Notes: a model not told the origin generated them from the sequence alone. A stretch of 41,752 bases of DNA from Candidatus Limnocylindrales bacterium (GCA_036386115.1 DASVJA010000109.1:1-41752), one strand, 5' to 3'. Positions 1 to 41,752 are shown, numbered from the stretch's first letter. Numbers and translations are program-made.

Positions 1-1
1 G

Positions 2-946
2 TCCGCCGCCGGTGGAAACCGCGACTCGCTCAGGATTGCCGGCCTGACGTTGGCCGCAGACCCGAACAACCTGGTCCTGCGGGCATTCGCGGCCACGCGC
101 GAGGCGGTGGCAAAGACGTGGCCCGGCGCCCCCGCCGCTCCCCCGCGTCTTGCGGCGCGCCTCACCAAGCACATACCCGTCGCGGCCGGACTGGGCGGCG
201 GCAGCAGCGATGCAGCGGCCGCGATCGACTCGGCCCTGGCGGCATGGAGCGTAACCATGGAGCCGAAGCAACGCGCGGAGCTTGCCGCATCCATTGGTTC
301 CGACGTCCCGTTCTTCCTGGCGGGTGGCGCCGCTCTCGTGACGGGGCGCGGCGAGTTCGTGGACCCGCTGCCGGACTTTCAGGGCGAGCCACCGGCCGTT
401 CTCCTAGTTACGCCGCATCTGGCGGTTTCCACGGCCGAGGCCTTCAAGGCCTTCGCGAACGGCGCCCGAGCCTCCGACTCGACGCGGGCCGGCCGGATCT
501 CCGAGCGTCTCTCGATCGCGATGAAGGCCGGCATGACCACCCGAGAATTGCTCGGCTGGGCCAAAGAGCTGGCCGAGGCCAACGACCTGTTGACTGCGGC
601 ACTCGCAATCGAACCGGGCTTGAAGGAGTTTGGCCTGGCGCTCGAACGACTGCTGGGCCGGCCGATCTGCCAGTCCGGCTCCGGCCCGACGCTCTGGGCG
701 CTCTATGAAAGCGTGGCCGAGGCCCGGAAGGCAGTCCGGTTCGTTCGTCTCGCCGCAACCGATGGTTCGCTGCCCAGGCTTGGCACGCTGGATCCATTCG
801 TGGCGGCCACGACGATAGAAGGGCGTCCCGTTCCGCCCGTGGCTATGCCCGAGGGCGAGACTTCGGGTACGATCCGGCCCCTTGCGGTCCACAATTGGGA
901 CGACAAGACTGACAGCAGCGAACCAACCAAGTTGAAGGGAGACTAG
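2..946 (+). CDS. ispE: 4-diphosphocytidyl-2-C-methyl-D-erythritol kinase (IspE), 5' end cut by the window edge
   Basis: The frame is open from base 2. GHMP-kinase ATP motif 'PVAAGLGGGSSDAAAA' and the C-terminal 'GSGPTLWALY' motif are typical of IspE. The TTG at 50 in the ORF track is probably internal. Confidence 0.85.
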   Translation, partial: SAAGGNRDSLRIAGLTLAADPNNLVLRAFAATREAVAKTWPGAPAAPPRLAARLTKHIPVAAGLGGGSSDAAAAIDSALAAWSVTMEPKQRAELAASIGSDVPFFLAGGAALVTGRGEFVDPLPDFQGEPPAVLLVTPHLAVSTAEAFKAFANGARASDSTRAGRISERLSIAMKAGMTTRELLGWAKELAEANDLLTAALAIEPGLKEFGLALERLLGRPICQSGSGPTLWALYESVAEARKAVRFVRLAATDGSLPRLGTLDPFVAATTIEGRPVPPVAMPEGETSGTIRPLAVHNWDDKTDSSEPTKLKGD

Positions 947-951
947 TCTCG

Positions 952-1335
952 ATGAGTCGCAAGGTGATCGCCAGCCCGGACGCCCCGGCTGCGTTCGGAC
1001 CGTACAGCCAGGCCATCGAGATCGACGGCTTCGTCTTCTGTTCGGGTTCGCTTGGCGCGGATCCGGCCAGCGGCGACCTTCTCGAGGGCATCGAGAACCA
1101 GACAGAGCGCTCTCTCCTGAACATCGAGGCCATCCTGGCGTCGGTCGGGATGACGATGGGCGACGTGGTCAAGTGCACCGTCTTCCTCTCAGACCTCGCC
1201 AATTTCAACAAGATGAATGCCGTTTACAAGACACACGTCATCGCGCCGCCGCCGGCTCGTAGCACCGTGCAGGTCGCCGCTCTCCCGCACGACGCATTGG
1301 TGGAGATCGAGGCCATCGCGCGGCGGTCCAACTAG
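952..1335 (+). CDS. ridA: RidA/YjgF/TdcF family reactive-intermediate (enamine/imine) deaminase
   Basis: 127 aa. 'APAAFGPYSQAI...GFVFCSGSLG...' and the C-terminal 'ARSTVQVAALPHDALVEIEAIA' are the classic YjgF/L-PSP signature. It starts 5 nt after the ispE stop. Confidence 0.9.
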   Translation: MSRKVIASPDAPAAFGPYSQAIEIDGFVFCSGSLGADPASGDLLEGIENQTERSLLNIEAILASVGMTMGDVVKCTVFLSDLANFNKMNAVYKTHVIAPPPARSTVQVAALPHDALVEIEAIARRSN

Positions 1336-1411
1336 TGCCCGGCCCTATGCCGGCCCGGTCCTCTCGAACCGGGCCGCGCAGCCGCCCCGTTCCGTGCTAC
1401 CGTCCGATCCG

Positions 1412-2833
1412 ATGAGTCAAACCTCCGCAAGCGTTCTACCGGTTGTGCTTGCCGCCGGTCTCGGGACGCGCATGAAGTCCCGCAAGCCCAAGGTCCTGCA
1501 CGAGTTGTGCGGACGTCCAATGCTCGGCTACGTGCTCGATGCCGCCCAGGAAATCGGAGGCCGCCGTCCGTTGGTCGTGTATTCGGCCGCGACGGAATCG
1601 ATCAAGGACGTCTTCGCCGACGAGGCCGACTTCGTGCTTCAGGCCGTGCCGCGCGGGACCGCTGATGCCGTCCGGTCGGCCATGGAGGCTGCTCCGGGTG
1701 ATGTCGGCGAGGTCATCGTCCTTTCGGGCGACGTGCCGTTGGTCCAGGCTTATCTGCTGGCCGAACTGATCGACCTTCGCCGGGCCCGGAACGCTGCGGT
1801 GGCGATCGTCGCCGTCCACTCGAACGATCCCGAAGGCCTTGGCCGCATTGTTCGCAGCGAGGACGGCGGGCAGGTTCTCCGGATCGTCGAGGAGAAGGAT
1901 GGAACGCCGGAAGAGCTTGAGATCGAGGAGATCAACGCCGGCGTATATGCCTTCGACGCCGCCTGGCTGCGGCGCCGGATCGGCGACATCAAGCCGTCAC
2001 CGGTTTCGGGCGAGTTCTACCTGCCCGCGCTGGTGCTGCTGGCGCGCGAGGACAAGCGGCCGGTTGTCTCGCTGGAAGTCGAGGATGACGGCACGCTGGC
2101 CGGCATCAACGACCGCTCTCAGCTGGCGGCGGCCGAGCGGGAACTCCGGATGCTGATCAACGAACGCCACATGGCCGCCGGCGTGACGATGGTTGATCCC
2201 GGCCGGACCTACGTGGACGTCACGGTTGAACTTGGTGAGGACGTGGTCCTCGAGCCTGGCGTCGTGCTCAAGGGCAGTACCAGGATCGGGGCCGGGACGA
2301 AGGTCGGTGCGGGCAGTCAGATCATCGACACGACCGTCGGCCGCGATTGCGTCATCTGGGCGAGCGTCCTGGAGTCTTCCGAGGTCGAGGATGATGTCCA
2401 GATCGGCCCCTTCTCGCACCTGCGGCCCAAATCTTCCATCGGGCGCAAGGCCAAGATCGGCAACTTCGCCGAGGTCAAGGGCAGCCGCCTCGACGCGGGC
2501 GTTCAGCAGCACCACTTCAGCTACATCGGCGACGCGGAGGTTGGTGAGCGCACGAACGTCGGTGCGGGCACGATCACCTGCAACTACGACGGCGTGAAGA
2601 AGCACAAGACCAGGATCGGAAAGGGCGTCTTCCTGGGCTCGGACACGATGTTGGTCGCGCCCGTGGAGTTGGGCGATGGAGCCCGAACCGGCGCCGGCTC
2701 CGTCGTCACCAAGAACGTGCCGGCCGGTATGCTGGCCCTCGGCATCCCCGCCCGTCTGCGCAAACCCAAGTTGGTCGTCACCGGATCTGATGAGGCGTTT
2801 GCGGCGGAGGCCCCCAAGCGAGTCGAACCATGA
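1412..2833 (+). CDS. glmU: Bifunctional UDP-N-acetylglucosamine pyrophosphorylase / GlcN-1-P N-acetyltransferase (GlmU)
   Basis: The ATG at 1412 gives the 'MSQTSASVLPVVLAAGLGTRMKS' nucleotidyltransferase motif (LAAGxGTRM). The C-terminal half has left-handed beta-helix hexapeptide repeats. The upstream 65 codons of the ORF overlap ridA and are Arg-rich noise. Confidence 0.93.
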   Translation: MSQTSASVLPVVLAAGLGTRMKSRKPKVLHELCGRPMLGYVLDAAQEIGGRRPLVVYSAATESIKDVFADEADFVLQAVPRGTADAVRSAMEAAPGDVGEVIVLSGDVPLVQAYLLAELIDLRRARNAAVAIVAVHSNDPEGLGRIVRSEDGGQVLRIVEEKDGTPEELEIEEINAGVYAFDAAWLRRRIGDIKPSPVSGEFYLPALVLLAREDKRPVVSLEVEDDGTLAGINDRSQLAAAERELRMLINERHMAAGVTMVDPGRTYVDVTVELGEDVVLEPGVVLKGSTRIGAGTKVGAGSQIIDTTVGRDCVIWASVLESSEVEDDVQIGPFSHLRPKSSIGRKAKIGNFAEVKGSRLDAGVQQHHFSYIGDAEVGERTNVGAGTITCNYDGVKKHKTRIGKGVFLGSDTMLVAPVELGDGARTGAGSVVTKNVPAGMLALGIPARLRKPKLVVTGSDEAFAAEAPKRVEP

Positions 2834-4197
2834 GTGACGTAGTCCTGCAGCTGGTGGTGGTCTTAGTCCTCGTAGCCATCGAGGCGGTCTTCGTGGCCGC
2901 CGAGATCGCCCTTGTCACCCTGCGCCACAGCCGGATCGAGCAGATGATTGACGAAGGCCACCGCAACGCGAGGCGAGTCAAGCGGCTCGTTGAGGACCCG
3001 GCCCGTTTCCTCGCTGTGGCCCAGATCGGTGTCACATTCGTCGGCTTCCTGGCCTCGGCCTATGCCGCGGTCAACCTGGCGGAGCGTCTGGCGACCGTCA
3101 TCGACGGGTTGTCTATTTTCAAGGGTTACTCGGGCGGGTTGGCCGTCCTGATCGTTACGATGCTGCTCGCCGCCTTCACCATCGTCTTTGGGGAGTTGGT
3201 CCCCAAGACCTTTGCCCTGGCTTATCCGGACCGCGTTGCCCTCGTCCTCGCCGGTCCGCTGGACGTGGTCGGAAAGGTATTTGCGCCGCTCGTGAAGCTT
3301 CTCACCGGGACGACGCGGCTGATTGCCGGCGGTTTCGGAGCAGGAGTGGCACGCCAGGCCCAAATCAACACCGAGGAACTCAAGCTCATCGTCGAGCGGG
3401 GAGGGGAGACCGGCGTTCTGGAGGCCGAGGAAGAGCAGATGATCAGTGCCGTCATCGAGCTCGGCGAGCGACGTGTCCACGAGGTCATGGTCCCGCGCAC
3501 TGAGATGTGCGCTCTCTCCGTTACCACGACCATTGACGAAGCCATCGATACCTTCATTCGGGAAGGCCATAGCCGCATTCCGGTATACAAGAAGGCAATC
3601 GACGAAATAGTCGGCGTGCTCTACGCCAAGGATTTGCTGCCGTTCCTGAAGGGTGGCGGACCGAAGCCGGATCTGCGCAAGCTTCTTCGTGCGCCACTCT
3701 TTGTGCCCGAGTCCATTCTGATCGACGACCTTCTCCACAAGCTCCAGGGTCGCAAAGTCCACCTGGCCATTGTTCTGGACGAATACGGTGGTACCGCCGG
3801 CATGGTCACGATCGAGGACCTGCTCGAGGAGATCGTCGGCGACATTCAGGATGAGTACGACGTGGAGGAGCCGCTCATCGTCCGCATCTCGGATGATGAG
3901 GCTCGCATCGACGGGCGGGCATCGGTCGATGATCTGGGCGAGCTGTTCAACGTGGACCTCGGGTCGCTTGAGGATTCGGAGGAGTACGACACGGTCGGCG
4001 GCTTGATCTACCACCGCGTTGGTGGGGTGCCGAGGCCGGGCGACAAGGTAGAAGTCCCGGAGCATGGGCTGACCTTGACCGTCGAGACTACCGACGGGCG
4101 CCGGGTTGGCAAGGTCTACGCGGTCCGGCAGCATCATCACGACGACGCCGATGACGAAGGCAAGTCCGGCGAATCGAGCAAGAACACGGCACGGTAG
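2830..4197 (+). CDS. CNNM/DUF21 - CBS pair - CorC_HlyC domain membrane protein (hemolysin/TlyC/CorC family, putative divalent cation efflux)
   Basis: N-terminal TM region, the 'ELVPK' DUF21 motif, a CBS-pair region ('[11 protein letters not shown]...IPVY') and a C-terminal CorC_HlyC-like domain. ATGA overlap with the glmU stop. Confidence 0.9.
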
Positions 4198-4222
4198 GGA
4201 AGGAATCACGACCGTGCGCTGG

Positions 4223-4663
4223 ATGAAATGCCATCAGACCGCCATTTCGTTGATCGCCGTGGTCGCCTTCGCTTGGGCGTCGATCTGGGTGGTGTACGAC
4301 CACCGCAGCCCGGTCAGCCAGTTCTTGCGCGGGATCGGTACGACTCGAGTCGAAGGCTGGAGCCTCGATGACCTGGACGCCGTATGTCTCCGCCTGGAAC
4401 CGGCAACGACCCCGCCGTCGACGACCGCGTCGGTCGCGATCGATGTCGCCAATAAGGTCTATACCGGCGGCTACATTCGAGAGGTCTTGCTCGTCTCGAT
4501 GCACGATACGTGCACCGGAGCCGTCGCCAAGCTGGCCTGGGTCGTCTCGATGTCATGGCAGGGCTTGCCGGATATTCCGGCAACCAGCGGCCCCGGGCCG
4601 CGTGCGATCGTCATGGTGGATGCGATCTCGGGCCGGATGATCACGAGCCACTCGCTGGGATAG
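4223..4663 (+). CDS. Hypothetical N-terminally membrane-anchored protein
   Basis: The ATG at 4223 gives 'MKCHQTAISLIAVVAFAWASIWVV' (one TM helix) followed by a roughly 120-aa soluble domain with no motif I recognise. The start is uncertain (GTG 4214 is also in frame). Confidence 0.45.
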   Translation: MKCHQTAISLIAVVAFAWASIWVVYDHRSPVSQFLRGIGTTRVEGWSLDDLDAVCLRLEPATTPPSTTASVAIDVANKVYTGGYIREVLLVSMHDTCTGAVAKLAWVVSMSWQGLPDIPATSGPGPRAIVMVDAISGRMITSHSLG

Positions 4664-4686
4664 CTCTGCTCTCTGCGATTGTCCGG

Positions 4687-5700
4687 CTAGGCCTGGATGA
4701 CGCTCACGATGATTCCCCGCAGCGCGTCCAGGGCTTCGGCATCGATGACGCCGGCGGCATCCAGTTCGGCCAGAGCCATGTCCCGGTAGGAGCGGGCCTG
4801 GTCGCGGGTGTAGTCTCGGCCGCCTATTTTCTCCAGCATGGCAACGGCCTCGGCGACCTGAGCGTCCGTGGGTTCGGCCGTGTGCCAGATGGCCGTCAGG
4901 GCGGCTCGGTCGGCTTCGTCGGCATGTTCGAAGGCATATATCACCGGCAGCGTCATTTTGTGCCGGGCCACGTCGGTTGGCTCCTTGCCCGTGGCGGCTT
5001 GTTCGCCCCAGATACCCAGGAGGTCGTCGTTGAGCTGGAAGGCGAGGCCCAAAGCCCAACCAAAGTCCCTATAGCGAGTTATCACGGCCTCGTCGTCCGT
5101 GGCGAGGACGGCGCCGGCTTCGACAGACGCGGAGATGAGGGCTGCCGTCTTGCCGCCGATCATCTTGAAGTACAGATCCACCGACATCGGCTCGGCCTGC
5201 TCGCTGGCCCAGATGTCCAGGTATTGGCCCTCGCACAAGGCCTGGCAGGTGTTGTCGTGGAGGCGCATCAGGCGCAGGACCTTGGTGTCCGAGTAGCCCA
5301 GATCCGTCAGTCGATGGAGCGCCTTGCGGCTCAGCGTGAACAGCATGTCTCCGGCGTTGATCGCCTGCGGAACGCCGTGCCGAACCCAGAGGGTGGGGCG
5401 GTGACGACGCTCCGTGTCCCCGTCCTCGATGTCGTCGTGGACCAGACTGAAGTTGTGGCCCAGCTCCACGGCCGCCGCGCCGGGCAGCGCGTCGCGGTAA
5501 TCGCCCCTGACTGAGGCGTAAGTGAGAAGCCCCAGGAGTGGCCGCATTCGCTTGCCGGACGAGCCGCTGCCGTCAAGGCCCATGTGGTAGCGGCACATTT
5601 CGTATAGGCCGGCTGTCGGTGCGTCGGTCCCGGTCACGAGCCGGAGGATCTCCTGCTCGGTATCGAGGACCATTTCGGGTAGGTTGAGGGTCATCTTCAC
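4687..5700 (-). CDS. Polyprenyl diphosphate synthase (GGPP/FPP synthase family, trans-IPPS)
   Basis: First Asp-rich motif 'LVHDDIEDGD' and second motif 'FQLNDDLLGIWG', typical of actinobacterial-type short/medium-chain trans-prenyltransferases. Confidence 0.9.
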   Translation of the reverse strand: MKMTLNLPEMVLDTEQEILRLVTGTDAPTAGLYEMCRYHMGLDGSGSSGKRMRPLLGLLTYASVRGDYRDALPGAAAVELGHNFSLVHDDIEDGDTERRHRPTLWVRHGVPQAINAGDMLFTLSRKALHRLTDLGYSDTKVLRLMRLHDNTCQALCEGQYLDIWASEQAEPMSVDLYFKMIGGKTAALISASVEAGAVLATDDEAVITRYRDFGWALGLAFQLNDDLLGIWGEQAATGKEPTDVARHKMTLPVIYAFEHADEADRAALTAIWHTAEPTDAQVAEAVAMLEKIGGRDYTRDQARSYRDMALAELDAAGVIDAEALDALRGIIVSVIQA

Positions 5701-5787
5701 GAGCGAATCATACCAACCCGTCCGTTGGCTCTTGTTGCACGGTCATCGAGTACCGCACCGCGCAGCCGGCCGCCGCCCGACGCCGCC

Positions 5788-6390
5788 TCAGACGGGCGTG
5801 ATGAACGCCGATCCGGGATGGCCCGAGTCGTCATCTTCCGGGTGCATCGAGCCGCCCTCTCGCATCTTGGCGGATGCTTCATCGATTTGAATGTCGGTCA
5901 GTTCGACTAGGCGCAGGTCGTCATCGGTGGCCGTGGCGTAGTCCACCGGCGCCGTTCGGCCCGGCCAGTATCGGGAAGTCATGGCCTCGAAGACGCGGCG
6001 TTTCTCCACCAGATCCTCGACCCGGCTGCCGCTCCCGTAGGCGACGACGCTCCGGTAGTTGGCGGTATGGCCCGAGGCGAGCTTGGAGGCGACAAGTTCC
6101 ACCAGCGTTGTGACGACCACGGCCACGGAGCGCCCATCGCGCAGCAGCTTGAGAGTGGCGTTGGCCGCCGAGCCGTGGATATAGACGTGGCCCGCTTCGT
6201 AGTGGTAGAGGAACGGGATCAGGCGCGGCTGGCCTTCATCCACACAGGCGACGTGGGCGACCAGCCCGGCGCGCAGGAACTCCTCGATTCGCTCGGGGAC
6301 GGCACGGTCCGCGTGGCGGCGAATCCGAGTTCGATCAGTGCGAGGTCCGGGGGTGGGGCTCTGGGCCGGAGCCGCGTCGTGCTCGTTCAT
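5788..6390 (-). CDS. Pyridoxamine 5'-phosphate oxidase-like (Pyridox_ox_2 / flavin-binding split-barrel) family protein
   Basis: 'TRIRRHADRAVPERIEEFLRAGLVAHVACVDEGQPRLIPFLYHYEAGHVYIHGS' matches the PNPOx-like FMN-binding fold family. Start is uncertain: ATG 6390 is chosen, and GTG 6435 is also in frame. Confidence 0.72.
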   Translation of the reverse strand: MNEHDAAPAQSPTPGPRTDRTRIRRHADRAVPERIEEFLRAGLVAHVACVDEGQPRLIPFLYHYEAGHVYIHGSAANATLKLLRDGRSVAVVVTTLVELVASKLASGHTANYRSVVAYGSGSRVEDLVEKRRVFEAMTSRYWPGRTAPVDYATATDDDLRLVELTDIQIDEASAKMREGGSMHPEDDDSGHPGSAFITPV

Positions 6391-6459
6391 GCCGGGAGGA
6401 TAGCCGAGGTCGTCGCCGCCGGCTGCGAAGAACACCGGCAGTTCACGCGCTGGTCCGGC

Positions 6460-7047
6460 ATGGCTATGATCGCCAGCATGACCACCGAGACGCGCCCGGC
6501 CCGCATTCTCGTCCTCTACCAGACGACGACCGGCAATACCAGGCTGATGGCAGACCTCGTCGTCGAGGGGGCCATGAGCGTCCCGGACACGGAGGTCCGG
6601 CTGCGGAGCGTCAACGAAGCCACGGCCGATGACCTTGTCTGGTGCGATGGGCTTGCGGCCGGCTCGCCGACCTGTACGGGCACGATCTCGTGGGAGATGA
6701 AGCGGTTCTGGGACGAAACCGCCATACCGATCTGGCCGAAGATCGAGGGAAAGATCGGGGCGGCCTTCGCGTCATCGGGTGGGACGAACGGCGGCGGCGA
6801 AAACACGTGTGTCCAGTTGCTCCTTGTGATGATGAACTTTGGGTTGCTCACGTTTGGGATCCCGGATTACGTTGGCCCGGGGCGGACGCTCCATTACGGC
6901 GCGGTTTGTGCGGGCCGGCCGCGTGACGAGGCAGATGCCGAGGCTTGCCGCCGTCTGGGCCGGCGGCTCACGGAATGGGTCCAGTCGCTGCTCCTCGGCC
7001 GCCCAGAGCTTGGGCCGAAGGCCGCAAACTACGACCGCCGGATCTAG
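6460..7047 (+). CDS. Flavodoxin-fold protein (WrbA / NAD(P)H-dependent FMN reductase-like)
   Basis: The ATG at 6460 gives 'ILVLYQTTTGNTRLMA' (flavodoxin phosphate-binding T-x-T-G-N-T loop) and 'AAFASSGGTNGGGENT'. The first 131 codons of ORF 6067-7047 are antisense to the PNPOx-like gene. Confidence 0.75.
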   Translation: MAMIASMTTETRPARILVLYQTTTGNTRLMADLVVEGAMSVPDTEVRLRSVNEATADDLVWCDGLAAGSPTCTGTISWEMKRFWDETAIPIWPKIEGKIGAAFASSGGTNGGGENTCVQLLLVMMNFGLLTFGIPDYVGPGRTLHYGAVCAGRPRDEADAEACRRLGRRLTEWVQSLLLGRPELGPKAANYDRRI

Positions 7048-7085
7048 GCCCGGCCGCCCGGCCCGGCAAGTGGTAGCGTGAGGTC

Positions 7086-7874
7086 ATGCCCGCCCCGCGC
7101 CTCTATGTCACCGACGCGATAGTCCTGTCCCGCTTCGACTATGGCGAGGCGGACCGCATCATGACCCTGTTTACGCCGGAACACGGCAAGTTCAAGGCGA
7201 TCGCCAAGGGTGTACGCCGGACGACGAGCCGCCTTGGGGGCGCGCTGGAGCCGCTGGCGGAGTTGCGTGTCGCCCTGGCTCGCGGCCGGACATTCGACGT
7301 CGTGACTCAGGTGGAGGTCATCCATGCCTGGTTGCGTTTGCGCGACTCGCTCGAGTCGGCGGCGACGGCCTGGTACCTCGCGGAGCTGGCCGACAAGGCG
7401 ATAGAGGAGCGGCACCAGACGGAAGGGCTGTACGCCTTACTGCGGCGCTCCTACGAGCTCCTGGACGCCGGCATGAATGCCGGCAGAGTCGCCCGCTGGT
7501 ACGAGGTGCGGCTCGCGGACGAGTTGGGCGTCCGGCCCGAAGTGGACCGCTGCGTAGAGTGCGACCGGGTTCTCGAGGCAGACGAGAAGTTCCGGTGGGT
7601 CCCGCCGCTCGGAGGCGTCCTTTGCTATCGCTGCCCCGGACCGCCCGACGATAGAACGTCACTCTCCGTGGAGGCGCTGAAGATGCTGAAAGCGTACCAA
7701 CGCATGGATGTTGAGGCGCTGGCGGCGCTGCGGCTACCGCCGGACGTGGAGCGTGAGGTCGAGGGCGCGATGCGCGATTTCTTGCACTTTTCGTTGGACC
7801 GTGACGCTCGATCTCTTGCTTTTCTGGACGAGGTGCGCCGCCGGAGGCGAGAGCCGCTCATGCCGCTGACCTAG
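7086..7874 (+). CDS. recO: DNA repair protein RecO
   Basis: N-terminal OB fold 'DAIVLSRFDYGEADRIMTLFTPEHGKFKAIAKGVRR' and the Cys4 zinc motif 'CVECDR...CYRC' are the standard RecO architecture. Confidence 0.9.
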   Translation: MPAPRLYVTDAIVLSRFDYGEADRIMTLFTPEHGKFKAIAKGVRRTTSRLGGALEPLAELRVALARGRTFDVVTQVEVIHAWLRLRDSLESAATAWYLAELADKAIEERHQTEGLYALLRRSYELLDAGMNAGRVARWYEVRLADELGVRPEVDRCVECDRVLEADEKFRWVPPLGGVLCYRCPGPPDDRTSLSVEALKMLKAYQRMDVEALAALRLPPDVEREVEGAMRDFLHFSLDRDARSLAFLDEVRRRRREPLMPLT

Positions 7875-7889
7875 GCCGGCCAACCGGCC
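7874..7889. terminator. Short GC hairpin between convergent recO and the 7912-8619 gene
   Basis: GGCCGG-ccaa-CCGGCC (6-bp stem, 4-nt loop) directly after the recO stop. There is no clear U-tract. Confidence 0.3.
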
Positions 7890-7911
7890 GCCATCACTCG
7901 GCCAGTACCGG

Positions 7912-8619
7912 CTACGCGATCGCGAAGGTCCAGAGGAGCGAGTTGAACAGCGTTACGTCGTTCTGCTCCGATCCGGGTCTGGTCCACAACTCGACTCGAT
8001 AACGACCCGTGGCCGTCACGACGATCCCGACGATGCCGTGGCGGGCATGGCCGAGCGACGAGACCCCATCGACGGTCATGATCCGGGCAGGCAGGCCGAA
8101 GATTACGCCGGGGTCGCTGTCGATCACGGTGAAGTTGTTGTCGTGCATCGCCTTCCAGACTTCATCCGAGATGTTGCTCAGCGTGGTGCCGGTCGGAATC
8201 GTGCGCCAGGTTATGGATACGTTGGAGTCGTCCCAGCCGGAGATCACGGCCCAGCCCTGGATCTGATTTTCAGAGGCGTACCAGCCCTTCGGGTAGTTGA
8301 TCCTGAAGTGGTACGTGGACGACGCGTAAGTGAGCCACGTCGGTCGTGACTCCAGGGCGGTCGCGATATCTCCTGCGGGCGGCTCCGTTGCGGCGACCTC
8401 CGGAGTCGAGCTCGGGCCTGGGCTCGGGCTGGGCGCGAGCGTTGGCATTGCGGCCACATCCTCGACTCGATTGGGGGTGGTCGGTGCGGTCTTTCCGGAG
8501 ACACGAGGTCCCATGCCCGAACTCGCGCATACGACGACAAGCGCGCTTAGACCGGCCGCCAGCGTCACTCGCCTGGCCAGCCATCGACCTCGCTTGGAAA
8601 TGAATCCTAAAAGCCCCAT
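7912..8619 (-). CDS. Hypothetical exported/membrane-anchored protein with a Pro-rich linker
   Basis: N-terminal basic region plus a hydrophobic segment 'VTLAAGLSALVVVCASSG', then a P/S/T-rich linker. The beta-rich domain ('YHFRINYPKGWYA') is reminiscent of PsbP/DUF1795-like folds. Function unknown. Confidence 0.55.
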   Translation of the reverse strand: MGLLGFISKRGRWLARRVTLAAGLSALVVVCASSGMGPRVSGKTAPTTPNRVEDVAAMPTLAPSPSPGPSSTPEVAATEPPAGDIATALESRPTWLTYASSTYHFRINYPKGWYASENQIQGWAVISGWDDSNVSITWRTIPTGTTLSNISDEVWKAMHDNNFTVIDSDPGVIFGLPARIMTVDGVSSLGHARHGIVGIVVTATGRYRVELWTRPGSEQNDVTLFNSLLWTFAIA

Positions 8620-8720
8620 GGGCGAATCATCCCACTAGCCGCCGCTCACCCTTCGGGCGCAGTCGTGGGCCAAGTGTAGGCAACCGGCCGATCTGCCGTC
8701 TGACCCGGAAGGGCGAGCCC

Positions 8721-9155
8721 TCAGATGGCGCGACGGCCGGCCCTTCTGGCCAGGGCGACATGTATGCCGGCCTCCAGCTGGGCCAGCGTATACGGCTTGT
8801 TGATCAGCAGCGCCGTGTCGATGTGTGATGCGAACAACTCACTGACCAGCTCCGGCGAGTAGCCGCTGGTGAACAGGACGGCAGTCTCGTGGTGATGACG
8901 GCGCACGGCCCCGGCCAGGGCCGGGCCGCGCATGCCGGGCAGCATCACGTCGGCCACGAGCAAGTCCAACGGTGCTGTGCGAAGGGCGGCAATCCTCTCG
9001 GCCTCATTCCCGTCTGTGGCGACTGTGACCCGGCAGTGAAGCCTCCGAAGCCATGTGGCGGCCAACAGGGCGACGCCGGGATCGTCCTCGACGAGAAGCA
9101 CGCTGAGATTCCGGGCCAGCGTATGGGGCTGCGTTGATTGTTCCTGTGAGTCCAT
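8721..9155 (-). CDS. Stand-alone response-regulator receiver domain protein (CheY-like)
   Basis: It has the canonical residues: 'LLVEDD', phospho-acceptor in 'DLLVADVMLPGM', 'LFTSGY' and 'LINKPY'. There is no output domain. Confidence 0.8.
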   Translation of the reverse strand: MDSQEQSTQPHTLARNLSVLLVEDDPGVALLAATWLRRLHCRVTVATDGNEAERIAALRTAPLDLLVADVMLPGMRGPALAGAVRRHHHETAVLFTSGYSPELVSELFASHIDTALLINKPYTLAQLEAGIHVALARRAGRRAI

Positions 9156-9447
9156 GGCACACGACCTTACGACTGGTCGAGGTTAGTCCGATTCCTGCGT
9201 AACTCGATGGGAAATGCGGCGGATTTCATTGCAATGTCGTGAAGAATGGGGCTGATGGCAACGGGCCGATCCTCGCGGCGGACCCCGACGCGTCGGCGGC
9301 GTTGGCGGAGGCGACGGGACACGTGCGCCTGCGTATCTCCGGCATGCGAGAATTGCGCCCCAGGCTTTCGATCGCTCGAGTGTTCGACCGTTCGGCCGCC
9401 GATTCGCCCGCCCAATAACCGCATCGCACCAGGCAATTCCAGCGCCT

Positions 9448-10902
9448 GTGCTCGAGGAGACCGCATTGACCGCCGACAAGCCAGAAGTCCAGGCCGACGA
9501 CCCGGGGCCATCCGTCGCGAACCTGGAGACGATCGTCTCGCTGAGCAAGCGGCGCGGCTTCATCTTCCCGAGCTCCGAGATATACGGCGGCATCAACGCC
9601 GTCTGGGACTACGGGCAGCTCGGCGTGGAGTTGAAGAACAACGTTAAGCGGGCCTGGTGGCGGGCCATGGTTCAGGAGCGGACGGACATCGTGGGGCTGG
9701 ACGCCAGCATCATCATGGCGCCCCAGGTTTGGGTGACCTCCGGCCATGTGGCCAACTTCACGGACCCGTTGGTGGAGTGCACGACCTGCCGCCGCCGCTA
9801 TCGCCTCGATGAACTGCCGGGCTGCGAGAATCTGACCAACACGGAGTTGATGGACCCCGAGGTCATCGACCGCCTGGGCCTCAAGTGCCCGGCCGATCAG
9901 GGCCCGCTGAGCGCCCCGCGCCGCTTCAACCTGATGTTCAAGACCTACATGGGCCCGGTCGAGGAAGAGGCCGCGCAGGTCTATCTCCGCCCGGAGACGG
10001 CTCAGGGCATATACGTCAACTTCAAGAACGTTCGCGAGACCGCCCGCAAGAAGCTGCCGTTCGGCATCGCTCAGATCGGCAAGGCTTTCCGCAACGAGAT
10101 CAGCCCCGGTAACTTCGTCTTCCGGATGCGCGAGTTCGAGCAGATGGAGATGCAGTATTTCGTGAAGCCGGAGACGGCGGCGGCCGCGTTCAACGATTGG
10201 AAGCCGCGCCGGATGGCCTGGTATGTGCGCTACGGCGTCAATCCGGCCCGTCTGCGCTTCCGCCAGCACCGTCCGGACGAACTGGCTCACTACGCGAAAG
10301 AAGCCTGGGACGTCGAGTACCGCTTCCCGTTCGGCTGGAAGGAACTCGAGGGCATCCATAACCGCGGCGACTGGGATCTCGGGCGGCACCAGGAGGCCAG
10401 CGGCGAGAACCTCGAGTACTTCGACCCGGCGACGGAGGAGAAGTACGTCCCGTGGATCGTCGAGACTTCCGCGGGCGGTGACCGCGCGGCCTTCACCTTC
10501 CTGATCGACGCCTACCGTGAGGAGGAAGTCCGCGGCGAGAAGCGCGTGGTACTCGGGTTCAACCCGGAGCTGGCGCCGTACAAGGTGGCCGTCTTGCCGC
10601 TGCTCAAGAAGCGCGAAGAGATCGTGGCCAAGTGTCACGCTCTGCGCGAGGACCTGGCCCAGGACATGATGGCCGTCTACGACGACACCGCGGCGATCGG
10701 CAAGCTTTACCGGCGCCAGGACGAGATCGGCACGCCCTGGTGCGTCACGATCGACGTCGACTCGCTGGAAGACGGCCAGGCGACCATCCGCGATCGAGAC
10801 ACGATGGAGCAGATCCGAGTCGATCTCTCGCAGGTCAAGCCGTACATCGAGGAACGCCTGGCGAAGGCTCGCATGCGGCCGGAGGCTGTTCCGCAGCCGT
10901 GA
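9448..10902 (+). CDS. glyQS: Glycine--tRNA ligase (dimeric alpha2 class II GlyRS)
   Basis: 'IVSLSKRRGFIFPSSEIYGGINAVWDYGQLGVELKNNVKRAWW' is the hallmark GlyQS N-terminus, and class II motifs and an anticodon-binding domain follow. The start may instead be TTG 9466, which sits 6 nt after a GAGGAG Shine-Dalgarno. Confidence 0.93.
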   Translation: MLEETALTADKPEVQADDPGPSVANLETIVSLSKRRGFIFPSSEIYGGINAVWDYGQLGVELKNNVKRAWWRAMVQERTDIVGLDASIIMAPQVWVTSGHVANFTDPLVECTTCRRRYRLDELPGCENLTNTELMDPEVIDRLGLKCPADQGPLSAPRRFNLMFKTYMGPVEEEAAQVYLRPETAQGIYVNFKNVRETARKKLPFGIAQIGKAFRNEISPGNFVFRMREFEQMEMQYFVKPETAAAAFNDWKPRRMAWYVRYGVNPARLRFRQHRPDELAHYAKEAWDVEYRFPFGWKELEGIHNRGDWDLGRHQEASGENLEYFDPATEEKYVPWIVETSAGGDRAAFTFLIDAYREEEVRGEKRVVLGFNPELAPYKVAVLPLLKKREEIVAKCHALREDLAQDMMAVYDDTAAIGKLYRRQDEIGTPWCVTIDVDSLEDGQATIRDRDTMEQIRVDLSQVKPYIEERLAKARMRPEAVPQP

Positions 10903-12134
10903 GTTCGGCGTCGGCGGCCGACAAGGCGCAACCGGCCCCTGCGGCCGGAGCGCGCGACTGGCCGTTCCGGACGAAGCTCGGCCGGTTGCCCCTGCCGCCG
11001 AAACGCGTTCGGCTTTGGGGCATGGCGCTGGCCCTTCTCGGTATCGTCCCGATAGATACCGCCGTCCAGAATGGCGGGGCTGACTTCCCCGCGTTCTGGG
11101 CCGGTGGTGGAACCGTCGGAACGCTCGACCTGGTGGATCCTGCCCGGCATATCGCCTGGCAGGCGGCTCACGGCGTGCCGATGCTGGACTGGCCGTATCC
11201 GCCCGCGGTTGCGTATCTCTATGCGCCTATTGCCCCGCTGCCGATCTGGTCAGGCTTCGTGATCCACGCCGTGGTGATGCTGGGTCTCGTGGCCCTGGCC
11301 GGTCTGCTGGCGGCGCGCGCCTTTGATCTCGCCCCGAATGTGGCTCTGCTCCTGGCGTTTGCGTGGGCGCCCTGCACCGCCGGTGCAGTCATGGGCCAGA
11401 ACGCGCCTCTCGCCGTCGTGCTGGCCCTGTGGGCGATCGATGCCCTGCGGCGTGACCGACCCATCGAGATCGGCCTGGCATGTGGACTGATGATGTACAA
11501 ACCCACTCTGGCGCTGCCTCTGATCGGGTTGCTGGTGCTGCGCGGCCGTTGGCAGGCCCTCATCGTGACCGGTGCGGTTGTCGCGGCCGGCTATCTGGCG
11601 AGTGTGCCGGCCGCGGCGGGGGACTGGGGCTGGCCCATGGCCTGGTGGAACGGTCTGCAGCCGTGGCTGGCCCGCGACTTGGTCGGCAATGCGGACAAGG
11701 CGATCAGCGTTCCGGGCTTGATCGGGCGCCTGCCGGGGGTGCCGCCGTGGCTGCCCAATGTCAGCGCGGCGACGATCGTGTTGCTCGCCCTGCGAGGCCT
11801 GCGGCGCGCCCCGATCGTTGAGGCCGGGGCCGCAGCTTGTTTGCTGGCTCTGGCCGTGGGGCCGCGTGTATGGGGTTACGAGGCGGGCCTGATGCTGCCG
11901 ATCATCGTCTGGGTCGCCGCCGGCGGCGTTTCGGAGCCGTGGCGGACGCGGCTCGTCTTCATCACCTTGCCGCTGGGCCTCTTCTGGCTCGTGTCTGAAT
12001 TCACCCTTGTCAGCGGCGTGGCCGTCGTGGTGATCGTGGCCACGGCGCTCTGGCTCTGGCGCTGGCGTCCGTTCGGACCGGAGCCGCGGTTTGAGCTCCG
12101 CGCGCGGACCATCGACCCGGGATCTGCGGCGTGA
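10899..12134 (+). CDS. GT87/DUF2029-family polytopic membrane glycosyltransferase (GT-C fold), paralog 1
   Basis: Multi-TM protein collinear with the next gene ('DFPAFW', 'YPP', 'GQNAPLA', 'MYKPTLALP', 'EPWRTR' are shared). Alignment to paralog 2 ('LPLPPKRVRLWGMALALLG' vs 'LPLRIARRRFWLWSIGLAAA') requires a start upstream of ATG 11022. GTG 10899 overlaps the glyQS stop (GTGA). Confidence 0.72.
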   Translation: MSSASAADKAQPAPAAGARDWPFRTKLGRLPLPPKRVRLWGMALALLGIVPIDTAVQNGGADFPAFWAGGGTVGTLDLVDPARHIAWQAAHGVPMLDWPYPPAVAYLYAPIAPLPIWSGFVIHAVVMLGLVALAGLLAARAFDLAPNVALLLAFAWAPCTAGAVMGQNAPLAVVLALWAIDALRRDRPIEIGLACGLMMYKPTLALPLIGLLVLRGRWQALIVTGAVVAAGYLASVPAAAGDWGWPMAWWNGLQPWLARDLVGNADKAISVPGLIGRLPGVPPWLPNVSAATIVLLALRGLRRAPIVEAGAAACLLALAVGPRVWGYEAGLMLPIIVWVAAGGVSEPWRTRLVFITLPLGLFWLVSEFTLVSGVAVVVIVATALWLWRWRPFGPEPRFELRARTIDPGSAA

Positions 12135-13315
12135 TGACGACAGCCGCTCGGCCGCTGCCTTTGAGGATCGCCCGCCGGCGGTTCTGGCTCTGGTCTATCG
12201 GGCTGGCCGCCGCGAGCGCCGTTCTCATCGTTGGTGGGCCCTTCAACGGCTTCGTGGACTTCCCCCAGTTCTGGTATGCCGGCAAACTCGCTGGCTCGCC
12301 GGATCTGCTCGATCCGGCTCGACAGACCGTATGGGAGCTGGCCCACGGGTTCAAGCCGTGGCAATTCCTCTATCCGCCGGGAACAGCCTGGCTCTACAGC
12401 CCGTTGGGCTACATCCCGATGGCGGCGGCCTTCTGGGTCCATGCCGCAGTCATAGCGCTGGCGGGAGCGACGGCAGGCTACGTTGGCGCGCGGACGTACG
12501 GCCTGGAGAGCAAGGTCGGGGTCATCGCGGCGCTCGCTTGGACGCCGATTCTGGCCGCTGCCGCCACGGGCCAAAACGCGCCGCTGGCCATGATGTTTGC
12601 CGTGATCGGCATCGACTGTCTCCGCCGCGACAAGCGCGTTCTAGCAGGCCTTGCGGTGGGGGCGATGCTCTACAAACCGACGCTGGCCCTGCCGATGTTC
12701 GCTCTGCTGGTCCTGCGCCGGCAGTGGACTTCGCTATTCGTGGCGATGGGAGTGGCGGTCGGCTGGTATCTGCTCGGGGTGGCCGGCAGCGCGGGCGACT
12801 GGATGTGGCCGATGCACTGGCTCTCGCTGACGTCGGGCTATTTCGCTCTGGACACCTACCAGAACGTCAACAAGACCGTGGCTCTGCCCGGGCTGATGAT
12901 GGGCCACGGCGTCCCCTCTCTGATCGCCTACGGTGCGGCGGTGGCTGTGGCCGTCGCCGCGCTGCCGCGCCTGCTCCGCTCGCCGATCGCCGAAGCCGGG
13001 GCCGGCGCCTGTCTAGTCGGCATCGTCGTCAGTCCGCACTCGCTTCAGTACGAGGCGGCGATGGTGCTGCCGATGCTCCTCTGGGCGGCCGGCGGAACCG
13101 GCTCCGGGCTGGCCGAGCCGTGGCGCACGCGCATTCTCGTCGGGGTTTACGTGTTGGCCGAGATGTACATCATCACGCCGTTTCTCGGCGTCAGCGTGTT
13201 TGCTGCGGTCACGTTCGGGGCCACCGCGATCTGGATCACGGGCTGGAAGAGGCAGGACGGGGAGCTCAATTCGCCTGCGGCGTCGGCCGCGCCTGCCGCC
13301 CTGGCTGAAGGATAG
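12131..13315 (+). CDS. GT87/DUF2029-family polytopic membrane glycosyltransferase (GT-C fold), paralog 2
   Basis: 394 aa, about 10 TM segments, with the same conserved blocks as paralog 1. GTGA overlap with the paralog 1 stop (ATG 12134 is an alternative start). Confidence 0.8.
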   Translation: MMTTAARPLPLRIARRRFWLWSIGLAAASAVLIVGGPFNGFVDFPQFWYAGKLAGSPDLLDPARQTVWELAHGFKPWQFLYPPGTAWLYSPLGYIPMAAAFWVHAAVIALAGATAGYVGARTYGLESKVGVIAALAWTPILAAAATGQNAPLAMMFAVIGIDCLRRDKRVLAGLAVGAMLYKPTLALPMFALLVLRRQWTSLFVAMGVAVGWYLLGVAGSAGDWMWPMHWLSLTSGYFALDTYQNVNKTVALPGLMMGHGVPSLIAYGAAVAVAVAALPRLLRSPIAEAGAGACLVGIVVSPHSLQYEAAMVLPMLLWAAGGTGSGLAEPWRTRILVGVYVLAEMYIITPFLGVSVFAAVTFGATAIWITGWKRQDGELNSPAASAAPAALAEG

Positions 13316-13461
13316 TCGCGCCGCCCATAGACGCGGCGTTGCCATCGCCTTGCTCGATCACTCGTGCGCTGGTCGGGACTCCTGCCGTTGAGTCTTGTTT
13401 CGAATGGTGAGTAGATGGATTATCTACGAGTCGATCGCTCAACAATCCAGGGGGAACACAC

Positions 13462-14121
13462 ATGTCGCGAAGAGCTTCATACCTCATTGCTGCCATTGCG
13501 GCGATCAGCCTGGTGGCCGGTTGTTCCAGCGGCTCCAGTGGCTCCAGCGCGCCGGCGACCGGCAGCCAGACGCAGGCGGCGGCAAGTCAGCAGGCGGCGG
13601 CAAGTCAGCAGCCGGGGTCAAGTGAGCAGGCGGCGGCAAGCCAGCAGATGGGCGGCCAGGCCCCTCAAGCTTGTTCAGTCTTGACCAAGGACCAGATTGG
13701 AACCGAGTTCGGGGCGACCTTCGCGGATGGCGCGGTCGACACCACGGTCCCACCGGTCGGTTCCACCGGGGGGAGTACCTGCAAGTTTCAGGCCAACACA
13801 GACGCCACCCACCCATGGACAGTCACGGTCTACGTCTTCGGCTTTGCGTCGGACGCCGCGGCGAGTGCCCAGATGACTCAGTACAAGCGCACGACCACGA
13901 CAACCGGAGCCCTGAATTGGGCAATCGTCGAACTCGCGGGCCCTGGGGACGAAGCCATCTACCACAATCTGATCTCGCTGGGCGACAAGCAGGAAGAGGT
14001 GATCGTCCGGAAGGGCAGCACCATCTACTGGCTGCTTGACACCATCGTCACCGGCATTGCGGACGTGACCGCAGCTCGGAACCACCTGGTGGCGCTGGCC
14101 ACGGTGGCGATCAGTCACTAA
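13462..14121 (+). CDS. Lipoprotein, DUF3558-like two-Cys architecture
   Basis: Signal peptide with lipobox 'SLVAG|C', a low-complexity S/G/Q/A linker with AAASQQ repeats, then a domain with two Cys ('ACSVLTKDQI', 'STCKFQ'). SD-like 'GGGGGA' lies upstream of the ATG. Confidence 0.7.
   Translation: MSRRASYLIAAIAAISLVAGCSSGSSGSSAPATGSQTQAAASQQAAASQQPGSSEQAAASQQMGGQAPQACSVLTKDQIGTEFGATFADGAVDTTVPPVGSTGGSTCKFQANTDATHPWTVTVYVFGFASDAAASAQMTQYKRTTTTTGALNWAIVELAGPGDEAIYHNLISLGDKQEEVIVRKGSTIYWLLDTIVTGIADVTAARNHLVALATVAISH
13573..13644 (+). repeat. Four tandem 18-nt units (caggcggcggcaagtcag) encoding the (Q)AAASQ linker repeats
   Basis: Units at 13573-13590 and 13591-13608 are identical. 13609-13626 is degenerate. 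13627-13644 differs from the identical units by 1 nt. All are in frame within the lipoprotein linker. Confidence 0.85.
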
Positions 14122-14187
14122 GACGGGTTGACGGCTCGGGCTTGCTCGGCCGACGGTCAAGGCGTCGGGCGTCCTGCGCCTCGGAAA

Positions 14188-15699
14188 CTAGTGCGCCGCC
14201 GCGGTCTCGCTGACGATCTCGATCGGGGCCGGCAGCTCGCCGCGCAGATACTTGTCGATGTTCTTGGCCGCGTTTTTGCCGTCACCCATGGCCAGGATGA
14301 CCGTGGCCGCGCCGCGGACGATGTCTCCGCCGGCAAAGACGCCTTCCATCGAGGTCTGCAGGTTTGCGTCGATCTCGATGTAGCCCCACTTGTTGACCTT
14401 CAGGTCCGGAGAGGTTGAGGTCAGCAGGGGATTGGACTTGGTGCCGATGGCGACGATGACCATGTCGCACTCGAAGATGAACTCCGAGCCGTGGATTTCG
14501 ATGGGGCGGCGACGGCCCGACGCATCGGGCTCGCCCAGCTCCATGCGAACGCACTTGAGGCCGGTGACCCAGCCCTTGTCGTCGCCCAGCACCTCGACGG
14601 GCGCCACGAGGAAGTCGAACCGAACGCCTTCCTGCTCGGCGTGGTGGACTTCTTCGGCCCGGGCCGGGAGCTCGTCACGCGAGCGGCGGTAGACACAGAC
14701 GGATTCGGCGGCGCCGAGGCGGCGGGCGGTTCGCACGGAGTCCATCGCCACGTTGCCGCCGCCGACGACCGCGACACGCTTGCCGTGGAGAATCGGCGTG
14801 TCCGATTCCGGGTTGTAAGCGCCCATCAAATTGACCCGGGTCAGGTACTCGTTGGCGGAATAGACGCCCTTGAGGTTCTCCCCGGGCACGTTCATGAAGA
14901 CCGGCAGCCCGGCTCCGACGGCCACGAAGACCGCGTCGAACTGCTCGCGCAGTTCAGGCAGGGTGTATGTCTTGCCGATGATCTGGTTGGGTCGGATCTC
15001 GACGCCATCGGCGACCAGCCGGTCCACTTCCTTCTGGACGATGTCCTTAGGAAGGCGGAACTCCGGGATGCCGTAGAGCAGGACGCCGCCGGCGGCGTGG
15101 AAGGCCTCGAAGATCGTGACCTTGTGGCCGCGCTTGGTCAACTCGCCCGCGGCGCTGAGGCCGGCCGGGCCGGAGCCAACGATGGCGACGGTCTTGCCTG
15201 AAGGCGCAGGCTGTGCGTCGACGAAGGCGTCGCGATTATTGAGGGCCCAGTCGGCGACAAAGCGCTCGAGATTGCCGATGCCCACGGGTGTGCCGGTCTT
15301 GGCTCGGAGGCAGACTTGCTCGCACTGGGTTTCTTGGGGGCAGACGCGGCCGGTGACACACGGCAGAGCGTTGTCGCTCAGCAGCGAGTCCGCCGCGCCC
15401 TTGATGTTGCCCTCGCTCAGGAGGCGGAGGAAGTTCGGGATGTTGACGGCGACGGGGCAGCCGTCCATGCAGAAGGGCTTGGGACACTGGAGGCAGCGAT
15501 CGGCCTCCATGATCGCCAGCTGCTCCGTGTAACCGAGGTTGACCTCGGCGAAGTTCCTGGCGCGCGCCATGGCGTCCTGCTCTGGCATGGCACCGCGCTG
15601 GATCTTCATCCGCTCCTTCTTGGGGAGCGGTTCGTGGTTTGCGGCAGAGCGGCCGGCCAGGGTATCGATGATCTCGTCCATGTTCCTCGGCTCGGTCAT
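14188..15699 (-). CDS. nfnB: NfnB/GltD/SudA-type FAD- and NAD(P)H-binding iron-sulfur oxidoreductase (glutamate synthase small-subunit-like)
   Basis: The ATG at 15699 gives 'MTEPRNMDEI...'. Cys clusters 'CLQCPKPFCMDGCP' and 'CVTGRVCPQETQCEQVC', plus two Rossmann motifs 'VAIVGSGPAGLSAA' and 'VAVVGGGNVAMD'. ATGA overlap with the upstream subunit. The Arg-rich 176 codons upstream in the ORF track overlap nfnA and are not coding. Confidence 0.9.
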   Translation of the reverse strand: MTEPRNMDEIIDTLAGRSAANHEPLPKKERMKIQRGAMPEQDAMARARNFAEVNLGYTEQLAIMEADRCLQCPKPFCMDGCPVAVNIPNFLRLLSEGNIKGAADSLLSDNALPCVTGRVCPQETQCEQVCLRAKTGTPVGIGNLERFVADWALNNRDAFVDAQPAPSGKTVAIVGSGPAGLSAAGELTKRGHKVTIFEAFHAAGGVLLYGIPEFRLPKDIVQKEVDRLVADGVEIRPNQIIGKTYTLPELREQFDAVFVAVGAGLPVFMNVPGENLKGVYSANEYLTRVNLMGAYNPESDTPILHGKRVAVVGGGNVAMDSVRTARRLGAAESVCVYRRSRDELPARAEEVHHAEQEGVRFDFLVAPVEVLGDDKGWVTGLKCVRMELGEPDASGRRRPIEIHGSEFIFECDMVIVAIGTKSNPLLTSTSPDLKVNKWGYIEIDANLQTSMEGVFAGGDIVRGAATVILAMGDGKNAAKNIDKYLRGELPAPIEIVSETAAAH

Positions 15700-16532
15700 G
15701 AGGCTGCCTGCGGATGCTCTTCGGTCCAGCGGGCGAGCGCCGCCTGCTCGGACTCGCGGTAGGTGGTGAGGCGGTCCGCCATCTGCCGGAAGTCGACCTT
15801 GTGGCCGTCGAATTCGGGGCCGTCGACGCAGGCGTATTCCGTCTTGCCGTCGATCGAGACGCGGCAGCCGCCGCACATCCCGGTGCCGTCGATCATGATC
15901 GAGTTGAGCGAGACGGTCGTCTTGATTGCGAACGGCCGGGTCAACTCCGAGCAGGCCCGCATCATCGGGACCGGCCCGACGGCGTAGACCTCGCCGATGC
16001 CGCCGGCTTCGCAGAGTTCCTTGAGCGCTTCGGTCACGAAGCCGTGGCGGCCGTAGCTGCCGTCGTCCGTGCATACGATCACGTCGCCGCAGGCCTTGAG
16101 CTCTTCCTCGCAGATGACCCATTCCTTGGATCGCCCGCCGATGACGCTCGTCACCTTCACGCCGTTGGCCGCCAGGGCCTGGGCGATGGGGTAGACCACT
16201 GCGGTACCGACGCCGCCGCCGACGCAAACTGCATGGCCCGATTCCAGCAGCTTTGTTGGGTTGCCGAGCGGGCCGGCGATGTCCTGGATCGAGTCGCCGA
16301 CGTTGAGGCCGGTCAGCTCAAAGGTGGTCTTGCCGACGGCCTGGATCACGAGCGAGATGGTGCCGGATGCCTTGTCCACGTCCGCGATGGTCAGCGGGAT
16401 GCGTTCGCCGCCGGGGCCACTCCGCACGATGACGAACTGGCCGGGCCGGCGGATCTGCGCGATTCGCGGGGCTTCCACGACGAGCCGGGTGACGTTCGGC
16501 GACAACTGCTCTTTGGCGACGATCGGGTGCAT
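15696..16532 (-). CDS. nfnA: NfnA/SudB/PyrK-like FAD and [2Fe-2S] ferredoxin-NADP reductase-type subunit
   Basis: 278 aa. FNR-like barrel ('RRPGQFVIVR', 'RIPLTIAD'), an NAD-binding fold ('VCVGGGVGTAVVYPIA') and a C-terminal Cys cluster 'CGGCRV...YACVDGP'. This is the standard partner of a GltD-like subunit. Confidence 0.9.
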   Translation of the reverse strand: MHPIVAKEQLSPNVTRLVVEAPRIAQIRRPGQFVIVRSGPGGERIPLTIADVDKASGTISLVIQAVGKTTFELTGLNVGDSIQDIAGPLGNPTKLLESGHAVCVGGGVGTAVVYPIAQALAANGVKVTSVIGGRSKEWVICEEELKACGDVIVCTDDGSYGRHGFVTEALKELCEAGGIGEVYAVGPVPMMRACSELTRPFAIKTTVSLNSIMIDGTGMCGGCRVSIDGKTEYACVDGPEFDGHKVDFRQMADRLTTYRESEQAALARWTEEHPQAAS

Positions 16533-16552
16533 TTCTCTCCGCTGAGTACTCG

Positions 16553-16577
16553 CGTAAACGTTGCGTACGCTACTAAT
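16553..16577. promoter_or_regulatory. Motif pair CGTAAACG (16553-16560) and GCTACTAAT (16569-16577) in an AT-rich island just upstream of nfnA
   Basis: Both words recur on one strand in the ech/hyp divergent region (23638-23656). The embedded palindromes AACGTT and GCGTACGC lie between them. Confidence 0.35.
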
Positions 16578-16851
16578 ACTTCAACCAGTATAGTGACCGT
16601 CCGGCTCCGTGCGGGCTACGCCGATTGCGGCCCATACCACCCTGCCATTGGTCACGTCGCCACCCATTCGGAGGGGTGGTGTCGGAGGGGATTATGCGCG
16701 GGTCAGGGGGCGGGGTGGAGGTGGTCATACGCGCTGATGGCCTCAGGGGCTACGGCGTGGTGGCCGGCGCAGCCGGACTGCGGTGCGGATGCGAGTCAGA
16801 GCCACCGCAAGTCCTGTAATCTTCTCGGCACCGTGGGCGCTTAGGGGATGC

Positions 16852-17304
16852 GTGCCCGGACCACCATCAAGGGGAGTGTTTCGCTGGTACTCCTGTCCTC
16901 GTTGCATGGCGATTCTTGTACCCGGGACGAGTTTCTGTCCGCAGTGCGGAATGCAATTCGCCGCCCCTGTGCCGCCCCAGGTGTCGGGGACTCAGATGCC
17001 GAGCATGCCTCCGGCCGCCATTCAGCCACCGGCCGCGCCTCAGTTCATGCCGCCGCCACCGGCCCAGTTTCAAGGACCGGCTTCGCTGCCATACCAGGCC
17101 CCACCGGCAGCTCAGGCCTCTCCATACTCATTCCAGTCGCAACAGCCGTATCAGTACCAGGCTCGTTCCGCCGGAAGTGGCAACTCCGCCGGCACGATGT
17201 TCCTGGCTCTCCTGTGGCAGTTCCGATCCTGCGGCTGCGCCCTCGTGCTCACGTTGGGATCCCTGCTGTTCGTGGTCCTTCTGGCAGTGCTGGCGGCGCG
17301 GTAG
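16852..17304 (+). CDS. Zinc-ribbon protein with a P/Q-rich spacer and a C-terminal TM anchor
   Basis: A 'CPRC...CPQCG' zinc ribbon, a roughly 80-aa Pro/Gln/Ala low-complexity region, then the hydrophobic C-terminus 'ALVLTLGSLLFVVLLAVLAA'. Start is uncertain (GTG 16852 or GTG 16876; both keep the first CxxC). Confidence 0.55.
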   Translation: MPGPPSRGVFRWYSCPRCMAILVPGTSFCPQCGMQFAAPVPPQVSGTQMPSMPPAAIQPPAAPQFMPPPPAQFQGPASLPYQAPPAAQASPYSFQSQQPYQYQARSAGSGNSAGTMFLALLWQFRSCGCALVLTLGSLLFVVLLAVLAAR

Positions 17305-17357
17305 TCGGAAGTTGCGATCGTGGGACCAGCAGGCGACTAAGGCAATCTGTCCCGCCG

Positions 17358-17882
17358 TCAGCCGGTCGCCTCGAGCAGCTTCATGACTGCTGCCGCGGCT
17401 GCCGGGACGGAGGCCTGAACCGCCGGACTCAACCCCTCCGCGAACTCGTCCCTGGCCTCTATCTGGATTGTGACCGTGTCGATCCGGTCCGGCAGGTCGG
17501 CGCCGAGCCGGCGGCCCAGTTCCAGGGCGGAGTCGAGCGACACGTCGTGGGCCGAGTCGAGGTGGCCGGCACCGCCGCCCTCAAGGTCGGAGAACGGTCC
17601 GGAGCGGACCTCACCTAGTGGCCGGCCGGGGAATTGGGCGGCATCGATGAAGATCGCGGCGTCGTAGCCGGAGACCGTCTCCATCAGCGTGAGGCCACCG
17701 ACGCCGAGGCGCTCAATGCGCACCGCCGGCATTGTCCGGCCGGCCGCCCGCGCCGCACCGAGCGCCGCCTCAACCTCATCCGCGACGCGCCAGCCCACGC
17801 CGTCGTCGCCGAGCACGGGATTGCCCAGGCCGATGACGATGATGCTGGTTTGCGAGGCGCTCGTTGGTTGGTTGGCCGGCAT
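17358..17882 (-). CDS. [NiFe]-hydrogenase maturation endopeptidase (HycI/HybD/HoxW family)
   Basis: 'IIVIGLGNPVLGDDGVGWRVADEV' is the family N-terminal signature. Candidate Ni-ligand positions are present (Asp in GDDG, Asp in 'IFIDAA', His in 'DSAHDVSL'). Confidence 0.85.
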   Translation of the reverse strand: MPANQPTSASQTSIIVIGLGNPVLGDDGVGWRVADEVEAALGAARAAGRTMPAVRIERLGVGGLTLMETVSGYDAAIFIDAAQFPGRPLGEVRSGPFSDLEGGGAGHLDSAHDVSLDSALELGRRLGADLPDRIDTVTIQIEARDEFAEGLSPAVQASVPAAAAAVMKLLEATG

Positions 17883-17978
17883 GGTCGGGATTATGAGGCA
17901 CGCAAAGAAGCCGGCCGATCCGCTGGGGACCGACCGGCTCGAGGGTTCGATATCAGGCGGGGCGGCGCCGCCCGGCCT

Positions 17979-18371
17979 TTATTCGCCCGGTTCCGGAACC
18001 GGCTTGTACCACTCCTCGTGGCCGGGGCGCTGACCCTGCGGGCCTACGTCGGCGCGAGTGTGAACTGGCTTGGAGTTCTTGGACATGGTCAGGCTCTTCT
18101 TGGAGCAGACCTCTACGCACACGTTGCAGCCGATGCAGGTGAGATGCTCGATGGCCCAGTAGCCGTTCTCGCGCGAGACGGTGATTGCGGCGGCAGGGCA
18201 GCGCCGGGCGCAGAGCATGCAGTAGTTGCACGTCTCCACGTTGTACTCGATGGTCCCGCGCGCGCCGTCGAAGCGCTCCCGGATCTCGTAGGGATAGCGC
18301 CGGGTCGCGGGCTTTGAGAAGAGGTTCTTCAGCGCCCGAGGCACCATTGGCAAGGTCAATGGGTTGGCCAT
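17979..18371 (-). CDS. echF: Ech-type hydrogenase 2x[4Fe-4S] ferredoxin subunit (EchF / NuoI-like)
   Basis: The ATG at 18371 gives 'MANPLTLPMVPRALKNLFSKPATRRYP'. Two CxxCxxCxxxCP motifs ('CNYCMLCARRCP', 'CIGCNVCVEVC'). It starts 1 nt after the echE stop. Confidence 0.88.
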   Translation of the reverse strand: MANPLTLPMVPRALKNLFSKPATRRYPYEIRERFDGARGTIEYNVETCNYCMLCARRCPAAAITVSRENGYWAIEHLTCIGCNVCVEVCSKKSLTMSKNSKPVHTRADVGPQGQRPGHEEWYKPVPEPGE

Positions 18372-18372
18372 C

Positions 18373-19458
18373 TCAGCGCTCCGTGCAACTGATACAGGGG
18401 TCGATGGTGAGGATGATGTTCGGCACATCCGCCAGGTCCGAGCCCTTGACGAGCTTGATCATGGCCGGGATGTTGGCGAAGGTTGGGGTGCGGGCCCGGA
18501 ACCGCTCCAGGTTCTTTGTTCCGTTGGCCTTGACGTAGTAGAGGACCTCACCGCGCGGCTGCTCGAGCCGCGTGAAGACTTCGCCCTGCGGGTTGCCGCG
18601 GGGACGGATCTCGAGGGCCTGATCGTCGCCCTTGGGCATCTTCTCGATGGCCTGCCTGATGATGTCGATCGACTGCTCGATCTCGCGCATCCGGACGACG
18701 ACTCGCGCCAGGCAGTCGCCGGCGGTCTCGACCATCGGCTCGAACTCGATGCGGTCGTAGTAGTTCTTGCCGGCAAGGCGGGTGTCCACGGCAAGGCCGG
18801 AGGCTCGAGCCATCGGGCCGACACAATCCACTGCCGCGGCGTCCTCCATGGAGAGGATGCCGACGCCGCCGAGCCGGTGGTTGATCGAAGGATCGGTTCC
18901 GAAGACGTGGGCCGTCTTCTTGAATTCCTTGCCGAGGTCCTGAAGCTGCACCAGGATCGCGGCCAGCTCCGTGTCGCTCATGTCGCGCTTTACGCCGCCG
19001 ATGCGGTTGACCGAATGGATGATCCGCCCGCCGGTGGTCTTCTCGAAGATGTCGAGGATCTCCTCGCGCATCCGCCAGCAGTGCATGAACAGGTTCTCGA
19101 AGCCGAAAGCATCCGCGCCCAGACCCAGCCAGAGCAGGTGGCTCTGAATCCGGGAGATCTCCGCCCAGATCAGGCGCAGCCAGGCGGCCCGCTCGGGGAT
19201 CTCCACTCCCATGATGCTTTCCAGCGAGACGCAGTAGCCCATGCCGTGCATAAAGCTGCAGATGCCGCAGATGCGCTCCACTACGAAGCCCATCTCTGTG
19301 TACTCAACCCGCTCCACCATCATCTCAAGGCCGCGGTGGATGTAGCCGATCGTGGGGATCGCGTCGACGACCTTCTCGTCCTGCAGGATCAGGTCCAGAA
19401 CCAGCGGCTCCGGCAGTACAGGATGCTGCGGCCCGAACGGAACGACGGTCGTCTTCAT
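18373..19458 (-). CDS. echE: Group 4 [NiFe]-hydrogenase large (catalytic) subunit (EchE / NuoD-like)
   Basis: 361 aa. The N-terminal Ni-Fe ligand motif 'RICGICSFMH' and the C-terminal 'DPCISCTER' are both present. The protein terminates exactly at the Arg of DPCxxCxxR. Confidence 0.95.
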   Translation of the reverse strand: MKTTVVPFGPQHPVLPEPLVLDLILQDEKVVDAIPTIGYIHRGLEMMVERVEYTEMGFVVERICGICSFMHGMGYCVSLESIMGVEIPERAAWLRLIWAEISRIQSHLLWLGLGADAFGFENLFMHCWRMREEILDIFEKTTGGRIIHSVNRIGGVKRDMSDTELAAILVQLQDLGKEFKKTAHVFGTDPSINHRLGGVGILSMEDAAAVDCVGPMARASGLAVDTRLAGKNYYDRIEFEPMVETAGDCLARVVVRMREIEQSIDIIRQAIEKMPKGDDQALEIRPRGNPQGEVFTRLEQPRGEVLYYVKANGTKNLERFRARTPTFANIPAMIKLVKGSDLADVPNIILTIDPCISCTER

Positions 19459-19964
19459 GCGTTCTTCTCCGAAGCGGCGGTTGCAGCCGGGCCGGCCGCA
19501 CCGGCCGCCGGTGCCGTGGTGGCGGCGAGAGCCGCGGCGGCAGTTGCCGCAAGCCTCGCCTTGACCGCCTGGTGCGAGAACGGGATCTTGGTGGCCGTCT
19601 GATAAAGCTGACCCTGCAGGTCCAGGTTCAGGCCGGTCACGTTGATGCCGAACAGCTCGCGGATCTCGTTCTCGTAGAGAAACGCCGCGCCGAAGAACTC
19701 GGAGATGCTCGGAACCGCGTCGCCGACCGTGATCTGCTCGCGGATCAGCTCGAGGTCGCTGCCCTTGGCGAAGGCCCAGGCGATCTCGAAGACGCCGGGT
19801 GCCTCTGCCGCCGGCGTGGTCGGCTCGTCCGGATCTTCTTCGTTGGCCGCGGCGCCGTGCTTTGGCGCCGTCGGCGCCATCACGGTCGTCACATTGATCA
19901 GTGCCAGGCGCCAGCCGCCCTTCTGGTACTCGCCGACTTTGGCGAGGAACGTCGCGCTATCCAT
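19455..19964 (-). CDS. echD: Ech-type hydrogenase NuoC-like subunit (EchD)
   Basis: The ATG at 19964 gives 'MDSATFLAKV...'. NuoC-type motif 'FLYENEIRELFGINVTG'. It carries a P/A/E-rich insertion and an Ala-rich C-terminal tail. ATGA overlap with echE. Confidence 0.8.
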   Translation of the reverse strand: MDSATFLAKVGEYQKGGWRLALINVTTVMAPTAPKHGAAANEEDPDEPTTPAAEAPGVFEIAWAFAKGSDLELIREQITVGDAVPSISEFFGAAFLYENEIRELFGINVTGLNLDLQGQLYQTATKIPFSHQAVKARLAATAAAALAATTAPAAGAAGPAATAASEKNA

Positions 19965-20392
19965 CAAGCCGTCTTCTTCCGTTTCTCTTCGAGGGCGGCG
20001 ATGCCCTGCACGACTCCGTCGATGATGCTTTCCGGCCGGGCGGCGCAGCCGGGGACGTAGACGTCCACCGGGACCACCTTGTCGATCCCGCCCTGGATGT
20101 TGTAGGCGCGGGCGAAGATGCCGCCGGAGCAGGCACACGCGCCGACCGCGACGACGACCTTGGGATCGGGCATCTGGCGGTACAGGTTCTGAATGATTTC
20201 GATGTTCCGCTCGTTGACGGAGCCCGTCACGAGCAGGATGTCGGCGTGCTTGGGGTTGCCCGTGTTGAGCACCCCAAAGCGCTCGACGTCGTAGAGCGGC
20301 GTCAGGCAGGCCAGGACCTCGATATCGCAGCCGTTGCAGCTTGAGCCGTCGTAGTGGAGGATCCAGGGCGAGCGACTGAAGTTGGACATCAT
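19964..20392 (-). CDS. echC: Ech-type hydrogenase small subunit (EchC / NuoB-like, [4Fe-4S])
   Basis: The ATG at 20392 gives 'MMSNFSRSPWILHYDGSSCNGCDIEVLAC'. 'GACACSGG' and 'VPGCAARPE' are the NuoB/HycG-type cluster ligands. Confidence 0.92.
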   Translation of the reverse strand: MMSNFSRSPWILHYDGSSCNGCDIEVLACLTPLYDVERFGVLNTGNPKHADILLVTGSVNERNIEIIQNLYRQMPDPKVVVAVGACACSGGIFARAYNIQGGIDKVVPVDVYVPGCAARPESIIDGVVQGIAALEEKRKKTA

Positions 20393-20394
20393 GT

Positions 20395-21249
20395 CTACCT
20401 GGCTACAAGGAAGAGGACCAGGACGTTGCCTCCGGAGAAGAGGAGCGTCGCGATCCAGGTGGAGCGGAGCACGAGCTGCCACTTGATGCGTGAGGTGGAG
20501 TTGTCCACCAGGATTTCGAGGAAATAGGCGACGAGGAAGACCACGACGCCCAGGGCGATGCTCCAGTTGAAGAGCAGAACGACGAAGGTCGCAAGCAGGG
20601 CCGACTCGTACCAGTGGGCAAGCTCCACGTAGGCCAGCATTCGGCCGGACATGTCCGTTGTCAGGCCGCTGACCAGTTCCTGGTGCGGGTGATGGGAAGT
20701 GGAGATGTCAAAGGGCGACTTCCGCAGCTTGATCGTGGCCACCATCAGGAAAGCCAGGACCACGCCGGGGAGTTCAAGGGCCACCAGGTGGCTGGAGGCC
20801 ATTACGCCCGCAAAGCTGCTCTGGCCGGTGACTTTGCAGACCGCGGCCATCATCAGGATGAAGAATGGCTCCGAGGCCAGCATGACGATCAGTTCGCGCT
20901 CGGCGCCGGCGTTGGAGAAGGGCGAGTTGACCGACCCGGCGGCCAGCACCAGGAAGAGCGCCGAAAGGGCAAAGACGAAGGCGCAGAAGATGATGTCCGT
21001 CCCGCTCAGCAGCAGAAGCCCGGTGATGGCCATGAAGGCCACGTGTCCCAGGATCAGCGGCTCAACGACGGGGTTGACCTGACGGGCCTGCTTCTGGAGC
21101 AGCTTGCCGAAGTCGTAGAAGGGCTGGAGTAGGGGAGGCCCGACTCGGCCCTGCATTCGGGCGCTGATGATCCGGTCGAATCCGACCAGCAGCCCGCCGA
21201 AGATCGGGGCCAGGACTACGAAGAGAATTCCGGCGATCCAGGCAAACAT
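20395..21249 (-). CDS. echB: Ech-type hydrogenase integral membrane subunit (EchB / NuoH / HycD-like)
   Basis: 284 aa. 'RIISARMQGRVGPPLLQPFYDFGKLLQK' is the NuoH/HycD signature. About 8 TM helices. 1-nt overlap with echA (TGATG). Confidence 0.9.
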   Translation of the reverse strand: MFAWIAGILFVVLAPIFGGLLVGFDRIISARMQGRVGPPLLQPFYDFGKLLQKQARQVNPVVEPLILGHVAFMAITGLLLLSGTDIIFCAFVFALSALFLVLAAGSVNSPFSNAGAERELIVMLASEPFFILMMAAVCKVTGQSSFAGVMASSHLVALELPGVVLAFLMVATIKLRKSPFDISTSHHPHQELVSGLTTDMSGRMLAYVELAHWYESALLATFVVLLFNWSIALGVVVFLVAYFLEILVDNSTSRIKWQLVLRSTWIATLLFSGGNVLVLFLVAR

Positions 21250-23174
21250 CAGCGGACCACCATTCCAGTTACGACCATTGCGATGAGCACTCCCGCGCAG
21301 GTTGCCGTTCCGAGCCGGAAGATGAGCGACCCGTTGATTACGCCGTCCAGGTAGTAGCTACGCAGGCTCACGGTACGGGTGCCGCCCAGAGCGGCGCCCA
21401 TCACGTGTTGGGCGTTGGTGTTCCGGCCACTGGAGTAGAAGTCGGAGGTGTCATAGCTGCGGTGCGATGCCCAGATCGCGAGAAGCGGCAGGAAAAGGAC
21501 CGCGGCCAGCAGGACGACCAGCATTGCCGGCTCGATGTTGAGCAGCGTTCGCGGGGCTTGATTGAAGGCGCCGAGCGCCCACGGGCTGATGACCTTGTCC
21601 GAGATCGGCATGATCAGGGCCGTGAAGGCGAGGACGCCGATCGCGAGGGCGCTCTCGGTGAACCACTCATAGCGGGTAACGCGGCCCTCGATCGAGCGCT
21701 CGTACTCGCCGATGTTCTTCATGGAAAGAACCTTGATCAGCAGCTTGCCCCAGTAGAAGATCGTGAGCGAGCTGCCGAAGGCCATGATCAGGATCATTAC
21801 GGCGCCCTGACCGCCCGGCACGTTGAGGAAGGCCCGGATGGCCGCCCACTTGGCGATCACGATTCCGAACGGGGCGATGAACATGCCGGCCATGCCGACC
21901 AGCGCGAGAACGCTGACCCTGGGTAGGCGGCTCAGGAGAGTGTCGAAGTTCTCCATGTCCTTGGTGTAGAGCCGGTTTTCGATCGTGCCCACCACGAGGA
22001 AGAGGAGGCCCTTCGCCAGGGCGTGGAAGATGATGATCATCACGCCGACCCACATCAGTTCCGGTCCGCCCACGCCGGCGCAACCGACGACCAACCCCAG
22101 GCTGCCGATCGTTGAATAGGCCAGAACCTTCTTGGTGTTCTGCTCGGTGACTGCCACCAGCGAAACGAAGAGGAATGTCCCCAGGCCGACGAAGGCCACC
22201 AGATAGCCGACCGGGGTGGTGGCGATGGCCGGCGAAAGTCGCAGAAGAAGGAAGACGCCCGCCTTGACCATAGTGCTCGAGTGGAGCAGGGCCGAGGTGG
22301 GGGAGGGTGCGTACATGGCGCCGAGCAGCCACGAGCTGAACGGCATCTGGGCGCTCTTGGTTATGCCGGCGAGGCAGAGAAGCGCCACGGCGCCGAGCAG
22401 CACGCCCGAGGCAGTTCCCTTGGTCAGCTCGGAGAGCTCCAGGCTCTGGCCGTTGGTGGCGAGGATCGCGATCGCGATGCCGAACGCCAGGCCGCCGAGC
22501 AGGTTCATGTTGAGGGCTTTGAAGGCGTAGCCGATCGTCTCGTTGGTGCGGGTGTAGCCGATCAGCAGGAACGAGCAGAGGGTGGTGATCTCCCAGAAGA
22601 GCAGCATCATCGGCAGGCTGTTCGATGTGACCAGGCCGAACATGCCGGCGAGGAAGACGAACAGGAGCGAGAAGAAGACGTTGCGGCGACCCTTGATCAT
22701 CGGGCTGGCGCGGTGGTAGTCCCTCATGTAGCCGAGGGCGTTGATGCAGATCAGCGTCCCGATAATCCCGATGATCAGGACCATGATCATGGAGAGGCGG
22801 TCGAAGTAGAAGAGGCGCTGGGCGTCGATCTCCGGCATGCGGCCGGTCAGCTCCAGCCAGAGCGCGATGCCGAGCTGGACCAGCGCCATGGCCGGAGCGA
22901 GGAAGCGGCGGTTCGCCAGGCCGATCACCACGATGAACGAGGTCATCGCGATTTCGGCTGCCAGTAGCGCGTAGCCCGGCTCAATCCCGTTCGGGAGGCC
23001 GAAGAAGATGCCGTCGCCGTTGCCGAAGGTCACGACCGTGACGATCGAGGCGACGATGATGGATGCGCCGCCGAGCAGCACGAGCGGATTGCGAATGGAC
23101 GCCCGCGTCACGAGCAGCAGGACTGCGCCAAGCAGGAGCGGGAATGCGATCAGGAATGCAACGAGTGAGCTCAT
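21249..23174 (-). CDS. echA: Ech-type hydrogenase antiporter-like membrane subunit (EchA / NuoL-M-N / HycC-like)
   Basis: 641 aa, polytopic, with the Mrp/NuoL-type proton-conducting core ('FWEITTLCSFLLIGY', 'SSTMVKAGVFLLLR', 'AYSTIGSLG', 'IFHALAKGLLFL'). Confidence 0.9.
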   Translation of the reverse strand: MSSLVAFLIAFPLLLGAVLLLVTRASIRNPLVLLGGASIIVASIVTVVTFGNGDGIFFGLPNGIEPGYALLAAEIAMTSFIVVIGLANRRFLAPAMALVQLGIALWLELTGRMPEIDAQRLFYFDRLSMIMVLIIGIIGTLICINALGYMRDYHRASPMIKGRRNVFFSLLFVFLAGMFGLVTSNSLPMMLLFWEITTLCSFLLIGYTRTNETIGYAFKALNMNLLGGLAFGIAIAILATNGQSLELSELTKGTASGVLLGAVALLCLAGITKSAQMPFSSWLLGAMYAPSPTSALLHSSTMVKAGVFLLLRLSPAIATTPVGYLVAFVGLGTFLFVSLVAVTEQNTKKVLAYSTIGSLGLVVGCAGVGGPELMWVGVMIIIFHALAKGLLFLVVGTIENRLYTKDMENFDTLLSRLPRVSVLALVGMAGMFIAPFGIVIAKWAAIRAFLNVPGGQGAVMILIMAFGSSLTIFYWGKLLIKVLSMKNIGEYERSIEGRVTRYEWFTESALAIGVLAFTALIMPISDKVISPWALGAFNQAPRTLLNIEPAMLVVLLAAVLFLPLLAIWASHRSYDTSDFYSSGRNTNAQHVMGAALGGTRTVSLRSYYLDGVINGSLIFRLGTATCAGVLIAMVVTGMVVR

Positions 23175-23176
23175 GG

Positions 23177-23563
23177 TCAGTGGGCTCCCGGCAACAGATG
23201 ATCGACTTCGTAACTCAGGACGTCCGTGGAGACCGGCTTCTCCAGGTAGCGCTGGACCGGCAGCCAGCCGTCGCGGTCCTGCTTTGAACGTTCGCTGCGG
23301 GTGAAGTGCTCATCAGCGCGCGTCAGCATGATCAGCGGCAGAGTGGGGAAGTCCTTGGCGAGGGATCGGGCGAGGTCGAAGCCTGCATAGGCTCCGTCCA
23401 ACATGCCTTCCATCACGACGAGATCCGGGACCTCGCGGTGGATTAGTTCGGTGGCTTCGGCGGTTGTGGAGGCTGAGGCGACGGTATGACCGAGCGCCTG
23501 GAGGGCGGCGACGTTGCCGGATACCAGCTGGGTGTCGTCGTCCACGAGGAGGATGTGTGCCAT
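23177..23563 (-). CDS. Atypical stand-alone receiver-domain protein, first cistron of the ech operon
   Basis: 128 aa. 'ILLVDDD', 'LIMLT' and 'YLEKP' are conserved, but the acceptor position in 'PDLVVMEGML' reads Glu52 rather than Asp. The stop is 2 nt from the echA ATG. Confidence 0.8.
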   Translation of the reverse strand: MAHILLVDDDTQLVSGNVAALQALGHTVASASTTAEATELIHREVPDLVVMEGMLDGAYAGFDLARSLAKDFPTLPLIMLTRADEHFTRSERSKQDRDGWLPVQRYLEKPVSTDVLSYEVDHLLPGAH

Positions 23564-23637
23564 ACCCTCACTTTTCGGGTCAGCGCCGTTCCGTGACGTG
23601 GGAGCGGCGGGGATTGGTGGGCGCGCCTGCGGGCGTT

Positions 23638-23656
23638 CGTTTACGTGATTAGTAGC
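23638..23656. promoter_or_regulatory. Motif pair CGTTTACG (23638-23645) and ATTAGTAGC (23648-23656) in the ech/hyp divergent intergenic region
   Basis: These are reverse complements of the CGTAAACG and GCTACTAAT words found upstream of nfnA. They lie in the only AT-rich patch of the 230-nt intergenic region, about 75-93 nt upstream of the receiver/ech start codon. Confidence 0.35.
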
Positions 23657-23793
23657 TTATAGGTGGTACGACGGCTGGAGGCCCCGCGCTTTGGCCCTTA
23701 TGGCCGGGATATTCGGCCCTGCCCGTTTGGGACCACCCACTTTGAGAGGCGATTTGGGCGTCTTGCCTGACAAAAATGGGCTAGGATGCCGCC

Positions 23794-24141
23794 GTGCACG
23801 AGTTTTCCATAGCCGAGGCTCTCGCCGCCCAGGTGATCAAGTACGGTCCGGCCGGCGCCCGGGTCCGCGGCGTGGACATGAAGGTGGGTCCGCTTCGCGG
23901 CCTGGAGCCGGAGGCGATGGCGATGTCCTGGCAGGCCGTGACCATCGGAACAGCGCTGGAGGGCGCGGTTCTGACGATCGATCAGCTGCCCTGGACCATC
24001 ACGTGCTCCGTCTGCGGCCGGAGTTGGGAAAGCCGGGTTCCGTTCGTATCCTGTGAATGCGGCAACGAGACGCCGGCGCCGGTCGGCGGCGACGAGCTGG
24101 ATATCGTGTCGCTGACGATCGACGAAGAGGACGCTCCATGA
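23794..24141 (+). CDS. hypA: Hydrogenase nickel-insertion metallochaperone HypA
   Basis: A GTG start gives the N-terminal 'MHEFSIAEAL' Ni-binding motif. The Zn site is 'CSVC...CEC', so the second pair is CxC rather than CxxC. AGGA lies 7 nt upstream. Confidence 0.9.
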   Translation: MHEFSIAEALAAQVIKYGPAGARVRGVDMKVGPLRGLEPEAMAMSWQAVTIGTALEGAVLTIDQLPWTITCSVCGRSWESRVPFVSCECGNETPAPVGGDELDIVSLTIDEEDAP

Positions 24142-24851
24142 CCGAAGGCTCTCGGACGGTGAAGCTCCCGCTGGCGGAGCGGGTACTCGAAGCGAACGAC
24201 GAGATTGCGGGAGTGGTGCGCGCGGAATTGGCGCGCCGGCGGGTTTTTGCGATTGATTTGATCGGTGCGCCGGGGAGTGGCAAGACCGCGCTCCTGGAGG
24301 CGACTCTGCGGGCGTTGACCGAGGGCACCGCCGGTTCCGCCGCCGGCCGTCATCGCCCCGCGGTCCTCGTGGGCGACCTGACAACCCGCCGAGACGCCGA
24401 TCGCCTCTCCCGCTGGTGCGATCGAGTCGTGCAGATCTCTACCGGCGAGGGCTGTCACCTTGAAGCCGGTCAAGTGCGCGGCGCTCTCGAGGACGTGGAC
24501 ATGACCGGCGTGGACCTGCTCTTCATCGAGAACGTGGGCAACCTCATCTGCCCCGTCGGCTTCGACCTGGGTCAGAACGTCAAGGTCGGCCTGTTCAGCC
24601 TCACCGAAGGCGACGACAAGGCTGCCAAGCATCCCTACCTCGTGACCGCCGCAGACCTGATCCTGCTGAACAAGGTGGATCTCGCGCCGCATCTCACGTT
24701 CGACCGCGGGCTCTTCGAGGAGGACGTGAGGTTGCTCAACCCGAAGGTGCCGATGCTGGGGGTCTCGGCAACGACGGGCGAGGGCATAGGGGAGTGGCTG
24801 GAGTGGATCGAGTGGGGAATTGCGCGGACCCAGGGCGGAGCAGTCGCGTAG
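24138..24851 (+). CDS. hypB: Hydrogenase nickel-incorporation GTPase HypB
   Basis: ATGA overlap with hypA. P-loop 'GAPGSGKTALLE', metal-site motif 'ENVGNLICPVGFDLG' and 'LLNKVDL' (NKxD). There is no His-rich or CxxCGC N-terminal extension. Confidence 0.9.
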   Translation: MTEGSRTVKLPLAERVLEANDEIAGVVRAELARRRVFAIDLIGAPGSGKTALLEATLRALTEGTAGSAAGRHRPAVLVGDLTTRRDADRLSRWCDRVVQISTGEGCHLEAGQVRGALEDVDMTGVDLLFIENVGNLICPVGFDLGQNVKVGLFSLTEGDDKAAKHPYLVTAADLILLNKVDLAPHLTFDRGLFEEDVRLLNPKVPMLGVSATTGEGIGEWLEWIEWGIARTQGGAVA

Positions 24852-24980
24852 GTCGACACGATGGCATTCGTCCGTTTGGATGGCCTCCACTGAAGGCATA
24901 CTGAAGCAGTTCACTGTATGTACGGGTGGGACTCAGTCGCCTGCCCGCATCCATTAGCAGCCCTTATGAGGTCTTGTCCC

Positions 24981-25454
24981 ATGCGATCGCTGTCCGGCGC
25001 CATGCGGCTCCGCGTCGCCACCCTCGCCGTCGCGCTGTTCGTTGCCGTTACGGCCGCGGGCTGCTCGGCATCGATCACTATCGGCGCCACCGATGCGCCG
25101 ACTCAGGTTCCCGGAAACATTACGTTCGGAACCTCGCTGGATTCGAAGACGTGGGTTGTGTCCGGCGCCAGTACGACATTCAAGACGACCGACACGATCG
25201 GCTGGGCTGCGCGCCTGACCGACTCGGCCAAGAGCAGCACGCTTACGCTTACGCTCGCCACCGTCGATTCGAGCGGCACTGAGACTGTCGTGGATACCGA
25301 AACGGTGAACGTTACCGACCAGACCGACGATATCTTCGGCCACATTCCTGACACTGCACTCGGTGCGCTGGGAGCCGGAACCTACAAGATGCGTTACACG
25401 CGGCCGAGCGACGGCACGGTCCTGGCAACCGGCACGGTGACGATTACTGCCTAA
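24981..25454 (+). CDS. Hypothetical lipoprotein
   Basis: 'MRSLSGAMRLRVATLAVALFVAVTAAG|CSAS' is a signal peptide plus lipobox. The mature domain is T/S-rich and beta-like. Start is ambiguous (ATG 24966, 24981 or 25002). Confidence 0.55.
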   Translation: MRSLSGAMRLRVATLAVALFVAVTAAGCSASITIGATDAPTQVPGNITFGTSLDSKTWVVSGASTTFKTTDTIGWAARLTDSAKSSTLTLTLATVDSSGTETVVDTETVNVTDQTDDIFGHIPDTALGALGAGTYKMRYTRPSDGTVLATGTVTITA

Positions 25455-25464
25455 GAGGGTGCAA

Positions 25465-25496
25465 GGGGGGCCGCGTCAAGCGGGACGCGGCCCTCC
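25465..25496 (+). terminator. Hairpin after the lipoprotein gene
   Basis: GGGGGGCCGCGTC-aagcgg-GACGCGGCCCTCC forms a 13-bp stem (one G-U) with a 6-nt loop, followed by 'tgaaatcgatt'. Confidence 0.5.
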
Positions 25497-25749
25497 TGAA
25501 ATCGATTGGACCTGTGGTGGCCGGTGCTGCGCTGTCCGGGTGGACGGACGCGAGGCGCCGGTCCCGCACTTTCGGGCCGAATGGCCGCCCTTGCCGGGAC
25601 CGATAGACTTAGCGGCGGTGCCGGTCGGCAGCGAGGGCTGTGGTTCCGCACCTGTACAATCTCACGGACAAAGTGCGAACCCGTCGCTCGGGCGCCTCCC
25701 CGCAGCCCGCGACGCGACAAGCTCCCCACATCAAGGAGAGAGATACCCC

Positions 25750-28506
<2,757 letters not shown>

Positions 28507-28527
28507 CCTCGGTTACTCGCAGAAACG

Positions 28528-28561
28528 CAGAACGCCCGGCGCCAAACTGCCGGGCGTTCTG
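28528..28561 (+). terminator. ppdK terminator hairpin
   Basis: CAGAACGCCCGGC-gccaaact-GCCGGGCGTTCTG is a perfect 13-bp stem with an 8-nt loop, 22 nt after the stop. The U-tract is weak ('attcc'). Confidence 0.6.
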
Positions 28562-28588
28562 ATTCCAGGCTCTGGCGTCGCTATCGAG

Positions 28589-28789
28589 TCAGCGCGGAGG
28601 CTTTGATCGCTGTGGCGGCGTCAGGGCGGGCGTAGCGACGACGGTTACGTCGGCCTCGTCGTATGCCGTAACTTCGCATTCGCCATAGACGGTAACGCGG
28701 CTGTGATCAAAGGCGACGATTCGGCAGGGCGCCCGCTTCGGCGGCGCCTCGAAAGTCTCGCGGGCTTCGGAGCCGGACACCTCGATCAT
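28589..28789 (-). CDS. Candidate 66-aa ORF translationally coupled to the MerR-family gene
   Basis: Its ATG at 28789 overlaps the TGA of the MerR gene (ATGA). The peptide 'MIEVSGSEARETFEAPPKRAPCRIVAFDHSRVTVYGECEVTAYDEADVTVVATP...' has alternating beta-strand-like repeats. No homolog recognised. Confidence 0.3.
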   Translation of the reverse strand: MIEVSGSEARETFEAPPKRAPCRIVAFDHSRVTVYGECEVTAYDEADVTVVATPALTPPQRSKPPR

Positions 28790-29604
28790 CGGATCGGCCA
28801 GAGGATTTCGGTGCGGAGCGCGCCCGGTTCCGCCACCTGCTCCGGCCCGACGATGTAGACCTCTCGCGGCGTCCCGGCGGTCTCGTGGCCGTGCTCCTGG
28901 ACCCACTCGCCGAGGGCACGGTAGGCCGGGGCGACATCCTCGTAACGACCGGCGTGCACCGTGGCCGCAACAAGCCCGCCGAGGATTGTGGTAGCCACGA
29001 TCCTCCCGCGCGGCTCGACCGGCGCGGAGACCGGCACACCGATTTCGAGCTCGAGCTCCGCTTCCGCGAGTTCGCCCACGTGGTAGATGCCGTACATTGG
29101 GCCAGCCGGGCGCAGGCACTGGTCGCCGGTGACCCTGAACAACTCCTTCACGGCCCCAGCGATGAAAGGTTCGAGGTCCGCCCAACACGTTCTGCCTCTG
29201 ACTGCGGCCGCCGTTTGGGTCACGGTCTCCCGAAGATGGATCTCGTACTGCATGGGTGGCTCCTCGCGCAACATTGTCTCGAGGAGGGTGATGGCGTATC
29301 GCTGTTTGTCAGCTTCCTCGACCAGGCGTTGTCGATGGGTTTCGAGCAACGCCTTCGTTCGAACCGCGTCGCCGGCCAGAAGAGCACGAATCTCCGGCAG
29401 CGGCATCTCCAGGAACCGCAGCGTCCGAATTCGCTCTGCGTCCTCGGCCTGGGAGATCGAGTAGTAGCGGTAGCCGGTATCAGGATCGACGGCAGCCGGT
29501 GGCAGCAGGCCCAACTCGTCGTAGTGGCGCAGTGCCGGGATCGAGAGACGGCAGATCTCCGAGAACCGACCGATCGGCAGCAGGTTGCGCATCGCCTTCC
29601 TCAT
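28786..29604 (-). CDS. MerR-family transcriptional regulator with a GyrI-like (AraC_E_bind/BmrR-type) effector domain
   Basis: HTH 'IGRFSEICRLSIPALRHYDELGLLPPAAVDPDTGYRYYS' and a coiled-coil linker. The C-terminal half has GyrI-like features ('FIAGAVKELF', 'GPMYGIYH', 'ELEIGVPV', 'EILWPI'). Start is ATG 29604 or 29592. Confidence 0.85.
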   Translation of the reverse strand: MRKAMRNLLPIGRFSEICRLSIPALRHYDELGLLPPAAVDPDTGYRYYSISQAEDAERIRTLRFLEMPLPEIRALLAGDAVRTKALLETHRQRLVEEADKQRYAITLLETMLREEPPMQYEIHLRETVTQTAAAVRGRTCWADLEPFIAGAVKELFRVTGDQCLRPAGPMYGIYHVGELAEAELELEIGVPVSAPVEPRGRIVATTILGGLVAATVHAGRYEDVAPAYRALGEWVQEHGHETAGTPREVYIVGPEQVAEPGALRTEILWPIR

Positions 29605-29624
29605 GTGAATGGGCGACAAGCCTG

Positions 29625-29649
29625 GACCCTCACGCAGGCAGAGAGTCAA
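29625..29649 (-). promoter_or_regulatory. -35-like TTGACT overlapping an imperfect dyad upstream of the MerR-family gene
   Basis: The minus strand reads TTGACTCTC-tgcctgcgt-GAGGGTC (7-bp arms, 6/7 complementary, 9-nt spacer). A dyad placed within the promoter spacer is typical of MerR operators. The -10 element is not convincing. Confidence 0.3.
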
Positions 29650-29830
29650 GCGCCGCGAGTTGCGGCCGATATTAGCCGGGTGCGAAGAGCGATGACGGCT
29701 CGGCGGCTAACGGCGCCGCGGACAAGGCAGGGCCGCATGGCGCAACGAGCTTTTCGACGGCTGACGTTGCCTCCCGGCGAGCATACGATCGAGGAAATCC
29801 CCACGAGCGTGATGACGGCGCGCTCTTTAT

Positions 29831-29868
29831 GCAAACGGCTCGGGACCCCTTCCCCCCGGGCCGTTTGC
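29831..29868 (-). terminator. GC-rich hairpin downstream of the DUF72 gene
   Basis: GCAAACGGC...GCCGTTTGC arms (9 bp) extend with inner CGGG/CCCG pairs, 17 nt after the DUF72 stop. There is no U-tract on the minus strand. Confidence 0.4.
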
Positions 29869-29884
29869 CGTGTCTTGGGGCTGC

Positions 29885-30979
29885 CTAGAGTTGAGGAGCG
29901 ACGTCCACGGTGCCGGCAGGCCCGGCGGGTTCGTCCTCCAGATCCCGCTCCAGCATGTCGGCAAGCTCCCTGGCGTTCGTCGAGCCGTAGTTGGCGTAGC
30001 AGTTGTTCATCAGGATGTGCATTTCGCGCGTTTCCTCTGCTGCCTCGCGGATACGCGGCACCCAATCCGCCAGTTCCGACTCGCTGTAGAGGTAACGGAA
30101 CCTTTCTACGACCGGAATGCCCTGCGCCTCCCACGTCTCGACCCGGCGTCCGTGGAAGCGGACGAGGGCAAGTTCGGGAGAGGTAACGGCCACGATCGGC
30201 GGGATGCTGCTGCGTAGCCCTTGCGGCCCGTCGACCATGACCAGAGGAATGGCGTTGTCTGTGAGGAAGGCCAGCGTCCGATCCCGGTTCTTGTCGTTGA
30301 ACCAGGTCTCGCTTCTGAACTCCACGGCGCTCTTGACCTCGCCGAGCCGCTGCCGGGCCTCGAGGATGGCGTCGCGGCTCTCGCTGGTGGGAAAGAACCA
30401 CTTGGGGTATTGCAGCAGCACGGACCCGAGCTGGCCGCTCGCCCGGAGTGGCTCGAGCCCCGCCAGATAGCGCCCCCACACTTCGTCGTGGAGTTCCGCC
30501 GGCAGATCCTTGGCATAGAGGCGTGGCCTGGCTGCCAGCTCCTCCGGAAGAGCCTCGCGCAGGTCCTTCGGCAGGCGCTTGGTTTCCGTAGGCTGCCCTG
30601 TCATCAGGGCGTGGGCCTTGGCGTCGAAGAGGAAGTCCGGAGGCGTCCGGTCCACCCAGGCCGCGGCCACCCTGGCGGACGGTAGGGCGTAGTACGTGGC
30701 GTCTATCTCCACGATGGGGAACGTAGACGCGTAGTACGTCAACCTCTCTTCAGCGGAGTCCGAGCCGCGTGGGTAGAAGACGCCCGGCGCCGTCATCGTC
30801 GGGTCCGTCCAGGAGGCCGTTCCGAAACGGATCGTGGAGCCGCTGCGGGTGATGAGAGGCTGGCCGGCTGCTTCCCGGACGGCGATGGCTCGCTCTCCGG
30901 CGACACCGGCTCCGGGGTCGTGGGGGTTGGATGGAGTCTCTTCGAGTGGCAGGGCGGGCATGGGTTCAGGTTGAACCAT
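29885..30979 (-). CDS. DUF72 (YecE/UPF0759) family protein
   Basis: 'IRFGTASWTDP...FYP', 'LTYYASTFPIVEIDATYYALP', 'FLFDAKAH', 'VLLQYPKWF' and 'AVEFRSETWF' are DUF72 TIM-barrel blocks. Start is uncertain (ATG 30979 or 30961). It has an acidic C-terminal tail. Confidence 0.8.
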   Translation of the reverse strand: MVQPEPMPALPLEETPSNPHDPGAGVAGERAIAVREAAGQPLITRSGSTIRFGTASWTDPTMTAPGVFYPRGSDSAEERLTYYASTFPIVEIDATYYALPSARVAAAWVDRTPPDFLFDAKAHALMTGQPTETKRLPKDLREALPEELAARPRLYAKDLPAELHDEVWGRYLAGLEPLRASGQLGSVLLQYPKWFFPTSESRDAILEARQRLGEVKSAVEFRSETWFNDKNRDRTLAFLTDNAIPLVMVDGPQGLRSSIPPIVAVTSPELALVRFHGRRVETWEAQGIPVVERFRYLYSESELADWVPRIREAAEETREMHILMNNCYANYGSTNARELADMLERDLEDEPAGPAGTVDVAPQL

Positions 30980-31032
30980 TTGAGCCGCCGATGCCAGTTC
31001 CGTGCCGCCGTCGCCCGCCGGCCGAGCGTGAC

Positions 31033-31266
31033 TCAGGCGTCGCTGCACGGTTCCATGTCGCCGGGGAATATGAGGTGTCCCAGCCCAATCAGGCTGCGAC
31101 CGGCCACGGCGCGGGCCGCGACAATCACTCCCATGTGAGTCTCTTCCTCGGCCCGGTCTCGGCCGGCGCGGCTGCCGTTGGCGCTGCGCCAGTCGGATCT
31201 CAGTTCAACAGACCTGGCATGAGCCTGGCGCAACTGCTCTATCTCATCGGTGATGTAGGGACGCAT
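31033..31266 (-). CDS. Candidate 77-aa hypothetical protein upstream of DUF72
   Basis: The ATG at 31266 follows GGAGGA by 9 nt. Third-position G+C is about 75% by hand count. 'MRPYITDEIEQLRQAHARSVELRSDW...'. No family recognised. It is divergent from the WYL regulator. Confidence 0.4.
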   Translation of the reverse strand: MRPYITDEIEQLRQAHARSVELRSDWRSANGSRAGRDRAEEETHMGVIVAARAVAGRSLIGLGHLIFPGDMEPCSDA

Positions 31267-31404
31267 CTTCGTGGTTTCCTCCGTGCGTCGGCTCGACGAC
31301 CTCACCCTACGGGGCTCGGCGCTCGGCCGCTTCCGGTTCTTCGCTTCTGCCCGGCAACTATCGCAGCCATACCTGACGGTTGGTGTCAGGAATTCAGAAG
31401 AAGA

Positions 31405-32394
31405 ATGAGATACGCTCCGGCGATGCGAGCCAGTCGACTTATCTCAGTTCTTCTCATGCTGCAGACACGCGGCCGGATGACGGCCCAGCAGCTTGCAACC
31501 GAGCTCGACGTCTCAGTTCGGACCATCTACCGGGATGTCGAGGAACTGAGCGCTTCCGGCATCCCCGTGTATGCCGATCGGGGCATGCACGGCGGCTTCC
31601 AGCTGGTCGAGGGCTACAGGACGAAACTTACCGGGCTAACCCCAGAAGAAGCTGAAACCCTATTCCTGTCGGGCTATCCGGGGCCGGCCGCCCAGCTTGG
31701 TCTGGGCACCGTCCTGGCCGCGGCGCAGCTCAAGGTGCTCGCGGCCCTGCCGCCGGAACTGCGGAGCAGAGCTGCCCGACTGCGCCAGCGATTCCACCTG
31801 GACGCTCCCGGCTGGTTTCAGGAGCCCGACGTCACGCCCCACCTGCAGCAGATCGCCGAGGCCGTCTGGGCCGACCAGCGGCTTCACATGCACTACCGCC
31901 GCGGTGACGCCGGCCTCGTAGTGGAGCGCCTCGTGGATCCACTCGGGTTGGTCCTGAAATCGGCGGTCTGGTATCTGGTCGCGCGCAGCGATGGGGGAAT
32001 GCGTACTTACCGAATCTCGCGGATCGTGGACCTTGCCTTGCTGCCGGACCGGTTCGAGCGGCCGGACGACTTCGACCTGGCCGAATACTGGGAACGATCG
32101 ATCGCGGACTACGGGATGAGCCTGCCGTGGTTCGCAGCGACGGTGAAGGTCAGGGGCGACGGACTGGAGAGGCTGGCGGACGTCATCGGCCGGGGCCCGG
32201 CCGAGAACGCCATTGCGGCCGCGCCGGCTCCCGATGCGGACGGCTGGGTCACGCTCTCGCTGCGCCTGGAGGATCTGTGGCATGCAGGGCCGCAGATGCT
32301 TCACCTTGGGCAGGACGCCGAGGTCCTGGAGCCGGCCGAGCTGCGCGACCGAGTTGCCGCGGCGGCTCGCGAAACGGCTGCGCGGTACCTCTAG
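31405..32394 (+). CDS. YafY-type transcriptional regulator (wHTH_11 + WYL + WCX domains)
   Basis: 'MRASRLISVLLMLQTRGRMTAQQLATELDVSVRTIYRDVEELSASGIPVYADRG' is the HTH_11/DeoR-like N-terminus. 'VWYLVARSDGGMRTYRISRI' is the WYL core. ATG 31423 is an equally likely start. Confidence 0.85.
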   Translation: MRYAPAMRASRLISVLLMLQTRGRMTAQQLATELDVSVRTIYRDVEELSASGIPVYADRGMHGGFQLVEGYRTKLTGLTPEEAETLFLSGYPGPAAQLGLGTVLAAAQLKVLAALPPELRSRAARLRQRFHLDAPGWFQEPDVTPHLQQIAEAVWADQRLHMHYRRGDAGLVVERLVDPLGLVLKSAVWYLVARSDGGMRTYRISRIVDLALLPDRFERPDDFDLAEYWERSIADYGMSLPWFAATVKVRGDGLERLADVIGRGPAENAIAAAPAPDADGWVTLSLRLEDLWHAGPQMLHLGQDAEVLEPAELRDRVAAAARETAARYL

Positions 32395-32481
32395 GCCCGC
32401 GCTGTTGCGCGCCGTGCACTACCCGTGTCGGCGGTCGCATCGGGTCTGTCTTCCTGCGAAAAGGAGTGGGAACCTGGGCCG

Positions 32482-32916
32482 ATGTTTTGGATGCATGACG
32501 GCCGCGCGGAGCGGCGCAAGAAAGTGCTAGATGAATTGCTCCTGCTTGATCCGGCCCAGCGCCGGAGGCATCTGGACGATGCCGTGACTGCGGGCGACGT
32601 TCGCGAGAGCGAAGTCGAGTCGGCCCTGTTGCTGGTCCATCGCCTGGATGTGCTGCGGGTCATGACGGTGCCGTCCGACGGCCGGCTTCCCGGCGGGATT
32701 CTGCCGGTCGTGGAATTCCACCTGCGCACCGCCGAGACTGCCGAGGTCGCCGACGAGCCGGCACCGGTGATCGAAGCCGAACGGCGAGTTGCCCGGGCTC
32801 TTGTGGCCGGTCGGTCGCGGTCCGGAGCGCACTCATCGCGGCAGAGACGTCTCCGGGCGGCCGCTGGCCTCTCTCCCGCTGGCGTCGCCGTCGAAGTAGG
32901 AGCGATCGGCTCGTAA
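32482..32916 (+). CDS. Hypothetical protein (weak call)
   Basis: Third-position G+C is high in this frame, and the opposite-strand ORF (32391-33119) is Arg/Ser-rich noise. No motif recognised. No good SD at ATG 32482. Confidence 0.3.
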   Translation: MFWMHDGRAERRKKVLDELLLLDPAQRRRHLDDAVTAGDVRESEVESALLLVHRLDVLRVMTVPSDGRLPGGILPVVEFHLRTAETAEVADEPAPVIEAERRVARALVAGRSRSGAHSSRQRRLRAAAGLSPAGVAVEVGAIGS

Positions 32917-32920
32917 CGCC

Positions 32921-34075
32921 TCAGGCCGTCAGATCGACCTGTTGGAGCGCTCCGGCCTTGCCGTTCTCGCCGAGATAGACGCTGGACGAGACGACCTGAC
33001 CCAGGGATTCGTTGGTGTTGCTCCGGATGTCGAATTGCGTTGAGGCGGCCTGTCCAACAAAGAGCGCACCCACGCCTGCGTCCGACAGCGATGTCACGCC
33101 GCCACTTGGGCCGGACCACAGCTTGAGGGTGGCGTAGGCGGCGTCGCCCTCATCGATCCAGCCGTTCTGGTCCGAGTCCAGCGCCTTCAGCTCGCTGAAG
33201 CCGTTGCCGCTGGATGGCCCGAACAGCTCGCTGCCGTTGTCAATCTTGCCGTTGCCGTTCGCGTCCAGAGCAAGGAAGTAGGTTCCGGCCGCGGGGAGGG
33301 CGACCTGCTCGTCCGTGCCGTCGGAGTTGATGTCGAAGGCCGTGCGGTCGGAGCTGAGGGCTACCGGTCCGCTGGTCAGATTGAGGGCGATGGGATCTAC
33401 CTTCTTGACAGCGTCGCCGGCCGTTATGTCGACGCTGGACGACTGGCTGAAGTCGCGGTGCATGGCCAGCGAGTAGGCGAATGAGATCGTGCGGCCATCG
33501 GCGGTGGTCAACTGGCCCGTGGCCTGGAAGCCGGCCGTTTCGGTCTCCTGGTGGACCTGGTCCACTTTGATCTCGAGTCCCCAGCCGGCTTGCTGCGGCT
33601 GGGCCGCGGGCTGCGCGGCACCGTCGGCTGCTGCCACGGCGGCGGTTGCGTTCTGGCCGGCTTGACGGGCGGCCGAATTGGCGTCGCGGAAGTCGTTCGG
33701 GTTGAAGAGGTGGATCTTTCGGCCGGTCATGCGTTCGATGAGCATCATCAGCAGGTTCAGGTTCGGGTCGGTCGTGGTCGGATCGGTTGAATCGGTGATG
33801 CCGGCGGACGAAGTCTGGCTTGCGGCGGCGCCCGACGACACGAGTTCCCGGCCAGCGGCGGTCGCGGCGGCTGTTCGCGCCGCGGTGCGCGCCTCGGCCG
33901 AGAGCTTGGCGATGGCGGCCTTGACCGCCGCCGGGCTTATCGTGGTCGAGTTGACTGCCGGCTTCGGCGTGGTCGGGCGGTCGCCCACCCAGGCCTCCAC
34001 TGAGGTGCGGCTGAAGTCGGTGACGCTCGCCGTTCTCTGCGACGAGAGCCAGACTTGCGACTGCTCGATGCGCAT
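32921..34075 (-). CDS. Hypothetical protein with three EF-hand/dockerin-like Ca-binding loops
   Basis: The ATG at 34075 is preceded by GGAGGTG with a 6-nt spacer. Loops are 'DINSDGTDE', 'DANGNGKIDNGSE' and 'DSDQNGWIDEGD'. The N-terminal half is an A/T/S/Q-rich low-complexity region. No signal peptide is evident at 'MRIEQSQVWLSS'. Confidence 0.65.
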   Translation of the reverse strand: MRIEQSQVWLSSQRTASVTDFSRTSVEAWVGDRPTTPKPAVNSTTISPAAVKAAIAKLSAEARTAARTAAATAAGRELVSSGAAASQTSSAGITDSTDPTTTDPNLNLLMMLIERMTGRKIHLFNPNDFRDANSAARQAGQNATAAVAAADGAAQPAAQPQQAGWGLEIKVDQVHQETETAGFQATGQLTTADGRTISFAYSLAMHRDFSQSSSVDITAGDAVKKVDPIALNLTSGPVALSSDRTAFDINSDGTDEQVALPAAGTYFLALDANGNGKIDNGSELFGPSSGNGFSELKALDSDQNGWIDEGDAAYATLKLWSGPSGGVTSLSDAGVGALFVGQAASTQFDIRSNTNESLGQVVSSSVYLGENGKAGALQQVDLTA

Positions 34076-34129
34076 TTGACACCTCCACGGAGTGGATCGG
34101 GCCGGCAAAGGCGTCGGGCGAGCGACTCT

Positions 34130-34187
34130 CTAGGGGTATCGGCCTAGGGGAGAACCCCTAAAGGTACCGGGCGAGAAGGTGGTACCT
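34130..34187 (-). other. Twin hairpins with a competing upstream repeat between the ABC ATPase gene and the Ca-loop protein gene
   Basis: On the plus strand: CTAGGGG (34130-36), CTAGGGG (34144-50), CCCCTA (34155-60), then AGGTACC (34162-68) N12 GGTACCT (34181-87). This is either a terminator or a 5'-leader element. Confidence 0.4.
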
Positions 34188-34225
34188 ATGGGCAACACAT
34201 ATGGGCCGGACGGCTGTCGGGGCTC

Positions 34226-35020
34226 TTACGCAGCCTGCGCCGTGAAGCGGGCGCCGACTCGCTCTACGCGCAATGGCAGCCCAAAGGCCTCGCTCAAAAC
34301 CGGGCCGGTAACCGTGTCGATGACCGGGCCGGCCGCGATGACGCGTCCGGATTTCAGCACAATGGCGTGAGTGGTTCCGGCCGCGATCTCCTCGACGTGA
34401 TGCGTAACCACGACCGTTGCGGCCAGCGCCCCGTCGGCGTTCAGCCTGGCGAGCAGCGCGGCAAGTTGCTCTCTGGCGCCGAGGTCCAGGCCAGCGGCGG
34501 GTTCGTCGAGCAGCAGGAGGGCCGGGTCCAGCATCAAAGCTCGGGCGATTTGGACTCGCTGACGTTCCCCCGAGGACAGCAGGTCGAACCCGCGCTCGGC
34601 GATTGCGCCGCAGCCGACCAACTCCAAGCGTTCGGCGGCGCGATCCATGGTCGCTTGCGTCTGGCGATCCCACCATGGCGCGATGGCTCCGGTGGCGCCC
34701 GCCACGGCGACGTCCAGGGCGGTAAGACCCTGTGGGATCCGAGCCTCCAATGATGCGCTGACGATGCCGATCTGCTTCCGGAGTTCGCGAACGTCCACCG
34801 CGCCGAGCTGTTGGCCCAAGACGGAGACGCTGCCCCGAGACGGCCAGATGTACGTCGCCGCAACCGAAACCAGGGTCGTCTTGCCGCTTCCGTTGGCGCC
34901 GAGCAGGACCCAGCGCTCGCCGCCGCGGACTTGCCAATCGACGGCGTCCAGAAGGACGTTCCCGGAGCGCATCACGGTTACGCCCTGCAGCCCGAGGACC
35001 ACGTCGCTTCCCGGCGTCAT
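34226..35020 (-). CDS. ABC-type ATPase without an adjacent permease (YlmA/ModF-like)
   Basis: The ATG at 35020 gives 'MTPGSDVVLGLQGVTV'. Walker A 'GANGSGKTT', signature 'LSSGERQRVQIARAL' and Walker B 'LLLLDEP'. ATGA overlap with the NUDIX gene stop. Confidence 0.88.
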   Translation of the reverse strand: MTPGSDVVLGLQGVTVMRSGNVLLDAVDWQVRGGERWVLLGANGSGKTTLVSVAATYIWPSRGSVSVLGQQLGAVDVRELRKQIGIVSASLEARIPQGLTALDVAVAGATGAIAPWWDRQTQATMDRAAERLELVGCGAIAERGFDLLSSGERQRVQIARALMLDPALLLLDEPAAGLDLGAREQLAALLARLNADGALAATVVVTHHVEEIAAGTTHAIVLKSGRVIAAGPVIDTVTGPVLSEAFGLPLRVERVGARFTAQAA

Positions 35021-35493
35021 CGGGCTTCCTGCGCCAGAGCCTCGTCCAGCCTGTCCAGGAGCGGGATCTGAGTCTCCTTCATGTGGCTGCGGGCCTCCTC
35101 CGGGCCGTAGTAGACCCACTTGTCTACCTCGGGGAAGCGCTTCTTCCGTCCCGAGAACGGCGGCCAATCAAGCTCGATGAAGTTGCTGCTCATCGTCGCC
35201 GTATCCAGGTCCCCTTCCACTGCCCAGGCATACACGGTCTTGCCGCTCTTCTGACGAATAGAGCCGAGATCGATGAGTCTGCCGTCCGGGACGGGGTGGC
35301 CGACCTCTTCCTCGAATTCGCGCCGGGCCGTTCCTTGCATGTCCGGATCGGCGGCGTCGACTTCGCCCTTTGGAATCGACCAGTTGCCCAGATCCTTCTT
35401 GTTGAAGAATGGGCCGCCGGGATGGATCAACAGCACTTCAAGGATGCCGTCGCGAGTGCGATACAAGAGAATGCCGGCACTGGTTCGTATCAT
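35017..35493 (-). CDS. NUDIX hydrolase
   Basis: Nudix box 'GEVDAADPDMQGTARREFEEEVG' (GX5EX7REUXEEXGU pattern), 158 aa. Confidence 0.85.
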   Translation of the reverse strand: MIRTSAGILLYRTRDGILEVLLIHPGGPFFNKKDLGNWSIPKGEVDAADPDMQGTARREFEEEVGHPVPDGRLIDLGSIRQKSGKTVYAWAVEGDLDTATMSSNFIELDWPPFSGRKKRFPEVDKWVYYGPEEARSHMKETQIPLLDRLDEALAQEAR

Positions 35494-35547
35494 CTGCCCA
35501 GGGTAAGCCGTCGTGGCTCGGGGCGCTCCGATCCGGCGAGCCTAGGC

Positions 35548-35574
35548 GGCCGGGGCGGAATAGGGCCGGGGCGG
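35548..35574. repeat. Direct repeat GGCCGGGGCGG x2 (5-nt spacer) upstream of the NUDIX/ABC pair
   Basis: Copies at 35548-35558 and 35564-35574 are identical, each preceded by TAGG. They lie 55-80 nt upstream of the NUDIX ATG. Confidence 0.6.
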
Positions 35575-35583
35575 CCGGACATA

Positions 35584-35759
35584 GCGGAATGCAAACATCA
35601 CTTGCGCGCAGCGATGAATCCGGGCAAATCGGCCTTGACTTGGGGCGCTCCGGCCACGTTCAGCCGCCCCGCTACCGCCGTTCCACGAGGGGCGGCAAGG
35701 CGCGCCGCATGTAGGGCGCGTCAACTCCTGACGCAGCGCAAGTAGCAGTTGCATTCCGC
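35584..35759. other. Long-range inverted repeat enclosing about 176 nt of intergenic sequence (candidate structured RNA or MITE-like relic)
   Basis: GCGGAATGCAA (35584-94) pairs with TTGCATTCCGC (35749-59). ACTTGCGC (35600-07) pairs with GCGCAAGT (35736-43) across a symmetric 5x5 internal loop. An inner 8-bp hairpin is GCCGCCCC (35663-70) / GGGGCGGC (35689-96). Confidence 0.45.
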
Positions 35760-35790
35760 AATGACTCGCTCCAGAGTGCGTCGGCCCGGA

Positions 35791-36756
35791 TCAGCCGGGC
35801 ACGACCGCCCGCAAGAGAGTGGCCGGCTCGTCGTCCGCAACGATCTGGTATGAGCCCGCCTCACCGGTAACGACGACCGTTTCGAACCGGTGCAGGCGCA
35901 CCGTCTCCGTCCCGCGTTGGACCTCCGCCATGCCGTCGACTACTGTAAGAACGTGGCAGCTCCGGCCGGCCGTGTCGCCCGCAAGTGGGCCGCCTGAGGG
36001 AGATACGCCGAGCACGTCCAGATCGAAGTAAGGGCATTCGATCGCCGGTGCAGAGCCGGTTTCACCGACCGGTCGAGGCCGCCGCACCGGTTCGTGCGGC
36101 ACGGCCAGGGTTACGGCCACCGATTCGTCGATGTGCAGCTTCCGGCCGACTGAAACCGACCTTCCCCAGTCGTAGACCCGATAGGTGATGTCGCTGGCCT
36201 GCTGGACTTCGTACAGAAGCAGCCCCGGGCCGAGGGCGTGCAGCGTTCCGGCCGGGATCAATACAGAGTCGCCGGCCTCGATCGGCAGAGATTCGGCAAC
36301 CTCGAGGATCCGGCCGTCCCGGATCGCCGAGGCCAGATCGGGGGCGGTTACGCCGGGCCTCACGCCGATCATGCTCTGAGCTCCGGGTTCGCAGGCGATG
36401 AAGTACCAGGCTTCCGTCTTCCCGGATTCCGCCGGTCCTGCCATCCGTCCGGCCTGCTCGTCGTTGGGATGGACCTGCACGGAAAGCCAGTCGGCGCAGT
36501 CCAGCAGCTTGATCAGCAGCGGGAAACGCGGCCCAAAACGACCCGCCACAACGGAGCCCAGCAGCGCCGGAGCGTGCTCGCTCGCCACATCTTCGAGGGT
36601 GCGACCCGCCAGGGTGCCGTTGACGACGCGACTGGGGCCGCAGGCAACCCAGGCCTCGCCGACCGGCGGGCTGGCAGCTTTCAGCTTCTGGCCACCCCAG
36701 ACCCGTTCCCGGTACTGCGGCTCCAGCAGGAGCAACGACTGATTGAGTTGGGGCAA
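35791..36756 (-). CDS. manA: Type I mannose-6-phosphate isomerase (cupin)
   Basis: 'EPQYRERVWGG', 'LSVQVHPND', 'GKTEAWYFI' and 'PAGTLHALGPG' are the PMI type I Zn-ligand and cupin motifs. Confidence 0.88.
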   Translation of the reverse strand: MPQLNQSLLLLEPQYRERVWGGQKLKAASPPVGEAWVACGPSRVVNGTLAGRTLEDVASEHAPALLGSVVAGRFGPRFPLLIKLLDCADWLSVQVHPNDEQAGRMAGPAESGKTEAWYFIACEPGAQSMIGVRPGVTAPDLASAIRDGRILEVAESLPIEAGDSVLIPAGTLHALGPGLLLYEVQQASDITYRVYDWGRSVSVGRKLHIDESVAVTLAVPHEPVRRPRPVGETGSAPAIECPYFDLDVLGVSPSGGPLAGDTAGRSCHVLTVVDGMAEVQRGTETVRLHRFETVVVTGEAGSYQIVADDEPATLLRAVVPG

Positions 36757-36798
36757 GACCTTGTCGCTGCCTCCGGTTCGGTACGTAGCCGCAGGTTA

Positions 36799-36819
36799 GC
36801 AGTACGCCCGGCGTACTGC
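36799..36819. promoter_or_regulatory. Perfect 21-bp palindrome in the manA / vWA divergent region
   Basis: GCAGTACGCC-C-GGCGTACTGC has 10-bp arms. The nearby hairpins are CCGGGT-catt-ACCCGG (36826-41) and GCATCGC-GCAA-GCGATGC (36935-52, GNRA loop). Confidence 0.4.
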
Positions 36820-37057
36820 GCGCCGCCGGGTCATTACCCGGGAATCTTGCGGCGTCGTGATCCGAAGCAGGAGCCGGATCGTATATCCATCAAGCGGACG
36901 GTTCGAGGAGGACGAGCAGCCACGAACCCGCCGGGCATCGCGCAAGCGATGCTCAACGACGCAGGGTAGGGGATCCAACCGGGTACGGCCACCAGCCAGT
37001 CCTTGTACGAATCTGCCCCGCGAGCTATGGCAATTCCTGCCAATGAGGGACACTTCA

Positions 37058-38635
37058 ATGCGACGCGCCCTGGTTTGCTATGCCCTTCTCGCAGTCCTTG
37101 TGACGGCCTGCTCCTCAGCCTCGTCAACGCCGTACTCACCGGCTAACGGGCAGACGGCGCCGCGCGGCTCCTATGCCCCAGCTACGACTCAGGACTCGCA
37201 GCACAACCGCCCAACGGCCAATCCATGGCAGACGTACGTTCCCGAAGTCACGTCGGCGCCGCAGCTGTATCCGTACCCTCCGGTCTCGTTTCCGAGTCTC
37301 GGCACTAATCCGTACGTCGACACCACCAAGGACAACCTGTCCACTTTCGGGCTGGATGTGGACACCGCGTCCTACACAATCGCTCGCAACTACGTGATGC
37401 AGGGCATACGACCGGACGCCGCCGGCGTCAGGCCGGACGAGTGGGTCAACTACTTCGACCAGGGTTATGCGGCACCCGAGACCGGTGCCTTCGCCATCCA
37501 GGCCGACGGCGGCCCGACCCCGTTTCTGAGTTCGAACGAAGTTCTCTTGCGCGTCGGCGTCCGGGCGCGATCGGCCTCAACCACCGCACGACCGTCGGCT
37601 GCTCTGACGCTCGTGGTGGACGTCTCGGGCTCGATGGCCTCCGGCGGCCGCCTGGAGTTGGTGAAGCAGTCGATCGGCCTTCTCGTCGACCAGCTTCGGG
37701 CGGACGATCGTGTCTCGATCGTTGCCTTCACTACCAACTCCCGGGTTGTGCTGGGGTCCACGTCCGGAAGTGAGCGGGGCCGGATCATGGGAGCACTGAA
37801 CGAGCTGTACCCGCAGGATTCCACCAACGTCGCGGCCGGTTTGCGGCTCGGCTATGAGCTTGCGCGGCAGCAGTACATTGCGGGCGGAATCAACCGAGTC
37901 GTCGTTGCCACGGACGGTGTTGCCAACGAGGCCAGCACCGACGCGGCGACCATTTTGCGCGACGCAGGCGCCGGCACCGGGTCACATGTCCAGCTCGTCG
38001 CAGTCGGCGTTGGAATGGGCAACTTCAACGACGCACTCCTGGAGCAGCTCGCGATCCAGGGCGATGGCTTCTACGCGTATGTGGACAACATCGATGAGGC
38101 ACAGCGCATCTTCGTAGATCAGTTGACTCAGACGATCGACACGGTCGCCCTGGATGCCAAAGCCCAGATCGAGTTCAACGTGGCGACTGTCGCCGGTTAT
38201 CGGCTCATCGGTTACGAGGATCGCGCAGTTGCCGACTCGCAGTTCCGCGACCCCAACGCCAAGGGCGGGGCCATTGGGGCCGGCCATCAGGTAACGGCTC
38301 TGTACGCCCTCGTTCTACGGCACGGCGAAGGATCTGACCACCGCCTGGCCACCGTGCAGCTGCGCTGGACGGACCCGCAGTCCAACCGGGCCGTCGAAAT
38401 CTCGGCGGACATCAACAGCGGTGACCTATCGTCCAGCTTCGGGGCGACGGACTCGCACTTCAAGCTCGACTCGCTTGTAGCGGCTACAGCCGAAGTGCTT
38501 CGTAGCAGTCCGTGGATCCCGAACTACGGGATCGGTGACCTGCGTGGCGTTGCCGACGAAATGCGCAGCCAGTTGCCGCAGACCGCCGAGGTGAGCGACT
38601 TCTTGCGGATGCTGGATCAGATCCGATCCTGGTAG
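37058..38635 (+). CDS. von Willebrand factor type A domain lipoprotein (YfbK-like: vWA_N + vWA + DUF3520-type C-terminus)
   Basis: 'MRRALVCYALLAVLVTA|CSS' lipobox, 'LSTFGLDVDTASYTIARNY' N-terminal module and the MIDAS motif 'VVDVSGSM'. A C-terminal beta domain follows. ATG 37043 is an alternative start. Confidence 0.88.
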   Translation: MRRALVCYALLAVLVTACSSASSTPYSPANGQTAPRGSYAPATTQDSQHNRPTANPWQTYVPEVTSAPQLYPYPPVSFPSLGTNPYVDTTKDNLSTFGLDVDTASYTIARNYVMQGIRPDAAGVRPDEWVNYFDQGYAAPETGAFAIQADGGPTPFLSSNEVLLRVGVRARSASTTARPSAALTLVVDVSGSMASGGRLELVKQSIGLLVDQLRADDRVSIVAFTTNSRVVLGSTSGSERGRIMGALNELYPQDSTNVAAGLRLGYELARQQYIAGGINRVVVATDGVANEASTDAATILRDAGAGTGSHVQLVAVGVGMGNFNDALLEQLAIQGDGFYAYVDNIDEAQRIFVDQLTQTIDTVALDAKAQIEFNVATVAGYRLIGYEDRAVADSQFRDPNAKGGAIGAGHQVTALYALVLRHGEGSDHRLATVQLRWTDPQSNRAVEISADINSGDLSSSFGATDSHFKLDSLVAATAEVLRSSPWIPNYGIGDLRGVADEMRSQLPQTAEVSDFLRMLDQIRSW

Positions 38636-38690
38636 GCCCGGCTGGGGTCCGATGGAATGGGCGGCGGGCAGAGGCTCGCCGCCATTTCTC

Positions 38691-40085
38691 CTATGAAGTC
38701 GCTACAGCCACTTCCGACGGAACCGGTTCCTCTCGCCGCCTTTCGATAACGGGCTTCAAGAGCACGCCGCCCATGAGGTAGCAGAACGCCCCGAACAGGA
38801 GAGCCGCTCGGGGCCCGGTCCCGTATCCCAACCAGTTGTTGACTGTATCCATCACCGCCGCCCCACCGAGGGCCAGAGCAACGGTGCCAGCTGAGGCAGT
38901 GGCGACGTTGGAAATACCCATGTACCGCCCCGTTGAGGCCTTGGGGACGATGTCGCTCATCAAGGCCCAGTCGACGGCCAGGAACGCTCCGGCCGCAATG
39001 GCGAACATGGCGGCCCCGAAAAGCGCGATCGGTAACGTGGGCGCCAGGGCGCCGATCACAAGCCCGCCGGATCCGAACGCGCAGGAGGCGTAGATGACCT
39101 TCTTGCGGCCGATTCGGTCTGAGATGCGGCTAGCAGGAACGACCGTGATGATCACGCAGATGCCCACGATCGCGAGCAGGATGAGCTTAGTATCGCCGGC
39201 CTGCTGCTGGTCCAGGCCAAAGACCTGGTAGAGGTAGAAAGTGGCCATGATCGGGTACAGCGCGGCCCCGGTCAGGATGCTGAAGCGCGACCCGACCAGC
39301 CAGATGAAGCTGTGTTCGCGCAGGATGTCCGTACCCCAGGCCTCGCGCGCGATCGCAAACCAGGACTTGCCGTTGCGCGGCTTCACACGCGTGCCTTCAT
39401 CCACGTGCAGGACGACGCTGAGCATCGTCAGGAATTCGACCAGGCCGATGGCCATGGTGCCGTAGAAGAAGGCGTCGGGGTTGCCCTTGCTGAGCGTCAA
39501 GGCCACCGCAGAGATGGTATAGCCAAGGACGTTCCCGAGCGCCGCAAACAGGCCGATTAAGCCGGAAGCCACGCCGACCTGTTTGGCCGGAACTAGATCC
39601 GGGACGTAGCCCTGGAAGGGGCCCTGGGCAAAGTTGGAACTGAACTGGAGAAGGCTCACAAAGGCCGCGACGGCCCAGAGGGCGTTGGAAGTGGCCATCC
39701 CGTAGAGGAAGACAACATCCAGCGCGGCCCCGATGAAGATGTAAGGCTTGCGGCGACCCCAGCGGGTGATCGTGTAGTCGCTGATGGTGCCGACGGTCGG
39801 CTGGACGGCGATGGCGATGAAGGTGCCGAGGATCGCGATCTGAAATGCCCCGAGCCCCTCGCCGCCCTTAGGCACCAGGCCCGTGTACTGGAGGCGGCTG
39901 TTCATGATGTCCAGGACGCCGCTCCACACCGTGGAGATTCCCAGCCAGTAGAGCGAGATCCGAATCAGGTGGCCGAGCGGCATGGTTCGCATCGGGCGGC
40001 CGTCGGCGTCATGGGTTGGCGCCTGGGATGCCCGAATGGGGACTTCGTCGACTATCGCCTCGATTCCCTTCGCTCCATCGAGCAC
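38691..40085 (-). CDS. MFS transporter (12-TM, GPH/folate-biopterin-like subfamily)
   Basis: The GTG at 40085 lies 8 nt downstream of GGAGG. The protein is polytopic, with 'GTISDYTITRWGRRKPYIF' (MFS loop 2-3 motif) and a second-half 'SDRIGRKK' repeat of the motif. Confidence 0.85.
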   Translation of the reverse strand: MLDGAKGIEAIVDEVPIRASQAPTHDADGRPMRTMPLGHLIRISLYWLGISTVWSGVLDIMNSRLQYTGLVPKGGEGLGAFQIAILGTFIAIAVQPTVGTISDYTITRWGRRKPYIFIGAALDVVFLYGMATSNALWAVAAFVSLLQFSSNFAQGPFQGYVPDLVPAKQVGVASGLIGLFAALGNVLGYTISAVALTLSKGNPDAFFYGTMAIGLVEFLTMLSVVLHVDEGTRVKPRNGKSWFAIAREAWGTDILREHSFIWLVGSRFSILTGAALYPIMATFYLYQVFGLDQQQAGDTKLILLAIVGICVIITVVPASRISDRIGRKKVIYASCAFGSGGLVIGALAPTLPIALFGAAMFAIAAGAFLAVDWALMSDIVPKASTGRYMGISNVATASAGTVALALGGAAVMDTVNNWLGYGTGPRAALLFGAFCYLMGGVLLKPVIERRREEPVPSEVAVATS

Positions 40086-40090
40086 CGGCT

Positions 40091-40115
40091 GCGCCTCCGA
40101 TCAACTTGGAGGCGC
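40091..40115 (-). promoter_or_regulatory. Hairpin that sequesters the MFS gene Shine-Dalgarno
   Basis: The minus-strand RNA reads GCGCCUCC-aaguugauc-GGAGGCGC-agccg-GUG. It forms a perfect 8-bp stem whose 3' arm contains the SD. Confidence 0.45.
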
Positions 40116-40357
40116 AAGTATCGCCTGTCCGGGAGGCGTTCGCGTGGCAGAACGAGAGCCCGCAGCTGGGGTCCCGTGGGTTCGGGTTGCTTCGGAGCGT
40201 CGACACGGCAGGAAGTTCCGCCCTGCGGGCCTTGCCGTTGTCGTGGGCTCGCGGGTCGGGACGTGGGTTGGAACCGCCTCCATCTTCAGGGTAGCTTGGC
40301 GCGGCCTCCCAGGCCGCCTCCATGTCGAGCCGGGCGATGGCGACAGGGAGAACACGC

Positions 40358-40948
40358 ATGGCTGAGTCGAGTCGTTTTGGGAAGTCCGCTGCTGCAATTG
40401 CGTCGATAGCGATGGCTCTGGCGCTGGCCGCTTGTTCCGGCGGCGGGTCAACTGCGGGTTCGTCCGGAGCGGCAGGAGGAACCCAAGCTGCCGGCAAGTC
40501 GGCCGGCACTGCTGCGACCGGTGCTGCCTCCGACACGGCCAAACTGCCACCTGGAGACACCTGCAATGCGCTGGCCGCGGCCGACTTCACGCCACTCGGA
40601 TTGACTCTACTCAAGTCCGACCACGGTCTATCGAATGTGCCGGAGATCTGCTTCTATCAGGTCCAGGCCGCCGACGGCACTACAGCTTCGCCCAGCGTCT
40701 CGTTCATGGGGCCAAACGACTTTGAGGCCGGTCAGCTCATCTACAACAAGTCCACTTACCAGTACAAGACGGTTGATGGCATCGGCGACGCGGCCTTCGA
40801 ATTCACGACGCTAGATCCGGTGATCTACGTCAAGGCCAAGGGCTATGTCTTCAACGTTGCAGATATTGGCCTGGGAGGGACGGTCGGAAGCGGCGATCCC
40901 ACGGCGGACATCGAGACGCTGGCCAAGGCCGTGATCTCACACTTGTAG
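40358..40948 (+). CDS. Lipoprotein, DUF3558-like two-Cys architecture (distant paralog of 13462-14121)
   Basis: The ATG at 40358 follows GGGAGA by 6 nt. Lipobox 'ALALAA|CSGG', a G/S/A/T linker, Cys pair ('DTCNAL', 'EICFYQ') and a C-terminus 'LAKAVISHL' similar to 'LATVAISH' of the other copy. Confidence 0.65.
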   Translation: MAESSRFGKSAAAIASIAMALALAACSGGGSTAGSSGAAGGTQAAGKSAGTAATGAASDTAKLPPGDTCNALAAADFTPLGLTLLKSDHGLSNVPEICFYQVQAADGTTASPSVSFMGPNDFEAGQLIYNKSTYQYKTVDGIGDAAFEFTTLDPVIYVKAKGYVFNVADIGLGGTVGSGDPTADIETLAKAVISHL

Positions 40949-40950
40949 CC

Positions 40951-41752
40951 TCAGCCGGCCGTTCGCTCGGACCTCGCCGCCTTTGGGATCTCGCGCAAGG
41001 TCCTGACCGGCGAGGCCAGGACCCATAAGAACGCCAAGGAACTGACGACTGCGCCGATCAGGATCGTAGTTCGGAGCGGCAGGAATGTTGCCAGGAGGCC
41101 GCCGATGATCGACCCGAGCGGCATAGTGCCCCAGACGATGAATCGCATCGTGGCGTTCATGCGGCCCTGCATATCCAGCGGAGTGATCGCCTGCCGGAAG
41201 CTGACCTGGTTCACGTTGTAGACCACGGCCGTGAAGCTCGTCAGGAACATCGCCGTCGATAGGATTGCTCCGGACACCAGTGGCTCGCTCGTCAGGAATA
41301 CGAGCATGAACGTGACCAGGCCACTGGCGAACGCCGATCCCACGATGACCGGACCGACGCCGAAACGCTTGGATAGCGGCGCGGCGAGCAGCGCTCCGGC
41401 CAGCACTCCGACGGCGCCCAGACCCGAAGCCAGACCGACAAGACCCGGCGAAAGCTGGAGCTCCACGTATACAAATATCGGGAAGATGGAAAAGGCCGTG
41501 GTCGTGCCGAGGTTCGACATCCCGGTGGAACCGGCGATCATCCGCAGGTAGCGGTTTCCGAGGACATATCGGAGGCCCTCGACGATCTCCTGGCGCAGGC
41601 TGGTTCGCGACCCATCGTCGGTCAGTTTGCGCTCCGGCTTCGGCTCGGTCTTGCGAATCAACGAGATCAAGCCGCCTGAGACCAGGAAGCTGGCCGCATC
41701 GATCAGGACGGTGAAAGGTGCCGCGACCAGGCCGATCAGCCCGCCGCCCAAA
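40951..41752 (-). CDS. MFS transporter (EntS/MFS_3-like), N-terminus beyond the window edge
   Basis: The frame is open to the window end. Six or more TM helices, and 'LRYVLGNRYLRMIAG' is typical of the central loop of DUF894/MFS_3 exporters. Confidence 0.8.
   Translation of the reverse strand, partial: LGGGLIGLVAAPFTVLIDAASFLVSGGLISLIRKTEPKPERKLTDDGSRTSLRQEIVEGLRYVLGNRYLRMIAGSTGMSNLGTTTAFSIFPIFVYVELQLSPGLVGLASGLGAVGVLAGALLAAPLSKRFGVGPVIVGSAFASGLVTFMLVFLTSEPLVSGAILSTAMFLTSFTAVVYNVNQVSFRQAITPLDMQGRMNATMRFIVWGTMPLGSIIGGLLATFLPLRTTILIGAVVSSLAFLWVLASPVRTLREIPKAARSERTAG

Follow-up and report, generated by a model that had tools for sequence, protein, structure and literature searches.

A predicted Glu-for-Asp pseudo-receiver at the head of Ech-type hydrogenase operons in Limnocylindria-type Chloroflexota

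In the 41,752-nucleotide stretch of Candidatus Limnocylindrales DNA analysed here (the window), the operon for a putative Ech-type energy-converting hydrogenase is headed by a gene for a stand-alone receiver domain which, judged from its alignments, is an acceptor-less (Glu-for-Asp) pseudo-receiver, or aspartate-less receiver. A Glu-locked descendant of this kind occurs in every ech operon found here, in a lineage that is widespread in soil, wetland and peatland, and the wider receiver family joins an [FeFe]-hydrogenase-like kinase to hydrogenase operons, with kinase-partnered relatives that point to an undescribed control of energy-converting hydrogenases. To our knowledge, the regulation of group 4 hydrogenases is poorly understood outside the formate hydrogenlyase (FHL) of E. 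coli and the CO-induced systems, and no outputs are known to us for the putative 'sensory' [FeFe] hydrogenases. The family would offer defined phosphotransfer partners, a natural Asp/Glu pair and a candidate accessory protein of Ech; if the receiver does bind Ech, this would be the first case of a two-component-type module with a direct action on an enzyme of the complex-I family.

The receiver gene and the ech locus

The features of the locus, with their positions in the window, the strand and the evidence for each, are the following.

14188-15699, minus strand: nfnB/gltD-like gene (Pfam and NCBIfam; synteny)
15696-16532, minus strand: nfnA-like gene (Pfam and NCBIfam; synteny)
17358-17882, minus strand: HycI-type hydrogenase maturation protease (Pfam HycI; TIGR00072)
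17979-18371, minus strand: echF, NuoI-like 2x[4Fe-4S] subunit (Pfam Fer4 families; NCBIfam NuoI-like)
18373-19458, minus strand: echE, [NiFe] large subunit (Pfam Complex1_49kDa and NiFeSe_Hases; Ni-Fe ligand motifs)
19455-19964, minus strand: echD, NuoC-like subunit with an Ala/Pro-rich tail (Pfam Complex1_30kDa on the enclosing ORF)
19964-20392, minus strand: echC, NuoB-like small subunit (Pfam Oxidored_q6; NCBIfam NuoB)
20395-21249, minus strand: echB, NuoH-like membrane subunit (Pfam NADHdh)
21249-23174, minus strand: echA, antiporter-like membrane subunit, 641 aa (Pfam Proton_antipo_M and Proton_antipo_N)
23177-23563, minus strand: receiver gene, 128 aa, predicted single-domain Glu-type pseudo-receiver (translation, PF00072, AF2, Foldseek, family alignments)
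23237-23239, minus strand: K109 codon, in the receiver ORF
23264-23266, minus strand: W100 codon, in the receiver ORF
23318-23323, minus strand: T81 and R82 codons, in the receiver ORF
23408-23410, minus strand: E52 codon GAA, in the receiver ORF
23534-23542, minus strand: codons of the acidic triad D8-D10, in the receiver ORF
23656-23661, minus strand: TATAAG, 28 nt downstream of the repeat, in the hypA-receiver spacer
23690-23719, minus strand: direct repeat GGGCCGAA-N14-GGGCCAAA with a 22-bp period (conserved columns in a 22-locus alignment)
23690-23697, minus strand: repeat copy GGGCCAAA, in the hypA-receiver spacer
23712-23719, minus strand: repeat copy GGGCCGAA, in the hypA-receiver spacer
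23794-24141, plus strand: hypA, divergent Ni-insertion gene (Pfam HypA)
24138-24851, plus strand: hypB, divergent Ni-insertion gene (Pfam cobW/HypB)

The six ORFs 3' of the receiver belong to the Pfam families expected for echA-F and stand in the order echABCDEF, and the EchE translation carries Ni-Fe ligand motifs at both ends, ERICGICSFMH (with CGIC) near the N terminus and DPCISCTER at the C terminus, where the protein ends in CTER without a C-terminal extension. On these Pfam families, gene order and ligand motifs, the receiver-linked operon is tentatively assigned to the Ech type (group 4e). The solved structures nearest to EchE are MBH 6cfw_L and FHL 7z0s_E, no solved Ech structure being among the EchE matches in the PDB copy that was searched, and the NCBIfam matches of EchA are MrpA/NuoL-like, every one of them under the curated cut-off of its model. 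EchA, EchB, EchC and EchE are 93-98% identical in protein sequence to those of a 'Candidatus Limnocylindrales' soil MAG (locus L001). The same locus is missing the HycI-type protease gene, a variable member of the cluster; across the genome loci the nfnAB-like pair 3' of ech is conserved in synteny, and the divergent hypA and hypB are kept in nearly all loci from Chloroflexota. The G+C content of the window is 65%.

A gap of 2 nt separates the stop codon of the receiver gene (TGA, 23177-23179) from the echA ATG at 23174, with a Shine-Dalgarno-like GGGAG 10 nt 5' of that ATG and thus within the receiver gene. According to the ORF table and in-frame starts, the packing continues through the operon, with 1-nt overlaps at echA/echB and echC/echD, a 2-nt gap at echB/echC, a 4-nt overlap at echD/echE and a 1-nt gap at echE/echF. 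The original prediction, made from the sequence of the window, had described exactly this arrangement, a receiver stopping 2 nt short of echA and heading a tightly packed echABCDEF unit, and the junctions, which range from a 4-nt overlap to a 2-nt gap, bear it out. No terminator was found between the receiver gene and echA, where the spacer is too short for one.

On its other side, the receiver gene is separated from hypA by a spacer of 230 bp, in which an alignment of 22 loci, extending down to 55% receiver identity, shows the two repeat copies and a TA..CT element as conserved columns (threshold, 70% of rows or more). The direct repeat and TATAAG look like a candidate operator and promoter for the receiver-ech operon; since they resemble an activator site and a -10 element, a DNA-binding factor probably controls the operon. 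A scan with the sigma-70 consensus did not find a promoter, and an Rfam search for an RNA element in the leader gave no match at E<=1.

The acceptor position of the receiver

The 128-residue translation, which runs from MAHILLVDDD through YLEKPV to LLPGAH and contains all the motifs quoted earlier for it (ILLVDDD, PDLVVMEGM, LIMLT and YLEKP), matches the Pfam model Response_reg (PF00072) over residues 4-116 (52.5 bits, E=6.5e-14; the cut-off of the model is 30.2 bits). An AF2 model, for which the input was a 32-sequence alignment, has the (beta-alpha)5 Rossmann-like order (pLDDT 86.3, pTM 0.82), with the lowest confidence in the family-specific insertion, residues 81-100 (pLDDT 62-68), and Foldseek places it at TM-scores of 0.74-0.80 to the receivers 3t6k, 2gkg, 6ifh and 6rh1. 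FrzS is among the best matches in both sequence and structure. No NCBIfam model has its cut-off reached, CpdR scoring 31.7 bits against 180 and DVU0259/DivK 26.4 against 160, and by this measure the protein is in no named receiver or pseudo-receiver subfamily. The receiver keeps the canonical residues D8, D9, D10, T81 (in some relatives a Ser) and K109-P110, as well as the two switch positions T81 and Y106, and has seven extra residues inserted before beta5. The beta3-alpha3 loop, previously thought to be shortened, is in fact one residue longer than in CheY, Spo0F, PhoB and PhoP according to both phmmer and MAFFT, and that part of the description was rejected.

What is absent is the canonical acceptor Asp, in whose column (that of CheY D57) the receiver has Glu52. 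The assignment is the same by several routes: the phmmer alignment pairs VVMEGML of the receiver with IVLDVML of PhoP (1mvo), the MAFFT column of E52 is that of CheY D57, Spo0F D54 and PhoB D53, and homologues of the same family have Asp in exactly this column. In the AF2 model beta3 spans residues 48-51, so that E52 sits at the C-terminal end of the strand. E52 is invariant in 162 Glu-type sequences. The competing candidate, Asp56, aligns with D+4, where some ten Glu-type loci have Gly instead; it was therefore rejected as the true acceptor, and is no substitute for one. The alignments and the model thus agree with the earlier view of an atypical receiver in which Glu replaces the acceptor Asp while the other active-site residues are kept, and the observation that could have overturned it, Asp56 in the acceptor column, was not made.

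An aspartate-less receiver (ALR) is a domain recognised as a receiver by computation that is without the acceptor Asp (PMC12632262, PMC4395418), and Glu is the commonest replacement of the acceptor in pseudo-receivers (PMC4395418, PMC12632262). We infer that a Glu-type receiver would escape phosphorylation and be held in a fixed, possibly 'on-like', state. To call Glu52 'phosphomimetic' is to argue by analogy from other response regulators, in many of which, though not all, Glu at the acceptor position is a partial phosphomimetic, and some of which are inactivated rather than activated by a D-to-E change (PMC12632262). One could also speculate that the receiver is still switchable, either through binding of a ligand or metal in the DDD/E/K pocket or through phosphorylation on another residue; the acidic pocket, T81 and K109 are fully kept despite the loss of the Asp, and His122 and the C-terminal His128 are conserved in the Glu-type only, but Asp56, the candidate for an alternative acceptor, is not conserved, and we consider continued switching improbable.

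Glu-type receivers and their Asp-type relatives

Among 5.8 billion proteins searched, 414 relatives were found at E<=1e-5; the analysis as a whole draws on MAG and metagenome sequence. The best 120 of the 414 have 123-184 aa and PF00072 as their main recorded domain, four also having a weak FleQ match. A fusion of receiver and Ech protein was not seen among the top matches of this search, nor among those of a profile search of 1.8 billion representatives, which returned mostly multi-receiver hybrid kinases.

In GTDB species-representative genomes, 55 loci were found. In the 41 independent species-level genome loci that have both genes, 40 from Chloroflexota and one from an Actinomycetales MAG, echA lies directly 3' of the Glu-type receiver; most of those from Chloroflexota are labelled Limnocylindrales or 'Chloroflexi fen' MAGs. 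The stop-to-start distance is -4 to +27 nt in the 40 loci measured, with modes at -4 and +3; outside these 40, locus L023 has a gap of roughly 50-90 nt, and in an Elusimicrobiaceae MAG (L050), also Glu-type, the gap is +39 nt. The genes echB, C, E and F follow in each genome locus long enough to contain them, usually along with nfnAB-like genes. A separate scan of metagenomes gave 80 loci, 13 of them Glu-type, and echA is immediately 3' of the receiver in 12/12 assessable ones, the 13th, which stops 57 nt past the receiver gene, lying outside this count. The adjacency proposed for a survey in related genomes is thus found in both data sets, which goes beyond chance and supports a strictly conserved and, judged from the gene distances, tightly coupled receiver-echA linkage. 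No kinase adjoins the receiver in the metagenome Glu-type loci.

With its acceptor Asp gone and no kinase nearby, the receiver could in principle be a functionless, decaying relic of a lost two-component system. The conservation pattern contradicts this reading, which we regard as very improbable: 33 alignment columns, that of E52 included, are invariant in 32 representatives with identities as low as 60%, and the gene is kept, intact in frame and with its coupling, in every ech locus examined, in more than 40 species-level genomes.

The wider family is recognised by a WLPVxRF(L/M)EKP motif and the 7-residue insertion before beta5, or, in full, by D-x-x-W-[LIM]-P-V-x-[RK]-[FY]-x-E-K-P together with the one-residue-longer beta3-alpha3 loop, which ends in G-F. 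The receiver studied here has this hallmark, and W100, P102, K109, P110 and G61 are invariant across Glu- and Asp-types. Asp-type members (VLDVMME...) occur in Elusimicrobia, Acidobacteriota, Deltaproteobacteria and Aerophobetes. At three loci from Elusimicrobia (L041, L056 and L065), the gene order is receiver, sensor kinase, hybrid kinase, another receiver from this family and echABCDEF. The sensor kinase has 658 aa and the domains Fer4, Fe_hyd_lg_C, FeS, HisKA and HATPase_c; of its H-cluster motifs, P2 (GPCVAKK) and P3 (EVTSCMGCIMG) are kept, and P1 is a one-Cys ATCPA. The hybrid kinase has the architecture receiver-HisKA-HATPase. Such an [FeFe]-hydrogenase-like kinase, a receiver-kinase hybrid or both flank 43/66 Asp-type metagenome loci, a set that includes one Asn and one Gly variant. 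We propose that the Asp-type relatives are phosphotransfer partners of the [FeFe]-hydrogenase-like sensor kinase.

The enzymes beside the Asp-types vary. At L107 and L139 the kinase module lies beside a trimeric [FeFe] hydrogenase of the NuoF/NuoE type, and at L107 its other side is occupied by a radical-SAM maturase-like gene and hydF. Mrp/Mbh-like group 4 operons in L059 and L064 begin with an Asp-type receiver, as does an ech operon on the P0149 contig, and in Acidobacteriota Asp-type receivers also occur near convergent group 4 clusters. No hydrogenase is within reach at L058, L061, L062 and P0157. Since Asp-types adjoin [FeFe] hydrogenases or stand without any hydrogenase, the family is not bound to one enzyme architecture. 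No DNA-binding output domain was found in the Pfam-annotated modules of L041, L056, L107 and L139.

In a neighbour-joining tree, the Glu clade of Chloroflexota and Actinomycetales is monophyletic in 100/100 bootstraps, with L050 as its sister. One further Glu-type receiver, P0146 (IIEADDEE, locus L063), groups within the Asp-types and not with the Chloroflexota Glu clade, and Gly and Asn variants at the acceptor position occur at L053, L083 and L066; by this tree, the change from Asp to Glu appears to have happened more than once. P0146 heads an operon of receiver, NmrA-like gene and nuoABCDHIJKL, whose NuoD homologue has no recorded NiFeSe_Hases Pfam match, and a divergent Cache-type kinase adjoins it. 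With that exception, the contexts are split: Glu-types lie beside complex-I-type operons without kinases, whereas Asp-types are mostly kinase-flanked.

The Glu-types also differ from the Asp-types in residues beyond the acceptor. The T+1 position (R82) is Arg in 145/164 Glu-type sequences and Gly, Ala or Ser in Asp-types, and, besides R82, L55, D56, R66, A69, D84, E91, Q95, R97, G99, R105 and H122 are conserved in the Glu-type only. The Glu-type-specific residues lie in or beside alpha4-beta5-alpha5, the usual output face of receivers. The spacing of the genes differs as well: among loci readable from gene tables, the gap from the receiver to the first gene is 39-122 nt outside the main Glu clade and mostly -4 to +4 nt within it, which suggests a tighter integration into the operon alongside the loss of the Asp.

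The place of the receiver as first gene of the operon, coupled to the gene of the membrane subunit EchA and, in Chloroflexota, next door to the divergent hypA and hypB, might suggest a helper in assembly or maturation, for example one that chaperones the insertion of EchA or helps the peripheral arm to dock. Outside Chloroflexota, however, the receiver is not beside hyp genes, and the Glu-type P0146 heads a Nuo-like operon whose NuoD homologue is without the NiFeSe_Hases match. We know of no receiver that acts as a chaperone, and we give the helper role a low probability.

A proposed role and its precedents

Our preferred reading, to which we assign a little less than an even chance, is that the protein is a phosphorylation-independent receiver of H2-sensing ancestry, now resident in the ech operon, which acts by contact with Ech or its assembly. 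Its ancestors would have been Asp-type receivers that took phosphate from an [FeFe]-hydrogenase-like sensor histidine kinase, and in some phyla receivers of this ancestral Asp-type would already have headed Ech or Mbh-type operons. In Limnocylindria-type Chloroflexota, the kinase genes would then have ceased to be adjacent, the acceptor would have become Glu and T+1 Arg, and new conserved charged residues would have appeared around alpha3, alpha4, beta5 and alpha5, while the receiver gene became translationally coupled to echA. The receiver and the Ech subunits would thus be made from one mRNA, with the receiver held in one, probably 'on-like', conformation and its output a protein-protein contact, likeliest with the Ech complex or its assembly; a former H2 or redox signal input would have given way to a constitutive, expression-coupled control.

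That the receiver must act by protein contact follows from the absence of an output domain. The Ech complex or its assembly is the target we favour, tentatively and with nearly balanced confidence, because of the stoichiometric coupling to echA, the recurrent first place of the family in Ech, Mbh-like and Nuo-like operons, a newly conserved surface, and modules that are without a DNA-binding partner. The Asp-types that stand beside [FeFe] hydrogenases or without any hydrogenase argue against an Ech target and in favour of a generic signalling target. A more specific version, in which the receiver is a seventh, regulatory subunit on the cytoplasmic face of Ech that gates electron transfer or ion translocation, its relatives doing likewise for Mbh- and Nuo-like enzymes, with Asp-types under phospho-control of the H2 sensor kinase and the Limnocylindria form hard-wired by the Asp-to-Glu change, strikes us as unlikely.

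The relatives pair with an [FeFe]-hydrogenase-like kinase and adjoin [FeFe] hydrogenases, from which it follows that the receiver probably originated in a signalling pathway, and this origin makes a purely signalling or feedback role a serious rival. On that account, the Glu-type receiver would mimic its phosphorylated ancestor and act on an unlinked hybrid kinase, an anti-sigma-type partner or a transcription factor, so that the level of ech mRNA feeds back on hyp/ech expression and the Ech enzyme itself is untouched. The main setting of the family is indeed a module of sensor kinase, receiver and receiver-kinase hybrid, whose members accompany unrelated enzyme types and sometimes no hydrogenase at all, and the conserved direct repeat upstream of the gene implies a DNA-binding regulator in need of control. 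Further, Asn17, in alpha1, which is the usual kinase-docking helix of receivers, is nearly invariant in Glu- and Asp-types alike. However, no kinase was found in the tested ORFs of the 41.7-kb window, either by Pfam on 30 ORFs outside 9155-10632 or by tblastn with the sensor kinase, and no sensor-type kinase adjoins the Glu-type loci apart from the divergent Cache-type kinase of P0146. The tight coupling to echA (-4/+3 nt) would moreover be unusual for a regulator needed in small amounts, and we judge the signalling role somewhat unlikely.

Contact with Ech or its assembly, as we prefer to read the data, has partial precedents. Like the known ALR or pseudo-receiver (PsR) proteins, such as the FrzS receiver domain, ChxR and the plant PRRs, the receiver matches PF00072, has the (beta-alpha)5 fold and is missing the acceptor Asp; unlike these, it is stand-alone, keeps the other active-site residues, carries the WLPVxR motif and the 7-residue insertion, and is bound to a hydrogenase operon. 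A receiver domain on its own with protein-protein contact as its output is also found in CheY-FliM, CpdR-ClpXP and DivK (compare PorX-PorL), but CheY, CpdR and DivK are phosphorylated on an Asp that the present receiver does not have.

Two-component control by H2 is known for the [NiFe] uptake hydrogenases, in the HupUV-HupT-HupR and HoxBC-HoxJ-HoxA systems. There, the HupUV or HoxBC sensor, a [NiFe] protein of group 2b, is distinct from the kinase, and HupR or HoxA, the regulator, is a DNA-binding protein of the NtrC type that is active without phosphorylation. The family described here brings together the same parts, namely a hydrogenase-like sensor, a histidine kinase, a response regulator and hydrogenase genes. 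It differs in that its sensor, an [FeFe]-hydrogenase-like domain, forms one protein with the kinase, that its receivers are output-less, and that the linked operons encode group 4 or [FeFe] enzymes.

A kinase-fused group C [FeFe] protein (HydS-type, a putative sensor) has been noted in Elusimicrobia and tied to trimeric [FeFe] hydrogenases (bioRxiv 10.1101/765248); in the passages retrieved from that preprint, we found no mention of receivers or of a link to Ech. The Asp-type receivers adjoin exactly such a kinase-fused [FeFe] protein, whereas the window, unlike the group C/HydS loci of Elusimicrobia, is without one.

Among group 4 enzymes, a parallel in gene order is HycA, a small regulator whose gene opens the hyc (group 4a) operon of E. 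coli and which acts on the activator FhlA. In both cases the operon of a group 4 hydrogenase starts with the gene for a small protein that is not an enzyme, but HycA is not a receiver and the two proteins are not homologous. The canonical echABCDEF operon, as in Methanosarcina barkeri, Desulfovibrio gigas and Caldanaerobacter, has six genes. The statement that ech operons had been described without a receiver cistron is in keeping with our literature searches, which turned up no description of one. The operon studied here has the same six subunits, alike in order and in Pfam families, and differs from the canonical one in carrying an extra conserved receiver cistron on its 5' side and a conserved nfnAB-like pair on its 3' side.

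The spacer upstream of the receiver

The divergent hypA gene and the receiver that precedes echA are separated by a spacer containing one repeated element.

Window 23656-23719 (-): direct repeat GGGCCGAA-N14-GGGCCAAA with a 22-bp period, followed by TATAAG

In an alignment of 22 loci, conserved columns (present in at least 70% of rows) coincide with the repeats and with a TA..CT element, and the repeat and TATAAG region is probably an operator and promoter serving a DNA-binding activator.

Genes accompanying ech

Two further features lie downstream of ech in the window.

Window 14188-16532 (-): nfnA-like and nfnB(gltD)-like gene pair, overlapping at ATGA
Window 17358-17882 (-): hycI-type maturation protease gene

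Since the nfnAB-like pair is kept immediately 3' of ech in most Chloroflexota loci, its conservation suggests a unit of Ech and an NADPH/ferredoxin-oxidoreductase. The protease gene is found in the window and in locus L012, and is missing from L001, the closest relative. EchE ends in ...DPCISCTER (window 18373-18390 (-)) without a C-terminal extension for cleavage, and the protease is therefore left without an obvious substrate inside the cluster. EchD carries a long, low-complexity C-terminal tail rich in Ala, Pro and Thr (window 19455-19700 (-); …AATAAAALAATTAPAAGAAGPAATAASEKNA), which is unusual among NuoC-like subunits.

Receivers in other settings

On the contig of P0149, an Asp-type member of the receiver family, a receiver-receiver-echABCDEF cluster is followed at 9202-10963 by partner-switching genes (protoglobin-STAS, STAS, anti-sigma-type kinase and SpoIIE phosphatase), a further regulatory module adjoining ech. 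Two other loci place family receivers beside a different hydrogenase.

L107 75-11209 and L139 970-8894: trimeric NuoE/NuoF-type [FeFe] hydrogenase with a receiver/kinase module

The order in both is [FeFe] hydrogenase, receiver(s), [FeFe]-hydrogenase-like histidine kinase, family receiver and receiver-kinase hybrid, with no DNA-binding output domain anywhere within either module; in L107 a radical-SAM maturase-like gene and hydF come next.

The window itself holds a second single-domain receiver.

Window 8721-9155 (-): 144-aa receiver with canonical Asp (DLLVADVMLPG)

With the ech receiver it shares only the homology common to receivers in general (BLASTP E=0.038). The window ORFs tested yielded no kinase.

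Acceptor variants

In locus L063 (3155-12291), an independent Glu-type receiver whose acid pair reads DQ heads a gene series that continues with a 495-aa NmrA/epimerase-like protein and nuoA,B,C,D,H,I,J,K,L. Upstream lies a divergent Cache-type histidine kinase, and no NiFeSe_Hases Pfam match is recorded for the NuoD homologue. Three other receivers are also acceptor-less.

L053 8001-8351: Gly at the acceptor position
L083 7001-7393: Gly at the acceptor position
L066 1370-1756: Asn at the acceptor position

All three fall inside the Asp-type part of the family.
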